In this document: positions 1 through 64,000 of the stretch, one piece after another
How positions within the stretch are numbered: the stretch's first letter is position 1
Layout: the number at the start of each line of letters is the position of its first letter
Origin: Hydrolagus affinis
Lineage: Eukaryota
Length of the DNA stretch: 64,000 nt
Direction: 5' to 3'
NCBI GenBank assembly: GCA_012026655.1
Contig: JAAILG010001536.1
Location: 1-64,000 of the forward strand
Made by a program: the position numbers and the translations under genes
The notes under the pieces: generated by a model
The model's input: only the letters and a program-made list of their open reading frames with translations
Told to the model about the DNA's origin: nothing
The model's database searches: none

Positions 1-225
1 GTGGAGGGGGGGATGGGTGTGGAGGGAGAGGAAGGGATGGGAGGGAGACAAGAGGGGAGAGGATGGGGAGTGAGAGGAGGATGGGAAGGAGAGGAAAGGG
101 GGGGTGGTGGAGAGAGAGAGGGGGGGTGGTGGTGGGAGAGGAGAGGAAAGAAGAGAGGGGACGGAGTGGGGAGGGAGAGGGTGGGATGTGAAAGGAGGGA
201 GGGAGAGAAGAGGGGAGGGGGTGGG
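1..225. repeat. G/A-rich low-complexity purine tract
   Basis: Almost only G and A with many GGG runs. Confidence 0.85.
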
Positions 226-499
226 TTACCTAGTGACAGAACACAGTCAGTGTGTGCGTGTTGTCACTTCCCTGTGTGCAGCAGCGCCTGGGTTTCCTGG
301 TGTGTGTCGGTGGGAGTGTCCGGAGTGAGCCGAGTGTGGTGTCACCCCCTTTAGGGTCCGGGTAGAGAAAAAAAAACCTCCTCCTCACCCCCCTCCCCCC
401 CCTCCCCAGTGTAAGCTGGGACTGTGGCCGCCGCTCACTGATCGTCTCTCTCTATCTCTTTCCCTCCCTCCCTCCCTCGCTCCCTCCCTCCCTCCACAG

Positions 500-583
500 G
501 TTTGTCAGGAGCCGAAGAGTGAGAGCGAGTGTTGCGGTAACATCAGGGAGTTCCTCAAGGGATGTGTGGCGTTACAGATCGAG
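500..583 (+). CDS. ARHGEF6: ARHGEF6 exon 2 (CH domain)
   Basis: ccacag|...|gtgagt; 84 nt, [28 protein letters not shown]. Confidence 0.9.
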
Positions 584-3500
584 GTGAGTCTGATTCCTTA
601 CCCCCCCCCCTCTTCAACACACACAGACATGGACACACACACACACACACTGGCTTTAACCCCCCCCCCCCCCACCCACAAACACACACACACTCCCCCT
701 GTCCCTCTACACAGCGCCCCTCAGGCCAGGCCTTGGCTGCCAATTGTCCAAACAAGTGTTGGTGGGGTGGGGGGGGAGGCGGAGTGTATGTGTGTGTGGG
801 GGTGGGGGGAAAGGGTGGTTGTGTGTGTGGCGGGGGGTGGGGGAGGAGGTGGGGAGGTGAGTGTGTGTGTGTGTGGGGGAGGAGGTGGGGAGGTGAGTGT
901 GTGGGGGTGGGGTGAGTATGTGTGGAGTGTGTGTTGTGGGGGGGTGTGTGTTGTGTAGGGTATAAGCGCTCTGAGACGCTGTTCGGCATGGAGGGCGCTA
1001 TATAAATCGAAGTTGTTGTTGGTATATGTGGTGGGGCTGAGTGTGTGTGTGTTATGTAGGGTATGTTTGGTGGGTCTGGGTGTGTTTAGGGTATGTGTAG
1101 TGGGGCTGAGTGTGTGTGTTGTGTAAGGTATGTGTGGTGGGACTGTGTGTGTGTTGTGTAGGGTATATGTAGTGGGACTGAGTGTGTGTGTTGGGTGTGT
1201 GTGTGTGTGTTGGGTGTGTTGTGTAGGGTATGTGTGGTGGGGCTGAGTGTGTGTTGGGTGTGTGTATGTTGTGTAAGGTATGTGTGGTGGGGCTGAGTGT
1301 GTGTTGGGTTTGTGTGTGTTGGGTGTGTGTATGTTGTGTAGGGTATGTTTGGTGGGGCTGAGTGTGTGTGAGGTGATGATGGGGGGGGTTTGGCGGTGAC
1401 AGTTGTTGCCTCTTCCTTTGTCCCACCCAGTGGAGTTGTTGGAGTTACTATATGGGGCTCCTGCTTTGACTTCCAGTTCCCAGCCCTCCTGCTTTTCAAG
1501 CTCTGATACGTGTGTGTGTGTGTGTGTGTATACACGTGTGTGTGTGTGGTGGGGGTAACAAACTGTATATACAGTTGGAAGCCTTCAGCAACACTTTATT
1601 TCACCGATGGGAACTTGACACTCACCACCACAGTGGAGAAGTGAACTGGTAAAAGCAAGAAGTGGTGGTTCGCTCGGTGAGTCCAAGGCTCCAAAAAGCC
1701 AATGTTTGAAAGAGGAACAAAGGCTGCCTTGAAGACGCTTTGTTTTATGCATTCGATTTAAACGATATCTTCATTTCATTGATTCTGGGCAATCTCGTAC
1801 AGAAAAGATCAGTGTTTGAGACAAATCCATTTGGTCATTTCATTTTCCTTGAGTGCGTGCATATTAAACTATGAAATGTTTTGGTTTTCCATGCTGTCTG
1901 GAAGCTGTGTTCACTTTGTTGAACTAAGACTTCATCTGCTACTGATTTTAAAGAAGCTTGGTGACTGATAACATTTGAAGTCTGCAGTTACAAGGAAATG
2001 CTTCCTGATGAGGCTCGTCATTGATGTGATCTCTTTTATAGAGGATTTTACTCCTTTTAAAATTGGACACATGGGAGATGTAACTGGTTAAGGTGGTTCT
2101 CGTTACCCTGCATTGCTTTAACACTATTACATTCAAATACATGTGGAAAGATGTATGCAGAAGAAAGATGGTATGTGTAAATTAAAAGCTGTAGGCATCT
2201 CTTGCATAATCTATTTTTAACATGAATTGTTTTTGAACTTGTCTGACTTGGTTATTAATTGTCCAGTATTTTTAAAAAAGCAGGATAATCATGATTGATT
2301 GGAGAGTCTTGTAAGCTTAATGGTCAGACCACGCGCCTCACCACTGGTTTTGATTCCCTGGCAGGGCAAAACATTGGGAAAGTTTCCTTACTCCTCACAT
2401 AGCTGTTTTCCTCGCCACAACCTGGTTGTTTGTTGATTGAGGATTGCTTTTCCGAGCGTAATAATCTCCCTAAAAAAAACTTAATCCATGACTTTGTGTC
2501 TCACTCACAATATAGTTAATTCAATTATGGTAGATTCTGTGAAGCAAGCAGTTTGAGACATCTCGGAGATGTGATAAGGCGTGATATCAATGGCAAGGAT
2601 TATTATTATCTTACGAAATTAAGCATGTAGAACAACAGACTTTTAACATTTGAGTTTCAGAAGCGTACTCATCTGAACAATGGAGACTTTTCTGGGGAGC
2701 AGAGTGTTTTGCTGGCAATTTATCAAATATTTATTGTGATTTGTCCAATGTTAGCATACACTGTTCCTGTATATTCTAGAGTAGCAATATTCAAATGAAA
2801 CATAATTTCATGGGAGATGCTTGCTGGTGACTGTCATTAATGTTTGTTTTCTCCACTAAGAAAAACAACTGAGTTAATTGTAGTGAAACAAACATCCAGC
2901 TGATTTGACATCCTCATCGTTCAATACAATACAATTTATATAGCACCTTTCAGATCGGGAGGATGCTTCAAAGGACTAAACACTGTTGTCTGGGCTCCCA
3001 AGCCAAGTGGTGGGAGCTGAAGAGAGTTGGGAGTAGAATTATACTTTAACTTCTCCTGCAACTCTGAATTTCTGGCACAGCTGAGTGACCAAGGGATTTC
3101 AGGAAATGATGCGAGTCCGAGTCAACCGCAGTTTGCTTTTGTATGAATTTTTCACGTATTAGTTCAAGAGAACTTTGGTGATGTTTGGAGGTGTTGGTGG
3201 GGGGAAGGAGAGAGTAGAGAAGAACTGGACTTTGCAGTCTTTCACATTACAAAGTATCTCTCTGGAGATTTTTATGAATATCAAATGCACTCGGTGCTTT
3301 GACTCCCACTGAAAAAGAGAATTGAACTTCTGATGAGATTTGCTTCTGCGTTCTGGTCTACAGAACCACCAAACGTCTTGGTCACTGCTGGAACAGATCC
3401 AGTCTGTGCCTTAACTGAATCTTTGTCATTTGTGTTTATACTTGAGCTTTCTTTTTATGACTTCAAAGATCGATACATTTTTGGACGAGAAATCTTTGAT

Positions 3501-6500
3501 TCGCTTTCCAGTCATGTAACTCACTGGGTTCTGTGGCGCAGAGAGATGTAGGTAAGCCTCGGGCAATGGATGTTTTGTAGTCAGCGGCTGACGGTAACCT
3601 GGGGTGATTATTTTGAAACTAAATTCCTGTCTCAGTCGTTTATGAATTGTGCAATTCTTGTGACCAGAATGCCTGAAATGTTAAAATAGACCTCTGCGGC
3701 TATCACAAAAAGAAAGGTTTATGCGGATTTTGTTGCTTTTTCTTACTCTTTTTATCCTCGATTAAGTTGCTAGAGTTTGGATCTCACTCTGGCTCAGTTG
3801 TATGTTAGAATGTGACCGTTCTAGCCTAGAAGCAATTGGATGCACTTGGTTAGCATTTCTTCACTGCATTGTTTTTCTTTGCTAATAGTCTCCAAAGGGA
3901 ATCTTCAATCTGTTGGGTAACTGGATTCATTGTCTCTGTCTGAAATAAACAAAATATTTATAATCCTCTATAATTTTTTAATATATAAACTCGCAGATAA
4001 ATGGTTACTTCAGCTAGGGTTAAAAAAGAAGATAATTCTCTTATTGATGAGACGAATCCCAACAAACTTCAGGGAAGGATTGGATGGAGAGAAGAACAAT
4101 AAATTTTGAAACATTGTCTTTTTGAAATTACATTATATATTTGTTTAATGTTAAGTGCCGTATTCAACACAGATAGCTTTGGGTTTTGAGGTCTGGAAAG
4201 GCGTGACGTGAAAAGGTGCTATGTAATTTTGTTGTTGTTGTTGAAGGCTGATTGGAGAAAGACTCCCCATAGCACTAAAGAATGTGATGATGAAATTACC
4301 TTATACAGTGATAGATCCTGGGCTGATCAGTGGCAAACAAAGTTAAGGATAGAAAAATGCAAGGTGATGGGAGTCAAAAGTGGAGGACGGTGGTATGTGT
4401 AATTATTGTATTTAACTTGCCAAAGGGGAAGTGAAGAGATCTAGGGATATTTGTTGACTCATATGACCCTCCATGTCTAAATAGTGTGAGGTAGCAGTCA
4501 ACAAAATGAACAGTATGTTGGGTTAAATTGCTGAATTAATTTAATGCTCTAGAAGTTATGCTGAAGTTATACAGTATTCTGTTGCCTGGAGTATGATATA
4601 TTTAAAAAACGACATAATCTCTAATAGACTTAGAGTGTGTACAAAGGCAAGTATTATGAGGAAGTTTGGAGAGATCAGGAAAGGGAAACAATTGTTTCTG
4701 TCTATTTTAGGGAAAAATCCTTATGCTGAGCAAGCATTGAATGTTTGAAGGAAGGGGAGATTTCCTGTGCAAATGAATAGGGATATCTGTGGTATGTGAC
4801 AGACCTGAAGTAAATGTGGTTCAGTTGTGAAACACAGCAACCTTCCATCAAGTCATGAAATCAAACAATACATTTTAATTTCAGCAATTGGTGGTGGAGT
4901 GGTAATGAGAGAAAGATTTGGATATATTAACGTTTACTTTGGAGTTTCTTTGTAATTTCACATATTTTCTATTGTAAACTAACTGAAAAGTTAAGTTTCA
5001 AACAGTGGAGTCTGTAGCTCAGTGGTTAGAGCACTCGCCTTACAAGCGAGAGACCCGAGTTCAATACTAGGCAGGGCGAAACCTTGGGCAAGTTTCCATA
5101 CTCCATATGCCTAATAATAATCCCTCAAAAAAAACAATAATAAATTGGTAATTTCAATCCACGGTTGTTTGTAGGACACAGCTGTGTGCAATTGGCTGCT
5201 GCGTTTCGTCTACAAACATACAGTCAATTCACTTTGCAGTATATTCTGTGAAGCGCTTTGAGAAGTCTAGAAGATGTGAAAAGTGCTATATCAAATGCAA
5301 GGATTACTGTTAATTATTATGTAAAAAGGAAACGTTTGGTGATTTGCTAAACAATAGAGTAGAATGTTTTTTGGCTGCGTTTAGCTTCTGATGATATATT
5401 GAGATTCTTAGAAGTACTGTATATGGTAACATTTGCTGAATACTGTAGTTGGGAATTGTGGGGGTAGGGACTTGTGAGCAACTCATTGTACATTTCCCTA
5501 TATTTATCATTTTTTTTAAAAATCTACACAATACCGAGCAAGTCCTTAGACTGCGAAAAGATCCAACATGTCAAAGCAATTTACTTGTCTGTTACTGACA
5601 TTGCAATTTAGGCCCAGAGGCTGAATTCAAATGCATTTCAGAATGTAATTGGAATGAGCCAGAGTAGCTCTGACAAACATCAATTAATAGAAGTTTTTTT
5701 TTGAAATCATGGTTGACTTATTTTTCTTTAGGTGACAGTGATTCCTGAAATGGTCTAGTGTAAATAGTTTGTATTTTTTAAAAATATCAGCAGCTTACCT
5801 CTGTATTTACTCGTTGTGCCCTAATGGTAAGACTGAAGATTATCCATTGTCAGTTTTTATGGATTCCTAATACCTGTATTAGAATTTCTTGGTAATCATC
5901 TGCAGGTTTTCTTGTTATTAAAAATCAATCCTTTGTGTGAACATTGTGGTTCAAGGACAAGGGCAATAGTGGCTGCTACAAGAATACAAACCAAAAATAT
6001 CCTCCAGCAAAAAACAAATTATATGTAGCATAACAAAGTAATATAATAGAACAATACAAATTTACATTTATGCAGCGCAGAAGTTGAACATGTTTTATTT
6101 GTGGTCATTGCAGTTAGAGTGTAGATCCCCCTTTGTTGGAAGGAGACCAGAACCAAAGGTGGGGGAATAAAGCAAGTCCACAAGAAACCCAGGGAATGTA
6201 AGATCAGAGATTGGTACCCGAATAAATAGATTTGATGAATATTGGATTTTAGTTATTAAAACCAAACTCTCTGTTTAGATTAAACAGGCAATTTAATATG
6301 TCATATCAGCTGAGAAGGCTCCTGAATGCCCCATGGGTTGCATTTAGTTTGTGTCATCAGGTCCAGAACTAGTGCATTTTTCTTTTCTAAGCTAAGTGCA
6401 TTTTCAGTTTATCAGTAAGTAGAGGAGCACTTTGTAAATTCCTTTTAGGTTACCCCTCTGCTTTTTCTTAAAATATACTGTTCAATATGTGTATTGAATG

Positions 6501-9500
6501 ATTTTCAATATAATAGAAACTGCTTCAATTAACTTTCTAATTGTTTATCCTGTGCTGCTGTTTACATATCTGTAGCACAGTAAAACTGCACACGGCAGGC
6601 CAAGCCTTTTAACTGCTATTTGATCTTTTTAAGTTGAACTGGATGTGTATTCCACCACCACCCCCCCACCCATGTAGTTTGTAGTAGAATTAAACAAAAA
6701 TTATTAAGGAGCTTATTTAGATCTAAGGAGTATTTACAAAATGAAATTTAATACAAGTAAACCTCTATTTAGGACGGGGTTGCGTTCCTGAAAAGCTGTT
6801 CTCAGATCGAAACAACCTAAATCGAAACGCAGTTCCCCATGCAGTCCCATTATATAACCTGAGATGCGTTCTTTTCACAAAATTGCGGACCTTAAACCCA
6901 CTAAATAACACACAATATAACACACATAGGCAAGAAGGAGTACTTGGGATAACTGTACAGTTTTGTACTTTAATACTGGCAAACTTTAATACATTCCTAT
7001 GTTTTGATAATCTGCTTGCACCTGTAGCTGTAACGCACCTTGAATTTGCCAGTATATTGTCCTTATTCTGTTTTATAGTAGCCCCCATAGATCTAGCTAG
7101 CCCTAAAGCCCTCCCGATGTCCGTACCTTTTTTGCCAGACTCGATGCACTTTATTACCTCCAACTTAGTGTTTAAAGTGATGACTTTGCAGGGTCTCTTG
7201 CCGCTAGCGGTATTACCGCTGCTCAGTTCACTTACTGCTGTCTCTTCCCGACATGGTGTAAACGCGGTAGAGGCTGTAAATCGCTCAAAGTTGCTCGGGA
7301 ATGTTCAGAAATTACTGTAATATTGACGTGGAGTGGTGTCGCTTCAAAATCAGCTGGCTTTTAAACAATAGCGACATGCTATTGGCCAGTTCAAACGCTT
7401 GGATACACTATATCAGGTGCGAGCGCGATTTACCTGTGAATACACTATGGACGCACCAACGACTGCGATATTCAAAATATGTACTGCGCATGCGCAAGAA
7501 AAATTTTGTTCGTCAAAACGAAACCAAGTGTCCTATATCGATAAAAAGGTGTTTAAAAATTATGTTCATTCAATCGAAATGTCCTAAATAGAAGCATCCT
7601 TAATCGAGGCTTACCTGTATTTATAATAATCCTTGCATTTGATATAGTGCCTTATTACATCTTCAAGACATCTCAAAATGCCTCACAGAATATACTGTAA
7701 AGTGCATTAACTATATATTTTGTGAGAGAAGCATGACAGCAAATTGCACACAGCAGTATCCCACAAACAGTCATTTATTGAAGTGACCAATTTTTTTTGA
7801 AGGAATTATTACCCCCCGGAAAAGCGATCCTCCAATCAACTAACAGCCAGGTTCCTACTTACTTCTAGCTAAATAGAGGTGTGGAGTAAGGAAACTTACC
7901 TAACATTTCATTCAGCCAAGAATCAAATCTAGGTCTCTTACTTGCAACGTGAGTGCTCTGAGCACTGAGCTACAGTACTCCATTTATTTGGTTGTGGGGA
8001 ACGCAGAAAGACCAGATTTCCATGTAGTTAAATAAGTCTAATACAGACATCTCCTGTTTTATGAAACTGGTTGGAAGTGGCTTTCCAAGATTAGTTGCAG
8101 GAGAGAATTATTCTTGCCACAAAAAGCCCAGCAAAACAATTTGGAGTTGTACTTGAATAGCTTTTTAATCATTGACCAGTTTCAGTTGAACAAGATCTGT
8201 AGGAGTTTGGGTGACTAATCTGAAAAGCATTCAGCTTGTACATTCACCTTCCAAAAACATGGCCTTTGGCCTCAACAAGTCTGAACTTTTTTTTTGCTAG
8301 AATGGTAAACCTTATTAATTGCCGTTTTATCCTACTTCTCAATTCTTTAACATGTCATTTTGTATTTGGTTACCTCTTGAGCTCATTTAAGCCATTTATT
8401 TCAGAGAACTTCCCTGGTGACTGATTGCACAAGTTCACTATGACCTTTTTTGTGTGAAATCTGCTTGACTTACTAATAACTTCCTAATTTTGTGTTCTCT
8501 TTCTGCCTCCCCCAGTGTGTTCAAACATTTTGCTACAATTTGTACGCTTTAACAACCCCTTTCATAATCTTAAAAATTTGAGAGATTCTTTTGGTCTAAT
8601 CAGCGCTAAAAGTTCCAGCCACCTTCACTTATTTTGGGGTTTCCCAATCTTTTTTAGGTTTCTTCCCTTCTTGTTCCAACTCTAATGCGCTTGTTCTGAG
8701 AAAGTGTCCACAAGTAACTTTATTAATTAAGGAGGTCCTGGAGCAATGAGTTTGAAGACATATGGTAAAACCCATGAAAGGTATTCGAAAAATAATTGTG
8801 GTCAAATATTCTAATGTTATAAAAATCCAAACTTCTAATTTTATATTTTTGCTCAAAAATTGTCGTAGAACCCTTCAAAATGGTGGTGTTATTTGGTTCC
8901 GCATTGTCAGAGAAATACATTGGGGTTTTAAATTTTGATTAAGGGCAATTCAAGATTCTTATTTTACGCAAACAATTGATTGCTAATTATTATTAGATAT
9001 TGCATCTTTGTACAGACGTTTATAAAATTGTTAGCCGATCATTGTTGAAACTTCTGTTCAATATACAGGAAAGCTTGGGCCTTCTCATCAATCATTTGTG
9101 TTTAAGTAAAAATGCTTGATGCTTAAGACCTTAATTTAGAAATTGGTATTAACTTAATACAGTATACCCTTATTCTTTTAATGAGGAATACAGCAACTGC
9201 CTGAAGAAGCAAGTAGTTTTTTTCTTTTATTGTGACTGATTTTTGACATTTATTATTCTGACTGATGAGTCAATGCAAGTAATGTGATTACTGTACTGTA
9301 TTAACAATTTAAATGACTTACTTTGTTGCTAAATATGAGGCTGCTTTTTGTGTATGACCTTGATTTAAGTTTTCTTTTCCATTCTTTCCTAGGAAACATT
9401 TGAGGTCTATGACCTGTATAGAGGGCAGAATATTAGCAAGGTTTTGAATACCCTTTCAGCTTTTAACAAAGCAACTGAAGGTAAGATGTGATTACCTGCA

Positions 9501-12500
9501 TGATTCTAAAGAATTCACCTCCACAGTTCAAGTGCTTTTTTTGGGGAAGAAATAAGTTAATTGGTTGGTTGAAATCATCCACGTGTACATCTTGCTGTCT
9601 AAATACTATTTGAAGATCTCCGTGTCAAAACTTACACTGGTTGAGTCGAGAATCACGCATTTAAAAAGGGATGTTAATAACTTACTGTAAGTAAACTGCT
9701 GAATTTTTTTTTAAAAAGAAGTTGGACTGAATGAAGAGTTGGCAATTTGCCTTTTATACACTATCTGTCATCGTGCATTTACATGAAGCAAATTTGCCGC
9801 TTGGTTTTGCTTTGCATTTTTTCAAGATTGCATGCACAATTAAACCTGGTTGTTTAAAATGGTCAGTGCCTTCACTTGTTCTCCCTCCAAAAAAAATTTG
9901 CAAAGCAATATGTTGTACAAGCTTGACTGCACACCTTGTAACTGTGGTGATTCCACGAGTAAACACCATCACAATTTTAGCTCATACAACTTAGTTGGTT
10001 CAATTGTGGCAATCTCACTTTAATGTATGTGTGTTTTCCAGACCTGAAAGGTGCTATACAAATGTTATTTGTTGCTGGTGTTTTGTAGTAAAATCATTTA
10101 AATATAGATGGGATAGTACATGGATGATTTTGATTATTTCTATCATAGTTTACACTGTTCTAATACTTTTGAAGACTGAAATACTACAGTAGTAGTTTGT
10201 TCCATTTACTGTGATGTGAAGTAAACAACAACCACAAGAAACCTTAGACCTGAAGTTATTACTTTGACTTCATTGCAATAATAGAGGATCCACCACAAAA
10301 AATGACAAATTATCAACAACAACACAAGTTACACTTGTATAGCACCTTTCACATCAGGAGGACGTCCCAAGGTTACTCTTGTCATGTTTATAAGAATAAA
10401 CGAGGAGCTGAGCCATGGAGGCAGATGTAAGGCAGAAGCTGGGTAAAATGATCTCCTGTGACAGTAGTTAATTTAGTGCTTTGATGGTCATTATCTTCTG
10501 TCAGTACATGCACTGTTTACTGTTGTATTTAGACCACTTATGTTCCATTGCACATTTTTACTGCCAAGAGTTAATATCAGATTCATAATTCATGTGTGAA
10601 GTCATCCCTGACCATAACAATTTTGTTACTTGAATTTTAATGATCCAAGGGGGAGCTGTGAGGTTATTTATCCGTGAATTGTGACTGGAGGAAAAAGATG
10701 TTGAGATGGGTACGAGGGAGAAATGCATATAAAAATGAAACATTTGCTTTTTGAACTAGCTATTACTTGCACTCATTTAATTCTTTTTTAACTTTCTGTA
10801 GATTCCTAGTAATCCCAACATGAGTATTCTGTAAATGCAATTATTAAAGATATAATCACAAAATAATCTGAAGCTTTCAAATATATTAATCATTTGAATT
10901 GGGAAACAACAAAATTTGTATAGTGCCTTTCATGTCGGGAGGACTTCCCAAAAGATGTAGACGAGCATATGAAACCCAATCTATAACCCGTGAGTAATTT
11001 TAAATTGTAAGAACTACTTGGAATTGCACAATAACCTAATGTAAACTTTTTTTTGCTTCCCAAATTGGCTTTGATATGTCATCAATAACACAGCAACAGT
11101 GAGTTTAAAATGCTCATTCAATCACATTTTACATTGCAACTAAAATAGTTACAAATCTTACTCAGGAAAGAAGACACAGTGAACCAAAATAACTAATGAA
11201 TGTTAAAATACATTCAACACAACATTCTATCCCACATCATCGGTATTTTAAGGCTGATTTTGATGTGAAACCATTAAAGTAACATTGTTTCTTTGGAGTT
11301 ATTCAAGAACTCCACCACTGTTTCTGAAGACCTTATTTATATATTCACGGCATAAAAATCACGCATCGCCACATAGATCATTTTATATCTAAGTTCAGGC
11401 TTTAAAAATAGCTCAAGTAATGTGAACCAATTTTGTTGTGAGCTTTTTCCTTTGGGAATTTGCAGCTCCAGATCAACTGTTTGGAACAACAACAAGAATG
11501 AATAAAAACGATAATTTGCATTTACATAGCGCCCTGCACATTAGGGCAGCACCTCGGACAATTCAAGGCAATAGAGGTGGCGTTCACCATTTGAAATTTA
11601 CCAAACCAGCATAAAACACTGAGGAAGTAAGGATGGAGGGAGGAAATGGAGAACCACTGTGATAATATTCTGATCATATAACAGAGTACCAACAGTCAAG
11701 ATGAAGATTTTCATATTAAACAGTACATTGTTAAATCTAGAGAATTTGGATAAATCTGCAAATGGTACCATGTAATTAAGTAAGTGAAGTGAAGCCATTA
11801 CTTGGATTTATTGAGCAGATTCAAGCTCCTAGAATATTAGAATCTGGAATTTCAAAGCTATGATTTGTTTTGGATCATTGGCAATGACTGCCATTGAGGA
11901 ACGTTAGTTCCTTATCCAGAACTTTGTCAGATGATTCTTGGCACAGTTTCACAATAACATGCGCCAAAAGAGTCTAAATGAAGTGAAAGAACTCAATGAA
12001 CTTAAATTAAGTTAACGGTGAAGCTTAATGACTGCTAATAATTCAGCTCCTTCACACTTTTAGCTTCAAAGAATGTTTCGTATAATTAATGCCAATTTTC
12101 AATATGGAAAATGTATCCTCTTAGTGAAACTTTACTCCAAATATATATTTGTCTCCCTTCAGGAAAAAGTGGTTGATCATGTGGGCTTGCATCTTGCTGT
12201 CTATAGTATAGCACAGGAAATGAAAGACTTTTCTGGTGCACACTTGTCTGTTTCGAAGCTGAAACTACTAATTGTTTTTTTAAAAATGGCTGTGTGCGTG
12301 TGGTGGTTTGTTGCTAGTTATCTTTATTTTTTCTGAAATACTATGTGATGTTAACTATGGGTTTAATCATATTACATTGAGCAGTTGGCAATAACACATT
12401 AAAGGGGGTTTGTAAACTGTACACTTGATAGAGCCCTTCAATGAGAGTGCTGCTAACAAGTTTATGTAGTGACTGTATTTTGTGGGTAAATGAGGCAGCC

Positions 12501-15500
12501 AATTTACACACAGCAAAGTCCCACAAACAGTCTTTGAGTACACGCAAATGTCACCTCAAGGCACCACTACAGAAGCTCCTTCATCGTCGGCTTCCCCAAC
12601 TCTTCCCTCCATGAGCTGCAGATCATCCAGAACTCTGCAGCTCGTGTCCTCTTCCCCACCATCCTCCATGATCCCATTACTCCCACCCTCGCCCTGCTCT
12701 ACAGCCCCACTTCACTGAGCCCATATTTTTAGCACCATAGGACACCCTCCAACATGAAAGAAAATTACACTCCCTCCGAACTTACACTTTACAATGTAAT
12801 TTTGCTATATTGGGTGAGTGTCTGAGATATTGATCTTAGCTGAGTTGATGTGTATTGGCTGTAGAAAGTAGGAGAAAAACATGAGTGGGTGAGTGCTCGA
12901 CAGGCTTACAACAAATGAGCAGAAGGACTTTCCTTGTTCATATCTTCTGAATGGTTTTATAGAAGTGTCGTACTATTTTTGCAGCCTGTACTTTCTGCTG
13001 ACATTGCATGAGAATATTCATTGCTTGAGGCAAGATTCAAGGCAGAGGTAATGAAGATTTCTATGACTGATTTCCCTGATACAGCAGGCACTGAAATAAA
13101 ACTTTTGTTAGTATGTCTCTGGGCAGTTTAATAGCTCTTATTTAGCTTCCTCGCAAATCAGAAACAGCCAAAACAACAAAATTACATTTATAGAGCGCCT
13201 TTCACGTTGGAGGGTGTCCTATGGTTCTAAACAATCAGGGATCAGGACCCAAGAGTGGGGGGCAGGGTTGGGATGAGGGAGAGCATCCTAAGGCACTAAA
13301 CAGTCAGGGATCGGGACCCGAGCATGGGGGAGGAGCGAGAGGAGGGAGAGAGTTGGGACGATTGAAAAGGAGGGTCTTGAAACCGGCCTTGGAGGCAAGG
13401 GAGGAAGCAAGGCAAAGGGACTGTGGGATGGAGTTCTAGAGTGTGGGGGCAGAGAGGCTAAAGCCCGGCCACGAATTGTCGGGCGGGGGACATGGAGTAG
13501 GCCAGAGCTCGCTGAACGGAGGGGGCGGGCAGAGGTTCATAGGGCGTCAGCAGGTCAGAGAGATAGGAGGGTGCAAGGCCATGAATGGCTTTGAAAGTGA
13601 GAACGAGGATCTTGAATTGGGAGATGGGGAGCCAATGGAGCCGGGCGAAGGTGGCAGTAATGTGGTCGCAGAGCCTGGTGAAAGTTAAAGGTTTGCTAAT
13701 CTTGCCGTTGTTTGTTCTCTAAATTAAAATGGCTTGTGTTTTTCAGAACTAGAAAATTCTTTAAAAATCTTAGAAACAAGCTCCTATATCAGTAATGTGC
13801 TGCTTTAAATAATAAAATCATTATTTACATTGATTCTGGAAAATTAAAACAGTGCATTATAATGATGATTTTGTTGATAAAATGCACCATTATGCCTTGA
13901 ACTGAAGTGCTGCAGTTCGCTAATTTCTTAGTAAGCTGTTTTTGCTAGAAATCGCATGGTATACATTAAGATTTGCATATGGTTAGATATGAATTATTAT
14001 ATTGAATATGTATAACAACAGCAACAAAATAACAAGGGGCTGGACATTCAGTGTTTCGGACCTAAAGTGAGGGGCCAGGATCCGGGAGGGTGGAGCGCAT
14101 GTGGGGAAAGAGGATGATAAGAGGAGGTTTGTGAGGTGGGTCATGAAGGAGGCAAGGCAGGGGATGAGGGAGTGAGGTAGAAGGACTCCAGGAGGGAGTT
14201 CCAGAGTGTGGGGTCATAGTGGCTGAAGGGCTGCCCAGCAAGGGTGAGGTGGAAGAGGCTGGAGCCCACTGTGCGGAAGTACCTGGCAGGTTGGTTGGTG
14301 GGAGCAAGACAATGGAGGGCTTTGAAAGTGAGGACCAGGATCTTGAACTGTATAACATAAATGACTAAGTGCTGGATATTTTAGTCTCTGTACCATGACC
14401 TTCTCCACTAAGAGCATGCAGCCAGGCAGCTGCTCACATGTCATGTGTTTTGAGCAGTCATCACCTCACCCAATCCAGATTTGTAATTGGGGCCATCAGA
14501 GACTCGAATATTTAGTAACCTTTGAGAACTAAACTTTCCATTTTCTGAAATGGCACATTTAGGATTTAAAAAAACGTAGCACAGTATGTGCAGCAAATGG
14601 CATGGAACTCTTTAACAATACTCATTCTAAGGAGTCTGTAGCTTAATCTTGAGTATGTGACGCAAATGTCAATGATCAGCTATGTCGAGTTATCCGATGG
14701 TGGATATGAGTAGTCCTTGAGAAAGTCACTGGTTGGGATTGTGGCTCTTGATCAAAAGTTACTGAATACCCTTACTGCATAGAACTACTGGAACATTGAT
14801 AACACAAAGGCTGCAATGTTCTTCTGAACACAGCTGTTCTTTTATGTTTGTATACTACATCGTTGCCATTGACAAAAGCAAAGTCCTGAGACCAAGCTGG
14901 TTTGTCAGTTGATACTGTTCTGGAATTAAATTAGTGGACAGTATGGTTGCTCAGAGGTGGTATTCAATTACTGTACTCCAATGAAGACTATGGATAATGT
15001 AGTAACTGTACATGTAAAAGCATTCATCTTCAAGGAGAGCATGTTTTTTAGTTGCTTGGAATTCTCAAGGACCATGAGAATCATAGAACATTTTAAATTT
15101 GAAATTAAACTGCTTTTTTTTAAGAAAGAAAAATCAACAGAGAAGGAGATATAGTGTTGCGACGTACTCCCGATGTGAAAGGCGCTATACAAATGTAATG
15201 GTGTTGTTGTTTACAAGCCCCTTCAAAGAGAGAGAGAGTGTGTGTATGTGTATGTGTTTTAAGTGTCTGAGACAATATAAATCCAAGTTTTTGGTGGTGT
15301 TGCTGTTGGTGTCTGGAGCAGAAGAAGTGTATTTTAGTACGATGTACTCATCTTCTGTAAAAAAAGGTACTTTCAAGGAACTGTTTGAAGTTTGAATCAC
15401 TTTTCCTCACTGTAAAGAGCCACCATTTGTTTTCTCCAAATGCTGGGGAGCCACTCAGTTGGAAGAGTCAGTACAGAAATTTGTAGGAATTGTGTGAATT

Positions 15501-18500
15501 ATAATATTGTCCTCTTCATTTCCAAGATGCTAATTAGGGAACTCATAGCCCAGTATTGCAGGCAGGTGATCTCAGCTAAGAAGCTGTTTGGTGAATTTGA
15601 GATCTGAAGTGATAGATTCTCGTGCTTTTGTTTTGTTTTCTTTTTGCCCAGCACTTATTCACTTAAGCTACCAAAGCAAAACCTAACCACATTTACTTTT
15701 TAGGTTATTGCTCTGGATATGCAGGATGCATTTTGCATCTTTTCTAATATGATATTGTACTAGGTAAAATAGGATATAGTACTGTACTTTGAAATTGTTG
15801 TTCTACTTAATGATGGAGGAAGATGATGTTAAGTGTGAGCATCTGTTTTAAACAGAGCGTGGAAGTGGAAGGACATGCTCAACTTTCTCATCCCATAATT
15901 CTGCGGATTCCCAGAGCGCTTCACAAGCACTCGGCAGAAAACCATCAAGACGTTTGCAGAGGCAGTCAAAAAATTTGGTAACGTATTCCAATGAAAATTA
16001 GTTTTTTTTCAAAAAAATTCTTTAAATAATCGCATTTTTGTTGACTATATCCTAGTAATACTTCAAAAATCCTTCAAAAATGGCTCCTGGCTGTCTATAT
16101 TCGAGAACTAAGGCAACACCAGTTGACTAATGAAAAGCTATTTTAAACTCAAAAGTTTATACTTGTATTGACATGTCAAAGTATTTCAGCCATTTAGAAT
16201 TTTTCAATCTCCACCTTTTTCGTTGCACAGTTTAGTTGATTGCAAAAAAGAACTTTCTCTATAAAGACAGATATATGTTTGTTTGTTGTTGTTGTTATTC
16301 CAGGCAGAGTGAAACCTTGAAACCAGGGTGAAAGTTTCCTTACTCCACATGCCTAATAATAATCCCTCAAGAAAAAGAATAAATTGTCATTTCAATCCAC
16401 GACTGTTTGTGTGACACTGCTGTGCACAAATGACTGCCATGTTTCGCCCACAAATATACAGTCAATTCAGTTTACACTATATTCTGTGAAGCCCTTTGAG
16501 ACATTTTGGAGATGTGCAAAGTGCTATATTAAATGCAAGGATTATTATTATATTTAGCTATAGATCTTGGTCATTTTCACCTGTTTACATTTATCTTAGT
16601 TGTGACTATTTGCAGATCCTTTTGACCTTGGTTCTTATTCGAGACAACTGTACATTTATCTGCCTTTTGGCTAATCTACCATTGCCCCCTCCAGTGTATT
16701 TCCTGGGTGTTGCAGTTTAAGTTTGTCACACTTCTTACTTAAGTCAGAGCATCAATGAGAAGAAATCGGTTCTGATTAGTGAGAGGGGAAGAACACAACA
16801 AAAGTTCTGGCAAGCTGGTTTAACAAATTAAAATGAAATTGAATGTGTACATTCATACAGAATTACAATATTTCTAGAAGTGTTTGTGCACCAGAAATAA
16901 TGCAGGGTGGTTTTAGAATACATATAGTTTCCTGAAGAATTGGAGCATTGTATAACATGTGTTTGTGTTATCCTGACTGAAATCCCTTGATAAATTGACA
17001 TATGTGTATATTTCAAACTCATTGATAATCTGGAAGTTTAACTATCAACTAGGCCACTTTTAAATACCAGAATTTTCCTTTTTCTTTTACTTTATTGAGT
17101 GGTGGTGTTCTTTGTTATTATGTACTCCTTTCCTGAAGTGTTTTGAAAATTATTCTGGAAAAAAAACTAAGTTGTTCCTGTGTTAAATCTGGTTTGTTAG
17201 GAAATGACTGAAAGCTGTCAACTGGTGGTGAAGGCAAGGTTTCAATTCAAGCAAACCAACGAGGATGAGCTGTCCTTTTCAAAAGGCGATGTTGTTTATG
17301 TTACAAGAGTTGAAGATGGAGGATGGTGGGAAGGCTCATGTAAAGGCAAAACGGGCTGGTTCCCAAGCAACTATGTGAGAGAGATCAAAACAAATGGTAA
17401 GTACTACCCTTTTGTCATTTGTTTTGAAAGATAACTTGGAGAAAGAGCATAATTTCTGCTGAATCCCTGATCTAATTGCATAGAACATCGCCCAAAGGTG
17501 ACACACACCATGCGACATAAGTAGGGTTGGCAAATATAATTTTCTGCAAGAAAAATCACAACGGTCTAAAAAGCTTGTTGGAGCATCAGTTGTTTAGGCA
17601 CATTTTACAACTTTTTGGTGAATTTGTGGATGCCAATTGTTAATCCTGAGTGGTTTGGGTAATATAAACTTTCGTTGGTTATTGACTGTGTTGCAGAAGA
17701 CCATGTAAAATGTATTTCATTCCATGTAGTTAATCCATTGTATAACCAGGTGAAATTGCTATCAGGAATTTGGGAGTTGTGTAATGACTCGTGCAGACTT
17801 GCCTAGTTTTGTACTTCAAGCAAAAGCCACAAACCAAATCTCAGATGGGGAGGGGAAGGATGAATTCTTTCTTCATTACTTCATATCAGTTACTTTTCAC
17901 GATATTCTTTCATTATGGAATTTGTGAACTTGGTATTTACTTATACTTTCACCGTCTTCTTGATCTTGTGTGTACATCAGTGCTGAGATGTCCCGGCCTT
18001 CAAACCAAGGCATCGTTTTGCATATTTTGAAGAAAACGTAACTTGATTGTCTTACAAATTAAGAATATGTTCCCATACTAGACTTTACATTCTGCGTGTT
18101 CTGCCATTAGGCCTGTCACAAGAGGATGATCTTTTCTTAGTAAACTTTTTGCTCAACATTTCAATCTACAGTCAAAATAAGAAAAAGTAAAAACCATCTA
18201 CAGTCTTCCAGTATAGATGTTAGTCATTCTCTCACTAGATTAATCCACAATGAGGGTGAGCTGTATGAAGAAATGAGGGTTGACTGAGAGAAAGCATTTG
18301 ACTTGTCTGATATATGTTAGTCTTTGTGCAACTTTGTCCCGAATACCGCAGCATTGTTAACTTCCAAGAGTCTGAGAAAACGACTATCGCTTGATCTACT
18401 CCAGGACATGGCTGCGGGTGTTTTGGATTACCTACAGAATTGTCTTGATTGGCACCTGGCTTTGAGCAATACATGTCCCTAGTATCTAAGCAGATTGTTT

Positions 18501-21500
18501 AAGTCTTCAGTCAGTCTGTCAATTACAGGAGCAACCATGGGCTGATGAAAGAGTTTTAAATTGATCTTCCCAGTCCATCAGAATTGAAATAGATTATTGT
18601 GTACCTTCTTTCTCTCGGCATTCCCCCACCCCCCACTCCCGGCATAGATTTTTCTTTTCATACTTTAACTACAGTGTGGTGTTCATTTTGGTAATGTTTG
18701 CACATTGGATTTTCTTTCTGTTATTGAAGCTGGAAATCTTCCTTTGTGCTCATGATTAAAGCAACGATGCACTTGAGGGTGAATGTTAAAAATGAATTCA
18801 AAAAGAACTTGCCATTAATAGTGATGAAGAGTCTGCCAAGACATCCACATGTTTAGTTTTAAATATTGCTTAGGGAGGAAAACATACTGCTGATTGAACA
18901 ATTACAAAGTGCTGACAAGCCATCTGCTGGTCATCGCAAATGGGTTTGTCCATTCTCTGCTACCTGTCAAAGGTCTATATATTTTGTCTTTCTGCTTATA
19001 TATTGGAGGGAATTCAGACAGCAGCAATTGATGCTCTTATGTCGCAGAAAATCAAGATAGAGTCCAAAGCTGACATCTTTCTAGTGCTATAAGTAAATAG
19101 TATCTTCATTGGATTTAGTTACAAATGATCTTCAAAAGGTTGTAATTAAATTCTCTCTATCAGTGCTGAGACAATTCGAACAATAAATGCAATTGTTAAT
19201 TATGAAATACTGTAATCTGTTGAAATAGTTTCTCATTCCCAAACTCTTAAAATAACTTGCAATGGTGCAATGATTCTGTCGTCTATTAGATATCTTAAAC
19301 ATTAAATTTCATCATAAATGTTCTAAATGACACTTCGAGTCCTGTAGCTCAGTGGTTAGAGTAGTCACCTTACAAACAAGGGACCTGGGTTCAATTCCAG
19401 GCAGGGTGAAACTGTAGGCAAGTTTCCTTACTCCACCCGTAGAATAATAATCCCTTAAAACAAAACAATAATAAATTGGTCATTTCAATCCGCGACTGTT
19501 TGTGGGACACTGCTGTGTGCAATTGGCTGCCGGGTTTCACCCACATATATATAGTCAATTCATCTTACAGTATATACTGTGAAGCTCTTTGGGACACCTT
19601 AAAAAAAAGTGGAAAGCGCTATATCAAATGCAACAACAAAATTACACTTGTATAGCGTATTTCACGTCATGAGGACGTCCCAAGGCGCTAGACAGTCATT
19701 GTTTCAGACCCGGTACGGGGAGGGTGGAGGGAAAGGGGGGGATTTGAGGTGACCGATGGGACCGTCAATTATGCATATTTTCCAAATTGCCCAGAGATTA
19801 CAAATCAATAACAACAACTTGCATTTATTTAGCGTCCTTCACCCAGGGTAGCATCCCGGGGCACTTGACAGTGGCAACGTCTGTCTCCACCCAGGGGAAG
19901 AGGGAGGAAGATTATCAAACTGTAAACCATTACCCATGAGCTGTAAAAATAAAATAATTTGGTAGTAATAATTCCAACAGTATGTTCATGTTTGGGTTGA
20001 CATGTATAGCCCTCTGAATGTTGGTGTCATGTCGATAAATTTACATATATAATATTGCATTGAATACTCTGTGGCATTTAGCCAATTTAAACATTTTATT
20101 CCTCTAACTTGTTTAACAGTTACTTTTGTTACTCGACGAAAAGGTACATTACAATTGTATTAATTGCTCAATTCTCTTGAAAAGTATTTTTCTGACATAG
20201 TTTTTCAACAATATATAATCCATTTACTTTGTAGCCTTATTGATCACAGTTTAAGAAAAGAATTGTTGCAGTGCAGTGTTGGAGTATCCAGCTGCATGGA
20301 GATCAGATTCTAAATGTGTGTTGAAGCTTTTTTTTAAAAAAGAACATTGTTTAAAAAATATTTAGCTCCGATTGTTTAAATAAGCTGTGGGCATCACTGA
20401 TCACCAAGATTTCAATGATGACAGGTCCGTTCTCTTTGCCTTCTTGGGTTGTATCTTTGATAGTTTGCTCAGTAAGATTGAGGATAGGTGATGGTTCGAA
20501 ATTTCCATGTATGCTTTAAGCAGGATTTAATCGGTTATAAATGACATGGTCCAATTTGAAAGAAAACTGAGGTTTTTGAGTACTTTTGCTGAAGATGTGC
20601 TGATGTTCTATCCAGTCGTATAAACTCTTAACTGAGAAAAATCAGTCTTTGAGCCATTAGTCACTGAACGAATAAGGGATTTGCATTATGTATTAACCAT
20701 CTCCTTTAATAATTAAATCAACTTTCATTTACGAGATAGCCCTATCTGTATTTACTTTTAGATTTCAACCTCTTGTGCCCTTTGCTACTTATCTATTCTT
20801 CTGGCAGGATTTTTGCATATTTTTGCGTTCACCATTTTCAGTCTGTGTTTCAATCTGTGGCAATTTACCTGTTTCTCTTTTGCATTTTTCTACTTTGAAA
20901 CCTAAGCAGTTTTCTAAATGTGTATTTACAGATAAGCCAGTTTCTCCCAAGGCTTTAATAGGATTTGAAACGCCTTCAGTTTGCAAGAATTATTACAGCT
21001 TGGTGAGTGCTTTGCTCAACTTCATTTTGATGCGAAACATTGCACAGAAAATGCATTGTATTGTACAAAATCTTAGATTCTGATCTGTTTGGTAGCAGTA
21101 GGTAGCCTCCTGACACCATCTGGTTTCCTCTATAGGGGTGAGCACAGCAGACAATGACCCAGTTCTGTCTGTGCTGGATGAACTCGAAATGAACTGTGTT
21201 CTGTATTTGCTTAAACCAGTTGTCTCCAACCAGTTGATCTCCCCTGGTGGCATCTTGCTCCTGCTCGATTTTAAAAACTAGGAGGAGTGATATTTACTGC
21301 AGTTTAAACAAAAAAAAGTTTATTTTCATATGCATGAAATACTTTGTGCATCTGTCTTTGTTTTCACTCAGACTAAATATGTATGCAGTTCTATCGCTCA
21401 TTCCTCTTTCTCTATTTGATCTTACTCAGCAGCACCACCAGAGATAGACTGGTAGGCCGATCTTTGGCTCAAACCACTGCACCTTCAAGGCTGTTGGTCA

Positions 21501-24500
21501 ATGTATTTGTTACGGATGCCCTTTCTAACCGCCATCCCACATCAAATGTAACTTAGCATTGTGTTGGTGCAACATGCTGATGATATTAGGCTGTCGGGGA
21601 TTTGTTGAGAAGAAAGCCTGAAAGGAAAGATGGCAGTTTAGACCATGAGTTAACATGGGCAACTGTTGATTACTCTTGAACTCATCATGGGAACAGACAA
21701 TATTCCTTCCCTTCCCTCTCCTTGTTTCAGATAATCATTAAATTAGTATCTGACAGAATAGGCAACGTTTTACAGATTAGAATCCTGAAATGCTGTTTCT
21801 ATTTAATACTGCCATACAGCTACACTCATTTTCATCCTTCGGTTGATGAGCAGTGTAATTTCACATATTAAAAAGAATGACATTTCATAAATAATAGAAT
21901 AGATTTCCTGTCTTAAATAGGTTTAATGCGCTTTCATGTGCCACAATGAAGCATTATTTCTATTTATAGCCTAAGTGGTTTAGAAAGACCGTTGCAGGGA
22001 ATATTAAGAGGAAATGGCATTACATATTCCAGTTCGTGAAAGAATAATAATGCCTTATAATATTCCAGTATTTCCTGTGCCAAAATATTAATTTTATAAT
22101 TGATCTGCAAACCATCTTCCAGTAACAAAATAGAACACATTCTGCAGGGTTTTTTGGTGGGGGTACAAGGCAAACATATCAGGAACACTGTACACTTTTA
22201 AGACTAGCGCCTACCTTACTTGATATACCTGTTAAAAATGTAGCCTAATTCAGTATAAACTATACAGGATAATCATGAGTTCTTAGGCACAGTTCCAGAT
22301 TGACAAAATAATGGAAAAGATAAGTAAACCTTTTCTCTCAAAGATGATGTCTACAATCAAATATTTGACTCTTATCTTTAGGTTCTCATAAATAAGACTA
22401 GCTGCTGTTCATAGTTGCAAATCTAAATATATCAGTTATCTACCACATACTTGTGCCACTTCTTCGGTTATTGTAAATATTATAAATGTCTTTTTCTCAT
22501 TCTAAAGGTTATACAGAATATTGTGGAAAATGAACGAGAATATGCAAAAGAGCTGCAAAATCTCCTTGGCACATACCTGCGATCATTACAAGCTAATGAC
22601 AAGTTAGTAAGAAACAATCATTTCTAAAATGTTGAAAATCGATTCTACGGTTTGTTATGAAACGTATCAAACCTTGAGATTCTCAGTGAAAAGCTTAGCC
22701 AGTGTACTTTTGAAATAGAATAGCTGTCACATAAATGCTTTGTTATGTATCTTAAAGTGGACAATAACTAAATTCAGCTAAATATGTTGCATTATCATTG
22801 TATGAAGTAACCTAAAATTATTACTACAAATCTGCTTGCAGATATATTTGAAAATTTGTCATGTGAAATTGTGGTGCTCAACCAGGTGTGGTCGAGTCCT
22901 CTATTTCTTTAGATAACTATTTTAGTTAACAGGTTTCAGTTACTTGGCTGCAATCTTTTTTGCCTGCCAGTCTTTTTTCTTTAAAAAGCAAGTGCTGTGA
23001 GACACCGTCCGGTGTGGGGGCACTATATAAATGCAAGTTATTGTTCTTTAATTTAAGACTTTCACCACACTTCGTATCATCAAGCATCATCATCATTTTG
23101 ACTGATGCATCTTGTGGGAATCCAGCCAGAGGCCACTATTTAGGGAAATTCTAATATTGCTCATTTGTATTTTTTTTTAGATTGTCTGCTGTTGATATTG
23201 CTGCGTTAAGAGGAAACTTGGAAGAAATTTGCACCTATCAGCAGACACTTTACCAGGCTTTAGAGGAATGTGCAAAGTAAGTTTAAAAATACTGAATTAC
23301 TTTACTGTCATCTCTGTACATCTTGTCTTTAGTCACTGACCCTATGAATCACTATAAGATAAAGAACTGATGATAGATCAAGGTGCATGAATACAGCCAG
23401 TTTTCAGTTGTCAACTACTTCACTCTAGCACTGATTTTTTTTCCTAAAATTGAACGTCTGAAATAGCTTTAAGTATTATCCTGGGATTACTTTTTCAACC
23501 TGTCAATAGGGATTCTTATGCTGGAAATGACGTCAACAGTGACTTGACATTCTGGAGGTTGACAGTTTAGTAGAGTTTACTATTAAATATATTGACCATA
23601 ATTACAGGGGTAAATGAACAAGAACAGGCTTCAGTTTGCTTCCATGAGTGTGTTACAATAATTGTAAAGTAGCATGTGGAGGCAGTGCCTCCTTGTGGTG
23701 GGTAGAAAAAATTGACATTATTACAATACAGTAACAGTACAATTTACACTTATACAACGTTGGGAGGATGTCTCAAAGCAGAACTCAACTGGCTGGGCAC
23801 CCAAGCAATTTTCTTTGGTGGGATGCAAGAGGAATTAAAGCAATCTGGTGATTTAAAATCCAAGAAGTTAAAACAATTAACAAGCATTTAGTTGGGCTCC
23901 TAAAGTGGCTGACACTGTTTGTGTTCCCATAATAAAGTGTACACTGAGAAGATAAAGACATAGTTTCCCATTATTGCTGGGATGGTTCAATCTAAATTTA
24001 AGAGACTTGGAGATGGATAAAATGCATTTTCACAAAAAAGATGAATTGCTTTCACTTCCACTATTCCCTGTAATAGTAATAATCCTTGCATTTGATAAAG
24101 CACTTCTCAGAATATAGAATTAGTTGACTGTATATTTTATGGTTGAAATGCGACTGCCAATTGTGCACAGAAGTGTCCCACAAACAGTCATCTAGGCAGT
24201 TTTAGTAACAAATATTGGGTAAATCCATATGAAATGTTATTCTTCAGCTGTGTCAGAATTGCCTTAGTGATTCAGAGCTCTTTCCCCTGACACAAGACAT
24301 AAGCCACAATTATTATACAAATTGCTCCTATAATCTAGTTATTTGGCTTTAAGGTCATGTTTGAACTTCCATTAGCATTGCCTGTGTAACTTGAATTTAG
24401 ATTAATTGTTTAAGGTAACCTTTTACTTGTTTAATTCACAGGTTGCCAGAATCCCAGCAGAAAGTTGCCGGATGTTTTCTTAACTTGATGCCTCAAATGA

Positions 24501-27500
24501 AATCTTTGTATCTTTCATACTGTGCCAATCACCCAGCAGCTGTTGGTGTTCTCACACAGCATCGGTAAGATCTACTATAAATCAGCAAGAAATATTTACA
24601 GAGGTTTTACTTTTGATGCAGCTGATAGCATTTTGCACTAGGTATGTGTTTGAAAAGGGAATTGGATATGTAAATGAAAAGGAAAGATTTGCAGGTACAT
24701 AGGGTAAGAACAGCAACAACAAAATTGCAATTATAGAGCGCCTTTCACATCGAGAGGTCATCCTAATGGGGAATGGGACCAATTAAATAACTCTTTCAAA
24801 GTTGACACAGGCACAATGGGCTGAATGACCTTCTTCTGTGCTGCATGATTCTATGATATGGTGCAGTATCTTGAGCGCACCATAAGATTTGTTTCATATA
24901 AAAACAAATTCAATGAGTTGTAAGCAGTCATAATTTATTGTGAGATGCACTGGATATTGTGGGAAATAAACAATCAAATGTGATCTTTAAATCAAATGCT
25001 AAAAGAAATTACAGAACCCTCCTCTGCAGTGCCTGTAATTTAAATGAATAATTTTGGAATATTTGCTTAAAACTGTATGGTTTCAGGCAGTAATTAAATG
25101 GAACACATTTTGGCAGATTCAAAAAATTTAATGTTATACTATAGCCCACTTAATAGATGAACAATTTGCCACAATAGGTAACGTGACTGTTCACACAACA
25201 CCTCTCACATTTATTGATATAATTTATATGGGGTAAATAAGAACTGCATTTTATTATTTTATTATCTTTTGCTCAACTGTACTTTTCATTTGTTTAAAAC
25301 ATTAAAATGGTGAATAAATTATTGTTTTGAAAGTTAAACTCAGGTTTCTAACAATGGGAATTATTTACCTGCAAAAATACAGTCACTACACTTCACAAAA
25401 CATCTTGTGAAGAGCTTTAAGATCTCTTGTTATTCATTATATCCCATGTAAGGATTTTTTTTTACTATTTAGTGTAAAACTCCTTAGGACTGTGAAATAA
25501 TGCATTAGTTTCTACTGAGTTGATTATATTATTTGCACACAAGATGGTGCTGTAGGATATCCAAAGCCCCTATCGCACAAAAAGTAAGACATTTCATTGC
25601 AATTATAAAATATATTTTTTTAGTAGTTGACTTTTGGGCATTTTTAATTTTTTTTATCATCTCAACCAATGTATACAATAATGAACATACTTCAATCTGT
25701 GTTTGTTTCAGGACCATTAGTTTAACAACAAAATTACATTGGTATAGTGCCTTTCACATCAGGAGGATGTCCCACATTCAGCACTAAATACTTATTCTTG
25801 TTACAGTACTTTGAAATCTTATTAGGAATTAGTTATTCTGATACTGACCATTGGGTTTCAGTGTCTGCCTGTAATGTTCCCTCTGAAGGAGCAGAGAAAG
25901 ACATTGTAAAGAAGTAAAAGTTCAATTGCATGATTCTTTATCTCTCTCTTCCTTTCCCTCCCCCACCCACTGTTTCTGTTGTGGTTGTAATCTTGCATAA
26001 AAATGAGTATTAAAGCCCAGAATATTGAGGTTAAGTGGGCTGTCGTCATTTGAATTCCCCAAAATAAATCTTTTAGCAAAATGGCATGAAATGAGCAACA
26101 GCAATAACCATAAATGACACTGATAAATTGCAGAGGAATAATTACAAAAATAAGTTAAACAAAAGTAAGATTAAAAAAAAATTAACTGCTAAAATATATC
26201 TTAGACACATCCGGGGATTTTTAGCATTTTAGTAAGTTGTGCGATTCCTGATGCAATTGGAACTGTTTTTTGTACATGTCCAGAGTTCTGCATCACTTGC
26301 CAATGGAGTAGACTACACTAATAGTGAGTTGGGATGTGAAATTGTGGAGTAGGAGGAAGAATGAATTAGTTTCTGAGGGAAGGGAGGAATATTTTCTTGC
26401 CACTTATACCTGTTAGTATGATTAAACAATGGGGATGGGAATATGGTGCCAATTAGAATTGTCAGTAGTGCTGCCTGGTTACTTGGAAAGCATGTGTAAC
26501 ATTTCTGCGTAATAGTTCTCCACAGACCGTGAAACACCTGCTGCTTTAGTAAGGAGTTATAGTTAGATAATAATAATCCTTGTATTTGATATAGTGTCTT
26601 ATCACGTTGTTGAGAAGTCTCAAAGCACTTCACAGAATATAAAGTGAATTGATTGTATTTTGTCGCCAATAGCGCACAGCAGTATCCCACAAAGAGTTGT
26701 GGATTGAGTGACTTTCTTTTTGGAGGGATTATTACCCCTAGAAAAGCCATCTGCCAATTGACTTAACAACTGGGTTTTTACTTACTGCTAGGTAAACAGA
26801 ATAGTGTGGAGTAAGGAAATTTGCTGGGAGGCGAGTTCTCTGAACCAATAGGTTACAGGACTAAATGAATGATAAAATGAACTGCATGCCTACTCTTTAA
26901 TTCACTATATTAAGAAATAACAAGAGCAGATGTTCATTTGAACCTGCAGACAAGAACATTTAGTACAGACCCCAGTTTCATAAATATTTGATTGCACTTT
27001 AATATCACATGTGTTCAGGGTCTCTGACATCATTGTGTATTTGCGCAATGTCTTAACACATCCCTGGCATACGTGGAGCAAAGCAGACCTATTCAGAGTC
27101 AGTCGGGAACATAGCCTGAACATGCCAAGTCCACCATAGCATGTGTTTTGTTATTCGTTACCAATATTTTGCATTGTTAGTTGTTGAGCTCCAGCACTGT
27201 TCTACACTTGCAGGATGATGCTGCATTGGGCCACGAGGGAGGCAACTGAATACAATTGAGTTCGTTGAGGGCATTCAATGGGAGACTTTTGTTGTTGACA
27301 AATGACTACAGGTTGCCTTCATGCAATCATTGGCTGAAAAACACCAAGTAGCAGCTGAATTGTGTCAGTAGAAAATCAAATCTAGAGATTTACATATAAA
27401 TAATATGAACATGGCTGAGGTATTTTGGACTATTGATGTGAATCTTATCAAGCATTTGAACCTTTTTTTTGTCTCCCGCATAGTGATGAGTTGGATAAAT

Positions 27501-30500
27501 TTATGGAAAGCCAAGGCATCGCCAGCCCAGGTAGTCTGATCCTAACAACAAGCCTCAGCAAACCCTTTGTTAGACTGGGCAAGTACCCAGCACTGCTACA
27601 AGAACTGGAACGACATGTGGAGGTACTGGCACTGATTTAAGTATGAATATGGCAATTTTTGCACAAAAGAAGATTTCTATCCTCAGTTTGACCTATTTTT
27701 ATCTCTTTTTCTGTAATTTGTGTATTAAATATTATTACATTATAGCATAAATATGTTAAGAATTAAACTTGCATTTATCACCAGTTTTATCTTAGTGTGC
27801 CTTGGCTATTTGGGTCCAGGAAAGTGGCAATATTTATTTTTGGTGCCTAATTGCTTGTTCATTCACAGTTGTGTCTGATTATTAACAAAAGGGTAAAACA
27901 TTGTTAAAGTCCATTTAAATACAGAGTTGAAGATCATTTCAAATACAGGAATTCTGACTTGGTATTGCTATCACCACATTGAAGCTTTTCGAAGACTTTC
28001 TATGTGCCCAGCAGACACATTATAGGACAACTGTCTTTGTTGTAGTGTACACTTGTGGAACCTTGCATACAGAACCACACACCTAGGGGTCATTCAGTTT
28101 AATTCACGGTTATTGAATATTTTGCATAATGGCATTTGTGCTCACTAGTTAACATTATTGGCCTTTGATAACCAGTGGCAAATACTGTTTTGTACATTGT
28201 CTCTACTTTTGTAATAGCTTCCTAAAATTTGGAAACTTGTACAATTGTGTACAAGTGCAGATCTTGAGTTGATTAGCTTAATGATGATATGTCGGTTCTA
28301 TCATTGTAACCTGTTTTTGCATTCCAGTGTGCCTCCCCCTGTTTTTGCAAGTTGGCTCTAGCAAGGGTTTTAATTGAGTAGGTGCTTGTTTGGTAAAATG
28401 TGACTATTTTTAGTTTCACCTTAAGCCCACTCAATGTCATTGTGTCTTTTAATATCCTGAATATGCCTCCAATTGGTGATTGGAACTATTGTACAAAGGG
28501 CACCTTTTACTAAGGGAGCTGAATGGAAATATAATTAACAGAAAGTGCTGAATGGTACCATGGATTAGTCACACAACCAAATACACTGGAGCAAAAGAAA
28601 AATGGAGAATGTTATATGTAAATGCCACTATTATATGTACTAAGAGATGTAATAAGAAACAAGCATGTTTCTTCTGCAATATGCTTAAATCATTGTGAAG
28701 TTGTGGAAGACAAAGCTTGGCAAGGGAGGAAATGCCTATTTTAACTGGCACGAAAATGGTTCTTTTGGTTTTAGATCTGCACCCAAAAACACATGCTGTC
28801 CCATTCGCATAGGCATTGTACAACCACAGCAAAATTGATGTAATGCAAGTACTGTATCTGATGCTTTGCAGAACATTAATGGTTTCAGAGTTGGGTTTCT
28901 ATAATAAGAGAGATGTGCAAATTGTGAAAAAGTCACTGATGCTGATTTGAGAGTGGTTGGACCCCAAATATATGCCTAGACAATTTAGTTTTATTTAAAA
29001 AAAAACTATCCAGACAAATTGAATCAACTTGTTTGGTCCTTTATTTTGCATCTGGGATAAAAACACCAGGAGTACATTTAATCCACATTAGTTAAACTGA
29101 TGCAAATTTATTTTATCATTTTAATAACACTACATTTGTCAAATGTTTGTTTTAATTTTAGGAATCACATCCTGATCGTCCAAATATTTTAAAAGCAATG
29201 GCATCGTTCAAAAGCCTAGTGGTGAGTGGAAATCATGAGAGGTCAAATACAGTACAATGTTTTTAAACTGTATTACAATAGATCTGATTATTTGATGTAT
29301 CAAAGTCTGAAGGTATTTGATTAGCTCTTCCCCCAAAAAACATGGAATAATGGGATGAAATCTGTGGTTATGATAGTTATCAACAGTTTGAATGTTAACA
29401 TCAATAATTTGCATTTTTATAACACCCATCATATGGAATCCTTCCGCCTCACCCCATCCCTAGCCTACTTCAAGTCCCGCTTCAAGACCCTCCTCTTTGA
29501 CCATAACATCATTCTCCCTCCCCCTGCCTTCCCCCCACCCTCCCCAATCCAGACCCCAGCTTGAGTCTGAAATACTGACTGTCCAGCACCTTGGGATGTC
29601 CTCCCGATATGCTATACAAATGTAATTTGTTGTTCAAATGGAGAAGTGTCTTGGAATGCTTAATGTGGTGGAACGTGACTCATATGAACAAACCTAACAC
29701 TAAAATAATTCTATTTCATGTTGTTTAAACCACTTTGCCAGTAGCTGAGTACTAAGAAAGTTTGCTTGCATTTGCTATAAATAACTAGTGTTGTCACACT
29801 ATTGAGAATTAATTAATAAAGGAAATGTTTAATGCAAATCACGACACGAAAGGCACGCTATAAATGTAATTTTGTTGTTTTGGTTATCGTTGTTGTTGTT
29901 GCTTTATTCAGTTGATTCTGGTTTTGTTTTGCAGTAGTAAGACCATACTGTACACAACTATTTTAAACACACATTGTGTAAATGTCTGTGTTTTCAGGAT
30001 CAGTGTGAAGACTTACGAAAGCGGAAGTTGCTGGAACTACAGATTCTGTCAGAGCACATTCAGGGTTGGGAAGGTGAAGATATCAAAAGTCTTGGCACCG
30101 TTATTTACATGTCACAGGTCATGGTGCAATGCGGGGCAAGTGAGGTACGAGGCTTTCGTTCATATGAAGTGTTAAAAATAAACTCTTGCACATTTACACT
30201 GGAAGTTGCAAGATGCTCATGTTTCCTGTTACCACCCAAGCTGTTTGTTACCGGTTTTGGTTGGTTGCGTCTTAAATGGATGCTTCCTGTTGCTAATTCA
30301 TGTGAACTGCAATTCTGAAGGCTTGTGGCATTTCCTTACCCTTACTTCCCCACCCCCCACCTCACCACCACTTCCTTTAATCCTGTTGACAAACTATGTA
30401 CCTTTTAAGGAAATTGAACTTGGAATGCAGTGTGCTGCTACTGTAGTACACATAAACATCATGTTTGCCATGGTTTTAGATCTAACTTTAGATTCTTATC

Positions 30501-33500
30501 TCAAATGGAACGGTGAATGGTTCTCAACTCTCAACTTACTCCTCCATGGTACAGTTATTTGCCACCCTTTGGTGACTCCTTTAATAGCGTAGCTCAAATT
30601 GGAAACTCTGTGGGCAGTTCAGCTATCAAGAATTTACATCCTTCTACATTGGGACAAAATGTGTACTGCTCCACGAAACTTGCATCAAACCTGCCTGTTA
30701 AATTGTTTGAGAAATTAACTGTAAATATAAAATGAACATAAATTAGAACTGCTCTCACATTGGTTCCAGTTCTGCTCAATTTACTTTATAAAACAAAAAA
30801 CTATCCAGGAGGCTTCAATAATTATAACAGCAACAATAAAATTACATTTATAGATGCCTTTCACGTCAGGAGACAGCACATAGGAATATTTTGAAGAAAC
30901 AGCAATTGTGAACTTTGTCCCCTGAATCCTAATTACAGTAAAAGCCCATTTATCCGGCACCCTCAGGACCTGGCCAATGCCGGTTAAAGTGCGTGCCGGA
31001 TATTCGGCCGAAAACACAAATTCTTATTTTTTTAAATACATTTTTCCAGATAAATTCCAGTTAATCGAATGTGGACCTTTTTTTGATGTGCCAGTTATAC
31101 AGAAGTTACGATTGATCAGGTCACGATAAACAGGCTTTTACTGTACATTGATACAGCTGCCACTTGTTGTGGTGCAGAAGAACACATTTTTAGGTATAGC
31201 TTCACCTATAAAGTGAGCTTGTTTTTTCTTTTATAAAAAATTTTTTATTGCTATTCTCAAGTGAGATTAAAAGCGACCAAAATGTGGAACAATAATCTGA
31301 TAAACTGATTAATTTTTTTCAAAAATTGATTCTTAGGAAAAGGATGAGCGGTACTTCATGCTGTTTCCAGCTGTTCTTCTAATGCTGTCGGCAAGCCCAT
31401 GCATGAGTGGCTTTCTCTATCAGGTGAGGAAAGAAACTAAATCCTGAGGGTAAAGTGAACATTTATAAGATAGATTTTTACAAGGTCGTGTATAGTTCAA
31501 TATAATGTTCATCTGAAAATTATTTACAGATACCCTAAATCGCAGCAAATCTACATTCTAACCATTTTTCTTATTTTAGGGAAAATTGCCGTTGACAGGA
31601 ATGACAGTAACAAAATTAGAAGATAATGAGAACTTCCATTATGCCTTTGAAATCACAGGTATGTAAATCTAGACTAGGATGAAATTTCTTCCTTTATATG
31701 AGATATTATCAATACCGATCAAGAGAACACTGAGGCTGTAAGAAGTAGGTCATGTCTCACTGATCTATTTGAATTATTGGAGGCAATATCTGTCTCTGTA
31801 TAAACTGCTTATTAGAATAATTCTGTCTTCTACACTTTAATAATAGCTGGATGATGATTAATCTGTAACCTGCATATACATCACTGGCCTTTTTCTGCAC
31901 TGAAATAATTCACTGACATTTGTGAAAAGAATGCAAGTATCCTGTATTGAAAAGAATTGCTGCAGTAATTGCTTTGAGATCTTTTTGACTATGTAAATGA
32001 AACATTTTGTTGTAAATTGAACATTTAAAAATCGAGCTAATTACTACATTATATGTATGCAGTCATCTTCAAATGGGAATGTATGCTCATCTCAAAATGT
32101 AGGTATTGAACCGTTTGTGATTATTTTCAATGCTGTTTCAATACAGGTAACATGATAGAACGCATCATGGTATCCTGTAACAGCAGCCAGGAATTGCAGG
32201 ATTGGGTTGAAAACCTACACATGCTGACCAAAGGCACAATACCTGGCAGTACCACTGCAAAACCGCTCTCTGGCACATCACAGTCAGTAAGGATCTTCTA
32301 TTTGGTTTCTATTTGGTGTACGGAAGATAGACATATCGAAGCCACTTCCTTAAATATCTTACTTCCTGAAATAGCTGGTTACAAGAATGATGTGCATGTG
32401 TTCCGTTATAGAATCAATCATTGTTTTGAAGTGAAGGTCATTTTAAACCCCAAGTGTTCTGAGTATCCAATTGACATTCTAATTTGGAGTTTACCAGATT
32501 TTAATACAACTTTCTTTTCAAAGCTGAATCCTGTTTAAAAAGTAAAACTGTGCTTCTGTGTTCCTCAGTTTATTTTTTCCCTCCACCTCCTGACTGCCCT
32601 TGGATTCAGTTTTTCTACACTTCAATGTTTCGCCTCATGGGTATTCCGATACATTGCATAAACTACAAGTAATTGGAACATATCTCTCATTACTACCTAG
32701 CAGCATGGAGAGAGCAAGCAGCCTCCAGCAACTCCATCACATCAGACACCTCCCTATTCACCACCCCTGACATACAACACAGCAGGGCAAAATCGAGGAC
32801 CGCTGGAACCTCCCAAAATCTCAAAACCATGGACGCTGAGCTGCCTAAGGCCCGCACCTCCGCTAAGACCTTCTGCTGCATTAGGATACAAGGACGTAAG
32901 TTTCTGATTTGTGTAGCATAGTTTCAAATTTAACCAGGTTAATCTTCCATCACGTTTTGACTGGTATATTAATTTGGGTAATAAGTAATTGAATAAATCG
33001 ATAATTACTAATGTTTGTACATTTATTAAAATGTTACTGTAAAGGCTATTTTGTATTGATTCTTTTGTTTAAATAAAATGCTGATTTTGATAGTCATGAA
33101 ACATGGCAACCTTAAAAATTACCTTAATGTGCATGATACTGTTACTTCAGGGACTTGCATGGTTAATAACATTTGAAACTAATATGGGGGACCTTGAAAG
33201 GGTGCATTGGACGGTCTATTAGCACTAATATAGATGATATTTTAATATGATTCTTATTCTAATGAATGAACTTTTGAACTTTTCATATAATCAATCATCA
33301 ATTTTTTCTTTCACTTTCATCTTGCCTTTCCCCATTTGTTACACTGTAGAGGATGTCTTGTATCTTAAAGGTAAGGGGTAGACCAATGACTTTGCTCCTA
33401 GCTTGTGGTGGTGTGCATGCTTGAGATGTATCGTGCAATTATTGTATAGCCACTTCCTATTGTGTGTCTTGTTGCATTTCAAGAATTCTTAACATTTTTT

Positions 33501-35333
33501 ACTTAAACCCAGTTGCACTTGCTTGCAGCATTTGGGCCAACATGATTCTTGTGATTGAAGAAGAAACTTGTGAGGTTCATCCCCATTGCAACTAACCATC
33601 TAAAATTTGCTGTTTCCAACCTGACATATCTATGGCATGCTTGCTCCTCATTTTGTGTTGAACATTTTTTTTAACTGAACCCTTAAGCAAAAATCTTAAT
33701 TAAAGTCTGTAATTAGTACTAATCGTCTATCCTTGGATATAGGAATCCAGTAAGAGCCCCAGAACAGTGAAGAAGTTTCTGCCTAAGAGAAAAACTGAGC
33801 GCAAAACATCCGATGACGAGTTTATTTTGCGGAAAAGTAAGCCTTTCCTTAAAGTATCCGTGGTAATAGTGGCACAGTTTCACTCTGTACCATTTATATA
33901 CAAGGTTTTATACCAGTTGGTACCCATTATGCACTCCTAAGTAATGTATATTTGTTTTCCACAGGTACAGCAGCCCTGGAAGAAGATGCACAGATACTAA
34001 AAGTTATAGAGGCCTACTGTACAAGTGCAAATTTACAACAAACTCATAGATCAGGTAAGTAACTATGCGATGTAAATGTGATGTTTATGCTTGTGTGGCT
34101 CTTAATTGCTTGGAAAAGTACTAATTTCTTGCAGCAGCTGGTATTTACTTGAGAGCGATAACTATCTCCATCATTTTTGATTGAAACCATTATACAATAT
34201 GTTGTTTCTGAAACACACTAATGTGGGATAAAATTAAGTCTGCAGACTCCCAAGTGATGTAGGCTAAGCTTTGGGCTTGAGACTATATAATTGTGTTTCC
34301 TGTTGTTCATTATGTATTATTACAAAGTCAGTGGGAAATTTAGGATTTATTTAAATTTGGATCACTTACGTACATTCCTGTGATTGTAAACCGTTTTAAA
34401 TACCTTATTGGATTCCGTGTAAGATATGTGCTATAACTGTGCAAGTGAAGATAATTAGATAGGGTACAGAATATTTTTGGGTGTACAGAAATACATTCCA
34501 TAACAAAAATAGAAATTGCTGGGAAAAAGAAAAGTGAGTCAACGTTTTGAGTCCACGACCCTTTGTCAGAACTGGGACTGGTACGTTTGGGCATAATATT
34601 GGGATCAGTTCACAATTGCCTGTAATTACTTGAGTGATTTCTCTGGGTAACCATATTATGTTTGAAAAGGCAGACTTAATCAGACAATGTTTTCTTTCGT
34701 TTTTAAAAAAAAGTGCAAAATGCTGTAATTAACGTTTTCTTGGTTCAAATTGGCAGAGTTAAGTCCCAGCTGTGAATTTGTGGACGTGTTGTTGAAGTGC
34801 TGCTTGTGCGAGAATATAAAACTACTTCTATTCTTTTACAGTTTGTAGAAAAGAGTCTGCTCCACAAGTTTTGCTTCCTGAAGAGGAAAAAATAATTGTT
34901 GAAGAAACCAAGAGTAATGGCCAAACTGTCATAGAAGAAAAGTAAGACATTTAATCTTCAGAACTGAAATGCAATAGAAATCAAGTAGCTTTAAATTATT
35001 TTGTTTTCTTATACTGTAATATGAATAACAAAATCTTGTTGTTTCCAAGGAGCCTTGTAGACACAGTTTATGCACTTAAAGATGAAGTCCAAGAATTGAA
35101 ACAGGTAAGAAGTACGAACAAAACCAAGTTTTTTTTAAAGGACCAGAACAAAAGATAATTATGCTTGAAATCTCTAGTCGTGATAAATTGTACATGTTTG
35201 ATCTCTTTAGGAGAACAAAAGAATGAAGCAAAGTTTGGAAGAGGAGCAGAAATCGAGGAAAGAGTTAGAGAAGATGATTAGAAAGGTTCTAAAACAATTG
35301 AATGAGTCTGTGTGGGATGATACAAATCATTAG
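500..35333 (+). CDS. ARHGEF6: Rho guanine nucleotide exchange factor 6 (alpha-PIX/Cool-2); coding exons 2-22, 5'-partial (exon 1 outside window)
   Basis: 21 exons with AG/GT boundaries and matching phases sum to 2205 nt (734 aa plus TAG). Domain order is CH, SH3, DH, PH, PxxP, GIT-binding, coiled coil. The RMSCILK microexon and tail-to-tail adjacency to CD40LG favour ARHGEF6 over ARHGEF7. Confidence 0.93.
600..1550. repeat. C/CA and G/GT low-complexity block with a degenerate minisatellite (about 1020-1370) and (TG)n
   Basis: Repeated unit GTGTTGTGTAGGGTATGTGTGGTGGGGCTGAGTGTGT with variable TG runs; (CA)n near 633-650; (TG)n at 1510-1547. Confidence 0.85.
2303..2609 (+). mobile_element. tRNA-derived SINE, long variant, degraded
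   Basis: tRNA-like head, GGCAGGGCAAAAC, tail GATATCAATGGCAAGGATTATTATT; similar to other copies. Confidence 0.75.
4310..4680 (+). mobile_element. CR1 LINE ORF2 fragment, degraded
   Basis: [19 protein letters not shown] resembles the CR1 RT motif W-x-x-x-W-Q-M-x-F-N-x-x-K-C-K-V-M; followed by a RDLGIFVD-like segment. Confidence 0.7.
5007..5308 (+). mobile_element. tRNA-derived SINE with Deu-like core, short variant
   Basis: GTAGCTCAGTGGTTAGAGC (A box), CTTACAA loop, GAGTTCAAT (B box), core TGTGCAATTGGCTGCTGCGTTTCG, tail GCTATATCAAATGCAAGGATTA. Confidence 0.88.
6754..7617 (-). mobile_element. Tigger/pogo-type DNA transposon, internally deleted, retaining the transposase N-terminal HTH
   Basis: TA|CAAGTAAACCTCTATTTAGGACG ... 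CATCCTTAATCGAGGCTTACCTG|TA, imperfect ~23-bp TIRs with TA target duplication. Minus strand encodes [50 protein letters not shown] (CENP-B/Tigger HTH). Confidence 0.85.
7623..7981 (-). mobile_element. tRNA-derived SINE, long variant, abutting the Tigger right end
   Basis: Reverse complement of the same head, core and tail as the 5007 copy. Confidence 0.85.
9393..9480 (+). CDS. ARHGEF6: ARHGEF6 exon 3 (CH domain end)
   Basis: cctag|...|gtaaga; [29 protein letters not shown] plus 1 nt. Confidence 0.92.
13170..13680 (-). mobile_element. L2-clade LINE 3' fragment (ORF2 C-terminus, 3'UTR, tail)
   Basis: Minus strand encodes [26 protein letters not shown]...FKTLLF; tail GTGAAAGGCGCTCTATAAATGTAATTTTGTTG. 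Confidence 0.85.
14015..14350 (-). mobile_element. L2 LINE 3' fragment, degraded
   Basis: GAGGGCTTTGAAAGTGAGGACCAGGATCTTGAA matches the 13170 copy. Confidence 0.7.
15856..15977 (+). CDS. ARHGEF6: ARHGEF6 exon 4 (CH-SH3 linker)
   Basis: aacag|...|gtaacg; [40 protein letters not shown]; LQRQSK motif, phases fit both neighbours. Confidence 0.88.
16277..16551 (+). mobile_element. SINE copy, 5'-truncated
   Basis: TTCCAGGCAGAGTGAAACCTTG ... GTGCTATATTAAATGCAAGGATTATTAT. Confidence 0.85.
17201..17396 (+). CDS. ARHGEF6: ARHGEF6 exon 5 (SH3 domain)
   Basis: ttag|...|gtaagt; [65 protein letters not shown]. Confidence 0.97.
19337..19632 (+). mobile_element. tRNA-derived SINE, short variant, full length
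   Basis: GAGTCCTGTAGCTCAGTGGTTAGAG...CTTACAA...GGTTCAATTCC head, Deu-like core and tail. Confidence 0.88.
20932..21002 (+). CDS. ARHGEF6: ARHGEF6 exon 6
   Basis: tacag|...|gtgagt; (D)[23 protein letters not shown]. Confidence 0.94.
22508..22602 (+). CDS. ARHGEF6: ARHGEF6 exon 7 (DH domain)
   Basis: taaag|...|gttagt; [31 protein letters not shown]. Confidence 0.94.
23181..23276 (+). CDS. ARHGEF6: ARHGEF6 exon 8 (DH domain)
   Basis: ttttag|...|gtaagt; [31 protein letters not shown]. Confidence 0.95.
24442..24564 (+). CDS. ARHGEF6: ARHGEF6 exon 9 (DH domain)
   Basis: cacag|...|gtaaga; [40 protein letters not shown]. Confidence 0.95.
26568..26865 (-). mobile_element. SINE copy, long variant
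   Basis: TAATAATCCTTGTATTTGATATAGTG ... GGAGTAAGGAAAT, reverse complement of the family. Confidence 0.8.
27484..27622 (+). CDS. ARHGEF6: ARHGEF6 exon 10 (DH domain)
   Basis: catag|...|gtactg; [46 protein letters not shown]. Confidence 0.95.
29162..29221 (+). CDS. ARHGEF6: ARHGEF6 exon 11 (DH domain)
   Basis: tttag|...|gtgagt; [20 protein letters not shown]. Confidence 0.94.
29440..29635 (+). mobile_element. L2 LINE 3' end
   Basis: CTAGCCTACTTCAAGTCCCGCTTCAAGACCCTCCTCTT ... GCTATACAAATGTAATTTGTTGTT. Confidence 0.8.
29998..30144 (+). CDS. ARHGEF6: ARHGEF6 exon 12 (DH/PH junction)
   Basis: ttcag|...|gtacga; [49 protein letters not shown]. Confidence 0.96.
30936..31143. mobile_element. Tigger-like MITE
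   Basis: TA|CAGTAAAAGCCCATTTATC ... GATAAACAGGCTTTTACTG|TA; 17/19 TIR match, TA target duplication, no ORF. Confidence 0.85.
31337..31423 (+). CDS. ARHGEF6: ARHGEF6 exon 13 (PH domain)
   Basis: cttag|...|gtgagg; [29 protein letters not shown]. Confidence 0.95.
31580..31658 (+). CDS. ARHGEF6: ARHGEF6 exon 14 (PH domain)
   Basis: tttag|...|gtatgt; [26 protein letters not shown]. Confidence 0.95.
32147..32286 (+). CDS. ARHGEF6: ARHGEF6 exon 15 (PH domain end)
   Basis: tacag|...|gtaagg; (G)[46 protein letters not shown]. Confidence 0.94.
32701..32895 (+). CDS. ARHGEF6: ARHGEF6 exon 16 (proline-rich region)
   Basis: cctag|cag (tandem acceptor)...|gtaagt; [65 protein letters not shown]. Confidence 0.9.
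33350..33370 (+). CDS. ARHGEF6: ARHGEF6 exon 17, 21-nt microexon
   Basis: long pyrimidine tract, tgtag|AGGATGTCTTGTATCTTAAAG|gtaagg = RMSCILK (human RMSYILK, recalled). Confidence 0.9.
33743..33836 (+). CDS. ARHGEF6: ARHGEF6 exon 18
   Basis: tatag|...|gtaagc; [31 protein letters not shown]. Confidence 0.95.
33965..34054 (+). CDS. ARHGEF6: ARHGEF6 exon 19 (GIT-binding domain)
   Basis: cacag|...|gtaagt; (S)[29 protein letters not shown]. Confidence 0.96.
34842..34941 (+). CDS. ARHGEF6: ARHGEF6 exon 20
   Basis: tacag|...|gtaaga; [32 protein letters not shown]. Confidence 0.96.
35050..35104 (+). CDS. ARHGEF6: ARHGEF6 exon 21 (coiled coil)
   Basis: ccaag|...|gtaaga; [18 protein letters not shown]. 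Confidence 0.96.
35211..35333 (+). CDS. ARHGEF6: ARHGEF6 last coding exon (coiled coil, stop)
   Basis: tttag|[43 protein letters not shown]. Confidence 0.96.
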   Translation, partial: ENKRMKQSLEEEQKSRKELEKMIRKVLKQLNESVWDDTNH

Positions 35334-36800
35334 CTCAACGGCTTCCTGCGTTCGCAAGATGGTGAAAACTGCTTCCAGACCTACATAACTAATCTGCTGC
35401 AAGTATTCCTGGGGAAATTTTCAACCACGCAGGGTCTTATGACCTGATCTGTTAATTTCTGTGGATAAGCAAGTTACCTATGAATGGCTTGATGGAAGGA
35501 CCAGTTTATGCATGAATTTGGGGCAGAATGTACCCACAGCAAAGACTGAGATGGTCCTTTGTTATGGATTAATCCTTTAAAACATTACCTCAATTTTGCT
35601 GTTGGTCCAGCCGTTTGGTAGAGTGGAGATCCATCCTCGCAGTCATTACTCCATCAGCAAAAGGTGCCTATCAATGACCTCTTGATTGTTAATTAAAAAC
35701 AAGCATTGTACTCTCTTGTCCTAAAGCATCATACCATTTGTCTTCGCCGTCGTCTTTTAGAAGAAGTGAGTTCTTGCTTTGGGAGTGCCAGGTAGCACAA
35801 ATAAGATTCAAGAACTACTTTCTCTCCGTTTTAAAACTGAAAATAACTTGGATGTAAACTATCCATAGTGACAGAGCCTTGAACAATATACTTGTGTTTC
35901 CAATGTAAATCAGGTCTAGAGGGTCCAGTCTCGATTAATGCTTTATTTATGTTCTGCTATGTTAAAATCCATCATGCTGTAGCATACAAATAACATTTCT
36001 CGCTGTACTATTGTCATTGTATACTGTTGGCTGAGTCAATAGTTGTCATGTCCTAATATTGCATCTAATGCATGTAAGCTACCATGGTGCTCTTGTAGTC
36101 TCTAAAAGTAGTGTGTGTACATATTAGGCTGTCCTTTTTATAAACTGGTTATTGCTTAAGTGCATTCCTGTATATTACAGGACTTTGTTTAATATACAGA
36201 GGATACAGAAAGCAGAATTTCCTGCTTATAGTAACATTATTGGGCAGGGAATCTGCATTGTGTGTTATCACCCAAACAATGTTCACTGATTCTGTCTTAT
36301 CATGGTACATCTTTTAGACAAATATTCTTGAAACATTTATTGAAACTAAACTGTTGGAATAATTTTTGGGAGAACCACTTTGTTTTCGATGAGTAAAGTG
36401 TCACCTGGCAACTAATATAGGATTCAACTGACTGAATTACCTGGTAATAACTGCAGAAGCAAAAATGTAATGAACAATTTACTAAAGCAATTTCCGAATG
36501 TTACTGTGGGTCAAGCTGGAAAAAAATGCACATATTTGTTTGAGATTTTGCTCTACTTTTTGGATTGTAAATAAGCACGGCTCAGATTAAATGACAGAAC
36601 TGATTTTCTTCAACCATCACTATTGCTGTCATTTATCCTTTCCTGCAGCTGATATTTGTGGCAAAAATGTGATCCTATAAATGCAGGACATTGATACCAA
36701 GAAGAACAAGTTGCTATTTTTTAAAAATAAGCAGCCAGTAATGTTTTAAAAAGTATTGTAAAGTTACTCTACCTTTATGTTGTACTTCAATCCCCTTGTA

Positions 36801-36908
36801 AATAAACAGCTCCTATATTTTGGCAGGGATCGTGCTTCAGCTTGTACCTTTAGAAAATTATTATATGGTTGACTGTATTTTTGTGCTGCTGGCTTCAATA
36901 CAAATAAA
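36801..36908 (+). terminator. Candidate polyadenylation signals of ARHGEF6 (AATAAA at 36801 and 36903)
   Basis: Two AATAAA hexamers about 1.5 kb after the stop, at the end of an AT-rich, repeat-free stretch typical of a 3'UTR, with upstream TGTA motifs. Confidence 0.55.
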
Positions 36909-39900
36909 TTGATTTTCTCAACAGCTTTTAAGTATAATGTGAAATATTTCCAAATTCAAAATTGGTTAAGAGTTCCAATTTATTTATACCGATGAGCCTT
37001 TTATAAATTTAGAATTGTAATTGTGAATATGTCTCAATCACAACTAACATGAAAGGAAATATTACATAGTTGTAGCTGCATATCTTCGTCGAATATTGAA
37101 TCCCATTACGCTTTAGGAAACATATCCCTGTATTGTTTCATCCTTGAGTTGATTGGTTGCCACCATTTCCATGTTGAACTTCAGCACATTATTTCAGAAA
37201 TGGAACTGTTTTGACCATCGTTGTCTCCTAACTGCCCACCAATTTACAGATATTCTCTCGTTTTTCCACTTTGAAGCTGAATTCAATAACCTAACTTGCC
37301 CTGTACAAACCCGAGAGTCTTGGGTTTGTATAGGGCAACTATTACAGCTGTGTAGCTCTTTCTGATGTAACTGTTATCCTATATGTGACTCATAACTGAG
37401 TAGCACTAAGAGGGGTATTCATTTGCAAACCACCGTAATCCAACTTCACACTTCATATCGTTGTGGAAAAATGCTGCACAAGTTGCGTGTATCTGTCTGA
37501 TACTATCTGATTGTGATGACCAGGCAATGAGTTTGCTCTTTGCGACCTGCATTTGACATTTGAAGCAAAGATTTGGAAATGCTACGGAAAGTTGGGTTCA
37601 ATTTCATTTAGAAATTGTGGGATCGTGTTGATCAAAGTCCCAATTGTTCCTGTCATGAGATAATCCTTGCATTTTGATTCAGTGCCTTGTCGCATCAAAG
37701 GGTCTCAAACACTTCACAGAGTTTTCTGACGTATGGTTAGCAGGATACCACAAGGTGAGTGGTATGTGTGGCATTTGCTTTTCCCGCGTGTCTGCATTTT
37801 CAGTGCTGGCAATAGTGAACTGGAAATATTAGGCTATCGTGGGTTGAGTGAGTAAGTTTGCCCTCCCAAGTTTATTTACAGTAGCAGATATTACTTTCAG
37901 CAGTAGGGATAGCCAGAGTAGAATATTTGGATTATACCGATCTGCTCATTGTACAAAATCTCTCTTGCTGTGACCTGAGGATAATTGAGGCACATGCATT
38001 GAGGTACATGGATAATATAATTGCAGAGGGCTACTTGTTGGCACCAAACAGCAAGTTCTTTATTAATATCTTTAAAAAGCAAATACAGTACTGTGGCCAA
38101 CTATTAAAATTAAAGTTTACTTTCCTGTTGGTTCAACGATCTTCTCTAATGAGCAGATAAGATGTGCAGACCACAAAGGTCACTGCTGTGTGCTAGGTTA
38201 GCGAATCCCACCCAAGTTGCAGTTGGAATAATATAATTGGTTTCAATGCCCTGGTTGAATGAAGGATGAATCAGCTTCTCCACTGAAATTAATTACAAGA
38301 AGAGAGAAAGAGCATGTCATGGTCTTAAGTGATGTTGTCATTATCAAAACCCAAAGTAATAGTTACTCAACTATTATCCAACCAGTTATGCTGGGATAAA
38401 TATAGCTAGAAGGACCTTGAATGATATCCTCCTGTTATGTAATCTGGTGTTACGCAGTGCTGCACTCAATCCAGTGTCCAACATCTGAACAGCAAACTTG
38501 TGAAGGGAGTTTGATCTTACAAAGCATACTGTAGCATTGTGCAAAATCTCTTCCTGCGTTGTGAGGATAGTTGAAGCAACTATATTAATAACACTCCATT
38601 CTGTATATTTTTGTCAAGTTTACTTTGTGCTGAGGCTGGCGGGCTGGTAAACTGTTGAGGATGCCGGATTCTGGCTGAAAGTTTCATAAACTTACCTCTG
38701 ACATCACTGCGATTTTGTTTCCATTTATGTAATGACCCCTTTGAAAAAAAGTTCCCAGCCACAGAATCTACTTACCATTATCAACTTTCGTAAGCAAACT
38801 ATCGGAAAACCTATTTATCCTAATATTGTAAGCAGTATGCAATAATTACTGGCACTTTAGCTGACCAAATAATGTTTTAATTAAAAATCATTTGTAAAAA
38901 TGTTTAAATTAATCTTGTAACTAGTCAACTGTACGAGAATTTCATTAAAACTACTACAACTTGTAAGGTATTTATATATAACCCCCTTCACATAGGTTAA
39001 TATCTCAAAAGCATTTCAGTTCGAAGCTGAATTAGCTAACAAGCTATATGAGAATTCATTTGAATATTATGTTTCTGAGTAACTCAATAGAGGTGTGAAA
39101 GGTGATTACACCTTAATTTCTGAGGGGGTTTCAGACAGGAAAGGCAGATGTAGTGAATTCCCATGAACTGGATGATATAAAATAATCCTACTGTATCATT
39201 GCTTAAATCATACTCTGTAGCTTGTCCATCTTTAGTTCAAGTTAAATGCAAGGATGAGGCAGGTGATGGGTACAGTAAAATTCTACTTTTGAAACAAATG
39301 TGTGTAAATGAAATGTGTGGTCAATTCCTTCCACAGGATTTAGGCTCTGAAATGTCACATCAGGTGATTAAACTTCATTTCTTTCGATGTTATCATTTCT
39401 GGGCAACCTGGACTTTTGTTTTACTGTAGCAGATCTTATGTGTTGTTATACATGAAAGGTACTTTTGGAAAAGAATACTTATCTGTTCCAAAAATTCCAG
39501 CAGCAATACGTATGAAAAAAATTGCCACAGAACTAAATCGTGGAAATTTTTAGTCTGGTGGCATGCTATGTTATTCCCTTTAGTTGTATATCAGTCTCAC
39601 CAGGTTAGTTTCACCCCTTTTAGCTTGAGAAATACACGTGAGCAATAGAAAAACTAAACAACGAAGTTGCACTGTTTAGCAGCCTCTCTTTTTCAGGAGG
39701 AATGACTCCAATGTACAAGAACAATGCTTCTATTTCAAAACAAGAAACAAAGACCTCTGTATTAATGAAAACAGTTATGCAAATACACTTTTTTGTTTCA
39801 AAATACCAACGAAATGATGAAGGGCAGACAAAGGCAGAATTCTGCTGCCCAAGGGCAACTGGTGACTTAACTCATAAGATGGGCCAATAGATGAGTGTGA

Positions 39901-40194
39901 CTGCAATTTTTCAGCGGAATCCACTACAAACAAACCCTCTGCTGCAAACTCTCTCTGTGAGTGTGTCTCTTTGAATGTGGGTATCTCTGCATCTGTAAGT
40001 GTGTATTTGCAAGTGTGTGTGTGTGTCTCTCTGTGCATCAGTGTGTAGTGATGGCTGCAAGACCAGTAGATGGTGGCAGGCAGAACGCTGGCGAGCTTGG
40101 TGAGCAATGGTGGAACTCCAGTCCTTTAAACCTAACGCTTGATGGAAATGGGCATGTCGGTGCTTTGGGCCTGCTCTTTGGTTTACACACCAAA

Positions 40195-40221
40195 ACACAC
40201 ACACACACACACACACACACA
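40195..40221. repeat. (CA)n microsatellite
   Basis: About 13 AC units. Confidence 0.9.
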
Positions 40222-40424
40222 TAAACAGGAGTTGGCCACCCCGTTTTTGTTAAAGAAAGCATTCATTTTCTTCCCCCCACAACGTTTTTTTTTAATCGAT
40301 AAAATAAAACTAAGTTGGCAGTGAAGCATATAGCACCAATTTTTGGGCAAATATTTCTGCTATTTTCTATTGGCCCTGCTCAGAAGGTGTTTCCTTGTTT
40401 GCCAAAGTAATGTATTTTTGTAAT

Positions 40425-40605
40425 AAAAACGCTGATACTAAAAATCTGAAACAAAAACAGAAATCACTGGGAATCACTCAGCATGTCAGGCCGCATCTAC
40501 GGTGAAAGGAAAGTGAGTCAACGTTACGGGTCTACGACCCTTCGTCAGAACGTTCTGCCTGACCTGCTGAGTGTTCCCAGCGATTTCTATCATTTTTGTA
40601 TTTGC
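40425..40605. mobile_element. Penelope-like short repeat with internal inverted repeat; partial copies near 34505-34575 and 60870-60985
   Basis: AAATCTGAAACAAAAACAGAAATCACTGGGAATCACTCAGCATGTCAGGC...GTCAACGTT...GACCCTTCGTCAGAAC recurs three times in the window; family assignment from recall. Confidence 0.55.
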
Positions 40606-41654
40606 TTCAACTGGATATAACTTACCTAGTGTTCTGGGTGCTGGTATCACTACTTGCCATACATGGTAATGAAACCAACTTCCTGTTCTAAGAACTTGTG
40701 TATTGAGGGCAACCACCCAGGCTCTTATCAGTAATGAGATGACAGCATTTGAAACTCATAATTCCCGGGATGAAGCTTCAGTGTCAGCGTGGGAAGAGAT
40801 GAGAGCATTTTCCTCTTTAAGACGCAGAAAATCCTGTGTGTGACTCCCAAGCAGTCAAATTAGAATATTTCGTCCCTTTGCACCTTTACATAATATTTCC
40901 ATTTCTTGTTTCTCATTTCTTATCATTCCTTATCTTTTACTTTAAATGGTTTCTATTTCCATGTGCCATTCTATTTTTTTCAAATTGAATCGTATATTGC
41001 TGGCTTGCAATTCTTCTGACACAGTCCAGGGTATTTGGCCCTTGCTAGTGTAGAACCCGATGAGATTGGTTTAACAATAAACAAACAGACCAGAGATTTG
41101 CAAGATTGTTTTCCCCTTTCTCCTCCCGTACCTCCTCCAAAACCACCCAACAGAGCAGTCAATATGTCGAATAGTCAGGGCAAAAGTAGTTAATTAACTC
41201 GGGAAGACATGAGAGGTTTGGATGAAAAAGTCTCTATCATCCCATTTATTCTCATCCTCTGATAATGACAGCCCATCCTCCTATTGACACCAAGTTTTTT
41301 TTTAATTCCTTCACAACATATGCATGCATATGTATTGAGAAGCAGTATTACACATGAATTACTCTAAGGGAGTCAGGTAGAAATTTGGAGATGTTTTACT
41401 TTGACTGTGTTTGAGGACCAGGGAGTATCAACAATTTACATAGGGCTTTTCAGATTTCTCAAAAATAGTATAAAAATCGCAGCAAAAGACAAGAAGATTT
41501 TCCCTGTGGTTTTATTGTAAAATGATTCATCCGGGAAATTATAGCTGACAATCAAACTGAAGTCCATTTTATCTCATTTGACGTCAGTTTGTTTCTAAAG
41601 AGCATATTCAAAATACAATGTACAAAGGCAAATTATAATACAAAAAAGCAATTT

Positions 41655-41995
41655 ATAATAATGCTTGCATTTGATATTGCAGTGTTCAAACGTCTCAAAG
41701 ACTACTAAATCCTGTCAAATGCAGCAATTGTAGTTGACATTTGTGCATAGAAAAGTTCCCCAAACAACCATGAAGTGAATGACCAATTTATCTAGAGGAT
41801 TCTTTTATCAAGACACCAGGAGAAACTCCCTCGCTTTCATAAGTGTGTCGATCTACAACATGAACAGGCAGACGAGTGTTAATTTCATGTCTCATCTACA
41901 ACATGAAGTGCATCCTCAGTGCGGCACCGGAGTCAGTTTGCACCTTGATCTCAAAGTCCCAATGTGGAGGTTAAACCCACACCTTTCTGACCCAA
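41655..41995 (-). mobile_element. Older Deu-type SINE (SacSINE/AmnSINE-like); related fragments near 50000-50258 and 58480-58660
   Basis: Minus strand reads TCAGAAAGGTGTGGGTTTAACCTCCAC...GACTCCGGTGCCGCACTGAGG...GATGAGACATGAAAT; the 50010 copy has TCTTTCGGATGAGATATTAAC...GTTAAAGATCCCATG. Confidence 0.55.
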
Positions 41996-43176
41996 AGATT
42001 AGTGTGCCTTCAAACAAGAGGACAGCGATTGCAGTGTTAAAAGAAACTAACAATGGCAAAAATTCTGTTTCAATGTTAATAGAAACCGCTTTCAAATTCT
42101 CGTCCAGATCTAAAACTTTCACGCTGTTTGCAAAGTAAATTGGTGCATTCTCTTTTGTTTTTCCTAACTTATGTACATGTATGGAGAAATGGCCTACTTT
42201 GAAAGCTGTATGAAGAAAACCACAATGACCACACTTGGTCCAGCTGTACAGAATTACAAATGAAGATAAGGCTTCGAAGGATTTGTCTTGTGATGTAGTA
42301 GTGCGATAACTAAACAAGCCTTATGGCCAGCAATTCAATGTGTTTGTCTTAAACAAAAAACATAAGGTTTTGAAATGAATAGAAAATCTTTACAATTGAA
42401 TGGGTTGAATCATTTAGATCAGAAGGTTAAAGGTGTGATTTTTTGCATTCAGTGAATTTCTTTGGCTTACCTCTTTGGTTTTGGTACCACAAATACGGTC
42501 TGAATGATTCACACTTGAAGGTGAGAATGCAAAAAAAAAACATAATTTTTTTTAATTGCGAGTGATTGTGCTAAACTTTGTGCTGATCCTGCCAAAGGAA
42601 GGTTAAAAATCTACAAAGGTCAGTGATTACATTGCATTTCTTGTTTCTTTATTAGTTTCCAAATTTGTGTAGGGTACTTCACTCCAAAAGTCCCCTCAAG
42701 TGTGTGCATGATAGTCTCTAAACTGTAACAGTTACTATAAATCAAAATGGTTTAGAATCCATTGAAAAAGCAATGAGTCGTAACAGGAGCATGTGAATCA
42801 CCCAGTATCAGTACAGCAACTTTTTTTCCCCTCCTTGAATAAAATCAAACCTTTTGTACGAAAATACTGACGCTGCAGACTGTACAATTGTATTTTCGTT
42901 CCTGTGGTTTATGTGTGAAACACGTGAAAATTATTTTTCCAGCAAGATTGAGGTTATGTAACCTTCACCAGTATGGAATAAGCAGCCAATAACAGAAAAA
43001 GTGCTAGGGAAGGTTTTGACTCCCAAATTCGCTGTTTGCTTGAAAAACGGATGTTATTATTTTAGAGAACCAAAGGAAACACAAAAAACTTGAAATGGAG
43101 AGATTGATCATATTATTTATACACCCCTCTCATTTGTACAAATTATGAACACCAATATTTATGGTGTCATATGTTG

Positions 43177-43490
43177 GGAGTCCTGCAGCTTAGTGGTTAG
43201 AGCACTCACCTTACAAGCGAGAGACCTAAGTGATTCCCTTCAGGGCAAAATCTTGGACAAATTTTCTTACTCCACATGCCTGATAATAATCCATCAAGGA
43301 AAGAAAACAATAATAAATTGATCATTTTAATCCATGACTGCTTTGTGGGACACTGCTCTGTGCAATTGGCTGCCACATTTCGCCCACAAATATACAATGA
43401 ATTCACTTTACAGTCTATTCTGTGAAGCACTTTGAGCTGCCGAGAAGATGTGATAAGGTGCTGTATCAAATGCAAGGATTATTATTATTA
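43177..43490 (+). mobile_element. tRNA-derived SINE, short variant
   Basis: GGAGTCCTGCAGCTTAGTGGTTAGAGCACTCACCTTACAAG ... TGCAAGGATTATTATTA. Confidence 0.88.
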
Positions 43491-43631
43491 TCTATACTTT
43501 GTCACTTGCAGGATATCATTTTCAACTATTTTCAGCTGATCCAGAATTCTGTACCTTAAATTCTCTCCAGCAAAATAATCCACACACTCCCATTATTAAC
43601 ATCCTCACCAAGCTCCATAGAACTCCCAATT

Positions 43632-43959
43632 GGAGATCTGTAACTCAGTAGTTAGAATACTCATCTCGAAAGCAATAGACCTGAGTTTGATTCCTGACGG
43701 GGCCAAGTGTTGGGCAAGTTCCCTTACTTCACCTAGTTGTTAGTCAATTGGTCGATCATTTCTCCAGGGGTGATAATTCCTTAAAAATAATCCTAAATAG
43801 ATCATTCAATCCAAGACTGTTTGTGGGATACTGCAGTGTGCAATTGGTTGCCGCGATTCGCCCACAAAGCATAGTCAATTTACTTTTCACTATATTCCGT
43901 GAAGCGCATTGAGACGTTTTGAAGAATTGATAAGGCGCTATCAATGCAAGGATTATTAT
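43632..43959 (+). mobile_element. tRNA-derived SINE, second copy 140 bp downstream
   Basis: Same head, core and tail with part of the long-variant insert. Confidence 0.85.
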
Positions 43960-43964
43960 TACAA

Positions 43965-44342
43965 TAGCTCACAGGATCAAGTTTAAAATCCTTGTGCTCA
44001 TCTTCAAATCCCTCCACTGTCTTGCTGCACTCATCTTTGCAATCTCTTCCTGTCCTACATTCTAGCTTGTATCCTCTGCTTTTCCAACTCTGGATTTCTC
44101 GCTCTTCAGCTGCTTTCACTCCTCAGCCAGGCAGAGCTTTCAGTCACCATAGCCATGTCTATCCATGTATCCCGCAACTCTTCCAAAACCACTTTGACCT
44201 TTCCACCTTCGAAATCATCCAAAGAAGATATCTCTCCGACTGAGCCATTGATGTCTTTAAATCTTTTATTTCCCTGCTCCACATCCGTTTATCAAGAACT
44301 TTGACGCGATTCATGTGAAAGGTGCAATATAACTGCAAGTTG
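43965..44342 (+). mobile_element. L2 LINE 3' fragment, degraded
   Basis: TTTAAAATCCTTGTGCTCATCTTCAAATCCCTCCAC (FKILVLIFKSLH) ... GTGAAAGGTGCAATATAACTGCAAGTTG. Confidence 0.7.
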
Positions 44343-45462
44343 TGCACAAAGATTCTGCCTAAACCCACACAGTTTAGGGAGAATCTTAATTGGCGCGTGT
44401 CCAAGTTTATGCATGTGCACAGCTTGCAGCAAACTCCAGTTTGACTTGCCTAGTTAGCAAAACCGAGGTAGCTGCTAGTTATCATCCATCTAACTGTTTC
44501 TTCACATTGTCAATTCCTTTTATTCTCAGACCAAAACAATTAAGTTTACATTTGGTGATAACATGCATTGAAAAAATCAGTTGCACTTATTTTCAAGTTG
44601 CAGTCACGATAACTTGAAATAGCAAACCTTGAACTTAGTGACTTAGGTTCCACAAACATGTGAGTCATGCTTGCTCCCCCTCTACTTTCTCCACACACAC
44701 AGCAACAGTTGACAATATATTGTCAGACTTAGTGGAATTAAATAAAACCCATAAAACAATTTCAGATAAGTTAGCATGGGTGGATCGACCCCACACGTTT
44801 TCAAACCCAATCTAAGTGGATTTCCTTACTATTCCATCAGTAATGCACCTCAATTCTGCTGCTCATCATTAATAAACGGAGTCGTGGCTCCGTGCATTAA
44901 ATTGTGTACACGTCCTATCTGTTTGTCGACTTCGCAGAGCCGGACGCAGCGTGGGGTGTCGAGAGTTGAAATAACCCGCCTACAGGTTTCGCCCACAAAA
45001 TATACAGTCAATTTACTTTCGGGCAAGCTTGTGAAGGCACAAATGAAAGATACATTCGACACTGTGGGTTGACATTTCTGTTTATGAAGCATTGGCCTTG
45101 CTTGTGATGTGGGCCGCGTTATAATTGTACTCACAGGGAGCAAAGTATAATGTCAGCCAGAATTTCAGCCTATTAATCTGATTGTCAGGTGACAGCCCCC
45201 CCCCCCACCCCCACACACACACTTACACACACCCCCACCACACCCACCGCAAGGAAAATGTATTCTATTCACAGCGGAAGGAAGAAACTGCTCCCTTATG
45301 CCCTTAGGCAACACCAAAAGCAATTTAGGATAGACTGAAGTTCTGTGGAATATAGATTGATCTCTAAGAAGACACAGGTGAGAAAAGTGCACCTCCTATA
45401 TAAGCAGGTGACTGATGTATTGTAAGTGTCTCTCGTGTATGTGTTTAGCTGTAAAGATTACA

Positions 45463-45527
45463 TTTATTCTACTTTCCTAACAATACAAAAAAATACTTGT
45501 ATACAAGACAAAAAGAAAACCTTTATT
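45463..45527 (-). terminator. Candidate CD40LG polyadenylation signals
   Basis: AATAAA on the minus strand at 45527-45522 and 45468-45463, following an AU-rich stretch with ATTTA motifs, about 1.8 kb past the stop. Confidence 0.45.
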
Positions 45528-46241
45528 TAGGTCATAGTTTAAAACAATTCTAAATATATGGATTCATCAATAAACTCAATAGAATAAATAGCTTAATTGT
45601 AATATTATTAAACAACAGGTAAAACAAACAATCTTAAAAGTAGTTTGATTTAAAATTGATAATCACTAAACTTGACAAGTGCAATTTTGTTCTATTCTGA
45701 AAATAAGATAAATAATATAGACAAACTCTTAACAACAACAACAACAACAAATTACATTTATAGAGCGCCTTTCACGTCGGGAGGACGTCCCAAGGCGCTG
45801 CACAGGGGGAATGTTAAGAAATTAACATCGAGCTATAGCATCAGAGTATCATTTTAGCATTCTTCCAAACATTTGTGGTTGTTTCACAGTAACACTGGTC
45901 GTCAGTATTACAACACAACACACTTTGAAAGAGCTAAATGGAAATAAATACTGCTTAGTGCAAACCCTTCTTGCATATTGAGAACTTACAGGGTCTGGTT
46001 CAATACAATGTACTGCTTTACATGAGAATACTGACAGTTGATATTTATTGTAAGATAAAGTCAATAACATTACAAGGAATTTTTTTTTGCAATATTAAAA
46101 GATTTGGTTTCAGCTGAATTACAAATACTATCCCAAATACTGAAATGGTTTACAAGGTTCAAAAGCCTCACTTCTTAACTAGAAATCTTCAGCACCAGTA
46201 TTATTGATGTTGGTGTTATTGATGTTGAACCGCTTCAGTGT

Positions 46242-46260
46242 GAGAGAGAGAGAGAGAGAG
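46242..46260. repeat. (GA)n microsatellite, read as (CU)n in the putative CD40LG 3'UTR
   Basis: GAGAGAGAGAGAGAGAGAG. Confidence 0.9.
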
Positions 46261-47328
46261 CAGTGAACGGGACCTCTTTAAAACAGTGTACTGCAAAATG
46301 ACCAAAAGAAAAGTTAAACTAACTTTTTGCAATTGCTTTATGAATGCCACGATAACAAAATATGATTTTAATCCGGTTTTAGAAATGTTCCTCATGTTAT
46401 CCGCCCTGTGGTAATTGTATTCTCCTTGTACCAAAATTTGAATTGCATGATAAACTCCATAAACAGCCTCAACTTTCTTTCAGTTTTCTCACTGACATTA
46501 TTTGTTCTTTTTAAAAAAAAAAAAATCCTTTTTGTTGATGATTGGATCAGTGTTAAAGAAACCTGAGGATACATGCACAGAATGCTCACTCACATCACTC
46601 ACTCACTCACAACTAGCTTTGTCTTAGGCTCTTGCACACTGTGGTTTGCTGTTTACAAGCTGCAGGAGGATCTCTTCCTGTAGGTCTACTACACAGGATG
46701 CATTTGTAAATCATCAAAAGTCAGCACTATCTTAAATTTAAGTGAGACATGTCAGTCTGATCACAAATAGAACCGTTTTGTTTTTCCACAGCAAGGCTAA
46801 TTTACAGAATGTAAGGGAAACAGTAACACGCAAACAAGTTTCCTGCAAACAGGAAACCAACTGTAAGCACTTCTACACAATTATTTTGAGAAATATATTC
46901 ATCATTAAAGCTGAGTATGTTATCGAACTAATCCCAAGGAGTTTGAATTTGCTCCACTGGCTCTTTCTCAATCTTTTAGACAATATTATACAATTATAAA
47001 ATATTATAAGATTATTTTCAATTGTTGGGATGTTCAAATATTATTGTTTTGCCAATGAAATAAATAATTAAAATCTGAGATGAAAGTTGCAAAATATTGG
47101 CGTTTGATTAATTTAATGTGAATCGATCTACATTTTCTTTTGCAAATGTGCAACGCCTTTAGGCTGAAGATTTTCATGATCCTGGGTCCTGGAATTGCTT
47201 TGCAGGAGAGCAATTAAAAAATAGGTGCTCTTGTGAAAAAAAATCAGGAAATCTGTTGAAAAATCAAAATGTTCTTCTGTCTGACAGCAGACTCTTTGTT
47301 CCCTCAACTCGGGTTTAAAGAGCTGAAA

Positions 47329-47738
47329 TCAGAGCTCAAATATACCAAAGTATGTTGCTTCATCATTGCTCACAACCTTTGGGTCAGTCACTGATACAAA
47401 TAACCGGTCTCCTTTTTGGAGCTGAAATACTCCACCCTGGCTGACAGAGTTGAAACTTGATATTTGGCTGGAATCCAATGGTGTTTTTGATGCCTTCATC
47501 AGCAGGCTATCCGAATCCATATTTCTTTTCAAATAAATATATTGAACAAATGGCACCGTGGTTTTTCTGCTGGAATCCTTGTCGCTGGTCAGTCGAAAAC
47601 TAACCTGACAGTAAACATAGTAAAGTCCAGGCTTGTTAATGACCAGTTTGCCATTGGTGTAATTCATGTTCTTTGTAAATGCAGGAAATCCTGTAGACCA
47701 CTTTTTTATTGGATATCCTTTATCAGAATGAAAATTCC
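47329..47738 (-). CDS. CD40LG: CD40LG exon 5 (TNF homology domain, stop)
   Basis: aactag|NFHSDKGYPIKKWSTGFPAFTKNMNYTNGKLVINKPGLYYVYCQVSF...QGGVFQLQKGDRLFVSVTDPKVVSNDEATYFGIFEL-TGA. Confidence 0.95.
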
Positions 47739-50700
47739 CTAGTTAAAGAAAATAATCAGCTGTTATATAGAAGCATTAACATGAAGAGACTCTTTAGACT
47801 ACTGAAAACGTATCTATATCTGATCCAAGAAAATACCAGTAAACAAAAAGTCACATTCAGAGGCTAGCAGAGACACTAACTGGAACAGGACTTATACTAA
47901 TATCAAAATTTTTTTTTTTTAGCAGAATCTTTAAACACAATAATTAATAACTCCAAAAGGCTTGCTAGCCCTATAGCAATCTGGGTGCAAATTGATCAGA
48001 TTTCTCCTCTTACAATGGAAATGGATTGACTTGGTGGGGACAAAGGTTTGACGAGATATTAAGATTCACCACAAGCAATTCTTTAAATAACAATCAAATT
48101 CCACTGCAACCATTATTTTACTTATGCATATTCATTCAAGATTCTATATCCACTATGCTTTAAATTAGTTGCAATCAAGATGCCATATATGGTTGCTCGT
48201 GAATGTAATCTTAACAACTCATACAGTTGTTACAATTGTAACTTCTTATAGACATAATTAAAATGGAAGACTGGGTGACAAGATTGTGATCTGTGTCCTA
48301 ATTATGTGCAGACTGATTCGATGCAAGTTCCCATTTCCTGATGACACCATTACTTCTCTGTGATGTGAATTTGTAAACCTGAAACCAATTACTTAATGCC
48401 TGTTGATTCAGAGCAGAAAACTGCTTCTGATTCACCACTAAGAATGATAATCGCTTGGAGGTTGCAAAGATGACAGCTGTGTGAAAATCACAATGGTCCT
48501 AGCTATTCCTTCTGATGTTTGGCTCTATGTGGAATTCTTTAGTTCAGTGGTTAGAACACTAAAAACCTTACTCCACATAACTGATAATAATCCCTCAAAA
48601 AAAACAATAATAAATAGGTCATTTCAATCCACGACTGTTTGTTATACACTGCTGTGCACATTTGGCTGCTGCGTTTTGCCCACAAACATACAATGAATTA
48701 ACTTTACAGTCTATTCAGTGAAGCACTTTGAGATGTCTAGAAGATGTGATAAGGCACTATATCTAATGCAAGAATCATTATGCACCACCTTGTGAGGATC
48801 TGTTCTCATAGAACGTTTACAGCAAAAGAAGACAATTCTGTCTGTGCTTGTGCTAGGTCTATATTAGAGATACCAGGAGATCTGGAGAAATCTGCAGATT
48901 TCCCATTCTCTAATCTTTCCCAATGTAGAATTACATAGAGTATACACTACAGCACAAAATAGGCCATTCAACCCAATTGGTCTATGCTGGTGTTTATGCT
49001 CTGCATGCTCCTGCCCTTCCTCAAATAAACTTCCTCAGAATAATCTTCTATTCCTTTCTCCCTCATTTATTTATCTAGCTTCCCGTTAAATAAATTTCAA
49101 CTACTCCTTGAGGTAGCACGTTTCCCATTCCTACTGTTCCCTGGGCAAAGACGTTTCTTCTGACCTCCCGATTGGATTCATTGATTTATTTACAGTATAT
49201 TCTGTCAAGCGCTTTGACATGTCTAGAAGATGTGAAAAGCGCTATATCAAATGAAGGATTATTATAATTGAAGATTATTACTTACGGGCCCCTCCCTGAT
49301 TTTGGTCTCCCTCCCAGACGATGTGGAAACATCGTCTCTATGTCTTACCCTATAATGTTATTATTATTATTATTATTATCGAAATCTTTCATAATTTTAA
49401 AGACCTATTAGGTCAGCCCTCACCCTTCCCTTTTCAAGCAAATAGAGTCCCAAGCTTGTTCAATCTTTCCTGATAGGTATAACCTTGCAGTTATATTCTT
49501 TTATATTCTTTTTCTTGAGACACTCTTTGGTAGCCTTGCTCAAATTATCCTTTATCATGTATGAATTTAGACAGTGAGTTGTCAGCAGTTTATTCAACTA
49601 AGTGGTTGATTCAGAGCAACTCAACCTAATCCTGGGAGGGAGGGAAGAGGTTAATTGTAGCAATCCTAGCTGAGGTGACTTATTTTTATCACAGCTCAAG
49701 GATTAACCCTGCACTTTTAGCCTAAATATTAACATTTTTTGAAAAAAAAACACGTGTAACTTGTTTTAATTTATAATCTTATCCTGGATGTCAATTTGGT
49801 TCCTTTCCCATTGCCATCACCGTCGCAAAATTTAAGAATTTACCTTGTTCGCTTCCATGTTGGGTTGGCCATGCAATAAGATGAGCTGCACGGTTAACTG
49901 TGGTTCTGCCTTTGGATGGCAAAGGAAACCTGTCACCTGAACATCACAAACACACAGGATTAATAGACATTCTTGCAATATTAAGCATGAGATCCACATG
50001 CAATGGACCTGTCTTTCGGATGAGATATTAACGATCGGACGTTAAAGATCCCATGTCACTATTCGGGTGGCAAACGAATCCCTCTAATAAAATTGGTCAC
50101 TCACTCCACGGCTGTTTGTGGGACCTTGCTGTACACAATTGGCTGCCACTTTTGCCTCAAATATACAGTCACTCCATTTTACAGTAAACCCTGTGAAATG
50201 TTTTTGGGATGTCCCTCCAATGTGCTGACGCTCTATACCAAATATAAGAATTATTAGTATTTGTTACCATATTTAATTATTGTGTACAACTGGAACTCTC
50301 GGCTGATTGCAGACAGCACAGCAATGTACAATGCTCAGCTCATAGTGTGGTAAGTGCACAAGTGCCAGGCAATGTAAATACATTGACAGGGCTATGCAGA
50401 ATGTGTAAACATGATCAGGAAGTGGCCACTACACAGGGAACGTCTGTCAGATCTCCATTCAGAATTTGTCTACATAAAATATTTAGTAATTTAAAAAAAA
50501 CATAATTTAGTAAACCAAAGATCAGAACTTAACCTTGACTGATTTTAAAACACCTCATGTGTGTTGGAATGGTAATACTTATTAGTATTTGGGTATTTTG
50601 TTAGACAAAGTACCTGTAGCTCATTTAGAGGAAACCATTGTGGACTTGACCAGCTCTACCCACAGATATTTAACGTGCTGTCAGCTGATGGTGTAGCAGT

Positions 50701-53700
50701 ACTTTGGCCTGCTCTGATATGATGTCCCAACTGATGTGGTGGTATAACAGTGGTTGAATCGTAGGCCACAGGATGTACGTGCAATGGCAATGTTGTGAAA
50801 GGGGATAACTACAATATGAAATTGACTCGAACACATCAATTGGCAAATAGAAAATTAACCCAGCACGGTTATCTTTTGTATATCTGTCAGAAATATGGTA
50901 GTGATTATACCTGATTATTTCAAAGTTTAGCACATGTATGTGTTTAAAGAATATTTGTAGAAATTTTGTTTAGAAAGCGACCTCATAGATAAAGACACAG
51001 ATACAGATTTAATAAAAATCTTCCTGACGGTTTAGAAGATTATTGAATCAGAATTTGATTGAATAGACAGGAAGAATGTCCAGCATTTGGCTTTATCATC
51101 TTAGGCGATACAAGTTCTGAATTTATATACTGTAATCTAGTTCCCATTTGATCTGTTTTTATCATGTTCAATCTAGTTGCAGTGTGGTTCAGTTTGGTTT
51201 TAAGTCAAGGTACAGCCATCTATGGGCATCTTGTTTCTCCTGAAGACATGAAAATGCTTTGTGGTATATGCTTTATCCTTTTGAAGTCTATTCAACTGCA
51301 TCTTAAATAACTGGATGTGGCTTTTTATTTTGTTTTAACATCTAGGCTGCAATTAATTGTGCTGCATTGAAATACCTTTGCAAAATGCCAGCCAGATTGA
51401 TGCCTGAAATTGGATTAGCGTTTTATAGGCGTAGTTGTGCTGTAAAATTCAGCGGTAAACCAAAGAAAATTGAGACTTGAGATGTGTTAGTTATTATCGT
51501 TGCTAACTTTTGTCTCCCCATTTCTATTGTATGTGTGATGTAAGACTTCACTGTATGTGATTAACAAATGCAATTTATTTAATTTACGAAGGTTATTTTG
51601 ATGTTAAAGGATCCAAGTCCTGTTCGAAAGCTTCAAAAGAACAGTGACCACATGTTCAAAGCAAGGCAGAATAGTTTTTTATTTTCACAAATATTTTTGG
51701 GACAGTATCAAAAAAAGGATCTTAGCCATGCCTTTAAGCTTTTTTAAAAAAAACTGTAAAACTGGTATTGTAGAATTGAAGAATTTGGCTAAGCATTCCT
51801 TTCATAAACAAATGCACTCTATCATATGGGGATTTGTAAAGATATTCATAAATATCGAACCCTACAGGTACGCTGGACTGTCTCACACTGACCCAATAGA
51901 ACTTTGCTTGGGTGCCAATCTGTGCCAGTTCCCTGCTGGGTATCGGGAATCTCCTTCAGCCACAATCTGATCTCACGGAAATCAGGAATGAAATCAGTGG
52001 AGATCTAGCGGGTTGACACGAGACACAATTAGACTACGTGCAGGATTCAGTCTATGTAAATTAAGTCCCAATGTAGTAGCCACTTTGAAACATATGGAGA
52101 ATAATACACAAAAATAGATGGTACCTTTCTGCATGTCAGCTTGTGATTCTTCATTTGTATGCTGAAAAATTGAAATGACATATCATTAGCATCTAAAATC
52201 AGGATAAAAATCAAAGATAGCAGCACTCAATGAGAAAGGGTTATTTATTGCATCAAGCTTTCACATCACAGATACAGACTCTACAACAAAAAATTGGGTT
52301 TCACACATCATTTTGCCCTTTATAGTTTCATGCCTTCCTCCAATCCTAACATGATATTTGTCTAACTGTTCAAAAAAAAATCTTGCTCATCCAAATAGCA
52401 TTAACCGCGTTAGCAGGAGACTGACTATTCCAGGTATTTCTTACTCTTTCAGGGATACAAAATACTCTTATTTCAAATATTTCTGAAAGGGTTTAAAAAT
52501 GGGTTTAAAAATTTATTGAGGAGGACCCAGTATGGATCGCTGTTTTCCATGAGCCCAGCACAGACACAATGGGTTGAATGGCCCCCTTCTGTGCTGAATA
52601 ATTCTATGATTCGATTAATTCATTCTACCTTACAAAATACTTTACAATATGATTTGTAACACTGTAGCATTGCTTTGACAGGGATGTGGGGGAGCAATTA
52701 TTATTGAATTATTTGTAATTACGTGTCCAGTTACTTGAAAATGACTATAGTTAATGGAGAAATTATACTATTACTTAGTATATTACTGAATCATACAAAA
52801 CTGCATATGAATTAACACCTGAATGAGTTAGCTGATTCGATCAGTTATTTTTGAAACAATTGCTTCAGTTCACCTCTGTTTTTCATTCACAAAAAATATT
52901 CATTCCTGCTTCTTCTTTAAATTAGTTTACTATTTGAAGGAGAAAATAGTCTGGAACAGTTGTTGGATTCATTCCTTGAATCTTTCAAGAAAGTAGAGGA
53001 AGAGTACGCAGGGTATCCATCATTATAAAGTAAAAATGAATGTAAAAATATCTGGTAATACCAGGATTTTAGCCATTCCCACTTTGTTCTTCATTCGATA
53101 TGTTAAACTGGATTCAAAGAAACCATTCAAAACATTGCATTTAATTATATTATTCTATATTTGGTATGGAACACTAAGGCACACAAAAAAATATAAATAC
53201 TGTACACGCCAAAGTCAGGACCACTATTTCCGCTTTAAAATGCTTTCTGTGTTGCATGTAAATAGATGTGAAAATAGTAGAAACGTATCTGTAATCCAGT
53301 TTATCATCATATTTTCCCTTGCAAAATATAGTCACTGTTTTATAGTATATCCTGTGAAGCGGTTTGAGACATCATCCCAACATGAAAGGCACTATCTCAA
53401 TTGCAAATTTTATTGTTAAATTATGTTGTATAAGAATTTACATTTCTAAAGTTGCAGCATATCAACAAAGAGTGATACTTTATGCTGAATTCAAATCTAT
53501 TCTTCACCAACTATGGTTTCTTTGTAATTCTCTTTTGAATTTCAACTGACTTTTTAATACATTGTTATTAATGTTTCTGTGCATATTCATAGGTCTGATA
53601 TCTTAATTAAAAAAAATGAATACATGACATTTCTAATTAATTTTAAAAGCATAATAATTTCAACACATCACACGAAAGCCACAAGTATTTTCTTACCTTT

Positions 53701-53861
53701 CCTTCGAGTTTCATGGAGAAGTACACATAAAGGAAGGCACTCGAAATCATATGTGCCAGCAACATTGCAGCAATAAAATATATAAAAATTCTGACAGATA
53801 AAGATGGCTGGTGCTCACAATGCTTTGCTTGATGCGTTGACTTGTTGCATGTTTCACTCAT
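47329..53861 (-). CDS. CD40LG: CD40 ligand (CD154, TNFSF5), type II membrane TNF-superfamily ligand
   Basis: Exon 1 has a short tail and TM helix, exon 3 ends MQK-G, exon 4 has AAHLIA and exon 5 has the TNF domain, the same exon phases as CD40LG. Convergent with ARHGEF6 as at human Xq26. Exons 1+3+4+5 give 705 nt in frame (234 aa). Confidence 0.88.
48531..48781 (+). mobile_element. SINE copy in CD40LG intron 4 (antisense to the gene)
   Basis: TAGTTCAGTGGTTAGAACACT head with deletion, core GTGCACATTTGGCTGCTGCGTTTTGCCC, tail. Confidence 0.82.
48925..49490 (-). mobile_element. CR1 LINE 3' fragment interrupted by a SINE tail (about 49185-49266)
   Basis: ACAGCACAAAATAGGCCATTCAACCC is the reverse complement of a CR1 tail; CATAATTTTAAAGACCTATTAGGTCAGCCCT is the reverse complement of RGDLIEVFKIM-like coding. 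Confidence 0.65.
49844..49936 (-). CDS. CD40LG: CD40LG exon 4 (first strand of TNF domain)
   Basis: gttcag|(G)DRFPLPSKGRTTVNRAAHLIAWPTQHGSEQ+G|gtaaat; 93 nt. Confidence 0.9.
52125..52161 (-). CDS. CD40LG: CD40LG exon 3
   Basis: tttttcag|HTNEESQADMQK+G|gtacca; 37 nt, phase 0 to 1. Confidence 0.85.
52850..52981 (-). pseudogene. CD40LG: Degenerate homolog of CD40LG exon 2 (stalk exon) with in-frame stops; 3' boundary uncertain
   Basis: Good acceptor (tactcttcctctactttcttgaaag|) then IQGMNPTTVPDYFLLQIVN*FKEEAGMNIFCE*; first TAA at 52924-52922. Confidence 0.55.
53697..53861 (-). CDS. CD40LG: CD40LG exon 1 (cytoplasmic tail and transmembrane helix)
   Basis: MSETCNKSTHQAKHCEHQPSLSVRIFIYFIAAMLLAHMISSAFLYVYFSMKLEGK|gtaaga, phase 0. 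An in-frame upstream ATG at 53891 could add 10 aa. Confidence 0.9.
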
Positions 53862-53954
53862 TTTATCAACCAAGCCAGATACAGTTAGCATGATGTTCGC
53901 TTGCACACTGGAGCCAGTGCAGAGCAGTATTCACTCTTTTGTTATCCTCACACC

Positions 53955-54010
53955 TTTCAGGAAACAAAATGTTATACAGCAGATTTCTTAGAACCCACAC
54001 TTCCTGGAAA
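53955..54010 (-). promoter_or_regulatory. CD40LG proximal promoter core: NFAT/GAS/ETS/RUNX composite site, second GAS site, TATA-like element
   Basis: Minus strand reads TTTCCAGGAAGTGTGGG (54010-53994), then TTCTAAGAA (53993-53985), GTATAAC (53977-53971) and TTTCC near 53960, about 100-150 bp upstream of the ATG. Confidence 0.7.
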
Positions 54011-55574
54011 CTATGCCTCGTGTTGGTCGGTCTATTAGGGTAGACTTTGCTAAAGACACTTTGGGGTGCTCTGAATTTCCTATCATAAGTCTTTTTCGAT
54101 TCCACCCCACCCCACGCGCACTTCCCACCTCCCACTACAATAGGCAATAAAATGCTTTTAGACCATCATTGACACCTTTTATTCAAATGATCAGTTTTAT
54201 AACTTTGTGACACTGACTGTTCTAATCGTTTGATTAATGTACATTTCCTGTCTAACCTGCCTTTTCCTGTGAGGAGTTGCTTGAGAATTTTTTCAACATT
54301 ACATTTCGGAACAATGGTATACCTATGAACTTCTGTTACATAGTGTTGTAGGGCTATCATGTCAATACAACAGCTTTTGTGGGAGATGTTGACATATTTG
54401 TACACAGTGACATATTTGTACACTGTTGCATGCTTCAGGATCAGGGTAGTTTGTTGATCGCTTTGGAGGTTGAGAAATGGGGATGGAATAGTGTTACTGA
54501 AGTTGCTGTTTATCAGAAAATACAGTTTGAATAAATTATTATTTGTCTGCCTATACCAGGAGTTTATTATTTAAGTGGATCTCACATTTTGTTAAGATTT
54601 CTACCTTGCAAGCAATTCATGTGTGAGTGTTTTTGTGCAGTTATCATGAACCAATTTGAACATTTGTGAAATTTCCCAAAAGGCACAAAGTTTGTAGTTT
54701 GTAGAATTATACCCAAATGTTGTACAAGGCTGCAAAACCACCAGAACAATAAAACTGCTATTGTTGTTGTGATGTATGGTTTGAAGCTTGTGTTTAATTT
54801 ACCCTCTCTGTGTTTATTTTTGTTCCACTTGGTACTTTACTTTTTCAAAAAGATAAATTCCGTCTGGTACTTTTTTCAAAAATATAAATTGTTGAGCCTT
54901 GTTTTAACTACAGTATGTATTAGTAAAAGTAAGCGCTTTAAAAATAGCTCCATGGGACACATAGTTGTTGGTTACAATAACAACTTACAATTATATAGCA
55001 CCCTTCACGCTGGACGGCGTCTCAGAGCGCTTACTTTACAGTTACTGTGGCTAGTTAAAACCTGCTTTAACAGAATAGTTCGACTGCTGCTGCTCCTGCT
55101 AATTCATGCTGCTAATGAAGCAGCATGAATTGCCCCAGAATTTAAATAACTACAGTGAAAGTAAAAGTGTCACCTGTCTGCAGCTTTAGTTACCACATAA
55201 TGACTTGAATCACATGACATGCTCCAGATAATCAGAATGTCCACATAAAAAGAAATTCACTTCTTTAGAATAGAGACTGGTACCACTGAAGACTTTATGT
55301 CTTCATATCTTTCCTAACTTTCCTGTTACTGGGTCTTCTGAAAGATTTCTCAGAAACCATCTTCAAAGCTACAATTTACCCTCATGTATATGTAGACATT
55401 AAGCTAAATCTCTTCATTCTCCTCAGCCCTGCTACTGACTATGACTGAGTACACTTTGACTCTATTCACCTTATGAAATTGACTAATTGATTTTTAAGCA
55501 AGCAAGCAAAATCTCTATGGTTGAGAGTTCCTAAAGGTATCAAATTGGCAGAACTTGCTCTTATTTCAATCTGC

Positions 55575-55850
55575 CGACCACCCACCCCACCATCGGTGGG
55601 CGAGCCTTCAGCCACTCTGCCCTTAACCTCTGGAATGCCATCCCACATTCCCTCCACCTCGCCCCCTCCCTAGCCTCCTTCAAATCCCGCCTCAAAACCC
55701 TCCTCTTCGATGGTCCCTTTGGTCACCCCAAATCCCCTCCTTTCCCTCTACCCTCCCAACCCCAGCTCAGGTTTGAAACATTCATTGTCCAGCACCTTGG
55801 GACATCCTCCCAACATAAAAGGAGCTATACAAATTAATTTTGTTGTTGTT
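55575..55850 (+). mobile_element. L2 LINE 3' end
   Basis: GGGCGAGCCTTCAGCCACTCTGCCCTTAACCTCTGGAATGCC (GRAFSHSALNLWNAIP) ... GCTATACAAATTAATTTTGTTGTTG. Confidence 0.82.
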
Positions 55851-57507
55851 AATTTAGTCATGGGTCTCAAGCACTTTTTTTTAAAAAGTGCTTAAGTTGA
55901 ATGAATCTGCTTACTTAATGTGAATAGAGAAAATCAGTATTTGCATACTGTACAGTGAAACTAACATTTTGTAACGTGCTTCAACTGTAAAAAATAAACC
56001 ACTTCAAAAATCATTGAGCTACCACTATATGAATCACTTGATAGTCTTTGTGCCTGGGTATTGAAATCAGTATGTCGCCTCACCTCCTCAGCCGTGCAGT
56101 AACACTGCTGTCATTTCTGCTGTTAAGATAACTTAGAGATTTTATTCAACTAAATTCTATCTTGAGGTGCTGTTGCTGTTATTCATACCCACACTAGTTA
56201 CCTTTTGTGCTTGAAATTGGGAATGGAATCCTGAAGTGTCAGGTTTATATCCATTATCCCACATTTCCAGAGATGTCATTGGTGTCTTCAGAGGCTTGGA
56301 GAATCTTGAGTCCACTAAGACTTCATCAGCATTGTGAAATTGACTCATTATTTTTTTAAGTGAGATGCACAAGCAAAAGTATCAAATTGGTGTCTTGCTC
56401 TTAATTAGTTGGGAGTGTCAAGCCCTCTATACAAAGGGTTATGTGTTAATACAAGTTGTTGTTAATTTTTTTAAAGATGCTTAAGCTGAACATAGTTGAT
56501 CCATGTTGGTCCACACGGAGTTATTTTTGACGCGTCACATGATGTTGATGGTAGATCAGTAAAAGTGGTCCGATAACGCAGGCAATTTTCAAGTGAAATC
56601 ATCACATCCCAACCCACAGTAAGGCGACATTCACAGTAACCCGTCGTCCATCTACACGTTATAAGAAGAGTTGCAAGGAAACGAGTGTCGTAGGCAAAGA
56701 TGTGCTGTTGATCCACCTTGTGGCTTCAAACCTAGGCACTGTACCACACAGCTGCAGGTAATAACCGTGAACAAAGAGATAAGATATTTTACTCATCAAC
56801 ATAAGAACCACATTAAACTAGCTACAAATGTATGTAGGTGTGCTGCAGTGTGCCTGCATACGGCTTTACCTTCTTACCTGCATTGAACTATAGGCGAGAG
56901 ATTATGGCTTCAATAGCTCACTTTACAAAAAAAATTAAATGAGACAATATTGTTGTAAATAACAACCGCAGATATGGGTGGTTGTGAGGCTAGAATTCAA
57001 CTGCAACAAAATTAAATTTGCAAGGTTTATCCGTACATAAACTACATTCATCAGATTGCTATTACAGCGAGACATTATTCTGTAAAGAACTGCAACCTAC
57101 ACAGAGGGAACACAAGGTCAGGTGGATTCACAGAACAGATGCTGCCTAATAAAAATATTGATAGCCACAGGGACTATATGAAACCCATCACAACCTCACA
57201 AAAGGAAATCTGAATTGAAATCGACTGCATTCAGTGAATGGTCAATTTAGCTGTTCATAGCTAGAAATAACATATGGAGTAGTATGGTAACTGTACACAT
57301 ATACTTTATTATGAATCAGATGAATCATTAACATGTGGTCGCTATATGCATAGATTGACTATAAGGTTTTCCATACTCATGATATAAAAAAAGTTAACAA
57401 CCAGTGAAGAAGCTCATGCAGTCAATCCACTTTACAGTATGTTCAGTGAAGCGCTTTAGATGCCTCGAAAATGTGACAAGGCGTTTAATCAAATGAAAGG
57501 ATTATTA

Positions 57508-57607
57508 NNNNNNNNNNNNNNNNNNNNNNNNNNNNNNNNNNNNNNNNNNNNNNNNNNNNNNNNNNNNNNNNNNNNNNNNNNNNNNNNNNNNNNNNNNNNN
57601 NNNNNNN
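57508..57607. other. Assembly gap (100 N)
   Basis: Run of N between a SINE tail and an L2 3' end. Confidence 0.99.
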
Positions 57608-57781
57608 CGTGCCTTTTGTTCCACCCCGAATTTTTCAACCTCCCCTTCGTGTTTCACCCCCGCCCAAACACTCCCCTCCCAGCTCAGGTCACACTCCCCC
57701 TGTGCAGCGCCTTGGGACGTCCTCCCGACGTGAAAGGCGCTCTATAAATGTAATTTGTTGTTGTTGTTGTTGTTGTTGTTA
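57608..57781 (+). mobile_element. Young L2 LINE 3' end adjoining the assembly gap
   Basis: GCAGCGCCTTGGGACGTCCTCCCGACGTGAAAGGCGCTCTATAAATGTAATTTG followed by (TTG)n. Confidence 0.82.
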
Positions 57782-60700
57782 TTAGATAGTCATTTTAGCC
57801 ATATTCGTCTGGTCAATACGAAGTCCTAGAATAATAGTCAGATCTACCTGGAAGATCTTGACCTCTGCCTATAAATACAACTTGTATACCATACCATAAT
57901 CTTTAGTAAGAGTGTTCTTAAACAATCTCCTGACCGTCTTTGGATGCCATCCTGACGTGAAAAGCGCTATACAAATGTAATTTTGTTGTTGTTGTTGTTG
58001 TTTCTAAGATACTTATTTCTTATCCTCCATGATATAAATATTACAGATTTTATTTTTGGACGGGAGCTAAATAGAAGCAAAATAAATAGAATCTATGCTT
58101 TTTGCTCAGTTTGTTTCCCTAACATTACTTTGCACCGTTCAATAGCTTTTCCTTTATTTTTAAAAATAGTGCTTGATAGTTCAGATTTTCTAAGCAATTA
58201 AATGAAATCGCATCGGAAAAAAAATGATGGCTTTATCTGTTTGATGTTTCTGTCAGATGAGAAAAATGGTGTTTCCTTTGACCTTGGGTCAACAGGAAAA
58301 GAGAAGTTAATGCTGAAAATGTGTGATTTCAATGCTCCAGTAAGCAGTTAGAGCTTTCACAAAGTGTTGTCTCAACACTGTGAGAAATTAAGGCGCATTT
58401 AGAGAAATCAAGTTTGTTAATTATGTTGACTATATCAGCAATGGCTAAATTCTAGCATCTGGGCCAACAACCTCCACATCAAGATGGGAGGTTATGTTCT
58501 AGGCTGACACTCCAAAACAGTGCTGGGGTAGTGCACTGTTGCAATCCACCAAATGAGACTTTAAACCGAGGTCTGTCAGTTCAAGTGGATGCTGAAGATC
58601 ACGTGAGATAATTTGACAAAAGAAGGCAGTCTATCCTAATTCCCAGCCAATAGTCCTACAGACAATTCAGTCATTCATTTCATGAGTTTGTGCTTCCTTG
58701 GTCCATGTGTGGGGTATAAACACTTTGTGACTAGCTTGGACTAGTCGGGCCAAAATGCCTGTTACCGTGCTGTAATGGAGGAATGCTCCATATATCCCTC
58801 TAACATAATAATGAGTCACATGAAACAAATGTAATTGATACCAGCAATGGAACTCAATCCTGGAACACACAGGGGATGTTTTACTGTCACTACAGCAACT
58901 TCAGGTGTTCAGCATTTGTTTTCTACAGCTCTCCCCTTAGAGTGCTGCAGAGTCCCCCACACTGGTAATATCAATCATACTTGCCCTGTATGTGGGAGGA
59001 AACAGAATGCTCTCATTGCACACCGTTTCTCGCAGAGAATGAATGATATGCTTCACCAATTACATGAATTGCATTTAGCATTTCCTCACTTCAAATGGCA
59101 CATTTCAACTTTCTTCCAAAAGTATTTACTCTTAAAAGTGAAAATGAATGTGCAGTGATTGGGAGACCTGGCTTATTATGTGTAATGTAAAATATAAATG
59201 CTGATCAAATGTTAAATATAAATGAAACTAGGAGTGTAATGTCCTTTTGCTTAAACTATTATTTGTTTTGTTTCCTTGGTAAATTTTCTTGCATTCAGTA
59301 TTGTTATCTTGTGTAAAAAAAAGCTTAACAAATTTCCGCAAAGTATGATATTCGCATAATAACTGTGGCAATTGTAACAGAAAGAATAAATTTGTTTGTG
59401 GAGAAAGTGAATTTGAATGCATATATCAACAGCAACACTCTTGACAAATTATTTACCCTGCTCGTCAAACACATAGTCCTCTATAAATTGATGATGCTCA
59501 TGCCTAGGAGGAAGAATTATTTATGGAAATACACAAACATTGACTTTGGTTACTTCCTTTGAGCCCAAATTCAAAGTAATGCAATGAACAAAGGAACTGC
59601 TGATGATTGGAGTGTGTTAGAAAATGGCGGATGTGTCTCCCAAGTGCCTTCTGCTTGTCACATTTAATAAAACTTCAGAGATAAAAAGAAAAAAACGCAA
59701 GGTTAATAAATGGCGGAAGTAAATAAAAGACTGGCAATGCACAACATATCAATGAGCATTTAAATGGCAAAGATGTTAACATTTGATTGTGCCCTTTCAT
59801 TAGAACTCATCGGACCAATAGAGTGTGCACACTGTTAATAGCGAAGCTATAAAAAGCTAATGCATTTCACACCTCTTTTTAAGACATTCTGCAAAATCAA
59901 CTACTATGAGTCGAGTATACGTATGCCAACTCAAAACATAACTTTACATCAAAACTCACTGAAACTGAGCAAGTGCAAAAAAAAATGACACTATAGCAAA
60001 GCCACAGATTTATAAATAAAATGTTCTGTTTGTAATGGTTACTGGAAGAGTAAATTATGCCATCAAACAGAAAATGGCACAATCCTGCAAGCTCTTCTAA
60101 CACCCAGCCTTACCATTTGGAATCGTATATGAAATGTGATTGAATTGCTTCATTAATGAGGGATTATTGTTTTAATGTAATTTGAATATGTTTTGAGCAT
60201 CGCTGGATTTAGCATAGTTTGGTAATCCTAAAAAGGCATTGCCTTTTTTTCAAAAGCTTTTATGTAAAGGCCTTCAATGAAAGAAGATTTTCATTAAAGA
60301 TACAAAATGTGAATAATTTAAGATGAAGAGAATGTTACGTAAGAAAAATGTAGCAGCAGCTTTATACCAGCATCCTCGCATAAACTGCAATTAGGTACGA
60401 GCCAATTTAGCCGGAATGTTAAGAATAAATTTGGATGGACAGATATTAGGGCAATCAGAAGTAGAAGAAACATATAAAATTCAAAGTAACGGTAAGACAA
60501 TGAGCAAAAGGATTAAAATCAGGGAAACCTGAAAGTGATGGAAAGGCAGAGAGCACGTAGTAGTTAAATTGGTAGCCAACAACCAAAATTATTCGGATTA
60601 TATTTTGTTACAAATACTATATATTTAAAATTTTGAAGTTGCATCTTTCCATTAGAGCAAAAAGGAATTTTCATTATAATCTGAAATTTAAACTGAATGT

Positions 60701-61519
60701 GTTTAATTCAGTCTAATTCTAATTTAGTTTTGTAGCAAATGTTCACAATTTTGCTGATAATATACTGTACCAGAAAACCAGAAGAATGAGCTACTGCTGG
60801 CTGACTGGTTGGTCCTGAAGAAAAACAATATGTTACTCTAATCAAATAACTACCTAATTCCTTGTTGAACAAAAGCACAAAATACTGCAGATGCTGGAAA
60901 TCTGAAACAAACACAGAGCTGGGAAAACTCAGCAAATCAGGCAGCATCCATGGAGAAAGGAAAGCGAGTTAACATTTAGGGTCCTTTTGAGTTGGCTGAT
61001 GCAATCTCCCACCACAATCTTAATTGATAGTCTGTTCCACATATTTACTGACCTATATGAAAATAAATTAATTCTAAACAGTCCATTTGACTTCTCTCTT
61101 CTGAGTTTGAATCTGTGGAGTTTGTGACAATGATAAACTATTATTATGGTCCATTTTTCCTGAATTTTTTGTTATCTTAAAAACTTCCATAAGATGTTCC
61201 AATGCTCTGTAAAAAAAATTAGCATTATTTTCTGATGTAATATCAATCCCTTCAGCTATTTAATCCAATATGCTCTTTATTCTCTTTGCCATTGTTCCAC
61301 ACTGCTGAATAACTTCAACTATCCATCCATCAATTCCCTCTTATCTTTTCCAAGCCTTGATAATGCACTTCATATAAAAGTCATGAATGAATAAAGTGAC
61401 AGTAACTTTTGGAACTGATTCTCTGTTAAGTGAAGAACCATTTTTAATAAAATAAAAAATATATACGTATTCTGATGAAAGAGTAAAGGTAGAACAATAC
61501 TTTAGGATGCACCAACACA

Positions 61520-61700
61520 ATAAAACAGGGGACGTATGTTAGTTGTAGTTACAAAGATCAGACACCAGGAAGTTTTTACCCCGAGGGTAATTGATGACTG
61601 GAGCAGGTTGACAGGGAGAATGGTTGAAGACAAGACACTACATTCATTTAAAAGCAGCTTGATGGAAAGGTGGGTGTTCTGGAAGAATGAGATCAAATAG
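61520..61700 (+). mobile_element. CR1 LINE 3' fragment
   Basis: FTPRVIDDWSRLTGRMVEDKTLHSFKSSL resembles the CR1 C-terminal FF-RVV-WN-LP...FK-LD motif. Confidence 0.65.
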
Positions 61701-62957
61701 GCCACTGGGTTTTCTTCATCCAAACCGATCTTGTGAGAGACAGTTTGATGTCTAAAAGTACAGAAACCATTTTGCACATCACAGCGTATCATTAAAAGGA
61801 AAATGCTCAGTTATGTTTTCAAGTTACAGGAACTATTGTGGGACTTGGTATAACAATGCATGAATAACATTTTTTCTTGGAATAAAAGCACATTTACTTA
61901 TTTATGTCCACATGGCAACGGATAACAAATACATTCCTACATATTAGAGTATCAAGTAGACAAAAACAGTTTCCACTCAGACGCAATACTTTTCAGTTTA
62001 TGAATGTTTTCCACCGGCTATTCAGAATACCAACATAAGGCATGGTATCTAGGGGTGCAATACAATGGAACCTTCCACTAGATGACAGTACTCTTGCTAC
62101 CACTAAGTGCTGAAGTTACCTGAAATGTTATATTTATGGCCCAGCTCTGACACTCAGTATTATTCACACTCTCCGCTTTACTGAATCCAATCAAGTATTC
62201 CTAACCCAGATTTGTTCCAGATGCATTGAGCCATAGATGGAATTTAAATTGCTGCATAAACACCATTCAATAGCATGTGTTATATAAAGGAATTAATCAA
62301 AATGCCACAAATAGATATCAGCATATTTTAGTTTTTTGCTGGGTTGGGGTGGTGAGGGTACTTCATTTTAAAACATTTTATACCTTTAATTTTGTTTTCA
62401 AAAGCAGAACAGGAAACAACTACCTTCTACAACAATGCCCCACTATTTGCTGACAGATAAAATAACCAAACCACAAAATAACGCTTAACAATTGCAGACA
62501 ACAAATGTACGATAAAACTGTTGCTGTGACAGCATATTTTGGATGCTAGCTTCACTCTCGTTGCCTGTATAGCTTTAACCACAGGAATTGCTTTCTAAAT
62601 AGTATTCAGACCCAATTCTTTATACACCTCCAGAAATAATTTTGCTGCACCATTTATCTTTACACCAACTTTATTTCATATTCTCATCACTTATAGGAAA
62701 TAAATGGGTGATGTTAGAATTGTTGCAAACAATTTCTTTACACTAAAAGATTGTAATAAAACCAGCAGAACTCAAGGTTCACATCCACAACTCAATTTAT
62801 GGTTGGCAGCATGAACAGTTACAGGAATATTTATTCTTTGCCACACTCCCACTATCTAAAATAGTAAAACTCCAGAAGCAAATAAAATAACATATTCCCT
62901 TTTTGATACCAGTATATGGGATAACTATCCGACCAACAAACTAGATGGGTCATTATC

Positions 62958-63259
62958 GTACAGCTCAGGGGTTAGAGCACTCACCTTACAAACGAGAGAC
63001 CTGGGTTCAATTCCAGGCAGGGCAAAACCTTGGGCAAGTTTCTTTACTCCACATGCCCAATAACAATCCTTCAAAAGACCAAGACTAAATTGGTCATTTC
63101 AATCCACGACTGTTTGTGGGACACTGCTGTGCGCAATTCGCTGCCACGTTTCGCCCACGTATATGCAATGAATTCACTTTGCAGTATATTCTGCGAAGTG
63201 CTTTGAGACATCCAAGAGACATGAAAAGCGCTATATCAAATGCAAGGATTATTATTATT
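62958..63259 (+). mobile_element. tRNA-derived SINE, short variant, well preserved
   Basis: CAGCTCAGGGGTTAGAGCACTCACCTTACAAACGAGAGACCTGGGTTCAATTCC ... GCGCTATATCAAATGCAAGGATTATTATT. Confidence 0.88.
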
Positions 63260-63479
63260 AAGAAACATGTTGCATCATTTTAAAAAGACCTGTGTGGCAT
63301 GGGCTTTTTCAGTACCTACTGTAGTTCAGTACCTCTGTAAACTCCAGTCAGCTCTTTGTAATAATGGGCACAGAGCTTGTTTAACAATTGCTTTGGAAAG
63401 GACTAATGAAAGTAGAGGCACATCTGATATTGCAAACCACCTCTTGTGTTAACCCAATTTTGTTAAATGTTAATGAAAT

Positions 63480-63870
63480 CATAGCCGTCAAAGATTTTCA
63501 GGTGGGACTTCAAAAAGGGGAGAGAGAGAGCAAGGTGGAGGGATGGAGGGAGAGTGTTCCAGAGTTCCTCGGTGTAGAGGCTGAGTGGGCAAATTCCAAT
63601 GGTGGAGCGAAGGAGGAGCGAAAAATGTTGGAGACAAGCAGGAGGTCGGTGCCAGTCAAGCAGAGTCGCCAGGATGGATTGGGGTGTGAGGAGGTCGCAA
63701 TGGGAGGGAGATGCCAGGGAGTGAAGGGATTTGAACACAATTGTGATGTTTTGGCTGCGTTTGGGGTCACAGGCAGGCAATGTGGCGGAGGTGGAGGAAG
63801 GTGTTCTTGGTCAGGGGCGGATGTGGGGAAGGAAGGACAGCTAGGGGTTGAACCGGACGGCTAGATTGCG
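63480..63870 (-). mobile_element. L2 LINE ORF2 C-terminal fragment
   Basis: ORF track shows VFKSLHSLASPSHCDLLTP...ELWNTLPPSLHLALSLPFLKSHLKIF, typical of the L2 ORF2 end. Confidence 0.8.
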
Positions 63871-64000
63871 CACTGATATCACATGGGAAATCATTAGCTG
63901 AGAGAAAGATTTGATTCATCACAGCGGACAGGAGCAGATCAGGTTAAGTTCACACCCTTTACAACGTGGTTACACTTGTTACATCGTAGAACAAAGGGGA

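Follow-up and report, generated by a model that had tools for sequence, protein, structure and literature searches.

RESULTS AND DISCUSSION

A single-copy CD40LG gene in a chimaera

The locus raises the question of whether a chimaera CD40LG gene, whose other coding exons are intact, still has a working exon 2, the exon that in sharks encodes a stalk segment with two cysteines, and, if it does not, what form of CD40L (CD40 ligand) the gene would produce. The window, by which we mean the whole 64,000-nucleotide stretch of DNA analysed, carries a single-copy holocephalan (chimaera) CD40LG adjoining an ARHGEF6-like gene. CD40LG lies on the minus strand, with coding exons at 53891/53861-53697, 52161-52125, 49936-49844 and 47738-47329 and with GT-AG ends throughout. 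The coding part of exon 1 (53697-53891), encoding the cytoplasmic tail and the transmembrane helix, has methionine codons at 53891 and 53861 and a phase-0 donor, AAG/GTAAGA; when relatives were compared with the window by tblastn it showed 89% identity with residues 1-65 of the Callorhinchus milii protein, and it lines up with the N-terminal hydrophobic segment of the relatives. Exon 3 (52125-52161; 37 nt) starts in phase 0 and has the length of the matching C. milii segment; its methionine aligns with the human cleavage residue M113, and its M..KGD spacing equals the human numbering given in the consulted part of PMC9179867. Exon 4 (49844-49936; 93 nt) was placed by tblastn of relatives together with splice-site mapping, and exon 5 (47329-47738) encodes an intact TNF homology domain (Pfam TNF, E 1.3e-32), giving the layout of a type II membrane protein with a C-terminal TNF homology domain. 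An earlier reading, made from the sequence only, had placed the end of exon 1 at 53697 and the start of exon 3 at 52161, both in phase 0, and had described exons 1, 3, 4 and 5 as clean; splice-site mapping confirmed both boundaries, and all four exons are open with canonical splice sites. Two smaller observations concern the ends of these exons. The ATA codon at 53930-53928 (minus strand) aligns with the first methionine of the longer shark CD40L proteins (residue 1 in sawshark), which suggests that an upstream start was lost and that the chimaera cytoplasmic tail would be approximately 13 residues shorter than that of sharks. Exon 3 specifies 13 residues in the chimaera and C. milii, where the corresponding part of the shark protein has approximately 23, which shortens the stalk a second time.

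The protein closest to exon 5 is the C. milii CD40 ligand (79% identity), followed by 14 shark and ray proteins at 61-69%, and on this ground the window is assigned to a holocephalan. In a TNF-domain tree of 28 rows, assembled without rows for TNFSF12, RANKL, mammal CD40L or teleost CD40L, chimaera CD40LG is sister to C. milii within a CD40L clade of 16 rows (support 100/99) that includes coelacanth, lungfish and frog CD40L, with the TRAIL-like rows and four paralogues from the same genome falling outside it. By plain similarity against the PDB, TRAIL scores above human CD40L for shark CD40L. A search of the chimaera's own genome with exon 5 returned ten matches of which one exceeded 43% identity, so that the gene is single copy. 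The neighbouring gene was recognized from a plus-strand exon near 30,000 (PDB 1v61, E 5.9e-11), the call as ARHGEF6 rather than ARHGEF7 being made by similarity only; ARHGEF6-like exons encoding a PH domain lie at 29941-30318 and 32110-32538 on the plus strand, convergent with CD40LG. Presumably ARHGEF6 also adjoins CD40LG in the human genome, and the ARHGEF6-like neighbour preserves synteny with the human Xq26 region. The assignment of the TNFSF5 region to human Xq26 is taken from the relevant part of PMC11762692.

A decayed exon 2 between exons 1 and 3

Within the intron that separates exons 1 and 3, the best match of a shark exon-2 profile is a 134-nt minus-strand segment (52848-52981), running from an AG to the homologous exon end, which we describe as a decayed exon 2, or pseudo-exon. 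Its acceptor survives (52982-53003), with a tract that is 0.84 pyrimidine and ends in AAG, the AG itself at 52983-52982; in the real acceptors of the gene the pyrimidine fraction is 0.63-0.68 and the last three bases are CAG or TAG. From there the frame is open for 19 codons up to a premature TAA (52922-52924) at a shark lysine position, and the next codon encodes phenylalanine at the position of the first stalk cysteine. The codon for the second stalk cysteine is retained at 52891-52889, and two codons beyond it a premature TGA (52883-52885) stands at a shark glycine position. Frame mapping then places a 2-base frameshift at approximately 52878-52879, past which the shifted frame (52877-52848) holds ten further shark-like codons, including the ELKQL block. 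At the homologous exon end there is no GT, and the bases at 52842-52847 (TAACT, without the +1 G) are probably what is left of the exon-2 donor. The acceptor before 52981, the two stops, the replacement of the first cysteine by phenylalanine after the TAA and the ELKQL block in a shifted frame had all been reported in the sequence-only reading and were found again here; its relic, drawn as 52850-52981, stood as to homology and start, with the end moved to 52848.

The homology of this segment was assessed with frameshift-aware profiles. With seven sharks in the profile, 52981-52848 is the top match in the window, both strands considered, at a score of 23.5 (runner-up 22.1), a score reached by two of 1000 dinucleotide shuffles of the 1535-base intron. 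An eight-shark profile with a 2-base step, which was added post hoc with the alignment already known, scores the relic at 30.2, a value reached by none of 500 shuffles, and a profile of eight sharks plus four bony vertebrates gives a score reached by two of 500 shuffles, or by none of 500 if anchored at the AG. Scans without an anchor began at the AG and stopped at the homologous exon end, neither position having been given to them. The relic is 27-39% identical with the eight shark exon-2 peptides, the sawshark peptide being 33-42% identical with those of other sharks; the limits of shark exon 2 were set by the breaks of the C. milii and Heptranchias records in the protein alignment and not by shark genes. 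A ray-only profile (three rays) missed the relic, its best score being reached by 59 of 500 shuffles, as did a bony-vertebrate-only profile (four proteins; 450 of 500 shuffles). Plain tblastn, which had been proposed as a check of shark exon 2 against this intron, gave no significant result: the best match of a single exon-2 peptide had E 0.013 when the search was confined to the intron, no match was significant across the window, and the relic was absent from the matches when the full-length proteins of 15 relatives were compared with the window. The shuffle tests with the profiles bear out the proposed similarity. The segment thus has homology to a coding exon and lies at the orthologous position.

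The narrow lead over the runner-up in the window and the weak tblastn results are what could be said for a chance look-alike, with a real exon 2 elsewhere. Against this, no better exon-2 profile match was found elsewhere in the intron, the relic DNA occurs once in its own genome, and, among the 30 stop-free phase-0 AG..GT stretches that the intron holds, the only one to pass both splice-site filters sits away from the profile match.

An exon-2 frameshift shared with two relatives

The same lesions could instead be errors of the assembly, and we compared the region 52060-54060 with two public organisms, A and B (four of 16 listed runs), which share 0.57 and 0.46 respectively of sampled words with the window and are probably relatives and not its source. 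The organism A contig spans 52060-53392 with 18 substitutions and four gap letters, all of the latter from one insertion at 52319; 15 of the 18 substitutions could be placed, and none of these 15 falls in the 134-base relic. The organism B contig spans 52837-53114 with four substitutions, three of them placed, and no gaps; two listed changes lie in the relic, a synonymous one at 52949 and a glutamate to aspartate change at 52869. Twenty-two difference rows were unlisted, which accounts for the unplaced substitutions (three of 18 in A and one of four in B), and most likely these rows come from the two high-copy repeats in the stretch. Two short fragments of such repeats lie in intron 1 of CD40LG (52555-52612 and 53339-53406) and have very high depth in both DNA and RNA runs. 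At 53608-53614 organism A has 63 different letters in place of five in the window.

Neither organism has gap letters in the relic and the exon-2 frameshift is therefore common to both; neither stop has a listed change in A or B, and B surely keeps at least one of the two. The missing donor is common to A, and in B, where it lies approximately 10 bases from the contig end, it is less sure. Because independent contigs of two other organisms keep the same frame, without indels and with neither stop showing a listed change, the lesions are not assembly errors, and the explanation by assembly error or look-alike is largely refuted and in our estimate extremely improbable. We found neither stops produced by misassembly, nor an intact exon 2 elsewhere in the intron, nor a lack of significant similarity, the three outcomes that had been named in advance as telling against a decayed exon. 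The change is not peculiar to this species, as it is common to the two relatives and probably to C. milii. The segment thus carries fixed disabling lesions, namely two stops and a frameshift in addition to the missing donor, as a pseudo-exon should. The listed relic changes in A and B together number two, compared with approximately 3.1 expected from the flanking DNA (1.8 + 1.3), which are very few changes on which to judge.

Splicing of the gene

With a phase-0 boundary at the end of exon 1 and another at the start of exon 3, a transcript without exon 2 stays in frame and would encode a protein of 234 amino acids from the methionine at 53861, or of 244 from that at 53891, the position at which the C. 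milii record begins. Our preferred reading, to which we assign a probability of roughly 0.8, is that the exon-2 segment is a broken remnant and that the gene likely splices exon 1 to exon 3, yielding a product of 234-244 amino acids with a 35-residue cysteine-free stalk. The profile match, the lesions and the C. milii record uphold the original proposal of a decayed exon 2, an in-frame skip (234 amino acids) and a short stalk without cysteines.

Any sizeable stop-free use of the relic would be limited to a 17-codon mini-exon made of its first 51 bases and closed by a cryptic donor, ATA/GTAAAC (52925-52933; GT at 52930), which would likewise give a shortened cysteine-free stalk in a protein of 251 (or 261) amino acids. 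Its acceptor tract is the 0.84 pyrimidine one described above, the part is stop-free and in phase 0, and the sole change listed within it among the relatives, at 52949 in organism B, is synonymous, although a single such change is no basis for inferring selection. The donor matches the consensus at only four of nine positions, without a G at either -1 or +5, whereas the real donors of the gene match at seven, five and seven of nine, and an insert of this kind is missing from the C. milii record. The sequence-only reading had offered this site as a way of adding 17 residues; the site exists and its frame is open, but we regard its use as unlikely.

Improbable, in our judgement, is a regulatory role for the relic as a poison exon, in which inclusion through a donor at 52873 or 52818 would bring a stop at codon 75 and nonsense-mediated decay would tune the amount of CD40L, with the skipped form made in parallel. 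The surviving acceptor and these two nearby donors, each with five of nine matches (six with wobble) and each including the relic stops if used, would permit this, as would the absence of listed changes in organism A over the 134 bases; however, the two listed changes in A and B against the approximately 3.1 expected fit neutral decay, and no RNA read fell on the relic at the very low depth available. That depth comes from two RNA runs of one sample, of which approximately 27-30% of each was read for the region 52060-54060. No RNA set was among the listed public matches to the gene, which tells neither for nor against its expression. The organism B run gave approximately five whole reads, all on exon 1, with none on the relic, exon 3 or the unique intron and none across a joint, and the second run gave only repeat-derived reads. 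This very low expression in the only RNA tested, taken with the breakage of an ancestrally conserved exon, could mean that the entire CD40LG is a dying or dead copy in the chimaera lineage. Exons 1, 3, 4 and 5 are nevertheless open, with canonical splice sites and 79-89% identity with C. milii in a single-copy gene. If the library was stranded, the exon-1 reads also have the orientation expected of sense RNA, and we consider a dead gene very improbable.

Returning to constitutive skipping, a plausible course is that exon 2 stopped being recognized, possibly through loss of the donor G; that its skipping was cheap, as the frame would be kept and the receptor-binding TNF domain is encoded in exons 4-5; and that the skipped relic then decayed neutrally, following what may have been a single loss event before Callorhinchus split from the other chimaeras. 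Against constitutive skipping we count the acceptor tract of the relic, which is still pyrimidine-rich, and the lack of any read joining exon 1 to exon 3 in the two RNA runs.

The CD40L stalk across vertebrates and the age of the loss

The C. milii CD40L record (249 amino acids; XP_007890910.1, NP_001409367.1, UniProt V9L0T0) is like the skip model of the chimaera in having no exon-2 segment and a 35-residue stalk without cysteine, with 16 residues from the membrane to the methionine of M..KGD, a 13-residue exon-3 segment and the same first methionine. The two were compared at the protein level (79% identity in exon 5). We take the NP_ and V9 accessions to be transcript-based records. The C. 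milii genome paper, in the part concerned, describes deposited transcripts (PMC3964593). The arrangement of five coding exons that includes a two-cysteine stalk exon 2 is thus broken at exon 2 in the chimaera gene, a variant common to the C. milii protein.

Stalks were measured in 21 proteins. The nine sharks have 85-91 residues and two cysteines, the four bony vertebrates 80-98 residues and two cysteines, and the six rays 75-77 residues and between none and two cysteines; Heptranchias has 45 residues and no cysteine, and C. milii 35. The shark gene is the same gene (Scyliorhinus, Mustelus, Carcharodon, Heterodontus, Pristiophorus and others) but retains an exon-2 segment of 40-46 amino acids with two cysteines. 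In rays the stalk is likewise altered, but by a remodelled exon 2 (a segment of 32-33 amino acids) and not by its loss: the segment is shorter and divergent and lacks the canonical cysteine pair, with Mobula and Hypanus having no stalk cysteine at all. As two of the six ray proteins measured lack any stalk cysteine, the loss of these residues is not confined to the chimaera. The exon-2 segment is also absent from the model of Heptranchias perlo (XP_067852818.1), which may reflect an independent loss or an annotation miss. The segment is kept in 13 of 15 cartilaginous-fish proteins and in all four lobe-finned-fish and amphibian CD40L proteins, from which we conclude that it is ancestral.

The skipping of exon 2 is probably constitutive and was probably fixed before the living chimaera families split. 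The exon 5 identity of only 79% places the window probably outside Callorhinchus, so that a single loss would predate that split. Published dates, in the parts of the sources that concern them, put the ancestor of living Callorhinchus at approximately 15 Ma and crown holocephalans at 173 Ma by morphology or approximately 245 Ma by DNA (PMC11521621), and the Chimaera-Callorhinchus split at approximately 187 Ma (PMC12952989). On these dates, one loss before the Callorhinchus split would have occurred at approximately 170-245 Ma, although parallel losses in chimaeras and C. milii may also have taken place. In a rough model that is uninformative for dating, two stops have a probability of at most 0.04 below approximately 0.05 substitutions per site and are compatible with 0.1-0.6. 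Reconstructions of the ancestral jawed-vertebrate immune system use the elephant shark, C. milii, as their standard outgroup, and the short CD40L of this species represents a derived loss, since sharks, coelacanth, lungfish and frogs keep a two-cysteine stalk exon and the relic shows that chimaeras once had exon 2.

Predicted consequences for the stalk and for shedding

In a model that AlphaFold gave for catshark CD40L (mean pLDDT 65; 32-row alignment), exon 2 encodes a helical part (helices 86-98, 100-103 and 107-130) that has a pLDDT of approximately 60-70 and continues from the membrane helix, with residues 127-159 at low confidence. On this model the chimaera protein is predicted to lose a helical, probably disulfide-tied, membrane-proximal segment, the disulfide being one that would join the two stalk cysteines. 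Human CD40L, as described in the consulted part of PMC9179867, is shed at M113, has KGD at 115-117 and is more potent in its membrane-bound form; its ectodomain begins at H47 according to the corresponding part of PMC9096836. Across exons 3-4 the chimaera has the same M..KGD spacing as the human protein. The M113-like cleavage site is predicted, by alignment, to move from approximately 65 residues from the membrane (65 in sawshark) to 16, so that shedding of chimaera CD40L would be expected to be easier.

A close parallel exists in human CD40LG alleles that skip exon 2 (intron-2 donor +2T>A) and are associated with mild X-linked hyper-IgM syndrome, which show the same in-frame exon loss and likewise a damaged donor. 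In the sections of the reports bearing on this, exon-2 skipping is linked to a milder disease and to a shorter protein reported to bind CD40 less well (PMC9096836), and a mild case also made some normal mRNA (PMC12086146); the human exon-2-skipped protein may therefore be insufficient alone. Whereas the human skip is a rare disease allele with residual normal mRNA, the chimaera loss appears fixed, with no normal form possible. The chimaeras accordingly offer a natural experiment on the CD40L stalk, with the same in-frame deletion that is linked to mild immunodeficiency in people. A wider and distinctly tentative proposal, which we think rather doubtful as a whole, is that all living chimaeras have carried the equivalent of a human allele for mild hyper-IgM syndrome for at least 170 million years, that the 16-residue spacing makes for a readily shed, mostly soluble CD40L with T-cell help for B cells weakened or re-routed, and that rays, and perhaps hexanchiform sharks, altered the stalk independently.

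Earlier reports and other features of the window

The change described here is a lineage-level exon loss, real but ordinary in kind (skipping, then decay), that affects the stalk of a co-stimulatory ligand of importance to immunity; databases already list the short protein for C. milii. We found no paper on loss of an exon or of the stalk in chimaera CD40L, although earlier reports on catshark CD40L or on human exon 2 could mention it. The main text of Venkatesh 2014 (PMC3964593) has no occurrence of CD40, and one of its supplementary files has none of five CD40L names; in the term-searched parts of two TNF-family surveys (PMC7674686 and PMC11762692) CD40L exons are undiscussed, and in PMC6238376 the name CD40L occurs only within a cited reference.

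Three further features were seen in the window. A low-complexity CA/GT-rich stretch at 300-1600 gives long spurious open frames, and a 100-base N gap lies at approximately 57500-57600. An open reading frame at 6765-7304 on the minus strand encodes a CENP-B N-terminal DNA-binding domain and is likely a fragment of a pogo/Tigger-type transposon.
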